A DNA stretch of 64,000 bases from an uncultured Armatimonadia bacterium (GTDB lineage: Bacteria > Armatimonadota > Zipacnadia > CAVVLO01). The translations under genes and the position numbers were made by a program. Where the stretch lies: positions 160,001 to 224,000 of the forward strand of contig CAVVLO010000003.1 of NCBI GenBank assembly GCA_963749155.1. The letters are read 5' to 3'. The notes below the pieces were generated by a model. That model was not told where the DNA came from. It ran no database searches and worked only from the letters and a program-made list of their open reading frames with translations. This document shows positions 1 through 64,000 of this stretch, piece by piece. The first letter of the stretch is position 1, and every line of letters starts with the position of its first letter.

Positions 1-761
1 ACTCCAAGCCGGTAGGTCGCTTCCACCGCCTCGACGAAACGAGGCTGCTCGGTAAGTAAACCATACAGAAGCAGGCCCCGGAGAGTGCCATGATAGGAAT
101 GGTTATGGCCGACATTCTCACTATCAAGTATCTCTGCCCTGACTTTGCCATCTGGACTTATCGTCTGGGCCAGGTGATGGTCGGCGATACGCTTTGCCAG
201 GTGTAAGACCCGGTCTTCTCCAGTGGCTTCATACAGCCAGACCAGGGCTTCCAGACTCCGCCCACTGGTCGCAGTAGCGTCAAACCAGCCCTCGCGCCTG
301 GGTTCTGTGTGGGAGGGGTCAGTGGTCAGCGGGGCAAGGCCCCAACTACCCAACCGGGTGAAATCGAAGCTGCCATCCGCCTGCAGGGCGCGGTTCATTG
401 CTTCGACCAGCCGCAAGCCTGCCTTATAAGCTGCCTGGCTTCTCCTATGAGAGACCAGCCCGCCCCAGGCAAGCAGGCTTTCGCGGAAATTGTGCGGATT
501 GATGCACCCACCCCGCTCCGGTGGAGCAATCAGCAAAGCATCGGGATTGGCTGTCAGCCGCTGGAGATTACCCAAAGCAGCCGCTTCGAGTTCGAGGGGT
601 ATCTCAAAGCCGAGGGTCTCTTCCAGTCGAAGCACCGCATCCCACCAGCGGCCCAGGTCATGGGCTACCTCATACCCTTTGGTTGGCAGAAAGCCGTCCT
701 CCGGGTCGAGTATCGCCAATAACGACTGTCCGGCCAAATGGAGAGGGGCTCGCAAATCCAT
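1..761 (-). CDS. Partial hypothetical protein running off the left edge; possible (alpha/alpha)6 glycoside-hydrolase-like (GH127-like) protein
   Basis: Not in the ORF track. Read manually: ATG at 761 after AAGGTGA, MDLRAPLHLAGQSLLAILDPEDG...HDLGRWWDAVLRL, and the same frame at the edge gives ENVGHNHSYHGTLRGLLLYG...VEATYRLG. Family call is weak. Confidence 0.6.
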   Translation of the reverse strand, partial: MDLRAPLHLAGQSLLAILDPEDGFLPTKGYEVAHDLGRWWDAVLRLEETLGFEIPLELEAAALGNLQRLTANPDALLIAPPERGGCINPHNFRESLLAWGGLVSHRRSQAAYKAGLRLVEAMNRALQADGSFDFTRLGSWGLAPLTTDPSHTEPRREGWFDATATSGRSLEALVWLYEATGEDRVLHLAKRIADHHLAQTISPDGKVRAEILDSENVGHNHSYHGTLRGLLLYGLLTEQPRFVEAVEATYRLG

Positions 762-849
762 AAACTCACCTTTGTCAGAGGAGGTTGCTTCAAGTCAGAC
801 TGCTCTGAGCCGCAAGTTCGCCGCCGGCGACGAGGTGCCTCCCAGGTCG

Positions 850-1749
850 TCAGTCCAGGCTGGCGTCCGCATAACCCACATGCTGCCCTGAGCGCGCGAA
901 GGGGGCCTGGCGCTTGCCGACCAGCGCTTCGGCGCGCTCCATATACCACTGCCCTTGCTTGTAATTGGCAAGCTGGATCACTGGCAAGGTCACAGGCTGC
1001 TCCCCCATCTCCCCTGCCTCTTCAAAGCTGCTGCTGAAGACCACCTTTTCGACGCCAGCCTCTGATACAGGCCCGCCTGACACGTCATCGAAGTAGACGA
1101 TTGGTCTGGCATCAGGGGCTGCGTCCGGCGCCATCAGGCTGCGGCCGCGCATCGAAAACACGTAGAAGGTCATCGCGCGGTCGCTGAAGGGGATGTAGTT
1201 GGGATAGTCGAGCTCCAGGCCTTTCAAGTCAAACTTCCTGGAAAGCCCTGGCCCCTCCACTGTGAAGCTGCAATACTCGCGAGTTGCGAAATCCGCCTCG
1301 GTGCGAAATCGGTACCAGCTCCCCGGCTTTAGTGGCTGGCCGAGGTCGAGCAGCTTCCAGGTGCGGTCTTTGCTTGGAGTGCCGGCCCTGGTGGCCTCGG
1401 TGCCAGTCGCCACCCACACCGTGCCGGTGCGCTGCAGGCCGACAAGCGCCATCCAGTCGCCCCCCTTGATGTAGAGCGGATTGGCGACCCCTTCGACAAA
1501 TTCCTGGTCGATGCCAAAGATCACATCGTCAGGCAAATCAGGCTCGAAATACACGTAAGCCTGCACGAAAGAGCGACCAGGCTGTTTCAGGAAGGCTTCG
1601 ATGGCCTGCCCTTCGCTTAGCAGGGCGACCGCGCAACTCAGTCTAGAGTCTCTCTTATGACTCAGTCCTAGCCCAACCAGCAACAAACAAGCGGCCAGCA
1701 GCAGTAACATCACTTTCTTCTTCCTCGGCAGGCGCATAAAAAAGCCCAT
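850..1749 (-). CDS. Exported or membrane-anchored hypothetical protein
   Basis: 299-aa ORF; basic N-terminus followed by a hydrophobic stretch (RKKKVMLLLLAACLLLVGLGL); beta-rich body. Start uncertain. Confidence 0.7.
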   Translation of the reverse strand: MGFFMRLPRKKKVMLLLLAACLLLVGLGLSHKRDSRLSCAVALLSEGQAIEAFLKQPGRSFVQAYVYFEPDLPDDVIFGIDQEFVEGVANPLYIKGGDWMALVGLQRTGTVWVATGTEATRAGTPSKDRTWKLLDLGQPLKPGSWYRFRTEADFATREYCSFTVEGPGLSRKFDLKGLELDYPNYIPFSDRAMTFYVFSMRGRSLMAPDAAPDARPIVYFDDVSGGPVSEAGVEKVVFSSSFEEAGEMGEQPVTLPVIQLANYKQGQWYMERAEALVGKRQAPFARSGQHVGYADASLD

Positions 1750-1784
1750 CCAGACCTCTCAGGCAAGTGGATTTCCTTGTCAGT

Positions 1785-2441
1785 TCACTCACGCCTGAAT
1801 AACGCCGCCACGAAGCCTGCGGTTTCATCGCAGCCTGCGCGCGGCGGCTCGGTCTCCAGTCGCTCTAACTCCGGCCCCTGATAGAGCGTCGAGGCGCAGC
1901 GCTCCAGCCGCAGCCCGGCGTTTGCGGCAAAAGCCGTAAGCTGCTCCAGGCTGAAGAAGGTCGCCTTCGAGTAGTAGTGATGGCCTGCTGCGCCTTTGGC
2001 TGCATACAGCTTGCCCCAGGCGCTGCCCGCAGGGACGAAGCCCAGTATCACCGCGCCTCCCGGCTGGGTGACGCGGGCGGCTTCTTGCAACAAAGCTTCG
2101 GGCTCCTCACAAAAACAGATAGTGACGATAACCAGCACTGCTCCGAAGACCTCATCGCCAAAAGGCAAAGTTTCACCCATCGCCTGGACCACTTTCAGAT
2201 TGCGTTTTACACTGAACTGAAGCGCGCCTCGCGCCGGATCAAGCCCAGCGTCCACTCCTAGTGCTTCACCGAAACGCCCAGTCCCCACGCCGATCTCGAG
2301 CCAGGGCCGCGCAAGGCCGCTGGTGAGCTGGCCCAGGCAGGCAAGCTCCAACTCGAAGAGCACTCGGCCTTCAGGCGTCTCAAACCAGGCGTCATATCGC
2401 GCTGCTTCGTTATCGAAAAGGTCACTGCTCCTTGTACTCAT
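1785..2441 (-). CDS. Class I SAM-dependent methyltransferase
   Basis: Motif I LEIGVGTGRF, GETLPF, LLQEAARVTQPGG; N-terminal YDAWF. Confidence 0.9.
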   Translation of the reverse strand: MSTRSSDLFDNEAARYDAWFETPEGRVLFELELACLGQLTSGLARPWLEIGVGTGRFGEALGVDAGLDPARGALQFSVKRNLKVVQAMGETLPFGDEVFGAVLVIVTICFCEEPEALLQEAARVTQPGGAVILGFVPAGSAWGKLYAAKGAAGHHYYSKATFFSLEQLTAFAANAGLRLERCASTLYQGPELERLETEPPRAGCDETAGFVAALFRRE

Positions 2442-2594
2442 TTCCTTGGCCTGCCAGGTAAGAGGATTCTTGATCGACAGTTTTGAAAATCGGGCTGGGC
2501 GTAAACTAGGTGTTATTTACACAAGCTTTCATGCTATCCTGTCGGCAAACGAAAATATCCTGACGCTTGGTCAACTAAGGTATGAGGCTTGTAG

Positions 2595-3485
2595 ATGAAA
2601 GCATCACTGGAATGTCTGCCCTGTTTTGTGCGTCAGTCGCTCGATGCCATCGCGATGGCTACCGACGATGAGCAGCTTCGCCTGCAATTTTTGCGCGAGG
2701 TGCTTGGCTGGCTCAGTGAATGGGAACTGGAGCTCTCGCCCCCCATCATGGGCCAGCTTGTGCATCGCCGGGTGCGCGAGATTACCGGCCAGGCCGATCC
2801 TTACCGTAAATCAAAACAGGCCCACACTCAACTGGCTCTGGCTCTGCTTCCTGCGCTTCGAGAGCGCGTAGCGGCCTCCGACAACCGGCTCGAGACCGCT
2901 TTGAGACTGGCGGTCGCCGGCAATGCCATTGACCTGGGAGTGAAATCGTCCATCAGCCTTGCCGAAGTGCAGGTCGCGCTCGAAGAAGCCCTCCAGGCCC
3001 CTCTGGGTGGCGATCTGGCTGCTTTTCAACGCGCCACAAGTGAGGCTGCAACCCTCCTCTATCTGGCCGATAACGCTGGAGAACTCGTTTTCGACCGCTT
3101 GCTCATCGAGGAACTTGCCGCGCTGGGCGGGCAGATAACGGTGGCAGTCAGAGGCGCGCCTGTAATCAACGACGCCACTCTGCTCGAGGCGCGCGAAAGC
3201 GGCATTTTCGAGGTAGCCAAAGTTGTTGACAACGGTTCGGATGCCCCAGGCACTCTGCTTGAGGAGACCAGCCCAGCTTTCCAGCGGGCTTTTGCCGAGG
3301 CGGACTTGATTATCGCCAAGGGCCAGGGCAATTTCGAGTCTCTAAGCGAGGTCGAGGCGCCGCTGTTCTTCCTGCTAAAAGCCAAATGTCCCGTAATAGC
3401 CGGCCATCTGGGACAGTCCGTTGGCTCTTATGTGCTGGCGCCCTCGCCCTGGTGGGCCAGAGCCTCGGTAGCGCAGGCGCTCTGA
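2595..3485 (+). CDS. ARMT1/DUF89 family damage-control metal-dependent phosphatase
   Basis: ECLPCF, DPY, AGNAIDLG, LADNAGE, PVINDAT and IAKGQGNFESL motifs. Confidence 0.9.
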   Translation: MKASLECLPCFVRQSLDAIAMATDDEQLRLQFLREVLGWLSEWELELSPPIMGQLVHRRVREITGQADPYRKSKQAHTQLALALLPALRERVAASDNRLETALRLAVAGNAIDLGVKSSISLAEVQVALEEALQAPLGGDLAAFQRATSEAATLLYLADNAGELVFDRLLIEELAALGGQITVAVRGAPVINDATLLEARESGIFEVAKVVDNGSDAPGTLLEETSPAFQRAFAEADLIIAKGQGNFESLSEVEAPLFFLLKAKCPVIAGHLGQSVGSYVLAPSPWWARASVAQAL

Positions 3486-3510
3486 GAAGCTACTGCCCTC
3501 CTGGCATCCG

Positions 3511-4116
3511 CTAGTCCTGCTCAGCCTGCTCGAGCGAGACTGCCCGGTCGAAGAGTTTTAGCAAATGGTCGCGGATATCCTCCGGCCAGTCGGAAATCAG
3601 CTTGGCAAGAGGGCTTCTGCTGCGCGCATAGAGGGCCCGAGAGGCCTCTTCGAAGTCCGGCAGATCGCCCGCCATCGCCCACATAAACTTGCCTGCCGCC
3701 TCGAGCGCCAGTCTGGAGCGCTCTTTGGCGGGCTGAGAGCGCATCGCCTGTTCTACCAGCTTGCGCAGGGCGGCGGACTTCCCGCTTGGCTGGCCTTCGA
3801 GCCATTCCCAGTGCCGCGGAAGCAAGGACACTTCGCGACTGGTCACTCCCAGCCTGGGACGACCAGGGCCGAAGCGCTCAGGATTTGCGTCTTGCTGGAC
3901 AAAACGCGCATCATCGGCCAGGCGCGCAAGTACTTCCTCTGGGGCGCCGCGGAAATCAAAATCCAGCAGCCTGCCTGTCGAATCATCGAAGACCAGCACC
4001 GGCGCCTGCTCGCCCTCATCAATCGCAAGCTTGGCTGCGAGTACCGTCTCGCCCAGGCTTCCCGAGCCAACGAGCTGGGTGCCGGCAAAGGCCACATAGG
4101 TCTGCTCTGCGCTCAT
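3511..4116 (-). CDS. DUF2239 family protein (putative ribbon-helix-helix regulator)
   Basis: Family signature GRPRLGVTSREVSLLPRHWEWL..QPSG.SAALRKLVE and AMAGDLPDFEEASRALY; RBS GGGAG. Confidence 0.88.
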   Translation of the reverse strand: MSAEQTYVAFAGTQLVGSGSLGETVLAAKLAIDEGEQAPVLVFDDSTGRLLDFDFRGAPEEVLARLADDARFVQQDANPERFGPGRPRLGVTSREVSLLPRHWEWLEGQPSGKSAALRKLVEQAMRSQPAKERSRLALEAAGKFMWAMAGDLPDFEEASRALYARSRSPLAKLISDWPEDIRDHLLKLFDRAVSLEQAEQD

Positions 4117-4129
4117 TAGTTTCTCCCGA

Positions 4130-4201
4130 CCACTTTGATTGGGAGCAATATTACCCAGTATAAATACAATTAGTCAATTATTACTGGGTAAAAAAGCGCA
4201 C
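4130..4201. repeat. Direct repeat A, copy 1 (promoter/operator module)
   Basis: CCACTTTGATTGGGAGCAATATTACCCAGTATAAATAC-(11 nt)-TATTACTGGGTAAAAAAGCGCAC; both flanks are identical to 5914-5986. Confidence 0.95.
4147..4191 (-). promoter_or_regulatory. Sigma70-type promoter of the DUF2239 gene, overlapped by two inverted operator-like boxes
   Basis: Minus strand TTGACT-18 nt-TAATAT; boxes TTACCCAGTA (4151-4160) and TTACTGGGTAA (4181-4191). Confidence 0.65.
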
Positions 4202-4212
4202 GGAGAGGGAGA

Positions 4213-4273
4213 GGGGCAACTTGCTCCTGGCTAGGCAAGCCCTCTCGGCTTGTTAGCCAAAGGGCGACGCCCC
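4213..4273. terminator. Long imperfect hairpin downstream of the 4284-4868 gene (terminator or REP-like)
   Basis: GGGGC..TTGCTC.TGGCTAG.CAAGCC-loop-GGCTTG.TAGCCA..GGGCGA.GCCCC. Confidence 0.45.
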
Positions 4274-4283
4274 AGCCACCAGG

Positions 4284-4868
4284 TCAATTCTCCTCGATAT
4301 CGAACAAGAAGGTGCAAGGATGTTTCCCGCCGCTACTCAGCGCAGAGGAGCGCACTGTGCAGGAGAGTCGACAACCCAGTGCGATTTGCAGGTGGTGCTT
4401 TACATGCCCGCCGCAGCAATAACAATAGGTGATGGAGACCGGCTCCTTTGCTTTACTAAGGCAGACGCAGCCGTAGGTTGCTTGCCCCTCGGGGGCAAAG
4501 CGGACGAGGATGCGGCCGTCAGCCTCTCTGGTGACACTGTGGCCGAAGACGAACCGGGTTTCGTTCGCTGCCGCGATGCGTTCCTCAAGTGTTGCGTGCT
4601 CCTTTGCGATTGCCTTACTGAGCTGCAACCTTTTCCCGCCGAGACAACAAGCGCACTTCTCGAGCACAGCGTGTCGGGTCGCGGCATCGAGCTGCGCATC
4701 CATGCGGCCCATTGCCTCCCGCATCCAGGCTGCCTTATGCTCCGGCGACGCGCCCCGTAAAAGCAACTCGCCACCAGCGAGGAGCTGGTCTCTTAGCTCT
4801 TCTGCCACTCCTAATGCTTCCAGGCTGTTCGCCAGTTGGCGAACCCGTCCATGCTCATATTCCGGCAT
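4284..4868 (-). CDS. Cys-rich DUF6144/V4R-like protein
   Basis: CACC, CVC, YCYCCGGHVK and terminal GGKHPCTF motifs; RBS AGGAGG. Confidence 0.7.
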   Translation of the reverse strand: MPEYEHGRVRQLANSLEALGVAEELRDQLLAGGELLLRGASPEHKAAWMREAMGRMDAQLDAATRHAVLEKCACCLGGKRLQLSKAIAKEHATLEERIAAANETRFVFGHSVTREADGRILVRFAPEGQATYGCVCLSKAKEPVSITYCYCCGGHVKHHLQIALGCRLSCTVRSSALSSGGKHPCTFLFDIEEN

Positions 4869-4883
4869 ACAAATCGCCCTCCT

Positions 4884-4936
4884 GCCGGCAAGTATAGGCT
4901 TGATAAGGCCACTTATCGATGTTCTTTCCTCACCCT
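4884..4936 (-). repeat. Direct repeat B, copy 1 (duplicated promoter)
   Basis: 46 of 53 nt identical to 5851-5903; on the minus strand contains TCGATA-17 nt-TATACT. Confidence 0.9.
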
Positions 4937-4990
4937 CTACTCCTGACTACTTCACCTGGAAGCACTACTAATCCTTCTGAAAAAGTTGAC

Positions 4991-5010
4991 AATATTTACT
5001 GGGTAATATT
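4991..5010. promoter_or_regulatory. Isolated operator-like palindrome
   Basis: AATATTTACTGGGTAATATT, with the same core as the boxes in repeat A. Confidence 0.65.
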
Positions 5011-5036
5011 AGCTGCGGCGTCAGCTAAAAAAAAGC

Positions 5037-5783
5037 CTACTGAGCTGCTTTCTCTGCCACGACCATCAGTTCGAACTCATCCAGTTTGATGGCGCGCTTG
5101 CCCCACTCACCCGCGGTGCCACCCCACAGGTGCAGGACGGAAAAGCCCGCGAGCTGGAAGAGCAGCTTGAGTTCGGTGGGCGTGAAGGAGCGCTCTCGCA
5201 ATAGGAGCGGGGGCTCTCCTTCACCAAGTGGGAATTCGGTGACAGTGCTCATCGTCAGTGGATCGAATAGCCCCTGCTCGACGTCTTCGTCCGAGCGCTC
5301 CCGGATCATCTTGAAGGCACTGAGCGCGTTGAAGACCGCCTTGCCGCCCGGCTTCAGGCAGCCGTGGAGGTTGCGCAGGATGGCGAGTGGTTGCTCGATG
5401 GGGTCGTCGGTCGCGCCCAGCAAGCCGAAGGAGCCCTCGCACAGGCATATAGCGGCGTCGAATTGCTTGTCCAGCGCGAAACTGGTCGCGTCGGCCTGAA
5501 TCCACTGGACTTCGACCCCTGCGTCCTCGGCTTTGGCGCGCGCCTGGGAGAGCATCCCGGAGGAGATGTCCAGGCCCGTAACCGCTAAGCCACGCTTCGC
5601 GAGCTCGACGGAGTGGCGACCTGTGCCACAACCGACGTCCAGAAGAGAAGCACCAGGGGCAAGCTGGAGCAGGTGAAGCAGAAACTCCACCTCGTTTGCC
5701 GTGTTTTGGGTGAAGCAGAGCGCGTCGTATTCGGGCGCTTCGATGTCGTGGAACTGCTGCCAGGCGTTGTTGCTAGTTTCCAT
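5037..5783 (-). CDS. Class I SAM-dependent methyltransferase
   Basis: LLDVGCGTGRHS, TGLDIS, QADA, FDAAICL, LKPGG. Confidence 0.92.
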   Translation of the reverse strand: METSNNAWQQFHDIEAPEYDALCFTQNTANEVEFLLHLLQLAPGASLLDVGCGTGRHSVELAKRGLAVTGLDISSGMLSQARAKAEDAGVEVQWIQADATSFALDKQFDAAICLCEGSFGLLGATDDPIEQPLAILRNLHGCLKPGGKAVFNALSAFKMIRERSDEDVEQGLFDPLTMSTVTEFPLGEGEPPLLLRERSFTPTELKLLFQLAGFSVLHLWGGTAGEWGKRAIKLDEFELMVVAEKAAQ

Positions 5784-5850
5784 AGGGAGTCCTCTTCTCG
5801 TCCAGAGCTAACCTCACAAGCACGGGCAATCTATATCAGAGACGGCCGCG

Positions 5851-5903
5851 GCCGGCAAGTATAGGCTTGGTAAATCCCTTTATCGATCTTCTTTCCTCAT
5901 CCT
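5851..5903 (-). repeat. Direct repeat B, copy 2
   Basis: GCCGGCAAGTATAGGCTTG...TTATCGAT.TTCTTTCCTCA.CCT, matches 4884-4936. Confidence 0.9.
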
Positions 5904-5913
5904 GGACTCTCTG

Positions 5914-5986
5914 CCACTTTGATTGGGAGCAATATTACCCAGTATAAATACCAATAAGACTATTATTACTGGGTAAAAAAGCGCAC
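5914..5986. repeat. Direct repeat A, copy 2; overlaps the last codons of the upstream gene
   Basis: Matches 4130-4201 except in the central 11-12 nt; encodes VRFFTQ-stop of the 5966-9144 gene. Confidence 0.95.
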
Positions 5987-8900
5987 AGACAGCTCTCCCT
6001 CATGCCAGTACCAGCAGGGGGTGCGCGATTCAAGCGCTGCCTCAAGCCCGTTTGCCAGGATCGCCTGCCTGCCCTGCACCTCAACAGCTACTGGCTTCTG
6101 GGGCCAGCGCCCGCTGAAGACATAATCGCCTGCTGGCAGGTCTACCACCAGTTCGACCGCGCCTGGCTTGTTTTCTCTCAGCCTTGCCGGCCCCTGCCCC
6201 TGGGGCATATGGAAGACGCTTTGAGCGGGTACCTGGCCATTATATTCCGGATACGCGAAATTGGCCGTCTTCGGGTCGTAAAGCTCATGGGCAGCACAAT
6301 AAGCATAGGTCGAGTCCACGAGCCTGAGGGCGCGCTGCTGTAACTGGGTATCTCCCTTCACGACAGCCCACTCGAAAAGGCGACGACCGAGGGCCACCCA
6401 GTTGAACTCGAGCCCCCAGGGCTGCTCTTTTTCGCCAACCAGCAGCAACCCATCGCGCTCGAAGAGTCTGGAAGCAATCCAGCCCTCGATACAGGCATCC
6501 GCCGCCTGCTTGTACTGCTCCTCGCCCGTGTCGAGATAGTATTCTCTGAGAGCCGAGAGCGAGGCCAGGGTGGTGTGCAGGCCATACCAGCTATCTACGC
6601 CCCACCCGCCCTCGGTATTGGCGTCCAGCCAGACGGCACAGAAGCCGCCCTCTTGTTCGGGGCGTTGATTTTGCTGGACAAGAAACTCCATCGCGCGCTT
6701 GCCGAAGGCCAGATACTCCTCTTTGCCTGTGAAGCGGTAAAGCCTGAGCAACTGGAAGGCCAGTTCCGCGACGTTTTCGGCCCTTACCGGGTAGTCACGG
6801 TAGATAAAGGCTCCCTCTGGCCCAAGTGGATTATGGGCAAGCCGCGAGAAGGGCGCCTCCAGGCTGAAAGGACTGACCTGGCAGACATACCGCGCCGAAT
6901 GTTCAGCCCGCGCCAGGGCGCTGACATCGCCCGTGGCCTCAAAAAGCACAAGCTCGTTGCGCAGGCCGGTCAGCCCGGCCGAACAGAAATCCGACGCCAG
7001 ACCGTAAAGTTCGGCCCGCCGCCAGTAGTCGCCGCAAGGCGTCAGCAGTTCCTCGGCCTGGAAATTGCCGACGTTGCTCATAAACTCAAGCAGTCGCTCA
7101 TCACCTGTCAGCCGATACCAGTCCTGCATTATGTCGAGGGTCGGACTTTCAAAAATCCAGTGATGATCGAACTCCAGCAGCGCATCGCCCAGGCCGTGGA
7201 AGCCCCTGCCAAGCCGCGCCAGGTTACGCGCCCAACTGTAGCTCGAGTCCTGACTCGACCAGACGCGCCAGGCCTCAGAAGCCCTTACGAGCAGCAGGTC
7301 AGACCGCTCCTCGGGCTGGCGTTTGCCCTCTGAACCCGGCAGCCAGGGCCATTGGCCCTCGATGTTTACTGTTGCGGGCCAGGATTCAACCTGAAGCTCA
7401 GGCCTTCTGGCCAGGGCGCGTTGCCAGCGGCTTGCCAACCGGCCTGAGTGGAACAGGCCCTTCGACCACCTGGATTTGCGCCGGCGTCGGAAGCACGAGG
7501 AAAGCCCAGTTGGCGAGCTCCTCAGCGCTAGTAAGGGTAAGCAAACCGGAGCGATACACCTCGGGCAGATGACTGATTGCGAAGCGCTGGGCGGCCGCAA
7601 GCTGGGTAGCCAGGCCGGCTTCGCCCTTGCCGGCGGGCACCAGGATGAAGGCGAATCCGGTTGGCGAGCTGACCTTGGCGGCTTTGAATCTGAAAGCCAG
7701 TTTGCGCCCCTCGGCCGTTAGCTCGGAGATATTGCCTGTTAGGGGCATCGCCAGGAGTTCAGTGTCATCCCAAAGCAGGCGCTCGGGCAGGCCGGCGCCA
7801 GTCGCTTCAAAGGGCTGGTTGAAGTTGAACTGGTAGGAGAACTCGACATCCCTCAGCGCGCCAGCCTGCGGGCGCAGGATAAAGGCATACAGCAGGGCGT
7901 TCTGGCCAATCGGGAAGACATAATTGACGCACAGCCACTCGGGCTGCTCTCGCTCCTCGGTAAAGACGCGGATCCACTGGTAGAGGGACTCCTCAGCGTT
8001 CATATGAGTGCCGCGCACCGAATAGCACAGGCGTAGGTCGCCGTTGCGCGCAAGCTTTGCCGTGCGGTTATTCCAGTCAAGCTGGCCAGAACTGTTTTTG
8101 AGGATATCTACCGCCTTGCCTTGCTCCGGCTTGACGAGCAACGTGCTCTCGCCAAAGGAGCCCAAATCTCCAAGCAGCACCTTGTGGAGTGGCGCCCCTC
8201 CGATTACTCCGCGCCAAAAACTGAATTGATCGCGCTGGAGGGTCGTCTCCACCTCGGGCACAGGCCAGGGGGTATCCCACGGCGCCCCGGCAAGCAGACT
8301 GACGACGTTTGCGGCCGTGTCGGCAGGCTCGACGCAAGGGCCAAGATAGCCAAGCTGACCAGCGCCTACCTTCACCAGCGCGGCATCAACGAGGCGCTCG
8401 CCCTCTTCGGGGTGATATTCGAGCAGGGAGAGATACTCGTTATTCCAGTCCTTCAGCAGTTGCAGCCTGATGCCTCGCTCTGCGCTGACAGGATGGAGCC
8501 CAAGCCGCTTCCCAAGCCTGGACTCCCAGTTGGAAGTGTGAGGCGCCAGGCCCGAGGTATGAGGCTCGATATTGCAGTTTGCGACGGTTATCCACTCATC
8601 CCAGATACGCTGCAGGTCCAGATCAGTTATCTCGCTAGCCAGCGGGCCGGGCTGCGAGATACGTAGTGGCAGCCCTTGGCCAACCCAGATAAAGCGCGCC
8701 CCCTTAATCAGCAGCTCCTCCAGCGGGATGGAGCGGCGCGTTGGGCCTTGCCACCAGGAGGTCGGGGGAAGACAGTCCACCCCCATATAGGGCAGCGTGT
8801 AGAGTCGCGAATGGTCGTAGATTTCCCCATCGCCGTCAGGGTCCACGAGGACATCGGGGGCCGCATTGCCTTCATGCGCGACAATAATCAGCGTATAAGC

Positions 8901-9144
8901 TTTCTTGCCCCCGGTCAGCGCGCCGAGGCCCACTGCATCAACCGCAAGAGGGGCGAGCTTTGCTGCTTGCAGCTCCGCCTCGAGGGTCTTTACGAGTTGG
9001 AACTCCTCCTCTAGTGTAATAACGCTCATCCGCGAAGAGGTACAGCTTCTCGGGCGAGGCGACTGCCAGGCTAGAGCTCAGCACCAGGGCAAAGGCCAGT
9101 ATTGCCAGCGCGCCAATCAGACTCGAAATCCTGCCAGAACGCAT
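5966..9144 (-). CDS. Large secreted protein (about 1060 aa) with a probable C-terminal (alpha/alpha)6 glycosidase-like barrel; two apparent frameshifts
   Basis: Signal peptide MRSGRISSLIGALAILAFALVLSSSLAVA starts at ATG 9144 (TGATG overlap with the upstream stop). Joins ORF 7398-9029 at about 9012 and ORF 5966-7600 at about 7420. Recurrent L..LY..TG.E.Y helical hairpin motifs. Confidence 0.65.
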
Positions 9145-10352
9145 CAGAAGTCCCCTTTCCGTTTGGATATGACTGTTGTGAGGTCGCGCTTCCACTCGCC
9201 ATCCAGCCTGCGAAGGCCGGTCTGGTCGGTGGCGGTGTCCTGATAGGCCCACATCCACCAGCCCGCGAAGCCGTACTCATCGCCTTTGGCGAAGTGCCAG
9301 CGCAGCACTTCGGCCTCCGAAAGCGCGCTCTTGTCGAGGATAGTCCCTTCCAGGCTATGGCCTGCGCCTTTGAAATCCGTAGAGATAATCGGCGCGGAAT
9401 TGCCTTCCGCAAGGATCCGGACGATTTCGCTGAGATAATAGACGCCATCGGGCGCAGGGTCACAGCAGGGATAGGTGCTCATCACCCAGTAATCAGGGGG
9501 CAGGCGCAGGTCGGCCACGAGCCACCGGTGCACGTTGGAGAAACTGCTTAGCCGCGCCAAAGGCGGCTTGGCGCTCCAATACGGCGTGTCGGCGAAGATT
9601 GGAAGCATTATCGGCGAGCCGACGGGGCGCTTGGCGGCAGCAAGGACGCGCGGCCAGATGTATTTGAGGAAGCGCTCGGTGTACTGGCCAATTTCCGGCT
9701 GCTCGGGGAAGTCCCAGGTGACCGGCTCCGCGCCGCCCCAGTGGTAGTTGCCCATCGGCACCCAGAGGGCAATAGCCTCGGGATGCTTGACCCTTGTCTC
9801 GACGTACTGGACTAGCTGCGTGTACCAGACGGCCGCCTCGCTCCAGGGAGTGTCATCGGGCTCGGGCCACCACTCGGAGGCGCCGATATGCTGGGCGGTA
9901 TCCACGCTGAAAGGGATCCACTGGTTGGTCGCGAGGTCCACCTCGACGCTGACGCCGAGGGTATGGCAGTAGTCGAGGAAGTCCACCAGATTATCCAGCG
10001 TGCGCAGATTGGCCCATTCGGCGGCGTCCTTCGCCTCATCGCTCGGGGAAAGGCCCGGCTCCCTCAGCGTGTAGGGGATAAGCACCATCACGTCGAGGAA
10101 GTTGATGCCTGTCTCGCGCACCAGGTCGGCGAGTTCGGCGTTGACACGGTCGCGGATCAGGTGATAATCCACCAGCCAGTGGCCGCTGCCGGGTGGGACA
10201 GGCGAGGTTGGATTAAAATGCACGCCGGCCAGCTCGCGAGGCTCAGGGGCGGGCGGTATGGGAAGCTCCCCCGTCCCCACTTTCAGGCCCAGCAAGCCAA
10301 GGGCCAGCGCGAGCAGCAGCAACACAGGACCGGGCGCTGTCGCAGGTGTCAT
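9144..10352 (-). CDS. Secreted glycoside-hydrolase-like (probable TIM barrel) protein
   Basis: Second half of the 872-aa ORF. Own ATG (ATGA overlap at 10349-10352) with a signal peptide; GVHFNP near the start, GWWMWAY..GL...DG.WK at the end, as in clan GH-A-like proteins. Confidence 0.6.
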   Translation of the reverse strand: MTPATAPGPVLLLLALALGLLGLKVGTGELPIPPAPEPRELAGVHFNPTSPVPPGSGHWLVDYHLIRDRVNAELADLVRETGINFLDVMVLIPYTLREPGLSPSDEAKDAAEWANLRTLDNLVDFLDYCHTLGVSVEVDLATNQWIPFSVDTAQHIGASEWWPEPDDTPWSEAAVWYTQLVQYVETRVKHPEAIALWVPMGNYHWGGAEPVTWDFPEQPEIGQYTERFLKYIWPRVLAAAKRPVGSPIMLPIFADTPYWSAKPPLARLSSFSNVHRWLVADLRLPPDYWVMSTYPCCDPAPDGVYYLSEIVRILAEGNSAPIISTDFKGAGHSLEGTILDKSALSEAEVLRWHFAKGDEYGFAGWWMWAYQDTATDQTGLRRLDGEWKRDLTTVISKRKGDF

Positions 10353-11762
10353 AACTCGACCCCCTGCCCGGCGGAGCTCTGCCTGCACGGCGGCGACATC
10401 CACTTCACGCGGCGTTGTCCCGGTCTTCGCGGCGATTGCGGCGGCGGCGCCAGCTCCCTGCCCCACGACCAGCGTCTGCACCATCGCGCGCAGCAGCCAG
10501 GGGTTCTCCGAGCTGACACTGCGGCCGCAGCCGACCAGCAACCCGTCCACCTCGCGCGGCACAAGGCAGCGGTACGGCACGTCAAAGGAATCAGCTCTCA
10601 GCACCTGCGAGGCCCACGCGCCAGCGCCGGGGTGCTTTACTACTGCGTCCCAGCCGACCAGCCTGCCGATGGCGTCGGGCTGGCGAACACCGGCGCCCAT
10701 ACATTCGGCGGTGAAGGAGAAGTCGCCATCCAGATAGCGCGAGACGCGCACGCCCAGATTGGTCGCTGTGTCGGCCAGGAAGGCCCGCTCGAAGCCTGGG
10801 AGGTACTTCCGATAGACGTCGGTGAGGGTGGCGGCCATCTCGCGCCCGTCTCCAAGGCTTGCGCTGATGAGGGTCGGGTCCAACCCGTCGAAGTGGGTGA
10901 AGCCCGTGATGACGTGAACGGTACCGGTCTGGCGCAGCGCGTGCATCTGGCAGGCGTCGGTGGTGTCCTGCAGGCCAACGCGAGCAGGCAAGGCGCCCTC
11001 AGCCTTCGCGCGCTGGAAGGCCTCGAGTTGCATCCCGCCCCCGTGGGGGAAGAGGAACGTCCCGCAGTCATCGTATTGAGCGAGCGCCTCGGTCAGGCTC
11101 CAGTCCACGTCCATGTACTCGGGGAACTGGTCAGGATGGGCGCGGAAGAAGCCGACGAAGGCGTCTACATCCACGTTGCCCAGGCGGAAGCAAAGGCTGT
11201 GGCTGCCCTGCTCAAATACCCGCAGGGGCGCGCCGGAAGTAGCGGCAATATCGGCATCGGCTGTGCAGTCCACCACCACGTCCGCCAGCAGCGCCTGGCG
11301 GCCGGTCTTGGTTTCCACCACGACGCCCTTGACCGCGCTGTCCTCAACGAAGGCCGCGGCCCCGCAGGCCTGAAGCAGCGTCTGGGCGCCGGCCTCCGCT
11401 ACCAGCCTTTGCAACACCAGCTTGCCGGCCTCGAGGTCGTAGATGATATGCCCCTTGTGATTGCGCCATCTGAGGCCGTAACCGGTGGCCTCGGCCAGCC
11501 TGTCAGCGACCTCCAGCGCAAGGCCAGTCGTACCGAGTCTGCCCTCGGACGTGAAGAAGCTGTTGAAGACGCTACAGCACAGCCCCGCCGTCGCGACTCC
11601 GCCGAGGAAGGCATTGCGCTCGACCAGCAGGGTTGTTGCACCAGCGCGCGCGGCCGCCGTGGCCGCCGCAACTCCGCCCAGGCCCCCTCCCACGACCAGC
11701 ACATCCCACTTGCCGGCAACGGGTACCTCTCTCGCCTCTTCCCGGATGCTGTCGGGCATCAT
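10349..11762 (-). CDS. FAD-dependent oxidoreductase (FAD_oxidored family); one extra G near the 3' end
   Basis: DVLVVGGGLGG..AA, ER..LGG.AT, VVDCTADAD, VPYRCLVP, GQGAGAAAA. Removing one G at about 10368 restores the typical end ELRRQGVEL-stop. Confidence 0.88.
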
Positions 11763-12838
11763 CCTTGCGCCTCCATCCAGCTTTTGACAGCCTCGAAACG
11801 CGCCTGCGGGATAGGCAGGCCATCCGCCCCGAGCCAGAGGCAGAAGTTCGCTTCGCGCAGTCGGGGCGTGTAGAGGGCCTCCAGCGCCGCCGGCAAGGTT
11901 GAAACTGGCGCCATACAGAAGATCGCGGGGTCGAGGATGCCGATGATTACGAGGTCCTCTCCCAGCGCGTCAAGCGCCTCGTCCCAGGGCGTATTGCCAA
12001 CCGGTGGGGGCGTCAGCGCGTGGATGCCGTCCATCCCGGTCTGCTTGAAATCTTGCAGCAGGTCGCGCACATGGCCGCACATATGCACCAGGGCGACCTT
12101 GCCGGCTTCGTGGGCGAGGGAGCAGAACTCTTCCACATGAGGCAGGTTATACTTGCGGTAGACCTCGGGGCTGATGTAGTAGGTGCTGGTGTTTTCGCAC
12201 AGGATTAGCACCTCGACAGGCCCTTCGGCAAGCAGCCGGAAAGCCTCGCGGTGCTTCTCGTGGATGGTCTCAATCAGGCCCTCCATCTCGACAGGATAAT
12301 CAGCCAGCAAGTAGTAAAACTGTTCTGTCCCAATCTCGGTCTCGAGCAGCAGCGGGAGGGTCGAAGGCCCCCAGAACCGCGTCACGATGCCCGCCTCGCC
12401 GATCAGCCCGTCCAGCGCTGCAAGCACTGGAGTGTCATCGCGAGCAACATAAGAGGCGCCTTCCCAAAGCTCGCGGTACAGTCGAAGCGACTCGAGCGAG
12501 TCTACTGGATATTTGACCGGATGGGCGAGCCTGTGGGCCGAGGTCAGAGTGCCTCTGGGGGTAATGAGTTCTCTTATTGTGGTGTCGCCCTCGAGGCGCC
12601 AGCGCTCTTCGACGCCCTCAGGCCAGCGGCGCTCGGGCGAGGCGAAGGCATGAGGGGTGTTCCAGCCATCCAGCAGCAGCACGTCGCAGCCGAGGTGCTT
12701 GTAGAAATCGATGCCGCCGTTGCCGCGCAGCTCCTCCGGCAGCAGGCCGAGGGTGTAGCCATCAACCAGCGTAGTCCAGCTCAGCCCCTCGAAAGGCTGT
12801 TTGCGCAGCAGAGCGTTTATCCGCTCGCGATTCGTCAA
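11759..12838 (-). CDS. Uroporphyrinogen decarboxylase / MtaA-like family protein
   Basis: MTNRER start (TTG), ENTSTYYISP, HMCGH, DGIHALTPPP.GN. Confidence 0.8.
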   Translation of the reverse strand: MTNRERINALLRKQPFEGLSWTTLVDGYTLGLLPEELRGNGGIDFYKHLGCDVLLLDGWNTPHAFASPERRWPEGVEERWRLEGDTTIRELITPRGTLTSAHRLAHPVKYPVDSLESLRLYRELWEGASYVARDDTPVLAALDGLIGEAGIVTRFWGPSTLPLLLETEIGTEQFYYLLADYPVEMEGLIETIHEKHREAFRLLAEGPVEVLILCENTSTYYISPEVYRKYNLPHVEEFCSLAHEAGKVALVHMCGHVRDLLQDFKQTGMDGIHALTPPPVGNTPWDEALDALGEDLVIIGILDPAIFCMAPVSTLPAALEALYTPRLREANFCLWLGADGLPIPQARFEAVKSWMEAQG

Positions 12839-12951
12839 GGTTGGTCCTCCCGGAGCAGAATCAGGAAGTAGGCTTTCACGCCTGGGCGTGGAAATCCTGC
12901 TCTGGGCGCGTTTTCAGGCTTTTATTGCGCGCCCCAATCCGGAGAGTGCCG

Positions 12952-15355
12952 ATGCAACTGAGCAACGTCCAGCTTGAAGTCAGCCTGAAGCCCTTCAAAG
13001 CCCTCTCCGAGGAGGGCCTGCGAGCGGTCTGTCGGACTCTGTTCGAACAGTGGCTGCCTCTCTGTCGGACTTCCCGGCAGGTCTCGGTGCTGCTTTGGGC
13101 GGCTGACGGGTCCGAGATACTGGACTATCAGGGCGATCTGAGCGCCGAGTTTGAGTGGGCCAAATGGGTCGGTGTGGCCAATCCGCGCGCCGAGAAGCCC
13201 AAAGGCCCGAAGGGCGAGGCCGTCCATCATAGCCCGCGGCTTTATATCGAGCAGCCGCCTTCCTGGACCTATGGCGACCTGAAGCGCCTGATTGGCCTGC
13301 TTAAAGAGGTCGGCGCTGAAGTGACCGGCCTGCCCGTCCGGGTTGGCGCGACCTTCGACCCGGGGCCGGAATTTGCGGTCTCCAGCTTCAAATACGAACG
13401 CCACCCCGAGTTATGTCCCGGCGAGACGATGGGCAAGGGGAGTTTTGCCGTCTGCTATGCCACTTTGCACGGTGACAACCACAAGTACGCCACCTTCCCC
13501 GAAGGCATCCCCGAGGGCACGCCCTTCGGCACTTTCCTCGGCCGGCAAGCGCGCTGTTTCATGGAGGAGCTGGGCTATGATTATCTGTGGCTTTCCAACG
13601 GGTTTGGCTTCGGATTGGAGCCCTGGGGGCTGAGGGGCGCTGTGTTCAACGGGAAGAAGTTCTTCCCAGAGCGCGCCGAGGCAGTTAAAGAAGGCAGTCT
13701 TGCTTTCTGGAAGGCGCTCAGGGACGAACTTGGCGACCTGCCGCTCGCTACCCGCGGGACCAACCTCTCGACAGGGATGGACCTGGCCTCCGACGGGGTG
13801 CCGCTACGAGAGCTGTATGCGGGTGGATTCAATTTTGAGCCGCCGCCCAACTCGCCCTGGGCCGCGCTCAACGGCGATTTCGGTCTGGAACTCATCGGCT
13901 GGATGTCTCATATCGCAGAGCTGCCAGGGAGGGACTACCCCTTCAGGTTTTATATCCACGACCCGTGGTTCCTGAACAGCCCCTGGCTGGACAGATATGG
14001 CCGGCAGCCCCATGACATCTACCTGCCCCTCGCGGTCAGCCGGATCGATGCGGCAGGCGAAGTGAGCACGCCCAACTCGCAGCTCTTGCTGACAGTGGAT
14101 GACTCTCATGGCGAGTTGCCGGACCAGGTGCCGCAGGAGGTCCTCCCCCATCTGCTGGACGCCTGGCGCACCGCCCCTGATGAGCCTGGACCGCTGGTGT
14201 GGGTTTATCCCTTCGCCGAATACCACGAGTGGACTTTTGGCTCTCCGGACCGCATCGAGGAGGTCTTCTTTGGCGACTGGTTTATGCGCGGCGCGGTAAA
14301 CGCTGGCCTGCCGCTCAACACTGTCATCAGCACGACCAGCCTGCCCTCGGCGCTTGGGCGGCTCGCGGAGTCCCTCCTCGTCAGCCCCGTGCCGGATGCC
14401 GGCAGCGCGTGGGAAGAGGCACTTCTCGGTCACGTAATTCGCGGTGGGAAAGCACTGCTGTATGGCCCGCTCGGTCACGCGGGGCCGGAACTACTTGAGG
14501 CGCTGCGAGTGGATTTGACCGCGCCACTAGAGGGCGACTTTGAGCTGGCGCTTGCCTGCGAGCAGGACCTGACCGAGACGACGCCCTTCCCCACGAGGCT
14601 TGCGCACTCGGCTTTCCTCTCAGGGGGCGGGCTGGAGGCTGAGCCGCGCGAGGGTGCCGCTCCACCGTTTGCCGCTTCGACCCAGGACGGAGCGCAGCGA
14701 GTCGCAGCAACGCTCGCTCAAGTGGGCGAAGGGACGCTGGCCTGGGTGCGCGGGACGGTGGCCTGCGACCCCGAGCGGACTACCGGTCATCTCCTCGTCC
14801 CGCTGGAAGCCGAACAGCTTCTTCCCCGCCGAGATATTGATGCGGTATGCGCTGGCCCAGCTTGGGATTCAACTGTTCGCTGACCGCGATTCACCGCGCC
14901 AGAGACCGCCTCTTGTGACCATCTCGCGCAACCAGGGGGCCTGGTATTTTGCGGGCTACAATCCTGACACGACGGTCGGTCTGCGCCTGCGTCTGCCCGA
15001 GGGGGCGCCCCTCTTCATCGGCTGCGAGACACGCCTGGTGGAGGGTCGCACCGCCCACTGCCTGCCGCGCGCCTGGCGGCACGAGTGTCGTGTCTTCATC
15101 AGCGAGCAGCCATCGGGGTTGCTCTCGTGCGTCGAGCAGTTCGCGGGAGAGGTGGGCATACGCCGTCGGCTGCGCATCACGGGGCTCGAAAACGCGACGG
15201 TGCGATTCTTCCCAGTGCCTGGGACCGAGGCCGAGGTGCAGTTGCTTCGTAGTCCAGTCCACCCCTATATGGAAGGCGACTTCCTCACGCCGGAGCGCGA
15301 GGGCAAGGCGCTTCTGGCCCGCAACGTGACGGGCGAACTGCTGATATCGTGGTGA
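12952..15355 (+). CDS. Conserved-looking hypothetical protein (about 800 aa); frameshift at about 14820
   Basis: ATG 12952 after GGAGAG. ORF 12841-14883 continues as 14600-15355 (..EAEQ/FFPAEILMR..). Motifs GATFDPGPEF, DYLWLSNGFGF, HDPWFLNSPWLDRY. Confidence 0.75.
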
Positions 15356-15384
15356 CCCAACCGTCCCAGAAGGAGTGCTGAGCA

Positions 15385-16838
15385 ATGCAAATCGCGCGTC
15401 GCAAGCCGCTTACCGCCAAAGTTGGGCTGTTCGCAGTCGGATTGGACACCTACTGGGGCCAGTTCCCAGGCCTGCTCGAGACACTGCTTGGGTACCTTGC
15501 CGATCTTGAAAGCCAGCTCCAGGCGCGAGGGGTCACGGTGACCAATTTCGGGATGGTAGATAACGCTGAAGCCGCCCAGGCCGCGCTGAGGCGGATGAAG
15601 GCCGCGGACCTCGATCTCGTTTTCTGCGATATGGTCACCTATGCGACCTCCTGCACTGTCGCGCCAATCCTCCGCAATCTCGATGTCCCTCTCGTACTTG
15701 TCGCTCTGCAGCCCCGGTCTCGGCTGGACTATGAAAACGCGACTATCCGGATGCAACTGGAGAACGACAATATCTGCTCGTTGCCCGAGTTCGCTGGCGT
15801 AGCGGTCAGGCTGGGCAAGCAGGTGCCTCCAACAATTATCGGCACTCTCCACGAAGACCTTGAGGCTCAGCGCGAACTCACCCGCTGGTGCAGCATCGCC
15901 AAAGTGCTTCACGACCTCAAGGGCGCGCGGATTGGCCATTTCGGCCATCCCCTCGAGGCGATGCTGGATATGCACACCGACCCCACCGCGCTGACCGCGG
16001 CCTTCGGACTGCATGTCGTGCAGACTGAACTAGACGATCTGGAGCGCCTCCACCGCACTGTCACCGATGCCGAGGTCGAGGCGAAGCGCGGCAGAGATAC
16101 TCGGAAGTGTTCGACACCCCTGATCCGGGCGCTGATGCGCTGGCCACGAAGCTCACCGAGGCCGACCTTGCAGCCGCCGCCAGAGCCGCGGTGGCCCTCG
16201 ACAAGTTTGTGGAAGAATTTCACCTGGATGGCCTGGCCTATTATTACAAGGGGGAGGCCGGCAGCGAACGCGAACGACTGGCCGCAAGCCTTATTGTCGG
16301 CAACTCGCTGCTGACGGCGGGCGGTTTCCCGATGTGTGGCGAGTCCGACCTGAAGACCTGCGTTGCGATGCTGATAATGGACAGGCTCGATATCGGCGGC
16401 AGTTTTGCAGAGCTCCATCCCGTGGATTTTGCTGGCGATTTCGTGCTGGTCGGGCATGATGGGCCCCATCACCTCGCGGTTGCGGACGGCAGGCCCAAAC
16501 TGCGCAGCCTCACCAAATATCACGGCAAGCCAGGCGCGGGCGCCTCGGTCGAGTTCAAGCTGAAGGAAGGCCCCATCACGATGCTGGGGATTACGTCCAC
16601 CTTCGAGGGGCGCTTCAAGTTCGTCATCGCTGAGGGCGAATCGCTGGCCGGCCCCATCCCCGCCACGGGCAACACCAACACGCGCGGCCGCTTTGCCCCT
16701 GATGTAAGGAGCTTCCTCTCGGCGTGGATTGCGGAAGGCCCCACGCATCACTTTGCGCTGGGCATCGGCCACGAAGCGGCTACCCTGGCACGCCTGGGCG
16801 AGGCGCTCGGTATCGAGTCGGTCGTGGTCACGCCCTAG
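15385..16838 (+). CDS. L-fucose/L-arabinose isomerase family protein; two extra G at about 16090-16104
   Basis: GLDTYWGQFPGL, MLDMHTD, GESDLKT, GGSFAE, GHDGPHH, GPTHHFALG; RBS AGGAG. Confidence 0.88.
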
Positions 16839-16840
16839 CG

Positions 16841-18157
16841 CTACTCGGGCGGCAGCGCGACGCCCTCCAGATTAAGGCCGATTGCCACCTGCCCTTCGGC
16901 TCGGTTGTCGATTGCCTCCAGGCCAGCGAACTGGTTGCTGGTGAGGATTGCCGCCTTCACCGCTGGCTCGAGCACAATCTGGGCGGGCTGGGTATCCTGA
17001 AAAAGACACCCCGTCACGGTCAGGCGACCGCCTTCAGCGACCAGTCCCGCCGGCGCGTGAGCGCAGCGCGGGTCTATTGCCCTGAAATGGCAGTTGGAGA
17101 AAGACACAGGCCCCTCTCCGGCGAGTCTGCCAAACCGCACGCCCTTGGTTCCATTCATACTGCCTGCCAAAGTGCAGGCGGTAAACTTGACAGGCCCGGT
17201 GTTGGTCGCCGAGACATTGATCTCGCCGTAGAACTGACAGTTGACGAAGCTCGTGCCCATCGTGGCCATCGTGGAATCCACAAGCACCGCCGCGCCGCCC
17301 CCGTCAGCGCCTCCGCCGACGATCTTCACATCGCCCGGGCCTGGGTCATAAGGCTCTCTCTTGGGGCTGTGTATGAAGTGGAAGCCTGTTTTGTAGCCGA
17401 TGCAGAAGCAGTTGGTCATCTGCTGCCAGTCGCTGCGGGCGATTATAAAACCTTCGCCGTGTTCGGCAGTGAAGTCCTTGAGCGGCGACAGGGAGAAATC
17501 CCAGAAGGGGAACAGGTGTACGTCCTCCAGACGCACGATATCGTGACAATCGTCTATGAAGAAGCCTCGATAGATCGCCCCCGCGTAGAGGCTGCGCACC
17601 GTGTGGCGGCCCACGTAAGCCGAACCGAAATCCACAGCCTGATAGGGATTCACCATAAATATATCAATCAGGAAGGTGTCCCAGCCCAGGCTCCGGACAG
17701 TCCAGGGATAGGCCACGGGCGGGTTGGTCTTGGTCTGGTTCGGATAAAAAATGGTCAGGCCGCGCAGCCCGGCATTGTTGCCGAGGGTGATGAAGGGCGT
17801 GCCGTCCGGCTGGCCTGCGCCTTCGGTGACAAGCAACACGCTGCCCTGGAGGTTGAGCGCGCCTTCGGTGGCGCTTTCGTAAAGACTGCAGCCATGCGGA
17901 CCGACGAATACCCCTTGCAGCGCGACATTAGCCGGCAGGTTAAGATGGCCTGCAATCAGGAACTTGCCCGCCGGCAGGCTCACCGCTCCGCCCCCTGCTG
18001 CGGCACAAGCGTCGATTGCAGCCTGGAAGGCCGCAGTATCGTCTGCAATACCATCGCCGACCGCACCATAATCAGCTTTCACATCGAAGGCCGCAAGGGC
18101 AGAAAGAGTCACCAGGCAAACCAGTCCAAGCACCAAGAACAGGCTGCGAAAAAACAT
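16841..18157 (-). CDS. Secreted right-handed beta-helix protein (pectate_lyase_3 / GH28-related)
   Basis: Signal peptide; FDVKADYGAVGDGIADDTAAFQAAID, LPAGKF. Confidence 0.85.
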   Translation of the reverse strand: MFFRSLFLVLGLVCLVTLSALAAFDVKADYGAVGDGIADDTAAFQAAIDACAAAGGGAVSLPAGKFLIAGHLNLPANVALQGVFVGPHGCSLYESATEGALNLQGSVLLVTEGAGQPDGTPFITLGNNAGLRGLTIFYPNQTKTNPPVAYPWTVRSLGWDTFLIDIFMVNPYQAVDFGSAYVGRHTVRSLYAGAIYRGFFIDDCHDIVRLEDVHLFPFWDFSLSPLKDFTAEHGEGFIIARSDWQQMTNCFCIGYKTGFHFIHSPKREPYDPGPGDVKIVGGGADGGGAAVLVDSTMATMGTSFVNCQFYGEINVSATNTGPVKFTACTLAGSMNGTKGVRFGRLAGEGPVSFSNCHFRAIDPRCAHAPAGLVAEGGRLTVTGCLFQDTQPAQIVLEPAVKAAILTSNQFAGLEAIDNRAEGQVAIGLNLEGVALPPE

Positions 18158-18181
18158 GAGGCAGTCCTCCAGTAGGTCTTT

Positions 18182-20599
18182 TTAGTCCTTGCCCTGTTCC
18201 TGATTCTCGAGCAGGTCGAGCACCGCCAAACGATAATGATCCAGCAAGCTGCGGTCTCTTTCGAGCGTCCACTGGTAACGCCGGCCCTTCAGGAGGGGCA
18301 CCTGCTCGGCTATTTCGGCCAACAGCTCAAGCGCCCTCTGCCTGAAGGCCAAGTCGGTCGTCGACTCACCAGCATCCTGCAACATCGCCAGATACTCATA
18401 GTCTTCTATACCCTCGCGCACTGCCTGCCAGTAGAGGCTGTCCGTGACACTGTCCTGGTCAAGGAAGACTGGCGAGAAGGACGTGCCCTGGACCGTATAC
18501 TCGTTCCAGGAACTGAGACCGTGCCCTAGATCGCCAAAGGCCCAGAAACCGACCCCCGTCGCCCCTTCGTTGAAAGCCTGCCAAGCCATCCGACGGTAAT
18601 ACGCATCGGGATCGAAGGCGCGTGTGGGCCCATCGCAGTTGTAGAACCAAAGCTGCTTGCCCTGCGCGCGCAATCTCTTGTAATAGTCGCGGGACTCTTC
18701 AGCGCCGTCAGCGTAAAGGCTCAGGTTCGGACAGAGGATGTCGGCCAGCAGCAACGCGTCCTGATGGAAGGTGAGATCGGGCCGCTCCCAGATAGGGTCG
18801 GAGAAGACCAGCAGGCCACTGCCTTTAAGGGCCCTTGCCCAGGTGGCGACGATCTGGTCCATCGAGTCCTCTCTCGGCTCGTCCACCAACAGCAGCGCCA
18901 ACTGTCCTGGTTGCATCCCTCTTTCCACCATATGCTCAGCAAGTGCCTGCGCCCATATGGCGACTCGCTCCTCAAAGACCCTGGTGCCCATCTCGACCCC
19001 GGCGAAGGTCGTACCCACGCTCGCGAAGACCATATAGTGCCTCGCTCCAGGCCACCTGGTCAGCCACTCATCCAGTGCCGAGAAGTCTAACTCGTGAGTG
19101 AGGTGTTGAGAGGCGTCGAATCCAGCCTCATTGGGCCACGGCAGCACCCCCGCGTGCGCCCATGGCGAATCTACGAAGTGCGACCGCATCAGCGCGATGG
19201 CCTCCTCCAGGTTACCAGGGCCCACACCCCCGTAGCCCTCGGCGTCGGTGTAGTCCCACATCCCCAGCGAAAGACGCGGAGTGCCCAGTTCGAGTCTCGA
19301 GACGCGTATTCCGAGGGGCACTGCCAGCTCTCCTCCGTACCCTTCGACTACCACACGGCCCTCATACTTTCCTTTGGCCAACCGCGATGAGTCAACAGTC
19401 AGCCACACCTTACTCGTCAGACCGGAGAGCAGCTCAAGGGTGAAAGCCCCGTCCTCATAGGGCGCCGCAACCAACGCCGAGGCGACCGGCAAGAGTTCAG
19501 CGGTATCTGTCCAGGGCACACTGGCCACTTGCAGCCAGTCCGGGTTGGGCGCGCCGGGCACATCCTTGATCCTCAGTCGCGCCGTGATCGCCTGCTGCGT
19601 AGTGTTCGTCAGCAGGAAGCCATCGGCCCTGAACTCGCCCTGCATCAGGCTTATCGACAGCTCTATCCCATCCGGGGCGGCCTGAGGAGCCTCGAAGAGC
19701 CCCAGCGGATCGAACCGGTGCTTGCGCCAGGCGAGGACCTCCGGCAGCCCGCTAGCGCTGAGTAGGCTGGCGTGGACTCTGAATAGTTCGTTGTGCAGTT
19801 CGTTCAGCGGAAGCACCGCGCGGAAGTCCTCTGAGTGCTCGATGCTGATTGACTCGGCTTCCCTGCGCAGAGCCTCTATCCGTGCATGGAGCGGGGCCTT
19901 CTCTGACTCAGGAAGCTTGGTATCATCCAACGCCTTCCGCACGCTCTCGAGGTCGGCAGCCAGGCGAGCACGCACTGCCTGGGTAACCTGCGAGTCGAGC
20001 AGGTAGGCCGCCACGTCGGAGATTACAGGCCCTTCGGGCTCCATGTCCATGAGGGCCGAATCCCCCTCGTAAACCTCAACCTCGTCGGTGAAGATATAAG
20101 GCCCGTCCGTCGTGCGCACGGCCAGCTTGACATATCTGCCCCTGGTTCCAAGAGCGTTCGTGGTGAAGGTGAAACACGAGTAATCGCCCAACGGAGGCGG
20201 TGACTCGGCAGCAAGCGCAACGAGGTCGCCCGCCAGGCGCCAGGTCTTCCCGTCATCGCTCACGAAGACCAGCAGACTACTAGGCCAGGTCACACCGGCG
20301 ACCCCAGCCGCGGTGCTGTAGGCAAGGCCGGAAATTGGCTGCACCTTCCCGAGATCAAGAGTGAACAGCACCCACAGCCGCTGCTGCCAACCGACGCAAC
20401 CGCGCTCGGTCCATATACGCCCGCTAGTGCAGCGCTGTCCGTCGGTAAGCTGAAGGGCATCCTCGGCGTCTGTGCAGCCCCAATAGCTGGGCGGTGTGTC
20501 AAACTGGACTGAACAGCCCCGGGCCACGTTATGAGCGCCACTTTGCGCGGCGCACTGTTGAACCAGGCTCAGCAGCACAAGTAAACTGGCAAGCAGCAT
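18182..20599 (-). CDS. Secreted protein with an N-terminal discoidin (F5/8C)-like domain and a C-terminal DUF4091/GH123-like domain
   Basis: LTDG, LDLGKVQPIS, VSDDGKTW, RYVKL, DEVEV; LVDEP, LWFY, REGIEDYEYL. ATG 20599 follows a G-rich RBS. Confidence 0.75.
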   Translation of the reverse strand: MLLASLLVLLSLVQQCAAQSGAHNVARGCSVQFDTPPSYWGCTDAEDALQLTDGQRCTSGRIWTERGCVGWQQRLWVLFTLDLGKVQPISGLAYSTAAGVAGVTWPSSLLVFVSDDGKTWRLAGDLVALAAESPPPLGDYSCFTFTTNALGTRGRYVKLAVRTTDGPYIFTDEVEVYEGDSALMDMEPEGPVISDVAAYLLDSQVTQAVRARLAADLESVRKALDDTKLPESEKAPLHARIEALRREAESISIEHSEDFRAVLPLNELHNELFRVHASLLSASGLPEVLAWRKHRFDPLGLFEAPQAAPDGIELSISLMQGEFRADGFLLTNTTQQAITARLRIKDVPGAPNPDWLQVASVPWTDTAELLPVASALVAAPYEDGAFTLELLSGLTSKVWLTVDSSRLAKGKYEGRVVVEGYGGELAVPLGIRVSRLELGTPRLSLGMWDYTDAEGYGGVGPGNLEEAIALMRSHFVDSPWAHAGVLPWPNEAGFDASQHLTHELDFSALDEWLTRWPGARHYMVFASVGTTFAGVEMGTRVFEERVAIWAQALAEHMVERGMQPGQLALLLVDEPREDSMDQIVATWARALKGSGLLVFSDPIWERPDLTFHQDALLLADILCPNLSLYADGAEESRDYYKRLRAQGKQLWFYNCDGPTRAFDPDAYYRRMAWQAFNEGATGVGFWAFGDLGHGLSSWNEYTVQGTSFSPVFLDQDSVTDSLYWQAVREGIEDYEYLAMLQDAGESTTDLAFRQRALELLAEIAEQVPLLKGRRYQWTLERDRSLLDHYRLAVLDLLENQEQGKD

Positions 20600-20768
20600 A
20601 TTTATCCCCCTTCTGCCGGTCGCGCCATGGGGCATCTTACACCTCTTCTTCCAGCCGTGCCGATGACCGAGTGGTGGCTATTTCGTTGCCGTGTCGGCTG
20701 AACCTGCTCTCCTGACCTGGCGTCCAATAAGAGGAAGCTCATTTGCAAAACACTTGGAGGGGAGTCGT

Positions 20769-21764
20769 TTGAGGAGCCTCCTGTCCCCGCTGTTAATTGG
20801 CCTGACTCTTATCGCAGTGGTATCCGGCTGTGGCAGCACGCAGCCCCAAAAACCGGGCGACTACAACTTCACTCTGATGGTTGGCGAGGTCCAGCGCCAT
20901 GCGCTGCTGCACATACCCCCTGGTTACGATGGCGGCAAGCCTCTCCCCCTTGTGATGATGCTTCACGGGGGCGGTGGCTCAAGTCGGGCTGTAAGCTTTG
21001 AGACAGGCTGGAGCGCCAAAGCCGATGCCGAAAACTTTTTCGTCCTCTATCCCGATGCGCTTGCGCGCGATCCTGCGCAACCTTCAAGTTTCAGCGGCAA
21101 TCCTCAGCTTTGGAACGATGGCTCCGAGCGTTTCCACGAAAGCACGGGGCAGGTGGACGATGTCGCCTTCCTCGCATCGCTGCTGGCTGAAGTGAGCAAA
21201 CGTCTGGCAGTAGATAGCACTCGCGTCTACCTGGCTGGTCATTCCAATGGCGCTTCAATGGCTTTCCGTTTCACGGCTGAGCGCGCCGACCTTGTAACAG
21301 CCCTGGCTCCTGTTGCGGGCGCCTGCTGGCTTGAAGAGATAAAGCTGGCCCGGCCTGTGCCCCTCTGCTATATAACAGGCCTTCTAGACCCTCTGAATCC
21401 TATGGAAGGCGGCGTCCCGACTCTTGCCAACGGCCTATTCGAGGTTGGTCGAGGCAAAGCCAAGCCGCCGGTTAAAGAAAACCTCCGGCGCTGGACCAGG
21501 GCCCTTGGCTGCCCGGACGATCCGACCTCCATTGAATCTGAGCAAGGCTATACCGTCACGACTTATGGCCCGGCCGAAAACGGCGCAGAAGCACTCCTGG
21601 TTACCATCGAAGCTCAGGGGCACAACTGGCCTGGCGGGCGCGGCTTGCTGCCCGAGTCGATGGCTGGCCCCAATTCTACCAATCTGAACGCAACCGACTA
21701 TATCTGGAGCTTCTTCCAGCAGGGCCCTGGAGAAGGCTCTGGTCCGACCATGGCCAGAGCCTAG
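20769..21764 (+). CDS. LpqC/PHB-depolymerase-like alpha/beta hydrolase lipoprotein
   Basis: Lipobox VSGC; LHGGGG, DDVAF, GHSNG nucleophile motif, G..DP, GHNWPG; TTG start after GGAGG. Confidence 0.85.
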   Translation: MRSLLSPLLIGLTLIAVVSGCGSTQPQKPGDYNFTLMVGEVQRHALLHIPPGYDGGKPLPLVMMLHGGGGSSRAVSFETGWSAKADAENFFVLYPDALARDPAQPSSFSGNPQLWNDGSERFHESTGQVDDVAFLASLLAEVSKRLAVDSTRVYLAGHSNGASMAFRFTAERADLVTALAPVAGACWLEEIKLARPVPLCYITGLLDPLNPMEGGVPTLANGLFEVGRGKAKPPVKENLRRWTRALGCPDDPTSIESEQGYTVTTYGPAENGAEALLVTIEAQGHNWPGGRGLLPESMAGPNSTNLNATDYIWSFFQQGPGEGSGPTMARA

Positions 21765-21844
21765 TCCTTCCTCACCAGACGGATGACAGCGCCCTTGCCC
21801 AACAAATGACCTCAGAGCTGAACCTGTTCGGCCTGAAGGGCGCT

Positions 21845-22429
21845 CTACCACTCGACCCAATAGGTGCAAGAGTCTGCGCCGGTCTTGCGGCAGGGAGCAG
21901 TATCATCATGCTTCACCTTGACGAGCACCGCGCCGGCTGGCTTGAAACGCTTGGCCATCGCCTCGATGATGCCTCGGTCGAAGTCGCAAGGGTAAGGGTT
22001 ATGGCAGGTCATCTTTATCTTGCGATCGCCTGCAGCCTCATACTGGTAGTGGCCTATCCCTTCGCGCATTTTGCCTGTCTTCAGGTCGAACAAAGGAGCG
22101 CCAAGCGACTTGTGGTTCATGTGGTAAGCAACGTCAATCGCCTGCAAGGCGGCCTCGAGTGAATTGATTTCGGGCGGGAACTGCGCGTTTTCGGGTATCT
22201 GCTTGCCAATTGCATAAAGGGTTTGAGCACCCACTTTGGCGGATATGGCCTCAAAGGCATCCAGCCAGGACTGCTGGGAGTACCATCTGCCAGGTGCAGG
22301 TTCTTCGATCCCCTGTTCTTTCAGCAGTGAGACGGCGACCGCTCTGAAAGCGCCCATCCCCTGCACCACCGAAAGCACTGTCTCGCCGTTCACTTCGATA
22401 CCACTCGAAAAGGCTTTGAACTGTGCCAT
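21845..22429 (-). CDS. Hypothetical protein with a V4R-like ligand-binding fold
   Basis: IG..IP...FPP, CHNPYPCDFDRGII, CRKTGADSCTY; RBS GGAGG. Confidence 0.7.
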   Translation of the reverse strand: MAQFKAFSSGIEVNGETVLSVVQGMGAFRAVAVSLLKEQGIEEPAPGRWYSQQSWLDAFEAISAKVGAQTLYAIGKQIPENAQFPPEINSLEAALQAIDVAYHMNHKSLGAPLFDLKTGKMREGIGHYQYEAAGDRKIKMTCHNPYPCDFDRGIIEAMAKRFKPAGAVLVKVKHDDTAPCRKTGADSCTYWVEW

Positions 22430-22597
22430 TTCTGGCCTCCCTGCCAAAAAATCTAAAGTGTCAACTCAGTTGCCTGTCGAAGTAATTATTGGCTAGACAC
22501 TTCAAAGTCCTTAGCCCCTCCAGGCAGGGAGTAAGTTAGCAATCTGTAAATCTTTTCTGTCGTTTTCTAACCTCGTTGTTTCGAGGAGGCAGCCACC

Positions 22598-23470
22598 TTG
22601 CTGATTGATGTCCATGCCCATCTTGGCCTTTTAGTTCCTGATGTAACAGAGCAAATGGACGGCGCCAATCTGGTAGCCAAGTGTGACGCCTGGGGCGTTG
22701 ATATGGCCTGCGTGCTGCCGCTCAGCGAGCATCCAGAGGGCGGCTATCTCGCCTCTGACACACTGGCGGTGCTGGCAGCATGCGAGCAATTTCCCGACCG
22801 ACTCATCCCCTTTTGCACTGTGGATCCTCGTTTCGGCAACCTGCCCGAGCCTGACTTCCGCTGGTTGCTTGAGGAATACAAAGGGCGCGGTTGCCGCGGG
22901 ATTGGCGAGTTCCTCCCCAAGCTGCCTTTTGATGATGAGCGCAGTCTCGTGCTGTACCGGCAGGCGGGCGAACTCGGGCTGCCGGTCCTCTTCGACCTGA
23001 TGGCAAGCCCCTGGCATTATGGGATGCTGGATGAGCCAGGCCTGCCTGGCCTCGAACGCGCGCTGCAGCTCTGCCCCGAGACGATTTTCATCGGCCACGG
23101 CCCGAGTTTCTGGGCCGAGATATCAGGCGAGGTGCCGGAGGAACTGCGATGGGGTTATCCAACCGGACCAGTGACCCCTGGGGGCGCTGTACCGCGGCTG
23201 ATGCGACGTTATGGGAATCTCTGGGCCGACACCTCGGCGGGCAGCGGCTACAACGCCCTCACTAGAGATGAACACTTCGGGCTGGACTTCCTCGAGGAGT
23301 TCCACCAGAGGCTGCTTTTCGGTATAGATTCCTGCCTGGCCAGCGATGTAGAACGCCTCCCCCCCATCGTGAGCTATTTCCGACGCCTGCGCGAGGAGAA
23401 ACTCCTGCCCGAGCCTGTCCTCGAAGCCCTCTGCTGGCGTAATGCCTCACAGCTATTGGACCTGGATTAA
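22598..23470 (+). CDS. Amidohydrolase_2 family metallo-hydrolase
   Basis: IDVHAH, GIGE, FIGHG, LWADTS, LLFGID. Confidence 0.88.
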   Translation: MLIDVHAHLGLLVPDVTEQMDGANLVAKCDAWGVDMACVLPLSEHPEGGYLASDTLAVLAACEQFPDRLIPFCTVDPRFGNLPEPDFRWLLEEYKGRGCRGIGEFLPKLPFDDERSLVLYRQAGELGLPVLFDLMASPWHYGMLDEPGLPGLERALQLCPETIFIGHGPSFWAEISGEVPEELRWGYPTGPVTPGGAVPRLMRRYGNLWADTSAGSGYNALTRDEHFGLDFLEEFHQRLLFGIDSCLASDVERLPPIVSYFRRLREEKLLPEPVLEALCWRNASQLLDLD

Positions 23471-23559
23471 CCCGATTCGTCACCGCATTGAACCAGAGGC
23501 AATCGATATCCGTCTGATAACTCAGGGCTCACAAAGTCTAGCCTCGTGGAGTGGTCAGG

Positions 23560-26391
23560 ATGTCGGTATCTGGAAGGCGAGTGCTGCTTTCGTTTGTGCT
23601 GTTGGCCTGCCTCCTTTTCGCCTTGCTTTCTACCCAGACTTTTGCTGAAAAGCCTCGCATCGAATACGAGCTTCGCGTCGCGGACGTCGAAGCCTCGGCG
23701 CGGTTTTATCGTGATGGGCTGGGGATGCAAGAGGGGGCTTTGGAGGGCAGTAACGAAGGTCGGCTTTTGGAGTTATTCGGAGTTGGCCTGAGGATACTCC
23801 CTGCTGAAGGATCGGTTGAACTCGCACCTCCCTCTGGCGGTAATCCGCTAGTCGAGTTGCTTTCTAGAACCGGATTTCGATACCTCTCGATCTGGAGCCA
23901 ATCACCCCAAGCACTAGTGCAAAGACTCGTCAGCGCTGGTTATGCGGCGCCGAGGAAGCTTTCCCAATATTGGTTTACTCAGGACCCGGACGGCAACTGG
24001 ATCGAGCTAGGAAAGCCGCCTAAAAATCTGGCTGAGGAACGGGTCTCTTGCGGGGTAGTCGTCAGCGAACTCGAGGCAAGCCTTGCCTTCTACCGGGACC
24101 TCCTTAATTTTGCCCAGCTTGCGGTCTGGCCTTTACCCGCTCCAGTTTCTGGCGATATGGTCGTGCTTCAGGCCGGGCCGACCTTGCTGAAGATGGTCGC
24201 CTCGCCCTCTGGTCCTGATACCCTCACCTCCGCGCATAATATTGGGCTTTGCAGCCTTACGCTTTATGTAGACAATTTCGAGTTGGCTACCCAGAAAACA
24301 GGCGCCCTGGCCACGTTGGCCCCTGATGGGAAGTCTCTGAGTCTGCACGACCCAGATGGCAACCGAGTCGTGCTGGCCGCCCAGGCAGAAGCTTCTGCAA
24401 GTAGCAACGGCCTGCGCTTCAAAGAGCTTCCTGACTGTGATGCCGTGCGCGATGCCTCAGGGACAGGCCAGTTGTTCGAGTCCATCGAAGTGCCTGGCCT
24501 GACTGATTCGCGGGTTGGGGTTAATGGATTTGCTCTGGCCGACCTCAATCAGGATGGTCTTGCAGACTTTATCGGCCTTACCAGTGCGCCTCGCTTCGGG
24601 GCTGGATTGGGCCAGCGCTCAAACCTACTGTCCACACCTGATCAACTGAAGCTCCTGTTGAACACCGGCGACCTGCAATTTGCGCCTGCCGAGCTCAATA
24701 TCGAGGGGGTTTCTCCCGGAGAGAACTTCCTTGAAAGCACTCAGATTCCCAACCTTGCCGACTTCAACCAGGACGGTTTTCTCGACCTGTTTATTACGCG
24801 CCATTCTCCTTCCATAGGGGGAAACCTGAGACCTGGCAAAGTAGCCCGGGGAAATATCCTGTTGCTTAGCAAGGGCAGCTGGGACACCTTTGTTGACGTC
24901 TCGGACCAGATGGGAGTTCGCAATGAGCTTGCCTATAACAGGCAAACAAGTATCGGAGATGTCAATGGAGATGGTTGGCTCGACGTCGCAATTGGCTGCG
25001 ACAATATCGGCAATGCGCAAGGAGGCTTCCCCTACAGTCGGTTGTATGTTTACCACCCAGCCGGTGAGAGTTTTATCGACGGTCATTTCGAGGATGTCGG
25101 AGGCACTGACTTGGTGCCTGACTTCGGGGGCTTCTACCACGACTCGGCGCGAGATCGGGGCGCCCCTGACATCGACCTGCGCGATCTGGATAACGATGGC
25201 GATCTGGATTTAATCCAGGCTTCCCATGTTGACGTCAGGCAGCCGCTACTCCCCTATTCTCCTGGAGAATACCGTCAGGGACTATTCTGCTGGCGCAACC
25301 TGGAGCGAGAGAAGGGCACTCTCCAGTTCGAGAAATTGTCAGGTAACGGCCTGACCTGTGAGGCTCGCCTGCGGTATAACCGGGATACCGAACGCTACGA
25401 ACCCGCCGATGAGGCCAGGGCGCCAGGATTGCCTTATCTTTCCTATGCCGATATTGATAACGATGGACTGCTGGATGTCCTTGCGGTAGGTCCAAGTGAT
25501 TCGACCTGGTCACCGAGGACTGAGTATGTGGGAGGTCGCTTTTGGCACAACCTGGGCGATCTTCAGTTCGAAGAGAGGACTTCCGAGGCAGGTCTTGATT
25601 CCCTTAATAATACTTATCGCGACTGGTATGCTTTCTTCGAATTGCAGCTAACTCCCTACCAGCTCAACTATGTGCCTCGCAACCAGAGTACTCTTTCGCA
25701 GCCTGGCCTTATTCCCCCTAATCCAATTGATAACCGGCCCTATTATGCGGACAGTGTATTCGCGGATTTCGACAATGACGGCTGGACAGATCTCGTAGTG
25801 CTGGACCGGCGCGAGACGCCGGGGATTGAGAGTCGCGCTGTCCTTTATATGAACCGAGGCGACGGCACTTTCGAGCCCAAGCCAACCACTTTCAGCGGGC
25901 TGGATGGCTCTGGCATCTCGGCAGAAGCCTGCGACCTCGATGGAGACGGCCTGCTAGACCTGTTTTTTGCCGCCGATCCTGACAACTCTGGCCTCGCGAA
26001 CAGCCCAGCCCGATACGAAAGCAAAGTATACTGGAATACTGGCCTCTTCGGCGCCAAAGAAAATCACTGGCTGAGGCTGCGCTGCTCAGGCCTGTCGGAC
26101 GCTGCGCTGATGGGGACCAGAGTCGAGGCCCATAATCCCACGACAGGCGAGTTGCTTGCTGTTCGCTGGGTTCATTCCAACCACTCTTACAAGAGCGGTG
26201 GAGCGCTAGAAGTCCATTTTGGCCTGGGCAATGAAACCACTGTTGACCTGAACCTCTTCTCCCCTGGCCTTCCTCCTGTCGAAGTCACTAACGTTAGCGC
26301 GGACCGGTACCTGGATCTGAATATGGAGACTGGCGAACTGCAGGAAGTGAAGCTGTCATCAGCTTTGCAATCAGCGCAGGTGGAGGAATGA
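23560..26391 (+). CDS. Secreted VOC-VOC-CRTAC1 (FG-GAP repeats plus ASPIC/UnbV) fusion protein
   Basis: Signal peptide; two VOC modules (S.RFYRDGLG..DPDGNWIEL; S.AFYRDLL..DPDGNRV); seven D(L/F/V/I)xxDGxxD repeats; NHWLRL..G.RV..HFGLG. Confidence 0.82.
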   Translation: MSVSGRRVLLSFVLLACLLFALLSTQTFAEKPRIEYELRVADVEASARFYRDGLGMQEGALEGSNEGRLLELFGVGLRILPAEGSVELAPPSGGNPLVELLSRTGFRYLSIWSQSPQALVQRLVSAGYAAPRKLSQYWFTQDPDGNWIELGKPPKNLAEERVSCGVVVSELEASLAFYRDLLNFAQLAVWPLPAPVSGDMVVLQAGPTLLKMVASPSGPDTLTSAHNIGLCSLTLYVDNFELATQKTGALATLAPDGKSLSLHDPDGNRVVLAAQAEASASSNGLRFKELPDCDAVRDASGTGQLFESIEVPGLTDSRVGVNGFALADLNQDGLADFIGLTSAPRFGAGLGQRSNLLSTPDQLKLLLNTGDLQFAPAELNIEGVSPGENFLESTQIPNLADFNQDGFLDLFITRHSPSIGGNLRPGKVARGNILLLSKGSWDTFVDVSDQMGVRNELAYNRQTSIGDVNGDGWLDVAIGCDNIGNAQGGFPYSRLYVYHPAGESFIDGHFEDVGGTDLVPDFGGFYHDSARDRGAPDIDLRDLDNDGDLDLIQASHVDVRQPLLPYSPGEYRQGLFCWRNLEREKGTLQFEKLSGNGLTCEARLRYNRDTERYEPADEARAPGLPYLSYADIDNDGLLDVLAVGPSDSTWSPRTEYVGGRFWHNLGDLQFEERTSEAGLDSLNNTYRDWYAFFELQLTPYQLNYVPRNQSTLSQPGLIPPNPIDNRPYYADSVFADFDNDGWTDLVVLDRRETPGIESRAVLYMNRGDGTFEPKPTTFSGLDGSGISAEACDLDGDGLLDLFFAADPDNSGLANSPARYESKVYWNTGLFGAKENHWLRLRCSGLSDAALMGTRVEAHNPTTGELLAVRWVHSNHSYKSGGALEVHFGLGNETTVDLNLFSPGLPPVEVTNVSADRYLDLNMETGELQEVKLSSALQSAQVEE

Positions 26392-27734
26392 AAAATCAAC
26401 TGACCCGCAAGCAATTACTGGCTGCCACTATAGGCGGGGCCGCTGCTTTTGCCCTCTCTCCGCTCGCGCGCGCTGCTGAGACGCTACTACCCAGGCGCAG
26501 GCCGAATATCATCCTGATTGTGTCAGATGATCAAGGCTACGCCGAGTTGGGTTGCCAGGGCTGCCGCGATATCCCCACCCCAGCTCTCGATGCTATTGCC
26601 GCAAACGGAGTGCGCTTTACTGATGGCTATGTCACTGGGGCAGTCTGTAGTCCCACCCGAGCAGGGCTAATGACAGGCCGCTACCAGCAACGCTTTGGGC
26701 ATGAGTTCAATCCTGGCAACTCGCGCGAGGCAGGCTTGCCACTTAGCGAATTGACTTTGGCTAGTCGCCTGCAAGCTGCAGGTTATGTTACGGGAATGGT
26801 AGGCAAATGGCATTTGGGTATGCTGCCGGAGCAGCATCCACAAAGCCGAGGCTTCGATGAGTTTTTCGGCTTTCTGCACGGCGCCCATTCCTATATGAAT
26901 AACTCAAAGCGCCAGGTAATTAATGATCCAATCAGGCGCGGAGTTGAGCCTGTCACCGAGCAGGAGTATCTCACTGACGCCTTTCGCCGCGAGGCTCTCT
27001 CCTTTATCGAGCGCCACCAGAGCGCCCCCTTCTTTTTGTATTTGCCCTTCAACGCCGTCCACGCCCCCCTGGAAGCCCCTCCCAACTATCTGAGGCCCTT
27101 CGAGCATATCACCAACCCAAAGCGACGCACTTTTGCCGCGATGCTGTCCGCGATGGACCAGGCGGTGGGCGCGGTGCTAGCAAAACTGGAAGACCTGAGC
27201 CTCCTCGAGGACACACTGATTCTCTTCCTCAGTGACAATGGAGGGCCAACTCACCAGACGACTTCCAGCAATCTCCCCTTGCGCGGTGAGAAAGGCTGGC
27301 TTCTTGAGGGCGGTATAAGGGTGCCTTTCCTGATGCAATGGAAGGGAGAACTGCCTGCTGGCAGGATGTGCAGAACTCCGGTTATCTCGCTTGACCTTAC
27401 AGCCACGGCCCTTGCCGCTGCGGGGGCGCCTTCAGCCCAAGACCCTACTCTGGAGGGGCACAATCTGATAAGCTTCCTCCAGACAGACTCGCCCCTCGAG
27501 CGACCGGAAGCCCTGTGCTGGCGCTCTGGCTCTCAGTCTGCAATCAGGAAGGGCCGCTGGAAGCTATACAAGAGACAAGCCCAGCCAGCGCAGCTCTTCG
27601 ATCTGGGCGTTGACCAGGGCGAGCAAGTTGATCTTGCCAGTCGCTGGCCAGAGCGTGTGCGAGAACTCGAGGCCGAGTATACCAGTTGGGATGCGCACAA
27701 CGTGGCCCCCCTATGGGTCAGGGAGTCCTTCTGA
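26388..27734 (+). CDS. Formylglycine-dependent sulfatase (arylsulfatase A-like)
   Basis: PNIILIVSDDQG, CSPTRAGLMTGR, GKWHLG, SDNG, EGGIRVP; Tat-like TRKQLL leader. Confidence 0.93.
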   Translation: MKNQLTRKQLLAATIGGAAAFALSPLARAAETLLPRRRPNIILIVSDDQGYAELGCQGCRDIPTPALDAIAANGVRFTDGYVTGAVCSPTRAGLMTGRYQQRFGHEFNPGNSREAGLPLSELTLASRLQAAGYVTGMVGKWHLGMLPEQHPQSRGFDEFFGFLHGAHSYMNNSKRQVINDPIRRGVEPVTEQEYLTDAFRREALSFIERHQSAPFFLYLPFNAVHAPLEAPPNYLRPFEHITNPKRRTFAAMLSAMDQAVGAVLAKLEDLSLLEDTLILFLSDNGGPTHQTTSSNLPLRGEKGWLLEGGIRVPFLMQWKGELPAGRMCRTPVISLDLTATALAAAGAPSAQDPTLEGHNLISFLQTDSPLERPEALCWRSGSQSAIRKGRWKLYKRQAQPAQLFDLGVDQGEQVDLASRWPERVRELEAEYTSWDAHNVAPLWVRESF

Positions 27735-27777
27735 CGCTGCCAGCGCGCCCAGCCTGTTTTCCAAGGGGAGGCGCGTT

Positions 27778-28821
27778 ATGAAGACAATTGTTACGGTTGC
27801 CACTTCTACCCCCGACCTGCCGCGCAAGAGCGAAGGTGACGTTCTCGAGCTTGCCGATGGGCGCTTGCTGCTTGCGTATATGGAGTTCTCCGGTGCCGGC
27901 AGCGACTTCGACAAGACGCGCATCGTGGCGGTGGGATCTGCAGATGGCGGGCTGACCTGGGGCGGGCATCGAGTGCTGGTCGAGACCGCGCCTGGGGACG
28001 TGAATGTCTACTCGCCCAACCTGCTCCGCGCGCGGGACGGCGGTATCCTGTTCTGCTTTATGCGCCAGCACGCCGCCTTCCCCAGCCTGACGACCCTCTA
28101 CTTGTGGAAATCAGACGATGAGGGGGCAACCTTCCATCCCTTTGCCGAGTGCGCGCCCGAGCAACATCACGGCCTCTGCAACGCCACCTTGAAGCGCCTC
28201 TCAAGTGGTCGCCTGCTGCTGCCGACCTCGTGGGAGAAGCCCGAGGCGCCCAATACTTTCGAGGGAGCAGTGCTGGCAAGCGATGATGATGGCTTGACCT
28301 GGCGCGAGACGGAGCAACATATCACGCTGTCGATGCGCGGGGTGATGGAGCCCCATCTCGAAGAGACGCGCGATGGGCGCGTATTGATGGTGATGAGAAA
28401 CCAACTGGGAGTCCTCTACTTTGCGGACTCTTTTGATAGCGGGCTGACGTGGAGCGAGCCCTATGCTTCGAAGCTGCGGACGCCCGAATCCTGTCCCGAG
28501 CTTGTGCGCCTCCCTGAGACTGGCGACCTGTTGCTGTTATGGAACAATGCCCCCTATGACCCAGGCTTCACTTCCCATTTTGGCAAGCGGAGCCCCCTGA
28601 CAACGGCTATCTCGAGAGACGAAGGCCGCACCTGGGAGCACTTCCACAAGCTCGAAGACGACCCAAAACGCGCTTTCTCCAACCCCGGCTGCCGCTTCAC
28701 TTCGATAGGCAAAGCCATCATCAATTACTGGACCTGTGAATACACTTCCGGCTGGTCGATGCAGGATATAATTGACCTGCGAGTGGCTGTGGTAGACTCG
28801 GAGTGGTTCTACGGGAAGTAA
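27778..28821 (+). CDS. Sialidase-like BNR/Asp-box protein (no signal peptide)
   Basis: Asp boxes SADGGLTW, SDDEGATF, SDDDGLTW, SFDSGLTW, SRDEGRTW; EP..E and RSPL. Confidence 0.85.
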   Translation: MKTIVTVATSTPDLPRKSEGDVLELADGRLLLAYMEFSGAGSDFDKTRIVAVGSADGGLTWGGHRVLVETAPGDVNVYSPNLLRARDGGILFCFMRQHAAFPSLTTLYLWKSDDEGATFHPFAECAPEQHHGLCNATLKRLSSGRLLLPTSWEKPEAPNTFEGAVLASDDDGLTWRETEQHITLSMRGVMEPHLEETRDGRVLMVMRNQLGVLYFADSFDSGLTWSEPYASKLRTPESCPELVRLPETGDLLLLWNNAPYDPGFTSHFGKRSPLTTAISRDEGRTWEHFHKLEDDPKRAFSNPGCRFTSIGKAIINYWTCEYTSGWSMQDIIDLRVAVVDSEWFYGK

Positions 28822-28837
28822 GGAGGAAGCCTGCCAG

Positions 28838-30918
28838 ATGCCTGACACCGACCTGCACGCCCCTTTTGAGGCCTACACTGGCGATGAGCCGTATATCTTC
28901 GTCAGTTATGCCCACAAGGACTCGGCGCTTGTGTTTCCGGAACTGGTCGCGCTGCGGGACAAGGGCTATCGCATCTGGTATGACGAGGGGATAGATCCGG
29001 GCAATGAGTGGCCTGAGGACATCGCCAAAGCACTCAGGGATTGCGCCTATTTCGTGGTCTTTATCACGCCCTATTCGGTGGACAGTCCCTATGTCAGGAA
29101 AGAGATCGACTTCGCCTTGAAGAAGAAGCTCACTTTTGTCCCTGTTTATCTCTTGAAAACCCAGCTACCAGAGGGTCTTGAATTTCGTATTGGGCGACAT
29201 ATATGCCATTGTGCGATATAAGATGACGGCTGAGAGTTATGAGCGGAAGCTTGAGAAGACGTTGCCTGATAGTTGTCTTTCATATCACCATTTAGGGCAG
29301 CCCACCTTGTCAGCCAGGGGCAAGCCACTGATAACGCCTTTAACACCGCCATCTATAAGGCTTCCAAAGGATTTCGAGGTTATCCTGAACCAGATTGACG
29401 GTACTCAACTGGTGCTGATCCCAGAGGGCGAGTTCCTCGCTGGCGATCCGCCTTTCCCTGTTACGCTGCCAGATTATTACCTGGCGTTGCACCCCGTGAC
29501 AAATGCCCAGTATCTGCGGTTCGTCGAGGAAACGAATCATCGTCCACCGGCCGAGTCTGACTTCAATCAAAACGCCGTTAAGCCAATCTGGGACGGTCAG
29601 TTATTCCCTCCTAAAAAGGCCCAGCATCCTGTGGTGTTTGTTAGCCTGGATGATGCTAAGGAGTACTGCGAGTGGGCTGGATTGCGATTGCCGACTGAGC
29701 TGGAGTGGGAGAAGGGCGCCAGAGGTACTGATGGACGTGTGTACCCTTGGGGTAATTTATGGGATCCACGCAAGTGTCGAAATTTGACCAACAGAGGCGA
29801 TGAGACTACATGTAAAGTCTGGGAATATCCCGAGGCTCGCAGCCCGTGGGGACTTTATCAGATGAGCGGGAATGTATGGGAGCGAACGCGAGGATTCGTG
29901 GGAGAGAGACGCATATGAACGTTATAAGATGGGGACACTGACGCCGCCTGTACAGGGAAACACCCAAGTAATTCGTGGTGGCTCCTGGAATTACGACCTG
30001 GAGCAGCTCTTTCGGACTGACCATCGCCTTGAATTCGGAACGTCAGAACGTTACCCGGGCGTCGGCTTCCGTTGTGCAAAGAGTTTTGCTGACAATGACC
30101 ATGCAGGTGCCAGACCTGAAAGGATACAACCGGAGCCGAAGGTGACTGATGTCGTGGTACTGACACCACCACCTGCGAAGCCAATTGCAGTAGAGTCTCC
30201 GCCATTAACTGAGTCCTTGGTTAACGAGATCGACGGCACCCAGCTGGTGCTCATCCCAGAGGGCGAGTTCCTCGCCGGCGATCCGCCCTTCCCCGTGACA
30301 TTACCAGCCTATTATGAAGCGAAGTGTCCGGTGACTAACGCACAGTACCGCAAGTTTGTCCAGGCAACTGGAAATCCGCCGCCTGACCAAGCAGACTTTG
30401 GGCAACCTGTCTGGACTGGCAACTCCTTCCCACCGGACAAAGCTCATCACCCAGTAGTGTGCGTAAGCTGGCATGATGCCCAGGCTTACTGCGCATGGGC
30501 TGGTCTACGTTTGCCGACTGAATTGGAATGGGAAAAGGGTGCACGAGGCAGCGACGATCGTATGTACCCGTGGGGAATGACTGGGATCGCGGCGCTCATT
30601 GCTGTCACGCATCAGATGTCAGAGAAACAACCTGCAGTTGTCAGGACTTCCCCGCCGGCCGCAGTCCATGGGGGCTTGTACCAGATGAGTGGTAATGTTT
30701 GGGAATGGTGCGAGGACTGGAGCGAACATGATGCATATTCTCGCTACAAGACGGGCAACCTTTCACTGCCTGTAACTGGCTTCTTTCGCATCGTGCGTGG
30801 TGGATCATTCCGTAGTAATAAATCCACCTTATTCTGTTGCGCTTATCGCGAATATTATGGAGATATGGCTCGCTCAACACGATGATACATCGGCTTTCGT
30901 TGCGGCAAGGATCTGTGA
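28838..30918 (+). CDS. TIR domain plus two FGE-sulfatase (C-type-lectin-fold) domains; several indels and one in-frame TGA
   Basis: [27 protein letters not shown]. Two copies of [46 protein letters not shown]. Shifts at about 29192 and 29886, a compensating pair at about 30575/30672, and TGA at 30883-30885. Confidence 0.8.
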
Positions 30919-30956
30919 CACCTTGCTATCACTAGCCAGCCTGTCAATTTGGCAGG

Positions 30957-31403
30957 CTAGCCTGGTTCTTCCTCGATGGCTTGTTCGATCTTCCGGTTGC
31001 CGAGATACCCAACCAGCGCGGCAAGTGCGGCTAGCAGCGTGCAGAGGGTGAATACGATGACTGCTTTGCCGAGCAGGAACTCCGTCGACTCTCCCCAGTA
31101 TTTGAGGGTGGTGAAAGCCAGGCCGATAATCAGAAACGCCAGGTAGCCTGCAAACAGCTTCCCGAAGGAGAGGCGCCCGAAGGTTACCCCGCCGAAATAC
31201 AGCAAGAGGGCGATGAAGACCAACACATTGCCCGTCAGCAGTGCCGCGATATCCTCGAACTGCTCTGGCGTCTGGTGCAACACAAACTGACGGTAGAGGA
31301 CATCTCCCAGCAGGAAGTAGATTGTAACCAGGTAGAGGAGCGCGCAGATGCGCCCCAGAATCGTCTGGCTCCGCTCGTCCAGTCCAAACCTCTTATTGGC
31401 CAT
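30957..31403 (-). CDS. Four-TM membrane protein (DUF6773-like), coupled to the XRE regulator
   Basis: N-terminal DER motif followed by four hydrophobic helices; overlaps the end of the HTH gene. Confidence 0.75.
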   Translation of the reverse strand: MANKRFGLDERSQTILGRICALLYLVTIYFLLGDVLYRQFVLHQTPEQFEDIAALLTGNVLVFIALLLYFGGVTFGRLSFGKLFAGYLAFLIIGLAFTTLKYWGESTEFLLGKAVIVFTLCTLLAALAALVGYLGNRKIEQAIEEEPG

Positions 31404-31611
31404 CTTTGCCATCCTCCCAGAAAAGCTGATCCAGTGTCATCTCGAGCGCCCGCGCAATCTTGACGCACAGGTTGAGCGTTGGGTTGTAATTGCCGCTTTC
31501 TATAAGCCCAATCGTCTGGCGAGTTACCTCAACGCGGTCGGCCAGGTCCTGTTGAGAAAGGCCATTTGCGATGCGCGCCAGTTTGAGCTTCATATTGCCA
31601 GTCGTTTTCAT
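31393..31611 (-). CDS. XRE/Cro-C1 helix-turn-helix regulator
   Basis: LKLARIANGLSQQDLADRVEVTRQTIGLIESGNYNPTL..LDQLFW; start at 31611 or 31593. Confidence 0.92.
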   Translation of the reverse strand: MKTTGNMKLKLARIANGLSQQDLADRVEVTRQTIGLIESGNYNPTLNLCVKIARALEMTLDQLFWEDGKDGQ

Positions 31612-31656
31612 CAGCAGATTCCAGAAATCGAGATGAGTTGGGAACTCTCTGCGATC

Positions 31657-31685
31657 AATGTACAGTATATATTGCATTGTGTCAA
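31657..31685 (-). promoter_or_regulatory. Sigma70 promoter of the XRE-membrane protein operon
   Basis: TTGACA-17 nt-TACATT; imperfect palindrome TGCAATATATACTGTACA overlaps it; ATAACCAGGTTAT at 31688-31700. Confidence 0.7.
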
Positions 31686-31821
31686 GTATAACCAGGTTAT
31701 TTGTTTTACTTATTTTCCAGTGAAGGCTTGGCAGAGGGGGATTCGCGAGGTGGCTGAAGGGCCAATCCTCCCTGTCATGCGGAAGAATCAGCCAAACGCC
31801 AGGAGGTGAGCAGCCAGAGGT

Positions 31822-33030
31822 TCAGTCGAGACTTAAGGCCTCGATTGAGATAATCGCAAGCTCCGCCGAGTTGTTGTTCCAGAAGGGGCGGGTACCGTCA
31901 GACTCCGCGCCGCGGCCGCCATCGTTGGAATAGCCGACATAGAGCTTGCCTTCATGCTCGATTGCGTACGGGTAGGCCAGGCGCGCTTGCGGGTGGGATT
32001 CCACAGTCCCTTCGTGCACCGCATCGCGGACCGAGAAGATACGCGAGAACTGCTCCTCCCCCGGATGGCTGAGAGCAATCGTCAGGGGAGAGCGCCTGTG
32101 GCCGGCGTCAGCCGCAGTAGTGGCTAGGAGATAGCGCTGGCCGGTGCTGAGCCGCCCCGCACAGGGCTTGGAGCCCGCCATCGGCAGGTTGCTCGGGGCA
32201 AGCGGCGTCCAGTTGCGCCCACCATCGGCGCTGGTCGAGACGAGTGCAAAAGCCTCGCCGCCCCAGCGCGAGATAAGCGTCAGTTTTCCCTCATCCGCGA
32301 TTACGGTGGACTCTCCCCAGACCTGCTCGACGCCCTCTGCAAGCGGGATGCGGACAACGTCCCAGTGCAGCAGGTCGTCGCCGTGACTTATCGCTACGGC
32401 GGGGGGATTGGCGCCGCCCAGGCTCGCGCCTGCCATCAGCCAGTTGCCCTCGGGAAGTCGCACCGGCTCGCAGCAAGGCCAGAAGCCCTCCTCCGCGACA
32501 GTGCCCAAGGACTGCCAGTCGCCGGTCTCATCGTCCAGCCGGAAGGCCACCGTATGAGTATTGGCATAGTCCTGCTCGAAGGCGCCCATAAAGGCCCAGA
32601 GCTGCCCCTCCGTCTCGAGGAAGACGCCGTGCGAGACGGCGACGCCGGCCTTCCCCGCCGCCATCGTCTTCACTGGCGACCAGGTGGCGCCCTCATCGTC
32701 GCTTACAGTCCAGCGCGCTTCCTCTGTGACGGTGTTCTCGCCGCCCTGGTTATGCCCGAAACTGGCATAAAGTCGCCCTTTATGGAAGGCCAGCGCCACT
32801 CCGTGGAGGAACCGGTAGCCGTCCACCTCGGGCTCGAAGCCTTTGATGAGGTGGAAGGTAGCTCCTACCACAGGCTGGATTTCAGCAGTTGCGGGGACAG
32901 GCAGCGAGGCCTGCCAGAGAGTCCGGGCAGAGGGCTCTCCCAGGGCGTCATCAGCCCAGCCGGGGTTTGTCCTGTGCAGCCTCGCGCAACAGGCTAGCGC
33001 TAGCAGTAAGAAGGCCAGAGTCCGGATCAT
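31822..33030 (-). CDS. Secreted exo-alpha-sialidase-like (BNR) protein
   Basis: Signal peptide; SDDEGATW, SADGGRNW, RSPL, AYPYA. Confidence 0.8.
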   Translation of the reverse strand: MIRTLAFLLLALACCARLHRTNPGWADDALGEPSARTLWQASLPVPATAEIQPVVGATFHLIKGFEPEVDGYRFLHGVALAFHKGRLYASFGHNQGGENTVTEEARWTVSDDEGATWSPVKTMAAGKAGVAVSHGVFLETEGQLWAFMGAFEQDYANTHTVAFRLDDETGDWQSLGTVAEEGFWPCCEPVRLPEGNWLMAGASLGGANPPAVAISHGDDLLHWDVVRIPLAEGVEQVWGESTVIADEGKLTLISRWGGEAFALVSTSADGGRNWTPLAPSNLPMAGSKPCAGRLSTGQRYLLATTAADAGHRRSPLTIALSHPGEEQFSRIFSVRDAVHEGTVESHPQARLAYPYAIEHEGKLYVGYSNDGGRGAESDGTRPFWNNNSAELAIISIEALSLD

Positions 33031-33078
33031 AAGGTTGCTCCTGCCAGGTTGAAACGGAATTCGCCTAATCTTTTCTCT

Positions 33079-34476
33079 TTAGTAAGCAAGTGAATAGAGC
33101 CGCATATCTCGGAAGTAGAGCTTCAATTGCACCTGAGTACCGGCTGCAGCCTCAGGCAGAAGCCGTTCTCCCCACCTCAAAGGCAGGTTTGTCGCCTCGC
33201 TTACCAGATACACAGCTTTCTCGCGCTCGAAGCCAGGGATAACCTGACCAGCCTCATCAAGCAGCTCTGCCATCAGATAGCCAGAACGAAAAGCGCCTTC
33301 CTCCTCCCTGCGTTCTGCCTCGAAACTGACCTCCAGCTCAAGAGGCCTTCCTGATAAAGTCAGGGTTTTGGTTGTCACCTCGGCATTGGCCCGGCTACAG
33401 GCATAAAACAGCCGCCGTCGGTCCAGCGAGTAGGAGTGGCCGCTTGCAACCCAGCGAAGCTCCTCCCCGACCTCGATTGGTGCGGGCAGATTATAGGTGA
33501 AGGCGCGCGGCATTCCTTCAAGCGCGGAACTATCGCGGAAAGGTCTTTCCCAGGCCAAGCCGTCCGAACTCACCCACCATTCACAGCCCAGGAAAGGCCC
33601 GTGGGGGAAAGGACTGCTAAGCGGCAAGGCTTTGGGTTGCGAGGCGTATTTCACCATAACGCCGGCCCAGAAATCTCCAAGGGAGAAAGCTCGAAAGGTG
33701 TAGAACTCGGTTTCAGGCGGGTCTAGTGCATCCGGCACAATCAGTTGGTCTTCAGGCAGATAAGGCCCTGAGGCGCCAAAACTGCCTCCAGGAGTCCAGA
33801 CAAGCCCGTCAGGACTGGTTCGGAGATGCAACACGCGTCGTATCTCGGGCATATTATCGGGGTAGCGTTTATCAGGCCAGAGCTGATAGGCCGTCTGGTA
33901 ATTCACGAACTGGCCCAGCTTCTCGTTCCAGACGAAGCCAAAGGCGTCCTGGCCTCGGTAAACGGGTTCGGAGCTGAGCTGCTTGACTTCGCCCCCAGCC
34001 AAAGGACAGCTAAAGACGTGAAAAGTATGGCCTTGATGCCAGGGCTCACCGACTGCGCAGAGGAGCAAAACTAGAGTCTCACCCTTCAGCGCAACATCAC
34101 CGTGCAACCATCTGGTAGTCGAAGGCGGCACTTCGAATAATTGGGTCGCATCAGTAAAGGTTATGCCATCGTTGGTGCTGGCGCGCCAGACTTGGGGAAG
34201 TGCCCCTGTCGCCCGGCGGATGCCATAAACAAGCGTGGTGTCAGCGAGGGGCAAAGTCCCACAGATGTTGAAACCAGGCCCGCAAGTAACAGCCCCCTTG
34301 CGAGGAGCTTCGGCCCCATACACGACCTGGCCATATTCGACTGTAAGCGCGCCAGGTGAGCCAAAAGTCAGGCGGCTGGTTGTTTTCGGGGAACTGGCAA
34401 CCTCCTCCGCTCTGGCAAACCACCCCAGTCCCAGGAGGCACCCAACCATTAACAAGGCCGACCAGTTGGTACTCAT
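33079..34476 (-). CDS. Secreted hypothetical protein, probable beta-propeller (GH32/43-like) with a C-terminal beta-sandwich
   Basis: Signal peptide; STNDGITF, SPDGLVW, SSDGLAW; C-terminal AELLD..G..IPGF..W..LYS. Confidence 0.65.
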   Translation of the reverse strand: MSTNWSALLMVGCLLGLGWFARAEEVASSPKTTSRLTFGSPGALTVEYGQVVYGAEAPRKGAVTCGPGFNICGTLPLADTTLVYGIRRATGALPQVWRASTNDGITFTDATQLFEVPPSTTRWLHGDVALKGETLVLLLCAVGEPWHQGHTFHVFSCPLAGGEVKQLSSEPVYRGQDAFGFVWNEKLGQFVNYQTAYQLWPDKRYPDNMPEIRRVLHLRTSPDGLVWTPGGSFGASGPYLPEDQLIVPDALDPPETEFYTFRAFSLGDFWAGVMVKYASQPKALPLSSPFPHGPFLGCEWWVSSDGLAWERPFRDSSALEGMPRAFTYNLPAPIEVGEELRWVASGHSYSLDRRRLFYACSRANAEVTTKTLTLSGRPLELEVSFEAERREEEGAFRSGYLMAELLDEAGQVIPGFEREKAVYLVSEATNLPLRWGERLLPEAAAGTQVQLKLYFRDMRLYSLAY

Positions 34477-34500
34477 ATGGATTTTTCCTCAGCTCAGTTA

Positions 34501-36085
34501 CTAGTGGTAGACGCGCCAGGCCGCCTGGGTATAGTCCCCTGAATCGCCATCCAGCGTGAGGGTGGCGGTGTCGCCGGAGACTTCCACCTGCGCATCGGCG
34601 GCCTTGGTCCATCCGCCAGTGACCATATCGAAGGAGCCGCGCTCGAAGTGGAAGCCTTCGAAACCACCGGACCTTGTGAGGCTCAGCGTTGTCGACCCTC
34701 CGAGCGTGGTCACGGTCAGGGCAAGCTCCTGTTCGCCAGTGCGGAAGACGACACCATAATCCTTGTCGCTGCTCGTCTGGCTGACTGCGAACTCCCCAAG
34801 CTGCGCTGATGATTCTGTCGCGGCATAGCCCCACCAGAACTTGCGGTCGGGGCCGGCGGACTTCAGCCGCGCGAGCCAGTAGTGCAGCGCCTTCAAGGGC
34901 CCCCAGGTAGTGCGCAACAAGGCCCTGTACGGCACATCCGGCTTGATGATGGACACCTGAGGCGGGTCCCAGTAGATGGCCCCGAGGCCCCCGTAATGCA
35001 GGATTGTATACCAGGGCGCTATCTCCAGATGAGGCACGCAAGGCCCCCAGCCAGTGGGGATGCCATCGGTGAACACAAAGTTGCCTGGGATGCATTCCGG
35101 CTTGAAATAGTCCATCTCCTTGCTGGTGAAAGTCTCGGCATCGCCCGTGTTGGTGACAGAAGGCACCATAAAATGGTTGGGCCGGTTTATAATCGCTTTG
35201 AAGGCGACGGGATCCTCGGCGTAGCGCCAGCCCGGGAAAAGGTTATGCGGGCACACCTGCGAGTAGGTGGGGAGGTCGAGATGCCTGGCGCCGGCCTCGA
35301 TCAGCGTCTTCACATAGCGCGCAAACTGGCCGGTCATAAAAGCCAGGTTGCTCTCGACGCCGGGCTTGTAGGCCGCGTTGCACCACTCGCACTGGCAGCG
35401 GACATCGCGCTCGGGCGTCCAGGTGGCCGGATTCAGGGCGCGCGCGTAGTTGATCTCTCCGCTTACACTGATGGCCACTACGTTATGATTGGTATCAACC
35501 TGGGCGATATGCTCGACAAGGCGCTCATAGGCGGCGCACTCGGCGGCCAGAGTGGCGGGGCAAGAGGGGCAATAGAGGCGGTCTTCTTCCACCCCATCAT
35601 CAACCCAGCCCTCCTTGTACCGCTTGTACTCGTCATAGTGGAAGCCCGTGATGCGCGTGTAGGTTTCCGGGTCATCGCGTACCCAGTCGGGCACGAAGAG
35701 CGGATCGCCCGCGGCGTAGTCAATGCCGACCCACATTGGGATGGCCTTCAGCCCGTGCTGCTCTGCAAGTGCCAGCACCTGGTCCACGAAACTGAAATCA
35801 TACTGGCCCAGACCTGCGCGTTCGACGTTCTTCCAGGTCACAGGAAAAGCCAGCACGTTGGCGTTGCAGTAGACGCTTGCCTCGCACTGCTGGCGGATGT
35901 AGTCCACGTTGCCAGCGTCCGCCGCCCAGGTGTCCGCGTCGATGCCGAAGAGGACATATTTGGCCTCGCCCACCTGCCAGACAGGCCCCCCGTCGTCATC
36001 AGAGCCGATGAAAGGCAGGTCGGCAGCCAGAGCCAGCCCACAGCCAGCTCAGACAGAACAGCAGCAGTAGAATCACAAAAGTCAT
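34501..36085 (-). CDS. Secreted GH35/GH42-like glycoside hydrolase; frameshift in the signal peptide at about 36048
   Basis: ATG 36085 after GGGAG gives MTFVILLLLFCLS, then shifts to AGCGLALAADLPFIG..; PVTWKNVE..GQYDFSFVD.VLALAEQHGLK, VPDWV. Confidence 0.7.
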
Positions 36086-36240
36086 ATGCCAACTCCCACT
36101 TTATCACCAGATGATTTGAAAAGTACCACGTGACGGGCCTCTTCCCTGCCCCCCGCCTGAAGGAACTGGCGATTGGACCGCCAACCTTGCTCTGATTATC
36201 CTGGACTGGTCACTCAATCTTCGGAAGGCGGAGGCACAGA

Positions 36241-37470
36241 GTGAAACTGCTTGGCGTAATTATCCTTCTGCTTGCTTGCTATGTAGTTGCCTTTGCTCAA
36301 CCAGCAACCTCCCCCTCAGGATTGAATGTCCGTGACTTTGGCGCTGTGGGCGATGGCGTGGCCGACGATACTGCAGCCTTCGAGCAGGCCCTCGCTGCGG
36401 CCGCCGAGTTGCCAACAGGTCGCGCTGTAAAAGTACCAGCAGGCCTCTACCGACTGACCCGCACCTTAACTCTGGACAGTGTATTGTTGATTGGCCTTGA
36501 GGCGGGCGGCTTTCCTGCCGATACCCAGCCCCTTCCCCACCTGGTGGTGGACGTGCCAGCTCCCGCGCCCTGCTTCATCGCGAAGACTGGCGCTTCGCTG
36601 CACGGCCTGGAGTTTGATTTTCTCTACACGACACCCGAGCGCGAGTTTGGTCCTGCTGTGAGGCTGGAAGGCGGCGGGGTGTCCCTTTCCAACCTGCTGC
36701 TGCACAACCCGACTTCAGGCATCGTGGCGGATGGCACTGTTAACTGTGGCCGGGTGAATCTCGAGAACCTCTTCATCGTCAACGCGCGCGATGTGGGAGT
36801 GCGGTTCGAGTATGCACTCGACGTCGTGACCTTCCGTAATGTCCACGTCTGGAATTACATGCCGGAGTTGGTCGGGACCTGCACTGGCTTCTTGATCGGT
36901 CACGTGGATGAGATCCGGATGTCGGACTGTTCTGTCGTACTGGCAAAAATCGGCTTCCATTTCGTCGAGACCGAATTGCCCGATGGCCGGACAGGGAGCG
37001 TCTGGGGCGGGATGGTCAACTGCACGGTGGATTCGAGTAACCTGGGCATCCAGGTAGACAGCGCCTCCGTGCTGCGCATCCAGGGCGGCAGCCTGTGGGC
37101 GCACGGCTACGGGCTTATCCTGAATGGTCCGGGCGACGTCATCGTCACCGGCGCAGACCTGCGAGCCAACGGAGCGCATAGCGTTGACGTCCGAGAGGCT
37201 GCCACCGGCACTCTGACAGTAACCGGCTGCCTGTTCAAGAAGAACGGCCCCAACTGGCCCGAGGCCGCCAAGCTGAACGTCAACGGCCCGGCCTCGGTGC
37301 TGGTGAGTGGTTGCCAGTTCGACGAGAACAGCCTGGGCGTGTATTTGGGCCCGAAGGCCAGGCGCATCAGCTTCACTGGTAACGTCTTCGCCACGTCGCT
37401 CCACCCGACGCTGGTGCATGAGATAAGCGCCGACTGTGCCCTGGTCATCGCCAACAACCTGGGGCTGTAG
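36241..37470 (+). CDS. Secreted beta-helix protein (pectate_lyase_3 / GH28-related)
   Basis: Signal peptide; NVRDFGAVGDGVADDTAAF, VPAGLY; RBS GGAGG. Confidence 0.85.
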   Translation: MKLLGVIILLLACYVVAFAQPATSPSGLNVRDFGAVGDGVADDTAAFEQALAAAAELPTGRAVKVPAGLYRLTRTLTLDSVLLIGLEAGGFPADTQPLPHLVVDVPAPAPCFIAKTGASLHGLEFDFLYTTPEREFGPAVRLEGGGVSLSNLLLHNPTSGIVADGTVNCGRVNLENLFIVNARDVGVRFEYALDVVTFRNVHVWNYMPELVGTCTGFLIGHVDEIRMSDCSVVLAKIGFHFVETELPDGRTGSVWGGMVNCTVDSSNLGIQVDSASVLRIQGGSLWAHGYGLILNGPGDVIVTGADLRANGAHSVDVREAATGTLTVTGCLFKKNGPNWPEAAKLNVNGPASVLVSGCQFDENSLGVYLGPKARRISFTGNVFATSLHPTLVHEISADCALVIANNLGL

Positions 37471-37512
37471 CAGTGCCCTGAGAGCAAGAGAAGCACGAAA
37501 GGAGAGTCTCTA

Positions 37513-40500
37513 ATGCAGACCTTTGCCTGGCTTATCGTACCGCTGATTCTCTGTCTTGCTTACGCCTCGGCCAATGCGGTGGGGCGAGAGGGCTTGCTGC
37601 TGGAATATCACTTCGATGGCAACCTCGACGATAGCTCCGGAGGTGGCCAGACAGGCACTCTGGCAGGCGCGGTTCAATATGGAGAGGGTAAAGAGGGCCA
37701 GGCCCTTGCCTTCGATGGGGCCAGCTATTTCGACTCCGGCCTGTTGCTGCCGGAGCTTGCCACCTTCACCGTCGAAGCCTGGGTGAAGCCAGCCGAGAAG
37801 CAGGGTGACTGGGCCAATATCCTCGGCAACCACGCCGGCGGCGGTGTCAGCGGGCTGGTGGTGCAGCAGTATGCCGACAAGACCAATGCCTTTACCTATG
37901 TCTTTGGCTCAACTACTGGGCGCTACTATGAAAGCGGTCCGGTGCAATTTGCCGCGGGCAAGTGGCAACATGTCGCCCTGGTGAAAGACGCCACCGAGCT
38001 GCGCGGCTATCTGAATGGCGTCCTCGTTATTGCTATGCCGGCCGAAGGCTCGATGGCGGTGAGCGATACGACCTTCCGGGTCGGCCTCGGCTTTCCCTAC
38101 CCCACGCGTTGCTTTACGGGCCTTGTGGATGAAGTGCGGGTGTGGGACAAGGCCCTCACGACCTTCGATGTGGCGCTGTCCGAGAGCGAACAGATGGCCC
38201 TTTTTGCCTCCTTCGCAGCAGACCATACCTGTCTAAAGGTAACCTGGCCAGGTGAAACCGGTCTGCTTACTACCGATGCACCCCGCGAACTTACCCTTTC
38301 GGCCGATGAGCGCTTTCTGCCTGCGGCAATCGACGAGGTAACAGTCACTTTGGAAGCGCGCGATTATGCGGGCACTCTGCTCGAAGCTTTGCCCTCGGTC
38401 ACGCTGGAACGCTCGAAAGCTTTCTCCGCGCCCCTCGTGATGCCAGCCAGGGCCGGCTTCTACTGCCTTACCGCACTGCCTCTTGCCCACGCTGACCAGG
38501 AAAGCGTCAAGCTGGGGTCCTTTGCTTTCACGTGCCTTGTGCAAAATCCAGCCAGCGCCTCCCGCGAGGCAGTACCGACCCCGATAACAACTAGAAGCCT
38601 CGATGGCGACGACTGGCTGCTTGCGACCGACCCAGACAACCTGGGGAAACAGGGCAACTGGCAGCTTGCTCCCCAGCCCGAGGCCGTTCGAGCCAGCGTG
38701 CCGTGGATCATCCAGGACCCCTTCCCCGGTTATCACGGGCTGGCCTGGTACTGGCGTTCCTTTACGCCGCCTGCCAATCCTTATGAGGGTGGGCGGACGC
38801 TGCTGCGCTTCGGGCAGGTGGATTATCTGGCTGAGGTTTGGCTGAACGGCGTCCCAATCGGCGGTCATGAGGGCGGCGAGACGCCCTTCGAGCTGGATGT
38901 CACCGACACCCTCAAGCCTGGCCAGGAGAACCTGCTGGCCGTGCGCGTCCTCAATCCAACCCATGACCGGATAGACGATATGGTGCTGGCGGAGACTCCG
39001 CATCGCTGCAAGGTGATGCCCTACAGCGCCGGCGCGGCTTACAACCACGGAGGCATAACCGGCTCGGTCGAACTCGTCCTCGCGCCGCCTGTCCGCCTTG
39101 CCGACCTGTATGTCCGGCCTTACGCTGACTCGGGCAAGGTGAGAGTTGCGTTTTACCATCCGCAACACGCGCAAGGAGGCCGTGCAGGCGCGTTTCAGCC
39201 TGGCTATCGCCCCTGATGCTGCCCCGTCAGGCCTCCCTTGCCAGCCGACAACTCTTGCGAAGACTCTAGCTCCGGGTGACAACGAAGTAGAAGTCTGGCT
39301 GAGCGTGGATTCGCCGCACCTGTGGAATCTCGACGACCCCTTCCTGTACCGGGCGAGTGTCCAGATGGACTGCGAGGGCAGCCCGGATGTAGCCTCCACG
39401 CGTTGCGGATTCAGAGATTTCCGGTTTGAGAAAGGCTATTTCAGGTTGAATGGCAAGCGCCTCTTCCTGAAGTCCGCCCACACGGTCAACCATTTCCCCG
39501 TCGGGCTGCAGTTTCCATATAAAGCCGACTACGACCGGATGGACCTCGTGAATGCCAAGGCGATGGGCTTCAATATGGTGCGGTTCATCTGCGGAGGCGC
39601 CACGCCCGAGCAACTTGACCTGTGCGATGAGCTTGGCCTGATGGTCTATGAGGAATCCTACGCCAGTTGGATTCCGATGGTGGACACGCCCAAGCTGGCT
39701 GAACGCTATGACCGGTCAGTCAGCGAGCTTATCTTGCGTGACCGCAACCACCCGAGCGTCGTGCTTTGGGGCCTGTTGAACGAAGTAAACGATGGCCCGC
39801 TGTTCCGTCACGCAGTCGCAACCCTGCCCCTTGTGCGCTACCTGGACGACAGCCGCCTGGTGATGCTGGACAGCGGCAGGTGGGACGCCCAGACTGACAT
39901 CGGCTCCTGTGCAAATCCGGATTCCCTGGTCTGGGCGCCTTCACTTGGGCTCGAAGGCCTTGGTCAGCCTGTAAAATCCCTTACCCCACCCGCTGGCTCG
40001 CTTGGCTATTTCTACAAGGCGGGTGACACGCATATCTACCTGAAGGTGCCGCAGACCGCCGAGTCAACGGCTTTCCTGCGGACAGTTGGGCATGACACCC
40101 AGCATGTCTTCCTCTCGGAATATGGCATCGGCAGCGCTGTGGACCTCTGGCGCGTGGTGCGGCACTATCGAGCAACTTGGCAGGACGGACGTCGAGGATG
40201 CCCAGTTCTACCGCGCGCGGCTGGATCAGTTCCTCTTCGACTGGGACCGCTGGCAGCTTGGCGAGTGTTTCGATGCGCCGGAGAGCTTCTTCGAGGCGAG
40301 TCTTGCCCGGATGGCCTCTCAGCGCACCCTCGGCCTCAACGCCATCCGGTCGAATCCGAGTCTCGTCGGCCACAATCTAACGGGGATGATAGACCATGTG
40401 ATGAGCGGCGAGGGCCTGACCAACGCCTTCCGCGAGCACAAGCCTGGCACGATTGACGCGATGTTTGAGGCCTGGGCGCCGCTGAGGCTGTGCCTGTTTG

Positions 40501-41438
40501 CCGAGCCGGTCAACCTCTACCCAGGTGATACTGTCGAACTCGAAGCCGTAGTCGCTAATGAAGACGCGCTGAAGCCAGGCGACTATCCGGTAAGGCTGCT
40601 GGTCATCGCGCCGGATGGCAGCAAAGCGCTGGACAAGACCGTCACGCTCACCATCCCGGAGCCCGGTGACGGCGAGGAGCTGCCCTTCGCGCTGCCTCTC
40701 TTCAAGGAGTCGCTGAAGCTGGCTGGGCCTTCGGGAAAGTGGCTGTTCCGCGCCTCTTTCCAGCAAGGCGCAGCCGCGTCAGGCGGGGTAACAGAGTTCT
40801 ATGTTACTGACCGCGCCCCCTTGCCGAAGGGAGAGGCGCAGGTGAGGCTGTTCGGGGACGATCCGGGCCTTTCGAGCTGGCTTGGCGAACACTCAATCGC
40901 TACCCAGCCCTGGGCCGCGGGCGAGTTGCCTGCCGGGAGTGTAATCCTGGTCGGGCAGGCTGTCCCCGCCGACCACGAGGCCGCCTTCACGGAGCTGAAG
41001 CGTCAGGTGGAGGCCGGCGCGCGGGTTATCTTCCTTTGCCCGGCAGTCTTTGCCGAAGGGAGCGACCCCAATCACTGGCAGCAGCTCTTCGCGCCTGGCT
41101 CGCAGTTCTCACTTGGCAGTTGGCTCTATCTGATGGATGCCTGGGGCAAGCGCCATCCGCTCTTCGAGGGGCTTCAGACTGGCGGTCTGCTGGACTATAC
41201 CTACTATAGGGAATTGATCCACGACACGGTTTTCAACTTCGCTACTCCCCCTCGAGAAGCCGTCGCAGGGGGTATCAACGCGGCGCTCAACTACGGCTCG
41301 GGGCTGCTGCTCTCGGTACACGAGGTGGGCGCTGGGAAGGCCCTGCTGACGACCTTGCTTGTCCGCGAGTATCTCGGTACCCACCCAGCTGCCGACCGCC
41401 TGCTGGTAAATATGATTGAGTACCTTTCAGCGCCGTAA
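37513..41438 (+). CDS. Secreted LamG-domain plus GH2 glycoside hydrolase; frameshifts at about 39152 and 40170
   Basis: LamG: FTVEAWV, WQHVA, GLVDEVRVW. GH2: LRFGQVDY.AEVWLNG, PHLWNLDDPFLY, CDELGLMV, RDRNHPSVVLWGLLNE, LSEYG. Confidence 0.85.
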
Positions 41439-41440
41439 GG

Positions 41441-43657
41441 TTACCGAGGCGCTAGCCTGAATACTCTGGCCTCACCCGCCGGCACAATCACCTGCGCCGC
41501 TGGTAGCAGTTGCTCGGTTGTCGCGAGGTCGGTCAGCTCAGTGTCAAGTGAGAAGCCGGCCTCTTGCTGCCCAAAGTTGGCGGCCAGCACGTAGGGGACG
41601 CCGTCGGCCCCGGGTAGGCTGACGACCCGCAGGGCCTCACTTGCGAGAAGGCGTTGCCCCTGCTTCGCAAGCAACGCAGTCTCCTCTCCAGAGGCGCCCG
41701 CCCGCAGCGCAAAACCAAGGTCGAAGAGGACCGTCTCCGGGTCATAAGCCTGCAAGCCAACTTGCCTGCCCGCCCAGACCTCGTCAGCCCAGAGCATCCC
41801 GCCGCCCTCCCAAGGGTCCTGGCCTTTCGTGGCTCTAAGGCCGATCTGGCGCCTGCCGGGCCGATACAGCTCCAGTTCCTCAAGGCCGTAGAGGGCCGCG
41901 AGCCCCAGCCGCCCTTCGACGTTCAGCCAGGGAGAGCCAGTCCGCCAGGTCTCCTCCTCGGCCCCTATGCCCTGCAACTCGCACTCGCCATCTTCAGTGA
42001 AGTATTTCCTCTTGCCGCCGTTGAACAGGTCGTTGGGGATTAGCCACCCGATGCCAGCGCGCTCGGTCAGGTAGAGGCGCCTTGCAGGCGTGACAGCGCA
42101 TTGAAACACAACCAGGGTCGCATCATCGGGCAAGGCTGCCGCGACCAGGCGGATCCGGGCCGTCTCCTCCGCCGGTTGCCCCTCGGCGAGCATTGGCCCG
42201 GAGCGGCACGAGACCTCTCCCCAAGTCAGGAAGCCTCCCTCGAAGGGCTGTTCAGTGTGCGAGAGCAGCGTCCGGTCGTCGGTCCTTCCTTGCCCCATGA
42301 CTCGCCCAGTGAGGTGCTCCTTCCACTCCGCCAGGTCGCTGCCAGCTGTGGGAAGACAGAGGCCCTGTGGCTTCTCGGCCGCAAGCCAGCACCAGGAAGC
42401 CACCCGCCGCTTGCCTCTTTGGAGGACGGCGCCATGGTATTCGTCGCTCCAGGCGAAGTCCTTGGCAGGCAGTGGAGTCACAGTGTCCGGCACTTCAAGC
42501 CGCCTGCGCCAGTAGGCGCCCATCGAGAGACTGGCTGCGCGATCGGATTCCAGCCGCGTGTAGTAGAGGGGCGAAGCTGTGGCGAGTTCGGCGCAACGCT
42601 CGGAGAGAAAGCTGCCATCGCCGTTGGTATTGCACTCACGCCCGACCTGCTCGAGCCAGCCGGCCTCGAAAGCCGCCGCGTGCTCGTCCTCCCAGAGCTG
42701 ACTCGCCATAAGCCAGACGGGGATGGCGTAATCCTGACAATAGCAATATCTGACCCGCGTGTCGCCGCCAATTCGCAGCAATCGCCCATCTGCGAAGTGG
42801 CCTTGCTTCACCAACCGCCACAGGTCCTGCGCGTGGTGATACAGGGCCTCGGGGGCGATCAGTCCGGCGCTCTGGCATGCGAGATGCAGCATCGCCACCT
42901 GCGACAGGCAGATGACCATATAGCCGACGTTGAGGTACCCATGATGGTTGAGAGAGTAGCTGGGGAAGAAGTTTTCCCCCACATGCCACTCGGACAGCGG
43001 CCTGCCCTCATACAGGGTCGCCGAAGTTGCATCTTCAGGTACCGAGATACCATTCAACAGGAAGCGCGTGCCCTTGTCGCGCCACTCAGCCGCGCGCGGA
43101 TGGTCGGGGTACAGCAGCGCGGTGCGGTGTAGTAGCGCGCCGTTCCACAGGTTGCTTTCGGGCTTGTTGTGCTGGATGGGGCCAGCCTCGACGGGATACT
43201 CGTCGGTAAGCCAGTCGCACTCGCTGGCCAACACTGTGGCAAGCAGCATCTCGTCTCCAGCCGAGAGGTGAGGTCTGAGAGCCTCTACACCGTGCATCAT
43301 ACGCTCGATACCCAGCGCGCTAATCCAGGTATGGCCCCAACGCGTGCCATCGGTGCAGTGATAGCCGCCGACCAGGTGGCTTTCCAAGGAGAAGCGCAGC
43401 ATCGCATGCGATTTCGCGAGCAACTCTTCTCTTCCGGCTCCGGCGCGACTTTCATCGAGGTCCGGGTCAGTCGCCAGCACCGCGAAAGCGGCAAGCGCCT
43501 TCTGATGCGTCTGCACGCCCCAGCCATTGTAGCCGGGGCCATAGCAGAGCAGCTCCGGCCTGTCGGGCGGGCGATATTCCCACTGCTCTGCAGCGCGCAC
43601 CCAGGGCTCGAGCAGGCGCAAATAATCAGAAGCGGTTGGGGGAGGCAGTTTTTTCAT
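41441..43657 (-). CDS. Hypothetical protein (738 aa); helical N-half and beta-rich C-half, possibly lyase-like
   Basis: Long ORF with ESNLWNG, NHHGYLNVGY, GGDTRVRYCYCQDY motifs; no signal peptide. Confidence 0.7.
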   Translation of the reverse strand: MKKLPPPTASDYLRLLEPWVRAAEQWEYRPPDRPELLCYGPGYNGWGVQTHQKALAAFAVLATDPDLDESRAGAGREELLAKSHAMLRFSLESHLVGGYHCTDGTRWGHTWISALGIERMMHGVEALRPHLSAGDEMLLATVLASECDWLTDEYPVEAGPIQHNKPESNLWNGALLHRTALLYPDHPRAAEWRDKGTRFLLNGISVPEDATSATLYEGRPLSEWHVGENFFPSYSLNHHGYLNVGYMVICLSQVAMLHLACQSAGLIAPEALYHHAQDLWRLVKQGHFADGRLLRIGGDTRVRYCYCQDYAIPVWLMASQLWEDEHAAAFEAGWLEQVGRECNTNGDGSFLSERCAELATASPLYYTRLESDRAASLSMGAYWRRRLEVPDTVTPLPAKDFAWSDEYHGAVLQRGKRRVASWCWLAAEKPQGLCLPTAGSDLAEWKEHLTGRVMGQGRTDDRTLLSHTEQPFEGGFLTWGEVSCRSGPMLAEGQPAEETARIRLVAAALPDDATLVVFQCAVTPARRLYLTERAGIGWLIPNDLFNGGKRKYFTEDGECELQGIGAEEETWRTGSPWLNVEGRLGLAALYGLEELELYRPGRRQIGLRATKGQDPWEGGGMLWADEVWAGRQVGLQAYDPETVLFDLGFALRAGASGEETALLAKQGQRLLASEALRVVSLPGADGVPYVLAANFGQQEAGFSLDTELTDLATTEQLLPAAQVIVPAGEARVFRLAPR

Positions 43658-43764
43658 ACTGGCTTTTTCTGCGTGTCCTGGTTCCTGCCTGCTAGACTGG
43701 AAGGAACTCTTCATCTTCTAGCGAATCCTCACTTATCACCAGAAATCGCAAGGAGTAACTACCC

Positions 43765-44925
43765 ATGACCAATCGCGAGAACCTGCTCGCCATACTCAAT
43801 TATGAAGACTACGACCGCGTCCCCGTGTTGCACTTCGGCTTCCTCTACGACACCTTGCTGAAATGGCACCAGGAAGGTCATCTCACCGAAGAAGAATTCG
43901 CCCGGGCCTGCACAGCGGACCAGTCAATCGAGCTTGAAGAGCTAACCGCCAAACTCGGTTTCGATGTCGCCTATCACCGGGTCTTCGGGATGAATACCGC
44001 TATCTCGCCCCTGTTCGAGTCGAAAGTCCTCGAAGAGCTGCCCGATGGCGGGCGCAAGATCCTCTCGCCTTATGGCGCCATCCAGCTTCAGAAGCCCGGC
44101 GCAGGCAGCATCCCGATGGAGTTCGAGCACGCCCTCAAAGGGCGCGCCGAGTGGGAGGAACTCTTCAAGCCGCGCTTGCAGTTCTTCCCCGAGCGGGTCG
44201 AGGGTGTCCATGTCAACTGCGAAGACGAGATGCGGCGCTTCGATGACGGCGGCCTGGACTATCTGAAGGAAACTGACCACGATAATCATTATCTGCTGCA
44301 TTGTGGCAGTCTTTACGGCACCTTGCGTGACTATATCGGGATGGAATCGCTCGCTTACCTGACCGCCGACGATGAGGACCTGGTCGTCGAGATGATAGAG
44401 GTCAACGCGGAGCTGTGCTACCAGTGCACCAAATACGCCCTCGAGGCGGGCGCGAAGTTCGATATCGCCCATTTCTGGGAGGATATCTGCTACAAGAACG
44501 GCCCACTGGTGAATCCGGCTTTCTTCGCCGAATATGTCGGTCCTCAATACAAACGCATCGTTGACCTGGTGGCGAGTTATGGCATCGATCTCGTCTCCCT
44601 GGACTGCGACGGGATGATAGACAAGCTGGTGCCCATCTGGCTTGAGGCGGGCGTGAACGTGATGTTCCCGATAGAGGTCGGCACCTGGGGCGCCAGCATC
44701 GAACCCTGGCGCGAGCAGTACGGTAAGCAGGTGCGCGGCGTTGGCGGGATGAGGAAACACATCCTCGCGCACGATTATGCGGCCGTGGACGCCGAAGTCG
44801 AGCGGTTGAAGCGCCTCGTGGACCTCGGCGGCTTCGTCCCCTGCCCCGACCATCGCATTGCCGACGACGCCGAATGGGAGAATGTGCAGTACTACTGCGA
44901 CCGGATGCACGAGGTGTTTGGGTAG
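43765..44925 (+). CDS. Uroporphyrinogen decarboxylase / MtaA-like family protein
   Basis: MTNREN, FWEDICYKNGPL, LDCDG, FPIEVG, GGFVPCPDH; RBS AGGAG. Confidence 0.85.
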   Translation: MTNRENLLAILNYEDYDRVPVLHFGFLYDTLLKWHQEGHLTEEEFARACTADQSIELEELTAKLGFDVAYHRVFGMNTAISPLFESKVLEELPDGGRKILSPYGAIQLQKPGAGSIPMEFEHALKGRAEWEELFKPRLQFFPERVEGVHVNCEDEMRRFDDGGLDYLKETDHDNHYLLHCGSLYGTLRDYIGMESLAYLTADDEDLVVEMIEVNAELCYQCTKYALEAGAKFDIAHFWEDICYKNGPLVNPAFFAEYVGPQYKRIVDLVASYGIDLVSLDCDGMIDKLVPIWLEAGVNVMFPIEVGTWGASIEPWREQYGKQVRGVGGMRKHILAHDYAAVDAEVERLKRLVDLGGFVPCPDHRIADDAEWENVQYYCDRMHEVFG

Positions 44926-44958
44926 AGAATCCCTTCTTCACTTTTGCGAGGCAGAAAT

Positions 44959-46362
44959 ATGGGCAATCCAGAAACCGAGCTTACTGGTCCTGTGCCTGGC
45001 CATCTGCCCTCCAGGCTGACCATCTCGCTCTGGATGTGGCTCTGGCTTACCGAGACCCAGGAGGGTGAATACTACTCGGACCTGGAGCAGTGTTTCACCG
45101 AGCTTGTCGCGCGAGGCTTCAATACCATACGGATCGACTGTCTGCTGCTCTGGCTGTGGGATGAACAGGGCAATCCCCGCCGTAATGTGGCGATCGGGAA
45201 TGTCGCCGAGCCTGGCTATTGTAATAACGTGCCAGGTTACGAGGCGCGCGGTGGTTTCAGCGTAGCAGACCCACTTGGCAAGCTGTTCGAGCTGTTCGAG
45301 CTTGCGAAACGTCATGATGTCTATCTGGCGCTATCAAACTGGGGCTTCCACGAAGGCCACAGCACGACCTTCCTGGCCAACGAGGCGGAGAGAGCAGCTA
45401 TCTGGGCAATCCCAGAAGAGCGTCGGCTGATGCTTCTGGCAGAGCGTTACGAGCGACTGCTGACCGAGGCAAAACGGCGGGGTTTGCTGGATCGGATCGC
45501 TTATGTTGAACTCCATAACGAGCTGACAGGTATCGCCCACGCTTTTGGGGGTCGGCCAGCCACCAAAATCGGCACCGAAGAGGCCCTCTCCTGGCTGCAG
45601 ATCCGCTTCCCCGAGCTACTCTTCTGCGGAGATTACGACCTGGATGTGCCCGCGGATTACGCCTTCGACTACAACCTGACGGTCAGCTTCGCCGAAAACT
45701 TCCCCAGCAACTTGCAGGTACTGGATCATCATCTCTACTGTTTCGGCATCTGGAAGGAGTTTGTCGTCAGGGCAGGTTTCCTGCAAGATCCTGCTCCATA
45801 CGGTGGACTTGATGCCTATTTCGAGCATCTCGAACAGCACAACGCCTTCTATCGAGAAGTCTTGAAACCAGACAGACCAAGTTGGCCTGAGTACAAAAGC
45901 CACCTGACCACCTGGGTTGGCGCCCAGCCCCTGATGTACCTGCTCGAACACCTGGACCCAGAGCGCTTCGACTACTGGCTTCTGAAGCATTTTTCCAGGT
46001 ATGAGGACCGTATGCTGGGCTTCTGGAAGAACAATATCCAGTTCTTCGGCCACCTGGCCAGGCAGCGCAATATACCTGTCGTCTGCGATGAAGGTTATAT
46101 CTTCTGGATGCCCACCAACTCGCTCTTCGACACGACAGCTATTGGTCGCAGCCTAATCGAATATATTGCTACGACAATGAGAGACAACGGTTATTGGGGG
46201 ATTATGCTTTCTTCCTATGCCTTTCCAGGGATGCCCCTGTGGACCAGGGAAGCCGAATGGCTTTCGAAGGTCAACACTGGACTGATCCAATCTGCCCCCA
46301 AAGTCTCAGGCGCGCAGCTTCTTGATAATCAACCTCACACTGGCAACCGCAGCCCTGACTAG
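44959..46362 (+). CDS. Cellulase-like (clan GH-A) family protein
   Basis: RLTISLW, RGFNTIRID, acid/base YVELHNE, nucleophile VVCDEG, GYWG. Confidence 0.78.
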   Translation: MGNPETELTGPVPGHLPSRLTISLWMWLWLTETQEGEYYSDLEQCFTELVARGFNTIRIDCLLLWLWDEQGNPRRNVAIGNVAEPGYCNNVPGYEARGGFSVADPLGKLFELFELAKRHDVYLALSNWGFHEGHSTTFLANEAERAAIWAIPEERRLMLLAERYERLLTEAKRRGLLDRIAYVELHNELTGIAHAFGGRPATKIGTEEALSWLQIRFPELLFCGDYDLDVPADYAFDYNLTVSFAENFPSNLQVLDHHLYCFGIWKEFVVRAGFLQDPAPYGGLDAYFEHLEQHNAFYREVLKPDRPSWPEYKSHLTTWVGAQPLMYLLEHLDPERFDYWLLKHFSRYEDRMLGFWKNNIQFFGHLARQRNIPVVCDEGYIFWMPTNSLFDTTAIGRSLIEYIATTMRDNGYWGIMLSSYAFPGMPLWTREAEWLSKVNTGLIQSAPKVSGAQLLDNQPHTGNRSPD

Positions 46363-46397
46363 CCGTCAAGGAACCAGGTCTTGCTTAGGAGATACAA

Positions 46398-48633
46398 TTG
46401 AGACTGCCGAATCTGCCTCTAGTCAGTGGATTATTAGTGCTCCTGATATTGGGAAGCGCCCAAGCCGTCGAGCTACCCAGGCTCGACTGGACGGAGCGTT
46501 CTGACTGGCTGAATGTGCAGACTGATGTGTCGCCAGCGGCGGTTGGAGATGGCCTGGCAGATGACACCGCGGCCTTGCAAGCGGCCCTGGATACAGTCGT
46601 AGATGGCACCACCGTCTACCTGCCCCCTGGCACTTACCGGATAACCGAGACCCTGACCTTGCGCGGCCCAAGGCACGGCTTCTTGCTGCTAGGGCATGGC
46701 CGAGATACCACTTTGCTGTGGGATGGCGAGGAAGGCGGCAAGCTCTTCCTCGATGACGGCGTGGCGTATAGCCGGTATGTCGGGCTTACTTTCGAGGGCC
46801 AGAGCAAGGCTGCGGTGGGTTTCTACCATTACAGCGACCTGCGTTTCGAGACCGAAGTCCGCCATCAACACCTGGCCTTCCGCAACTTTACCGACGCGGG
46901 CATACTCGCCGAGAATAACGACCGCTTTGCGACCGCCGAGACGCTGTTTGAGAACTGCCTTTTCGAGAATTGCAGGCGAGGGGTCTCCTTCACCCAGTTC
47001 AACGATTATGATTACACCTTCGATGGATGCGAATTTGTGGACAGCGAGACCGCCATCGAGTGCGCCCACGGCAACTTCTACGTCCGCAACTGCCACTTCG
47101 AGCACAGCCGAGTGGTGGATATCAGTTCTGCCCCCGAGCATGGCAGCTCGCTTCGCCGGTGCACCTCGGTCGGCTCTAACGCCTTCCTGCACTTCGGCAA
47201 TGCGGTTGCTCCGATGACCTTGCAGGATTGCCAGATTGAAGGCTGGACGAGTCCCGAGGGCGCGGTGCGGCTTGCGGGCGCGCCAGTCTTGCTCTTTGAT
47301 TGTGTCTTCACCAAGGGGCCTGAGGGAAGCGTCCCCATACAGGCAGGCAACGGGCAGCGGATATTCCTCTCCGAGAATTCGGCTCCGGGCGCGCCTTCTC
47401 TCATCGAAGCGCCTTCTGATGCGGTTGTCTACACCATACCGGCCGGCCAGCGCAGTGGACTGCTTACTTCCGCCAGGCAGTCCTTTTTTACCGAGACTGC
47501 CCCTGTTCCGACCAAGGTATTCGACGCGAAGGTGGACTTCGGCGCGAAGGGCGACGGCGCCACCGATGACACTGCGGCAGTGCAGGCAACTGTGGATGCG
47601 GCGCGCGAAGCCGGAGAAGGCGCTCTGGCTTATTTGCCGACTGGTTCTTACCTAATAACGAATACTATCAAGTTATCAGGCAGCAATTACTCCCTCGGGG
47701 GCAGCGGCTGGAACAGCCGGCTTGTCTGGCGAGGGGCGGAAGGAGGCACGCTGATTGAGGTGAGCGAGCCCCAAAATGTTACGCTCGAACACCTGGCCGT
47801 CGGCAACCATGACAGCGGCCAGATGACCAACGCGGTGGACATCCACCAGTCCGGCACGGTACTCTGGCTCCCGGATGACTTATGACGGGGTATTTGCCTA
47901 CGGGATGTACCAGTTGCAGCCTGACAGGAAAGGCTTCGTATTTGAGGGACTCGGTCCTGAAGATATTGTCCTGATGCCCCATGTGCAGGGCAACCTGCGC
48001 TTTCGCGACTGTGGCGAGGCGACGGTGCTTGCGAAAGTCTCATACGAAGGCTCCATCACGGTCGAGGGGAAGCAGCAGCAACGTGGCGGACTACTTGGCT
48101 TCCAGACGCGCCTGGCGACCCTTGTGACGCATGCCCTTTACCTGCGCGACAACCAGAGCCTGGTTGCAAGTGACTTCTATATCGAGCAGGCTCAAAACGG
48201 ATTCGTGCTAGAGGGAGAGCCAGGCTTGCCCCCCGGCAGGCTGACTCTGCAAGGGCCGAAGCTGCACTTCAATCCGAGCGATCCCCCAGGCGTTGCGCTG
48301 ACGATCAACGGCTACGAAGGTCAAGTAGCGTTTGGCCCTCAGCAATTCTACATAGAACCTCGCAAGGCTGCTTTACGCTGGCAGGGGACCGCCCCTCTGG
48401 ATGTTATTGTCTTTGCTTCGACCTTCTACGGGACGGAACCTGACTTCGATCAGGGGGAGGGACTGAGGCTCGCGCTCATCGGCAACCGGGCGATAGATAT
48501 CAAACTGGACCAGTCGGATGCAAGCGCAGATATGGCGCCAGACGGCACGCTGGGACGCCTGGCTGACGCCCTTGACGACCTCAGGCGGCTAGGAGAAATC
48601 GATTTACGTCTTACTCATCCGGAGGTGCTTTGA
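46398..48633 (+). CDS. Secreted tandem beta-helix (two pectate_lyase_3 caps) protein; frameshift at about 47865
   Basis: Signal peptide; AVGDGLADDTAALQ and FGAKGDGATDDTAAVQ; continues in ORF 47875-48633. Confidence 0.8.
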
Positions 48634-48673
48634 GAAGCTGAACAACGAAGACCAGGAGCCTGGCTACTAGTGC

Positions 48674-48723
48674 TTGACATTCGAGGAATAACCGCTATGA
48701 TTATCACGTAGTAATAATTACGA
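48674..48723 (+). promoter_or_regulatory. Promoter with a Per/Fur-type 7-1-7 box
   Basis: TTGACA-16 nt-TATGAT (48674-48701); TAGTAAT-A-ATTACGA at 48709-48723. Confidence 0.75.
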
Positions 48724-48736
48724 GGGAGTAATCAAT

Positions 48737-49198
48737 CTGGCATCTCACGAAACCCAACTCGACGATGTGGTCCTGACCTTCAATGAAGTATGCAGGCAGC
48801 TTGGAATCCGGGCAACTCATCAGCGGGCCGAGATATTCCGCGAACTGGTAAAGAGCCAAGAGCATCCTGACGCCAAGACCATCTATCTGAGGGTTCGCAA
48901 GCGCATACCGACTATCTCTTTTGATACTGTCTATCGCAATCTGCGCCTGATGGAAGAACAAGGGGCTATCTCCAAAATCGGTGCTGGAGTCGAAACAATG
49001 CGTTTTGACGCGGTCACCGCCCCCCATCATCATTTTGTATGCAGGCGCTGTGGGAAGATCCGGGATATCTACAGGGACGAATGGAATGACCTCCAGCGTC
49101 CACCTGGTATTGATGAGCTGGGCGATATCGAGTCTATCCACGTCGAAGTGCGCGGCCTTTGTGCCGATTGTCTTAAAGCCAAAGCCAAGCCCCAGTGA
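48737..49198 (+). CDS. perR: Fur-family regulator, PerR-like
   Basis: THQR, EHPDA, TVYRNL, RFD..HHHFVCRRCG.IRD, GLCADC; Asp-type metal ligands as in PerR. Start is CTG 48737 (after GAGGGAG) or GTG 48767. Confidence 0.8.
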   Translation: MASHETQLDDVVLTFNEVCRQLGIRATHQRAEIFRELVKSQEHPDAKTIYLRVRKRIPTISFDTVYRNLRLMEEQGAISKIGAGVETMRFDAVTAPHHHFVCRRCGKIRDIYRDEWNDLQRPPGIDELGDIESIHVEVRGLCADCLKAKAKPQ

Positions 49199-49234
49199 CC
49201 AGGGGCGGCAGTTGCTCTTTTTTTGCGAATAATA

Positions 49235-49249
49235 TAGTAATGATTATTA
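49235..49249 (+). promoter_or_regulatory. Second Per/Fur-type 7-1-7 box, upstream of the Dps-like gene
   Basis: TAGTAAT-G-ATTATTA. Confidence 0.7.
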
Positions 49250-49388
49250 TATAGTTATCGTTTGTGCTTACGAAAATTTTGGAGGTGGTAACTGATATTA
49301 GGCCAGGGGGGCGCAGAGCGTATCCTGTCCAGACTACCTTGCGAAGTATTCACGACCACTTTTGAGTCTCAACTCCAGGAGGAGAACT

Positions 49389-49946
49389 ATGGAACTGGTA
49401 TCAAGGCAGTTAGTTGAAAAAGCTGGTATCAATGTAGATGAGTTGCTGAAGCTGCTCATCACCAACGCCTCGGCTGAGCTTACGACCTTCTACTATTACA
49501 CCATCCTGCGCATCAACCTGATAGGGATGGAGGGTGAAGGCCTTAAGGAGATCGCCGAGGACGCCCGTATCGAGGACCGCAACCACTTCGAGGCGCTCGT
49601 GCCGCGTATCTACGAGCTTGGTGGCAAGCTTCCGAACTGCATGAAAGAGTTCCACGATATGTCGGCTTGCCCGCCGGCGCGCTTGCCGGATGATCCAACC
49701 GATACAAAGGCCCTTGTGGAGATCCTGCTCAAGGCCGAACAGTGCGCGGTTAATGGTTACACCCATCTGTGTAATCTGACTTGTGGCAAGGACCATCGCA
49801 CCTACGACCTGGTGCTCGCCATATTGAACGAGGAAATCGAGCATGAGGCCTGGTTTGCCGAGTTTCTTGGGCAGGGGCCCTCTGGTCACTTCAAGCGCCG
49901 CACCATCGGCGAGTCCCCCTTTGTTTCCAAGTTCTTGCATCCCTGA
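49389..49946 (+). CDS. dps: Dps-like (DpsL) ferritin-superfamily protein
   Basis: AELTTFYYYTILR, EDARIEDRNHFEAL, SACPP, AEQCAV, KDHRTYDL, EEIEHEAWF, GHF; RBS AGGAGG. Confidence 0.9.
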   Translation: MELVSRQLVEKAGINVDELLKLLITNASAELTTFYYYTILRINLIGMEGEGLKEIAEDARIEDRNHFEALVPRIYELGGKLPNCMKEFHDMSACPPARLPDDPTDTKALVEILLKAEQCAVNGYTHLCNLTCGKDHRTYDLVLAILNEEIEHEAWFAEFLGQGPSGHFKRRTIGESPFVSKFLHP

Positions 49947-49967
49947 GTCCAGAAGGCCACGAGAAAT

Positions 49968-50000
49968 GAGGGGCGCTCTTGACGCGCCCCTTATTTTTTT
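49968..50000 (+). terminator. Rho-independent terminator
   Basis: GAGGGGCGC-TCTTGAC-GCGCCCCTT-ATTTTTTT. Confidence 0.8.
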
Positions 50001-50077
50001 ATGCCGCAGGGCTTGCTACTAGCGCTGGCGAATTGCTACAACAGCTTATTGGAAGCGAAGTTTTATGGAGGTGCCAG

Positions 50078-50248
50078 ATGGCTCACGTAAAGCAAATAGG
50101 TGAAGTATGGCGTTGCGAAGTGTGCGGCAATGTAGTTGAAGTGCTCGAGTCCGGTGGCGGAGAACTCCTCTGCTGTGGCGGGCCGATGGTGAAAGTCGAG
50201 GAAGAAGAAGACGAGGACGAAGAAGAGGAAGAAGAAGACGACGACTAA
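50078..50248 (+). CDS. Desulforedoxin-type FeS4 protein with a poly-acidic tail
   Basis: [22 protein letters not shown] followed by 16 consecutive D/E; RBS GGAGG. Confidence 0.88.
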
Positions 50249-50260
50249 ACAAGGAGCCTG

Positions 50261-51115
50261 ATGGACCACCTTTGGCTTGCTTTCGGGCTGACACTCGGGG
50301 CGGGGATGGCCACTGGTATCGGCAGCATAATCGCCTTTACTGCCAAACGCACCGATTTTCGGTTGCTGTCGATTGCTACGGGATTCTCGGCCGGCGTAAT
50401 GTTGTATGTCTCCTTCGTCGAGATACTGGCAAAGGGGATGGACGAGCTTGTCGATGCCTATGGCCAGGATATGGCTCTCTGGGCCAATGCAGGTTCTTTC
50501 TTCGCGGGAATACTGCTGATTGCGCTGATAGACAGGCTGGTGCCGTCTTTTGAGAATCCGCATGAGCCGCCCACCGAACAGGTAAATCTCATCCTCCAGG
50601 ACACTCAGGCGCCCAGCTTGAAAAACCAGGGCCTGGACACTGCCAAGCTTCAGCGGATGGGCCTTTTTACGGCGCTGGCGATCACAATCCACAACTTTCC
50701 CGAAGGGATGGCAACCTTCCTTGCGGCTTTGAAAGACCCAAGCGCCGGCATCGCAATCGCCATCGCACTGGCCTTGCATAACATCCCCGAAGGCATCAGC
50801 GTGTCAGTGCCGATATTTTTCGCCACTGGTAAAAAACGTTCAGCGTTTGTCTATTCAGTACTCAGCGGGCTGGCTGAGCCTGTTGGCGCAGGGGTAGGCT
50901 ACCTGGCTATCCGCCTGGCTTTCGGCGGCGAGTCGGGATTAATCCCTCCCCAGGTTATGGGCCTGCTGTTTGGCGCTGTAGCGGGCATAATGGTCTATAT
51001 CAGCCTGGATGAGTTGCTGCCAACAAGTCGGGCTTATGGCAAAGAACATGACAGCCTTATCGGGCTGGTGCTTGGGATGGCCCTGATGGCGCTCAGCCTG
51101 ATACTGATGGCCTAA
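50261..51115 (+). CDS. zupT: ZIP-family metal transporter
   Basis: [39 protein letters not shown]. Confidence 0.93.
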
Positions 51116-51339
51116 TAGACCGTGTCTTCCTTCGGTGTTGCGCGCTCCACAAACAACTGGCCGTTGGGCAGCATATCGTCCGAGGGCGGCGTGCCGTGTT
51201 CCAGGCGGTATTGCTTGCGTTTACACTCGTTCTGCTTCACGCCCTGGCAGTACAATTTGATGAAGCCTCTGCAGGCCAGGCCTTGCTCATCACAGTGTTT
51301 TTTGAAGAATCCACATTTCGCCAGCAGTTCGCATTCCAT
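51112..51339 (-). CDS. Small Cys-rich hypothetical protein
   Basis: [35 protein letters not shown]. Confidence 0.7.
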
Positions 51340-51449
51340 TGTCTACCTGCCTCCGATTACAACCAACACCGGCCGATTTATCGGCTCGAAGCTAGTAATC
51401 GGCTTTCCGGAGGCAAAGCTTTAAGGCAATCGAAAAAAAACTGAAGTTT

Positions 51450-52607
51450 TTACAACGATTTGGCGGCCTGCTGGATACGCTTTATCAGGGCTTTCGTCTC
51501 AGCCGCCTTGCGGTCTGGATGGGTGCCTAGCAACACAGCCCGGTTGAGTATCTCCAGAGATTTTGCGCACATTGTCTTCGTGTACTTCTTGCGGCACTGC
51601 TTGTTGGCAGGCATCAGGTAGGGATTCATCGCGGGGACGTGACCGCCCTGGTGGGCGAAGAGAGGATCCCATTCGGTGTAGATGTGCCTGCCCGTCTGGG
51701 CGCAGACGAAGCCCCCCACCGCGGCCGCGAACTGGCTTGCGGCTTCGGCGCTGGGCAGCAGATAGCCCACATTGGCGCCGACTTCCCATTCGAGGCTGTT
51801 GGCTTTTATCGGCACGAGACCTGTATCAGCGGTCTCTTCCAGAATCCTTTGCTTCTGCTTGCGCATCGCCTTGACCATACCGGGCAGGCGGTCGAGTTGC
51901 ACGTTCATCATCGCGCCCTCAAGCTCGGAGGCGCGCGCCCCGTTGCCGGTAAAGGGCACGAAATCGTCATCTCGGCCTGACCAGTAGAAGCTGCAGCAAT
52001 CAATCATACAGCCAGCTCGCTGGATGACCTCCTCATCGTTGGTGACTACAGCGCCCCCTTCGCCGCAGGTCATATTCTTGTAATAGTTGAAGCTGAAAGC
52101 GCCCGCGTGGCCGATTGAGCCGGCCATCCGCCCCTTATAAGCGCCGCCTACACACTGGCAAGCGTCTTCGATTACGAAGAGTTTGTGCTTCTTAGCGACC
52201 TTCATAATCGCATCCATATCACAGACAAGGCCCCACATATGGACGGGGATGACGGCGCGGGTGCGCGGACCGATGAGGGCTTCGAGAGCCTTCGGGTCGA
52301 GAGTAATCGACTCATCGATGTCGGCCACAATCGGGATAGCCCCAACTGCCAGGACTGAGACGGCAGAGGCCATATAGGTGCAGGCGGGCACGACGACCTC
52401 ATCACCTGGGCCAATCTGCAAGCCAGCCAGAGCAGCGGTCAGCGCCGTGGTGCCGCTCGAGGTCATCCGACAATGCTCCACGCCGAGTTGCCTGGCCCAG
52501 CGGTGCTCGAACCTGTCACATTCGCCGCCGATGTGATAACGGAAAAGCTCGCCCGAGAGCAGCACGCGAGCGAGGGCATCTACTTCCTGTTGACCAACTT
52601 TATACAT
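51450..52607 (-). CDS. DegT/DnrJ/EryC1/StrS PLP-dependent aminotransferase
   Basis: SSGTTAL, GPGDEV, PVHMWG, EDACQ, SFNYYKNMTCGEGG. Confidence 0.92.
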   Translation of the reverse strand: MYKVGQQEVDALARVLLSGELFRYHIGGECDRFEHRWARQLGVEHCRMTSSGTTALTAALAGLQIGPGDEVVVPACTYMASAVSVLAVGAIPIVADIDESITLDPKALEALIGPRTRAVIPVHMWGLVCDMDAIMKVAKKHKLFVIEDACQCVGGAYKGRMAGSIGHAGAFSFNYYKNMTCGEGGAVVTNDEEVIQRAGCMIDCCSFYWSGRDDDFVPFTGNGARASELEGAMMNVQLDRLPGMVKAMRKQKQRILEETADTGLVPIKANSLEWEVGANVGYLLPSAEAASQFAAAVGGFVCAQTGRHIYTEWDPLFAHQGGHVPAMNPYLMPANKQCRKKYTKTMCAKSLEILNRAVLLGTHPDRKAAETKALIKRIQQAAKSL

Positions 52608-52671
52608 TGGGAACCTCCCTGGACCTGGCAAGTGAGTTGTACTGTTCTATCTAACTGCGGTCATCCCTCGC

Positions 52672-55600
52672 CTAATCGCGCTGGGCATCGACTACAGAAC
52701 GCAGTTCGTCCAGCTTCGCAGTCCCCTGGCCCTGGTCAGGCACAAGCCAGCCCCCCTCGTCTACTTCGTTCCAGGCATACCAGAGCACAGTCCGAGAGGG
52801 CGCTGCGGCCGGATTCGCCTTAAGCCAATCGAAGGCAGAGCGCAGATGCGCGCCGAGTTCGCCCGGTTTTGGCTGAAGCGTATCTCCCAGGCCATCGCGA
52901 GGGCCTCCCCAGCCGGCGCTCAGGTTAGGCACTACCCCGCAGCCGGTTGCCTTCAGCGCGTCCCAGTGGTTGCGCTGGGCTGCGCAAAGCCCTGCATAAT
53001 CCGGCCCGCCCCAACTGGTGTAGGCGCTGATTGCATCCAGCCCGCCCTCGGTTGCGACTGCCGCGCCGTCTTCAGGCCGCTGCGACAGGACGACCAGATA
53101 GGGATCGAGTAATCCTGCTTTTATAATCCGCTGCCGCAAAGCGTCCAGCCAGAGGCGACCTGTCTGGGTCCAGCCGAAGAAAGAGACCTTCGGGTCGCCA
53201 CTGAGTCTTTCACCAGGATTCCAGAACATCAGATAGAGTAGTGGCCGGCCGCCGGCTACCGTCTGATAGTTGGGCCTCAACATCATCCCGACCACTTCAT
53301 CGATGCGTTCATCCTGCGGGTCGCGCGGGTCAACGCCGTTCATATATTCGCTGCCGGGACTCAGGATAAGGCAGAAATTGAGGTCGTTGCTGTGACTGCT
53401 GGAGAGGAACAGCCTGCGAGCGCGGTTCATATCGTCGTGGCGGAAGCCGTCATCGCGGACATTTGGATAGTAATAGAGGAAGGCCCAATAATCGAGCCCG
53501 CCAGCCTTCGCGTAGGCGATCTCCTGGTCCACAGCTTCCTGGGTGTCGCCCCATACCTGGGGCTTGCCATCTGGGCCGAAGGTGGTGAAGAAAGGCAGAC
53601 CGGCCGCTGTACTGCGGCGCAGCCAGGGCTTCAATATAAGGATTGAAGTCGGACTTGAACCAGGCATCCCAGCGGATTGCCCCCTGCGTGAGGGGTTCAG
53701 GCTCGGTGGGAGAGGTCTCTTCAAGCGACTTGCTCAAAACGCCGACCTCGACCAGGCGCATACCTCCTCCCTCGTTGGGGCCGAAATCGAAGCGCAACCG
53801 GGTAGCAAGCGTCGGCGCAAACTTGAATCGAAGGCGAGGCCCTGCCTGCGTCATCTGGGCCTCCAGGTCACGGTATTCCCCTGAGTCCTGGCGCACGGAC
53901 AAGACTACATTTGAGGGCAACCGTGAGGCGGGTATCTGCTCTGAAGCGCTGCCAGCGAACAACTCAATAAAAGCTGCGGAAATCTGCTGCTGCCTCGGCA
54001 AGACAAGCTCTACACGTTCGCTTTGAGGCTCATCGGAGAAGGTAATCCCCTCGAAAAGGCTGCCATCTACCAGATTGACGGGGTCATTGGGGCGGCCTGA
54101 GATCACAACATTCTGCTCGGCCAGCTTGCCTTCGACCTCGGCCTTGCCCCCTCGGGTCACATCGGCCAGGTTATTAGACCGCTCATAGACCCGGGTGAAA
54201 GCCTCCAGCAGTTCTGGACCGCCTTCGGCTGCCATCAGGGAGGCGTAGAAATCTCCCGGCGGGGTTGCGCGCGGAATCCGCGCCCCCGTTTCATCCACGA
54301 AATAGCGATGGGGACAGATGAGCCTGGTTCCGAGCTTGTTAAGCTGCTCAATCGCCCTGTGAGGCAGGACCTGCTCAAGCACGAAGAGAGGCGAATCCGA
54401 AGGCAGAGTTGCCAGTTCATCGGTCAAGACTGGCTCCAGGTCGCGCGCTGGCAAGGCATCACAGATATGGAAATAGGCTTCCATAAAATTGGTGCGAGTG
54501 AGGGAATATTCTAAGGTCTCCTCGGGCAGATAGACGTGGATGCGCCCCGGGACATAGGCCTGCGCCCTGTTGGCTGGATTGGCCAGGTGTTGGTAGAGCT
54601 GTCCAAAGGCTTCGGCGTTCTCTTTGCGAAGGGTGCCATCCATCTTGAAAAGGCCGAACTTGTCCTCCTTCCCCACCCAGGCGAGGACGCCCGCGATAGG
54701 GCCGCCTGCTTCGGCGATGGCCTCGAAAGCCTCGGGCTGGACGGCGCTGACTTCCGCCACCAGATAGCGCTTGCCTACCGAATGAGCCAGCTTGGCCAGC
54801 GTGCGATAGTAGAAGGCATACTGGTCGGGGGGCGCGTAGGTGTCGGCAGTGAGGAAGTCACTGGTCAGCGCATGAGTGCGGATAGAGGCGTTCGTCTTAA
54901 CTGGCTTGACGCTGCGGGTATCGAGCCAGCCGGACAGCTCTCCGCAGATACACCCGCCCGCCCAGACGGCGCCAGGAGAGGCCAGTTTGAGTTGGCGGGC
55001 CATCTCCGCCAGGGCTTCGCGCTGCATCAGGTCGATTGAATGACGAAGGTCGAAGGTCCGCCGCGAGGCGAAGGCCTCGCTCGGTATGCCGACGCCTGGC
55101 TGATACAGGACAGGGGGAGATATTTCTTCAAAGGACGCATAATTGCTTGCCCAGTTTGAATTGAGCAGCGCCAGGTCTTGCTCGTACAGGCGCCCCAGAG
55201 CCGCGCGCCAGGCGGCTGGGAAGAGCGTACTGCGCTCGTGGCCGCCGGTATTCCAGTACCAGTCCTCGAACCAACCATAAATCACGTTGCCGCCATATTT
55301 CGCCTGGACATGTTCGGCTACTATCCGGGTCAGCCAGAGAGTCTTCTCGACTTCCTCTGGGATATGCAGGCGCATCCAGGACTTGGTCTGCCACTCCCTG
55401 CCGTCTTCGGCAGCGGGGCTGATATAGGGGGTAATGCCGTGCTGCGCAAGCTGGTCGAGGACAGCATCCAGTGAACGCCAGTCGAGTCCTGCCGCCGCGG
55501 TTTCGGCATCCCATACCTGGCCGGGCTTAAACAGTTCAAATAAAACTGGCGACACCCCGATTTCCGCAGGATAGAGAGGGAATCGTATGGTGTTGACGCC

Positions 55601-55831
55601 GAGAGTTTTGAGATACTCAATCTCTTCAGCTTTGAGCGGCCAGTATTTCGCCTCCAGCTCGGGCGGGCCGACATTGTACTGATTTACCCCGAAGATTAGC
55701 TCTGGGACCGGTGGAAACTGGTCTTGGGCCTTCGCCTGCTGGGGGAAGGCCAATACCAGAAGGACTAGCCAGCCGATTACCATAAACACGCCCGGCAAGG
55801 CCGAGAGCGCCAGTTCTCCAAAAGGCCCCAT
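52672..55831 (-). CDS. Secreted multidomain glycosidase: GH42/GH5-like, discoidin-like and GH99/WbsX-like domains; frameshift at about 53600
   Basis: ATG 55831 after AGGAGG; LGVNTIRFP, LNSNWASNYASFEEI; NLVDG; GAIRWDAW../LPFF..QEIAYAKAGGLDYWAF..YAWNEVDEGGWLVP. Confidence 0.72.
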
Positions 55832-55851
55832 TACCAGCCTCCTGTGACTTT

Positions 55852-58009
55852 TCAAAGTGGTTCCAACTCCTGCAAGTGCTCAATTGCCTCAAGACTGCCC
55901 AGGACAACGAGCCGGTCTCCGGCCTGGAGTCTCTCGGTGGGCGGCGGAGCAGTAAGCTGACTGGCGCCTCGGCGGATCCCAACTACAGTCACGTTGTGCC
56001 TCTGGCGGAAAGCAAGCTCGGCCAGGGTGCGCCCAATCAAGTCAGAGCTCTCTCCCAGGCCGATTTCTACCATATCGAAGCGATCTACAGTCTCATGTGA
56101 CTCGGCCGCGTAAGGCTGGTTGAGCAGAACCTCGGCTTTGCGCAGTTCTTCGGCCTCTCCGAGTAATACTACGCGATCGCCTGGCAGCAGGCGGAAGTCT
56201 GGTGAGGGGTCGAAGACTACGCTGCCCGCCTCTGCTGACGGCAAGCACCGAAGCCTGGGTGGAGCTTCTGAGGGCGAGTTCTCTAAGCGCCAGCCCCGCG
56301 GTAAGCGTGCCTGTCTGCAAACGGACTTCCTTGAAGGCGACTGGCCAGTTGCGAGTCGTGGGTAAAAGCGCCATCGCATGGGTAAGCGCATCAGCGGCCT
56401 GCTCTGCGGCATCGGCAGAAGGCCTTAGCACGACGGCAGCCCCTGCCTGCCGTAGAATCTCGGCGTCGGCCTCGGTAGCCGCCGTGACGGCAATCTGTCC
56501 AGCGAAGGCGCGCTGGCGAAGCTGCCTGATCAGGGCGAGGCTGAAATCCACCGAGCGGATTGTGCTGACAATCCAGCCGGGAGTCTGGAAGGGGAGTTCT
56601 GTCAGCAGTTCTGGATCGGTCATATCGCCGTAATGAACTGGCAAGTCTTTGGCGCGCCACTTGGCCAGGGCAGCAGGATCGAAGTCCAGCCCAAGCACGG
56701 TGAACCCGCGGCTGAGGAGATACTCGGCCAGGGCGCTGCCGTAGTTGCCCAGGCCCACAAGCAGGACATCCTTACGGGAATCGGAGTCCCTGGAATTAGC
56801 CAGGGCTTCGCGATAAGGCCGGCGTCCCTCAAAGAGGCGAAAAGCCTTCCCCACGCGTTCATAGATAGGCCCTGAGTAGAGTATCAGGTAAGCCGACACA
56901 AAAATCGTGATGACGCCAACGAGGGTAAGCAGGCCGGCGGTCTCTTCCGAGAGGTGCCCGAGACTCAGGCCGAAGGCCGCGAGGATGAGCGAGAATTCAC
57001 TTATCTGGGCGATCGTGAGGCCAGTCAGGAAACTGGTGCGGCGGCGATAGCCTAGCAGTCCCATCAGCGCCATCACAAGCACTGGTTTGACCAGCAGGAC
57101 AAAAGCCGAAAATAGCGCGGCGGCGCCAAGCTGGGAACTAACAAGCGACCAGTCGAGGCGAGCGCCCAGGTCCACAAAAAAGAAAAGCAGCAGGAAATCT
57201 CTGAGCGTCGCAAGCCGTACGCTGATTGCATCCCGGTATTCACTGGAAGCCAGAGCCAGCCCGGCGGCAAAGGCGCCAACCTCTTTGCTGAAGCCGAGAC
57301 TCTCGCCCAAGGCTGCCAGAGACACCGCCCAGGCGATTGCCGCAAGGGCAAGCAGCTCCTGACTCGTCGCAACTTTGTGCAGCAGGAAAGGGAAAACGAA
57401 TTTTACAAACAGGTAGATACCCAGGAAGAAACCAGTGCCCTTAGCGAGCAGCAGGAGTCCAGTACTGGCAAAGCCGCCCGCCTCTCCTGTTGCCGACCCC
57501 AATGCCGAGAGCACCGTCAGCGCAAGCAGCGCGGCGATGTCCTGCACAATCAATATGCCTACGGCAAGTTGCCCATGCAGGGAGTCTATCTCTTTCTTGT
57601 CCGAAAGCAGTTTGACGATGATGATGGTGCTCGAGAAAGCCAGAGCGACCGCAACATAGGTCGCGGTGAGAGGGGCCATCCCAAGCGCCAGTGCCAGCCC
57701 CAGTCCAAGCAGTATGGTGAAGAACAACTGTCCGAGGCCTGTGAGGAGGGCAGCGGGGCCAATGGTCCTGACCAGGTTGAGATCGAGCCTCAGTCCCACT
57801 ATGAAGAGCAGCAGCGAGATGCCAACCTGCGCAAGTAGTTCAAGCTGGTCATGATTATGTATCAGGCTGAACCCAGAAGGGCCAGCGACAACGCCGGTCA
57901 CCAGCAACATAATGACCAAAGGCTGACGAAGCCGCTGGGCCAGAAGACCCAGTATAGCTGCGAGGCCCAGGATGGCCGCAAATTCTAGAAACGGATTGTC
58001 GGTTGTCAT
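55852..58009 (-). CDS. CPA2 cation:proton antiporter (Kef-type) with TrkA-N and two TrkA-C domains; frameshift at about 56225
   Basis: LLFIVGL, SSTIIIVK, IVQD, QISEFS, VGLGNYG, YGD; two G.TL.EL..R..V.V..I.RG RCK_C repeats. Confidence 0.88.
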
Positions 58010-58062
58010 TCCGGGCAAGCTCCAGTGACAGCTAGAAACGAAGGCGAGTTGGCTGCGCCCTG

Positions 58063-58139
58063 ACAGGCTTTTCTCTTCTGGCAGTAAAAAGCCTGCAAAA
58101 GAAACCGGGGCGTCTCATTGGGGGGAACGAGACGCCCCG
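58063..58139 (-). terminator. Two tandem hairpins, terminator-like on the minus strand
   Basis: CGGGGCGTCTC-loop-GAGACGCCCCG followed by GTTTCTTTT; then CAGGCTTTT-loop-AAAAGCCTG. Confidence 0.6.
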
Positions 58140-58351
58140 TTTGGGGGGGTAGAACATGTACGGAAATAGACAAACCAGTGGGTCAGAAGTTGCGGGTACA
58201 GATAGATTTTCGAAAGAAAATCTGGCTGCAGATTTGCCAGATACGAATCCACTCTGGATTCCCCTTTGACCTTGCCAATAACGACGCGCCCCGGACTGGG
58301 CAAGTCCGAAGCGCGCCGTAGCCCTGGCAGAGACTTGATTACCGTAAAGGC

Positions 58352-59302
58352 TTAGTCGCTGCCCAGTTTGACCTGGTCCTCTCCGTAGAAATCGAGATAA
58401 TCGAGCCATAAGGTATATTCTTTTGGCCAGACTACCTGGGAGAGGTCAGACTTAACGAAATCCTGGACTTCCGACCGGTCATAACTAAGCTCCATTGCGC
58501 CAATAAGGGCAGCACCTCCGAGGAATTTCGCATCGGTTGGAGCTATCACCCCGTTGAGCTTCAGTTCTTTCCAGTTGGAGCGCCAGGTTTCAGGGATGCC
58601 ATCCACACGTACTTTGATTGACTTTCCGCTGCTGGCAGTAAAAAGGGTATCAGGCGTAACCTTCATATGCACTCGAGCCGAGTAGTTAACCTCGGCGGCA
58701 AAGCACATTGCGCCAGGATTCAGATCGCCTACCCCAACATAAGTCCAGCGCCCGTTGGCTGTGCGGTAAGCTATCCAGTTGACGACGTAGATATCGAGTA
58801 TGTTGGTATCGCTCACCAGTTCTTTGTCTGTTAGCTTGTATTCTTTGGATTTGCTCCAGAAGTGCTGTCCGGTTTCCCGAGCGCCCTTCACCCAAAGCCA
58901 GTCCAGGGGATTGCCGTCCTCGATATCCTGCCCGAGTTCGGAGCCAAGCAGCTTGCCGTTCAGGTACACGATGTAGCCGTTATCGGCATTGATCCTGAGA
59001 GTGCCGGTGAGCTTGCCGGAACAAGGCGGCACATTAAGGAACTGGCGGAAGTGCAGCGGGCCGAAGTCCTTCAAGCCAGGCTCGCCATCATAAGACCAGA
59101 TCCACTCGGCCTTCGAATCGGCCTGCATATCTACAGGCCAGGCAGGATGAGGTTTGACTGGAGTGGAATACGACCAGTCTCTCTCATTATTGGTCCAGAT
59201 GGTGCGATTGTTGCTGACAACCTCAAGGGTAGCGGCTGGCACAAGCGAAGCAAGACAAAAGGCGAGAATCAAAATCTGAATTACGAACACATAAGCTTTC
59301 AT
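58352..59302 (-). CDS. Secreted protein with a galactose-binding/lectin-like beta-sandwich
   Basis: Signal peptide; AEWIW..F..F..LRINADNGYIVYLNG..N.L.I.V.N..NPGA; RBS GGAGGAG. Confidence 0.7.
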   Translation of the reverse strand: MKAYVFVIQILILAFCLASLVPAATLEVVSNNRTIWTNNERDWSYSTPVKPHPAWPVDMQADSKAEWIWSYDGEPGLKDFGPLHFRQFLNVPPCSGKLTGTLRINADNGYIVYLNGKLLGSELGQDIEDGNPLDWLWVKGARETGQHFWSKSKEYKLTDKELVSDTNILDIYVVNWIAYRTANGRWTYVGVGDLNPGAMCFAAEVNYSARVHMKVTPDTLFTASSGKSIKVRVDGIPETWRSNWKELKLNGVIAPTDAKFLGGAALIGAMELSYDRSEVQDFVKSDLSQVVWPKEYTLWLDYLDFYGEDQVKLGSD

Positions 59303-59394
59303 ACTGAACAGAACTCCTCCAAGCAATAATGGAACAGATAAGTGGTCAGGATCGGCACAAGGGACGTGGGCAGTTCTTATGCTAATCTGTGAGG

Positions 59395-59423
59395 ATGTTA
59401 CCGTTTGTTGTCACAGTTGTCAA
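59395..59423 (-). promoter_or_regulatory. Sigma70 promoter of the lectin-like gene
   Basis: TTGACA-17 nt-TAACAT. Confidence 0.65.
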
Positions 59424-59563
59424 TAGCTGTTTACATTAATAAGGGCTTTAGAAGGTCGTGAAACCCCCTTGTCTCGACCTTTAGCCAGGCGCAAACTTGC
59501 GTTAGAGGAGGATGGCGCCCCCTAACCAATTCTCTAGTCATACTGTGACCCGGGAGGCCCTGG

Positions 59564-60655
59564 ATGGTAGACCAGATGACCACCAGAGAACGCTGGCAAG
59601 CTGCCCTTGCCCTTGAGCCGGTTGACCGACTGCCTTTCTGGCCCAAACTGGATGGCGCCTACGCCAAAGCCCAGGCGGCGCCGTTCAATACAAAGTCGCT
59701 CGATGAGTTGCACGACTGGATTGGCAGTGATCCCCATGTCGGCATCGCCGGCTGCGTTCGTATCGAGCGCGCCAGGACAGAGGAGGCCTGGCGCGAAGAG
59801 GGCAATAACCGCTGGCATAGCTGGCGCACGCCTTATGGAGAGCTCGATCAGTTTCTGCAATTTGATGGACCATCCCATTCCTGGCACCCGATGACCTTCC
59901 CTGTCAGGGACAGAGAAAGCCTCCTGGCTATGACGGCCTTCTACGAAGATGCAAAACCTGTGCTGGACGAGCGGTTGCTTGAGACCACGACTGCGCAAGT
60001 TGCGGCTGTCGGAGAGCGAGGCTACACTTTTGCGGGCATTGGCGAGTCGCCTCTGATGTACTGGGTCGAATGGCTCGCGGGGGTCGAACAGGCCCATCTG
60101 CTGCTTGTGGATTATCCCGCCGAGGTCGAGGCACTTTTTGATGCCATCCAAAGTTTTCTGGTCGGAGTCGCGAGGATAATGATCGAATACAGCCCGGTAG
60201 AGGCGCTGTATCTTGTTGAAAACACCTCAACGACGCTTATCTCCCCCACCCAGTACCACAAATACTGTCTGCCTCACGTGGGGCAGATCGCCCAGATGGC
60301 AAGTGATGCGGGCAGGTCAATGATCCTGCATATGTGCGGTCATCTGAAAGCGCTGCTACCGGACCTCTCGACAGTGCCGGTCAGGGGTTTCGAGGCTTTT
60401 ACCTCCCCCACGCTTGGGAACACTAGCCTGCTGGAGGGGCGCACTGGCTGTCCAGACAAGGCCCTAATAGGCGGTACCAATGCGATGCTCTGGCTGAAAC
60501 CTGCCAGGCAGATAATCGCCAAGCTTGAAGAGGACCTGGGCGCGCTGCCGCATCGGCGAGGGATTGTAGTCACCTCCGGCGGCGTGATGCCGCCCTTCTC
60601 GAAGCCTGAGACAATCCGTGCGGTATGTGACTGGGTGAAGGCTTATCCGGTCTGA
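59564..60655 (+). CDS. Uroporphyrinogen decarboxylase / MtaA-like family protein
   Basis: MTTRER, ENTSTTLISP, HMCGH, EAFTSPTLGN, IGG; RBS GGAGG. Confidence 0.82.
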   Translation: MVDQMTTRERWQAALALEPVDRLPFWPKLDGAYAKAQAAPFNTKSLDELHDWIGSDPHVGIAGCVRIERARTEEAWREEGNNRWHSWRTPYGELDQFLQFDGPSHSWHPMTFPVRDRESLLAMTAFYEDAKPVLDERLLETTTAQVAAVGERGYTFAGIGESPLMYWVEWLAGVEQAHLLLVDYPAEVEALFDAIQSFLVGVARIMIEYSPVEALYLVENTSTTLISPTQYHKYCLPHVGQIAQMASDAGRSMILHMCGHLKALLPDLSTVPVRGFEAFTSPTLGNTSLLEGRTGCPDKALIGGTNAMLWLKPARQIIAKLEEDLGALPHRRGIVVTSGGVMPPFSKPETIRAVCDWVKAYPV

Positions 60656-60663
60656 GAGAGATA

Positions 60664-63061
60664 TTGGTGAGGAAGGCGTTAGTGAGTCCAGCGCGCTGGC
60701 TGGTTTTGGTGTTTCTGTTTGTCTACGGGGCGGTTGTCCTGGCTGAGGAGACGCCTTCGCCCGAGCTTGCGCTTGCCTATACGAAGGTGATGGTAGCCGA
60801 AGCACTGCTGGAAGACGCCACCAGGTCGCTCAGGGCCTCCATCGGGTATGCGGAGCAGGCCGGCCTGCCGACCGCGCGGGCTCGTATTACGCTGAGACAG
60901 GCCGAGAGCGCCCTTTCGCAGCTTGCCACCGAGCTGCAGGCAGACACCCCAAAGCCGGGGCTGGCCTCGATGGACTTCCCCGCGCTTGCAAGGCTCTGCG
61001 AAGTAACCCAGACCGCCGTTAAGGATGCGACCGAAGGCTTGCGACAGTCTCTTGCGCTAGCGAGCGACTGCTCGGAAGAAGGGGCGCCCTTTAGCCCTCT
61101 GCCACCAGTAGGAGAGGGGGCGTTGGCCGATCAGTTGGTGTTCACGGCGCTTGCCCCAATGCAGTCGTGGTCAGGTTGGGCGCTGGGAGAGAATGCCTGG
61201 CTCCCCCTGCGCGAACTCGGCCTGCAGGCGCTAAGCCCCTGGCTCGGTTGGTACGCGCCCAATCCGGCCGCTCCGATGGCCGGGCAATCACCCGAGAGAA
61301 TGGCTCAGATGGCAGACCGACTCGAGCTGCTGGGCTTCCCTCTGCTGGTATGGCTGGAGCCAGAATACGCTTTGCCTGGTCTGGTGGAAGAGTTAGGAGA
61401 GGAGGCCTTCCTGCATGATTCCGGAGGTCGCTGGCAGGCCAGCACGCGAATCAACAACACCATCAACGTCTTCAACCCGCGGGTGCGCGAGGCGCTTGCC
61501 GACTGGCTGGAGGACGTCGCCACTGGCCAGCGGGACGATGGGCGGTTTCTGGGCTATGAGTTGATAGAGGAGGCCGCCCTCAGGTTCGATGTCAGCGACC
61601 CGAACAATCCGATTATCGAGCCCCACCTGGGCGGCTATTCAGAGAGCGCGCGGAAGGCCTTCGGGGCGAGGCTGGAATCGGAATACGGCAACATCGCGGC
61701 CCTCAACTCGAAATGGGGCAGTGACTACGCTACCTTTGCGGACGTAGCCCCTCCTGCCGAACTGCGCCGGGCCGAGGGAGAGTGGTCAGGACCGGAAGTA
61801 GCGCTGCTTGTGGAGTTCCAGGAGTTTCGCGCCGCGGAGCACGCAGAGTATTTCCGCCAGTTGGTTGGAGCCTTGCATCGAGGAGCTCCGGATAAACCAG
61901 TTTTGCCGCAGTTTACAACCTCACTCTTCGGCGATCCGCTTGGCGGGGTAGACCTGTTCCGGATGGCCGAAGCGGGCTTCGATATCATCACTTATCACAC
62001 CGAGACGGCTTTCCCCTATGTATACAGCCTTGCGCGGCGCGTCGGGAAGCCGCTTTGGAACGATGAGTATATCTGGTCGAATCTTGCCCCGCGAGAAGCA
62101 ACTGGAGAACAAGCTCTTCGCGCGGTAGCCTCGGCCAACCTGTGGCGCAACCTGATGTGGGGCGCGCGCGGGTTTGTGCTTTTCAATCTGGATTTCGCGT
62201 GGAACCACCCCAAGGACGGTGGTGACTGGAACAACGACCTGCTGAATCCGGAACTCGGTCACCTTGTGCCCCGCTATGCGGCGGGAGCCTTCCCTCAGGC
62301 GCTGCGCAAGCCACCTTCCTTCTTTAAGGAGCTCTACAACAGCGAAGTGGTAAATGAGGGTTTGCTGGTCCTGGAGCCTACAACGTCAGTTTATGCGGCT
62401 GTGCCAACTGGGACAAGCCAGTGGTGGGCGCGCCGGCTGACCGAAGAACTGACCAGACGCTTCTACCGGCCGGCCTACTGCCCTGAGCGATACCTTGCCG
62501 ATGGCAGCGAGGACCTGACGGCTTACCGCACGGTGGTCGTACCTGCTGCTCCCTATCTGCCCGAGGCCGTCGCCGAAGCGCTAGGGAAATGGGTAAACAA
62601 CGGTGGCACACTCATCGCGCTGGGCCCGTTCGCCATGCGGGACGAATACGGCAGGACGCGCCCACCCGAGGCGCCCTTCGCTGCGATTATGCCCGGCGAG
62701 ACGCTGACAGTGGGTGAAGGCCAGGTTGTGAGCGTGGCTTATAGCGGCGCGCCGGACGCCATCATCGCTCGCGCCGCCGAGGCAGTGGATTCGGCGACTG
62801 GCGCCAGAGCCTGTTGGTCGGATGCGCCTCTCGAGTTGATGCTGCGCGCGCTGCCCGATGGGCGCCTGCTACTGATTGCCTTGAATCCCAGCTCTAACGA
62901 ACAGGCCTCGGGCGCTGTCTTCGTCTCAGGTGACTTCCAGACTGCTGTGGATCTCACCGTCGAGGGATGGATTCCTCTGGTTTTGCAAAAAACGTCCAGC
63001 GCAGTTGCCCTCCCCGTCGCCTTGCACCGGGCGAGGCGCGAGTCTTCCTGCTGCGGGTTAG
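60664..63061 (+). CDS. Secreted GH42-like beta-galactosidase family protein; 3' end disturbed by indel(s)
   Basis: Signal peptide; GYELIEE, YGNIAALNSKWGSDYATF, LWNDE, VVVPAAPYL..WVNNGGTLI. A shift at about 63024 gives the typical end LAPGEARVFLL. True stop uncertain (ORF track runs to 63171). Confidence 0.75.
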
Positions 63062-63070
63062 GAGTGAGAA

Positions 63071-63536
63071 GTTTCGGGAGCGAAGACTCCCGAAACACGC
63101 AAGAAAAGAAGTGGCGTGTATCGGGAGCTTGCTCCCGATACCTCATTCGGACCTCGTTAGCCGCAGGATAAAAAAGTGGCGTGTATCGGGAGCTTGCTCC
63201 CGATACTTGTTTCGGCCACATCCTCCAAGGTTTCGGGAGCAAAGACTAAAGGCAACTTCGGGCGGGTTACACCCGCCATTTTGAAACGAACGACAAAAGG
63301 CTCAAGAGCCAGGGCGAAAAGCTAAAGGCAACTTCGGGCGGGCTGCACCCGCCTATTTGAAGTGAACAGCGAAAGGCTCAAAGGCCAGGGCGGAAAAGCG
63401 CGGGGGCATCGCCCCCACACCCCCGCTAGTTGGCAACTTCAGGCGGGTTGCACCCGCCATTGTGATGAACATCAAAAGGCTCAAAGCCCAGGGCTAAAGG
63501 CGCGGGGGTATCACCCCCGCACCCCCGCTAGTTGGC
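63071..63536. repeat. REP/BIME-like mosaic of four palindromic repeat families
   Basis: A at 63071-63096 (plus half copy 63230-63247); B at 63109-63141 and 63174-63206 (identical); C at 63251-63315, 63327-63391 and 63432-63494; D at 63398-63434 and 63500-63536. Confidence 0.9.
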
Positions 63537-64000
63537 TAATCCGGCTTGCGCGCGGTGATGAGGAAGAGTGGGTATTCACGCATCCCGCCCTCGTGCTCGC
63601 GCTTCATCACATAAACGGTCTCCGAGGTCAGCCCTTCGAGGCCTTGCCCCTCCAGTAGCTCCAGCAGCCACTGCCTGTCCAGACCATCGTGGGAGTGATC
63701 GACTCCCTCGCCGTGGAACGAGCCGTCTTCGACATCCAGATCCACCAACGCCAGCGCGCCCCCCGGCCGAAGCAGCCTGGTGAAGCCTTCCAGTACGCGC
63801 GGGATGTCCTCAATATGGTGCAAAGCCATCACACAGACAGCCAAATCTACTTGCAATTCCTCTGGGGGAGCGTCCTTTTCCAGATCCAGCACAAAGCCCT
63901 GGATGTTCGCAAAGGACTGCTCTCTGGCAGCTTTCTCGATATCCTTTACGACCTGGGCTGATTTGTCGGCTGCAATTACGCGTTTGGCGTAAGGCTGAAG
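63536..64000 (-). CDS. Class I SAM-dependent methyltransferase, 5' part outside the window
   Basis: DLAVCVMALHHIED, LLRPGG.L.LVDLDVEDGSFH; frame appears open to the window edge. Confidence 0.85.
   Translation of the reverse strand, partial: LQPYAKRVIAADKSAQVVKDIEKAAREQSFANIQGFVLDLEKDAPPEELQVDLAVCVMALHHIEDIPRVLEGFTRLLRPGGALALVDLDVEDGSFHGEGVDHSHDGLDRQWLLELLEGQGLEGLTSETVYVMKREHEGGMREYPLFLITARKPD

Follow-up and report, generated by a model that had tools for sequence, protein, structure and literature searches.

The window, by which we mean the whole stretch of 64,000 nt analysed here, carries, in order of position, genes for a DUF2239 protein, a DUF6144-like Cys-rich protein and a class I SAM-dependent methyltransferase, all on the minus strand (Table 1). 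For the methyltransferase, no specific NCBIfam family scored above its cut-off among the matches listed. Five exact copies of TTACCCAGTA were present in the window, and the exact scan found no further one, the nearest being two 1-mismatch matches at 9482 and 30447. This confirmed the sequence-only reading, an earlier model-generated note, which had reported five copies of one pseudo-palindrome and none elsewhere in the window. The same reading held that the boxes flank the -35 and overlap the -10 upstream of DUF2239, and the promoter-like site at 4177-4148, placed between and over both boxes, agrees with this. A scan of the whole genome (4.17 Mb), which had been proposed as a check, counted the exact 10-mer 12 times, where a Markov model predicts 3.2-4.7 occurrences.

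Table 1. Features of the DUF2239 locus (positions in the window)
Feature	Position	Strand	Basis
DUF2239 gene, 201 aa	3511..4116	-	Pfam PF09998, E 1e-68
DUF2239 residues 80-134, predicted ribbon-helix-helix DNA-binding core	3715..3879	-	VIA-align RHH matches and conservation
79-bp promoter repeat, copy C	4130..4207	.	92% identical to 5914-5992
Sigma-70-type promoter-like site of DUF2239, TTGACT-18-TAATAT	4148..4177	-	Same layout in orthologues
Operator box 2, overlapping -10	4151..4160	+	Exact copy and family register
Operator box 1, abutting -35	4182..4191	-	Exact copy and family register
DUF6144-like Cys-rich protein, 194 aa, candidate target (recruited locally)	4284..4868	-	PF19641, E 1.5e-7; orthologues without box
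59-bp repeat with box-free promoter-like site TCGATA-17-TATACT at 4919-4891	4884..4942	-	85% identical to 5851-5909
Sole retained box of diverged promoter copy B	4997..5006	-	Exact copy
Class I SAM-dependent methyltransferase, 248 aa, candidate target (recruited locally)	5037..5783	-	Pfam
59-bp repeat with box-free promoter-like site TCGATA-17-TATACT at 5886-5858	5851..5909	-	85% identical to 4884-4942
79-bp promoter repeat, copy A, boxes 5935-5944 (+) and 5967-5976 (-)	5914..5992	.	92% identical to copy C

The 79-bp and 59-bp repeats are paralogous. Therefore the five boxes descend from one two-box promoter and are not independent of each other, a point absent from the sequence-only reading. 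Local duplication would have put promoter copies before the methyltransferase and DUF6144 genes. In copy A, the -35 has decayed from TTGACT to TAGTCT.

Two further observations concern this locus. A joint from 4202 to 5988 (run X2) and one low-depth contig (run X1) suggest a form of the locus that lacks the 1,785-bp DUF6144-methyltransferase block; repeat collapse is the competing, artefactual explanation, since the block is present as well in runs of the same study. From RNA libraries, short contigs span 4161-4603, which is no demonstration of transcription.

Predicted fold of the DUF2239 protein

The AF2 model (pLDDT 80.6) comprised an N-terminal α/β domain (residues 7-73), a flexible linker, a GRP arm with a predicted ribbon-helix-helix (RHH) segment (85-127), and a C-terminal helical bundle (129-200). 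Residues 80-134 were modelled as an RHH, and their best structural matches among 48,161 chains (VIA-align) were nearly all RHH proteins, as judged for the top 50, in part by entry title. The best match was CopASO (Z 5.0, rmsd 2.0, 44 aligned), a small Z-score for a small domain. The closest by rmsd was PutA52 (Z 4.7, rmsd 1.6 Å, 40 aligned), and AmrZ, TacA, omega, CdbA, NikR, ParD and Arc were also among the top matches. The model showed the strand-helix A-turn-helix B topology, with helices at 100-107 and 113-127; the ribbon strand itself was coil in the monomer models. These matches support the earlier recognition of an RHH (Arc/MetJ/CopG) pattern in the protein, at the level of a predicted structure.

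The conservation pattern pointed in the same direction. Among 379 homologues, G85-R86-P87, E95, W103, W105, S114 and R118 were 99-100% conserved. The alternating polar and hydrophobic strand typical of RHH proteins was present (E95 100%, V/I96, S/T97, L98 100%), as was the G-x-S/T opening of helix B (G112 96%, S114 100%). RHH families are short and divergent in sequence. Profile comparison of DUF2239 with BrnA by hhalign gave no significant RHH link (probability 0.4, E 0.17), and this relationship was regarded as unsupported. PDB searches with phmmer and hmmsearch, using the whole protein and its three parts, returned nothing meaningful; neither the full model nor the RHH fragment had a Foldseek match in the PDB at E<=0.001; and the ESM Atlas search recovered DUF2239 clusters only. 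Pfam scans of the parts found DUF2239 alone, plus a weak AT_hook match in 3/70. The flanking domains matched no specific fold: the C-terminal part was a generic helical bundle (best Z 7.7), and the N-terminal part was barely searched.

The operator and its neighbours across phyla

The family comprises at least 7,237 proteins; clustering at 50% identity gave 1,711 clusters. Its genes are patchy, present in 1/61, 14/251 and 16/121 genomes of three genome sets, and horizontal acquisition is likely in the genome studied here. Across the family, the putative operator takes the form of an 18-bp palindrome, ATTTTACCCGGGTAAWAT, with an even core of 10 bp, TACCCGGGTA. Allowing at most 2 mismatches to this core, boxes occurred upstream of 123 of the 129 distinct DUF2239 loci, with two or more boxes in 84, versus 150 (any box) and 1 (two or more) of 3058 control tiles. 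A related palindrome upstream of orthologues, expected if the sequence-only reading was correct, thus exists across phyla. That reading's operator, TTAC-CCA-GTA(A), is real in the window, while the family form is TACCCGGGTA and the version first described is a lineage variant.

The promoter geometry was equally regular. A PWM scan found at least two boxes in 111/128 promoters, the PWM having been trained on those same promoters, and 102 of the 111 pairs were spaced 26-29 bp apart. TGAC directly followed box 1 at 78-88% per position. Usually one box abuts the -35 and the other overlaps the -10, in a register fixed in more than 100 promoters, and the window boxes fit it (29 bp apart, TGAC after box 1). 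An operator over its own -35/-10 is expected of an autoregulated repressor, and the palindrome pair at this position in DUF2239's own promoter points to autorepression. From Deinococcus to Myxococcota, Pseudomonadota and Zixibacteria, conservation of the palindrome was seen only in company with DUF2239. In 33 DUF2239-positive genomes, 35 of 55 pattern matches sat at the DUF2239 promoter (our count from coordinates). The other 20, distal single matches, were no excess over the 48 in 33 DUF2239-negative genomes, and flank and genome scans revealed no large distal regulon.

The window box TTAC-CCA-GTAA equals the family operator minus one base, in the same register. Scored with the family PWM, the window boxes obtained just 12.4-15.5 of 31.9 bits. 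This 9-bp form is specific to the genome: WWW-TACCCAGTA-WWW occurred 8 times, against a mean of 0.09 (maximum 4) for 300 core permutations and 2 copies in 60 class relatives. An 89%-identical relative that differs at 15 of 138 nt has kept it unaltered. Lys113, where helix B starts, is unique to the window protein, and the lost central operator base (TACCC-A-GTA) was probably matched by this change, an association seen in one lineage. It would be a rare natural case in which the spacing of an operator and a conserved residue close to the DNA changed together.

Several neighbours recurred in other genomes. Directly downstream of DUF2239 we found MATE genes in 7/132 sampled loci, and also in Ralstonia and Phyllobacterium, and MFS genes in 3/132. 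A small GIY-YIG-like gene adjoined DUF2239 in 12/132, and in several phyla it was adjacent or, by position, box-controlled. In Phyllobacterium and Novosphingobium, which were not seeds, it was divergent from DUF2239 with boxes between; six non-seed matches had no box. Its product is homologous to the I-TevI catalytic domain (1ln0, E 6.6e-9) and gave no match in Pfam and NCBIfam scans. In the alignment, of the Tyr/Tyr/Arg/Glu catalytic set the first Tyr was variable (Y/F/G), the second was replaced by W/L/F/R, and the Arg was mostly retained. Long 'fusions' of DUF2239 with methyltransferase, GNAT, SnoaL, APH or amidase were each seen once and could be artefacts of read-through. Identification of the DUF2239-linked Ralstonia MATE as dinF was rejected, the two appearing to be different genes. 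The linked MATE is full-length in R24, and the 350-395 kb region of GMI1000 (unannotated), where RSp0283 presumably lies, held only a 29%-identical MATE, with neither DUF2239 nor a box. dinF is RSp0283, marked 'f' in R. syzygii (PMC3169583).

In the literature searched, we found no paper on DUF2239 and no description of its function. Among the matches listed, searches for TACCCGGGTA or PF09998 returned unrelated papers only; those for DUF6144 and the operator sequences, and for GIY-YIG paired with LuxR/ArsR, returned nothing. Other identifiers presumably linked to these families are COG3644, UCP019302 and cd10451. The present analysis gives DUF2239 a predicted fold, a putative operator, a promoter geometry and recurrent candidate targets. 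The gene is present in Caulobacter vibrioides and Deinococcus radiodurans, model organisms in which the prediction can be tested directly.

Proposed regulation and alternative readings

DUF2239 is very probably a dimeric RHH repressor of its own gene and of any co-transcribed or divergent gene, acting via the two palindromes at -35 and -10. One dimer would occupy each 18-bp box. Its two-stranded ribbon would lie over the CCGG dyad, where the invariant Glu95 would be well placed for reading cytosines, and its GRP arms, also invariant, would enter the minor groove of the AT-rich flanks in an AT-hook-like manner. Occupation of both boxes would shut the promoter, together with the co-transcribed or divergent genes. 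The N-terminal α/β domain or the C-terminal helical bundle may sense an inducer, probably a toxic small molecule because of the pump neighbours. It likely also switches off the efflux-pump or nuclease-like genes that adjoin it in some bacteria.

Control of the DUF6144 and methyltransferase genes in the window is a separate matter. DUF2239 may regulate both, at a confidence just short of even. It is likewise conceivable, with nearly balanced chances, that autorepression is true and the three boxes before these genes are passengers of promoter duplication, the genes being driven from their own box-free promoter; this alternative bears on the local regulon only. The two sets of paralogous repeats and the decayed -35 of copy A favour the passenger explanation. 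Each gene also has its own second, box-free promoter-like site nearer the start codon, TCGATA-17-TATACT; in both copies it lies downstream of the boxes, at 49-78 bp. No box was found upstream of the orthologues of the two genes in class relatives (0/7) or of the genome's own methyltransferase paralogue, and the 646,311 flanking positions of orthologous DUF2239 loci held no extra boxes besides one locus's own promoter and one weak match. Against it, copy B has kept box 1 exactly although the surrounding sequence, box 2 included, has diverged, and in one strain (run X5) copy A still has a spacer of the DUF2239 type, with just 2 differences. The earlier proposal that DUF2239 controls a modification/detoxification module is thus unsupported in general, given the unboxed orthologues, the DUF2239 flanks without extra boxes and the box-free promoter-like sites. 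On this comparative evidence the proposed regulon is local only and no general feature of DUF2239. The window may be a snapshot of a regulon that grows by promoter duplication.

That DUF2239 is instead an RHH antitoxin within a type II toxin-antitoxin system, the GIY-YIG-like protein being the toxin, is improbable. Many of the RHH structural matches are antitoxins, and the partner's recurrence beside boxes or DUF2239 and its I-TevI homology would suit this reading. However, a cognate toxin next to most loci, as an antitoxin would need, was not seen: adjacency was confined to the 12/132 loci, often divergent instead of in one operon, the gene was not found in this genome, and the second Tyr of its motif is replaced. 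In ORFs downstream of 102 DUF2239 loci, no toxin families were detected at E<=1e-5 except one longer GIY-YIG protein and one GNAT. An hhalign comparison of the N-domain, run with a 6-sequence alignment, also lent no support to a HicB relationship (probability 0.5, E 0.13).

There is a slim chance that another, unlinked global regulator reads the palindrome, with DUF2239 merely one target. The pairing of palindrome and DUF2239 comes from comparative evidence, and the genome has three more AT-flanked 9-bp copies outside promoter regions, which would fit such a regulator. However, the motif is kept across distant phyla only alongside a patchy gene, distal sites show no excess, and the protein downstream of the boxes itself has a predicted DNA-binding fold. 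Least plausible, to the point of near dismissal, are boxes with no protein partner, maintained as hairpin-forming inverted repeats or reshaped to avoid a CCGG/CCCGGG restriction site: both window boxes form 10-11-bp inverted arms open to homogenising by template switching, but the -35/-10 register is fixed in over 100 promoters, CCGG is not depleted here (observed/expected 1.07; CCCGGG 0.85), which also led us to reject restriction-site avoidance as the origin of the odd box, and Rfam gave no credible family, so that an RNA element in the leaders was rejected.

Beyond repression of its own promoter by DUF2239, a broader picture is possible but doubtful. The family would be a new pan-bacterial class of one-component RHH sensors, whose AT-hook-like GRP arms and central ribbon read an 18-bp operator and whose targets are efflux pumps, enzymes that modify small molecules and a degenerate GIY-YIG protein. 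This genome would present a natural switch of specificity: Lys113 alone would have retuned its protein to a 17-bp odd-centred operator, now spreading to new genes by promoter duplication.

Comparison with known systems

Like CopG/Arc/omega/ParD and CopASO (PDB 6iya, 1irq, 1arq, 7b22), DUF2239 has a predicted strand-helix-turn-helix over 40-47 residues, a G-x-S opening helix B, and palindromic operators over its own promoter. Those proteins are small single domains or an RHH with an antitoxin tail, whereas the DUF2239 RHH lies in the middle of a 200-aa protein of three domains; identity over the matches is 2-17%, with no linking sequence profile. NikR and PutA are ligand-responsive and autoregulated. 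As in these two proteins (PDB 1q5v, 2rbf), the DUF2239 RHH is joined to further domains; theirs lies at the N-terminus, fused to ACT or enzyme domains, whereas no specific fold was matched by the domains around the RHH in DUF2239. Some BrnA (PF14384) members share a GRP motif just ahead of an RHH-like segment, but the profile comparison described above was not significant and most DUF2239 loci have no toxin gene. FepR is reportedly the repressor of the MATE pump FepA, and the 7/132 loci in which DUF2239 lies directly upstream of a MATE gene resemble such local pump repressors. MATE and MFS pump repressors are usually helix-turn-helix proteins of the TetR or MarR type. In contrast, the predicted fold of DUF2239 is an RHH, and an RHH-type repressor of such pumps would be unusual.

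Predicted fold of DUF2239

We regard the boxes and DUF2239 as a real feature, and the assignment of DUF2239 as a repressor acting on this operator is strong and very probably correct. The operator sequence and the regulon proposed by the sequence-only reading need correction. An AlphaFold2 model of the window protein, built from a 120-sequence alignment (pLDDT 80.6), opened with an alpha/beta domain at the N-terminus, followed by a linker of low confidence (73-93) and by helices 100-107 and 113-127. The C-terminal domain was helical and resembled generic helical bundles in structure comparison. When modelled residues 80-134 were compared with 48,161 chains, the top 50 were almost only ribbon-helix-helix (RHH) proteins, the fold that had been claimed. 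CopASO matched best (Z 5.0, rmsd 2.0, 44 aligned), and PutA52 (Z 4.7, rmsd 1.6, 40 aligned), AmrZ (4.5), TacA (4.5), omega (4.3), CdbA (4.2), NikR (4.0), ParD2 (4.0) and Arc (3.8) also matched. Such low Z-scores are expected for 45 residues; the predicted assignment rests on the uniformity of the match list, not on score size. No link emerged from Foldseek, from Pfam, from profiles of the PDB or from an hhalign comparison with BrnA. By the testable RHH features, DUF2239 reads as a probable RHH protein.

The family operator and its variant in the window

DUF2239 loci were drawn from GTDB genomes, metagenomes and plasmids. The 140 loci matched by tblastn yielded 132 distinct near-full-length proteins, 129 with at least 150 nt upstream (own locus included). 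Named hosts include Myxococcota, Zixibacteria, Hydrogenedentes, Planctomycetota, Acidobacteriota, Deinococcus and alpha-, beta- and gammaproteobacteria. The gene is patchy, occurring in 14/251 genomes of Pseudomonadota (the phylum of locus L019) and 16/121 of Myxococcota (that of L001), centre genomes counted in, and in 1/61 of the window's class, namely only the window's own. Promoters were scanned from -180 to +20 for TACCCGGGTA with up to two mismatches, and 200-nt tiles from the same loci served as controls. At least one match was present at 123/129 loci, against 150/3058 tiles, and at least two at 84 of the 129, against 1/3058. A related palindrome lies upstream of orthologues across phyla. 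A PWM counted on the same 128 non-own promoters on which it was trained, so that the count is not independent, gave at least two boxes in 111 promoters, a single box in 15 and no box in 2; 102 of the 111 had a spacing of 26-29 bp. In the family register, box 1 is followed by TGAC, which belongs to the -35, and box 2 overlaps the -10. The earlier proposal of a palindrome over promoters stood, but its sequence did not: the family consensus is ATTTTACCCGGGTAAWAT, and the window form is a variant. At an Acinetobacter baumannii DUF2239 promoter (L244:3952-3988), two boxes with a TACCCTGATA core lay merely 19 bp apart, another lineage-specific variant.

The window DUF2239 boxes, 29 bp apart with TGAC after box 1, kept the family register. 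In each, one outer half was perfect and the other shifted by one base, and they scored 12.4-15.5 of a possible 31.9 bits with the family PWM. The window box is a variant of the family operator in the same register. This odd form occurred upstream of only 2/128 orthologues. The promoter of L069 (Myxococcota) carried a third, upstream box in the odd 9-bp form beside normal boxes. The form persists in related strains: a contig (89% identical) had 15 differences in 138 nt, with none in the boxes; by rough estimate, the chance of the 20 core bases staying unchanged was about 1 in 10. Residue 113 opens helix B within the G-x-S motif; it is Lys in the window protein and A, I, V or M in 379 homologues. 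K was seen nowhere else among 453 motif matches, of which two are the window protein itself. In solved RHH-DNA complexes, the start of helix B touches the phosphate backbone. We hypothesize that the odd box and Lys113 may have co-evolved, which a single lineage cannot show.

Boxes in the window and its genome

The five copies of TTACCCAGTA reported upstream of three same-strand genes were confirmed as a real feature; the genes encode DUF2239, DUF6144 and a class I methyltransferase (Pfam).

Features in the window (positions in the window)
Feature	Position	Strand	Remark
Exact TTACCCAGTA copies, n=5	4151(+), 4182(-), 4997(-), 5935(+), 5967(-)		upstream of three minus-strand genes
DUF6144-methyltransferase block, 1,785 bp	4203-5987		flanked by 79-bp direct repeat
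Second methyltransferase	1785-2441	-	divergent from ARMT1-like gene; the pair lies just downstream of DUF2239
ARMT1-like damage-control phosphatase	2595-3485	+	

The scan of the whole genome found 12 exact 10-mers, above the 3.2-4.7 expected, and 8 AT-flanked boxes, against 0.09 for permuted cores; 60 class relatives had 2. The DUF2239 and methyltransferase upstream regions have 79 bp in common (92% identity), and those of the methyltransferase and DUF6144 another 59 bp (85%). The five window boxes are non-independent copies. No box lay between the second methyltransferase and the ARMT1-like gene (1785-3485). Elsewhere in the genome (G000), three further AT-flanked 9-bp boxes (C5:475335-475377, C2:1240226, C3:582294) were above chance, none at promoters. 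Two sat between convergent genes beside terminator-like hairpins, and one fell inside an ORF, in its 5' part; the C5 site had a second copy 33 bp off, where an MFS-like gene has its 3' end.

Boxes do precede DUF6144 and the methyltransferase in the window, but the module proposed earlier was not borne out as a general one. In class relatives, a box was absent from five orthologues of DUF6144 (56-65% identity) and from two of the methyltransferase; none of these relatives has DUF2239. A box was also absent from the methyltransferase paralogue (71% identical) in the window's own genome; this copy (C4:141793-142275), whose similarity stops after about 161 aa, looks frameshifted or truncated. At each of the two window genes, a second promoter-like site, TCGATA-17-TATACT, follows 49-78 bp downstream of the boxes, and in the methyltransferase copy the -35 has decayed. 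That these boxes are pure passengers of promoter duplication has somewhat less than an even chance; against it, the DUF6144 copy retained an exact box 1 although its remainder diverged. Local control of the two genes by DUF2239 is tentative, with prospects a little short of even. Contigs from other samples hint that the 1,785-bp block may be absent in some strains, a pattern that repeat collapse might also produce.

Extent of the regulon, partners and known systems

The flanks of orthologous loci, 646,311 positions beyond the DUF2239 promoter, contained three sites of at least 14 bits, two of them one locus's own promoter further upstream. Pattern matches numbered 55 in 33 DUF2239-positive genomes, 35 by our own count at the DUF2239 promoter, and 48 in 33 negative genomes. 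The few flanking sites and similar genome-wide counts argue against a large regulon. Of 20 distal matches, 15 were inspected and four had promoter layout: two upstream of an LCM-type methyltransferase with a small GIY-YIG-like gene after it, two directly upstream of such a gene. Single strong boxes also lay near rpsL-rpsG, at a similar position, in two DUF2239-positive genomes (L201:1581, L202:1511).

The GIY-YIG-like product shows homology to the catalytic domain of I-TevI, and its gene adjoins DUF2239 in 12/132 loci, five of them Deinococcus. It occurred in 6/251 Pseudomonadota genomes, all DUF2239-positive and all sources of the search seeds. Nine of 13 matches in DUF2239-positive genomes were boxed, all nine seeds or near-copies of seeds; the remaining four, and two in DUF2239-negative genomes, lacked a box. 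Three non-seed plasmid matches were retrieved: two were divergent from DUF2239 with boxes between (Phyllobacterium, Novosphingobium), and the third, truncated, had none. The gene was not found in the window's genome. Stand-alone GIY-YIG-like proteins of about 110 aa with a degenerate catalytic motif (L186:1128-1460, L191:1581-1910, L199:533-856) form a family without a Pfam or NCBIfam model. Directly downstream of DUF2239, a MATE pump was found in 7/132 loci and an MFS pump in 3/132, where 113 loci had at least 600 nt downstream and the models were built largely from the same loci. MATE pumps follow DUF2239 on the Phyllobacterium plasmid and in Ralstonia; judging in part by PMC3169583, the Ralstonia pump appears not to be dinF. 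Five single long proteins (P0156, P0175, P0200, P0210, P0269) join DUF2239 to a SnoaL, APH, amidase, GNAT or methyltransferase domain, either as true fusions or as read-through artefacts.

No publication dealing in this sense with DUF2239, DUF6144 or the operator strings turned up in the literature searched, which did not extend to subscription journals or regulon databases. DUF2239 is proposed to work like the CopG/Arc-type autorepressors and, like NikR and PutA, would be a multidomain RHH protein. Its own features are the central position of the predicted RHH between two unassigned domains and an invariant GRP arm.
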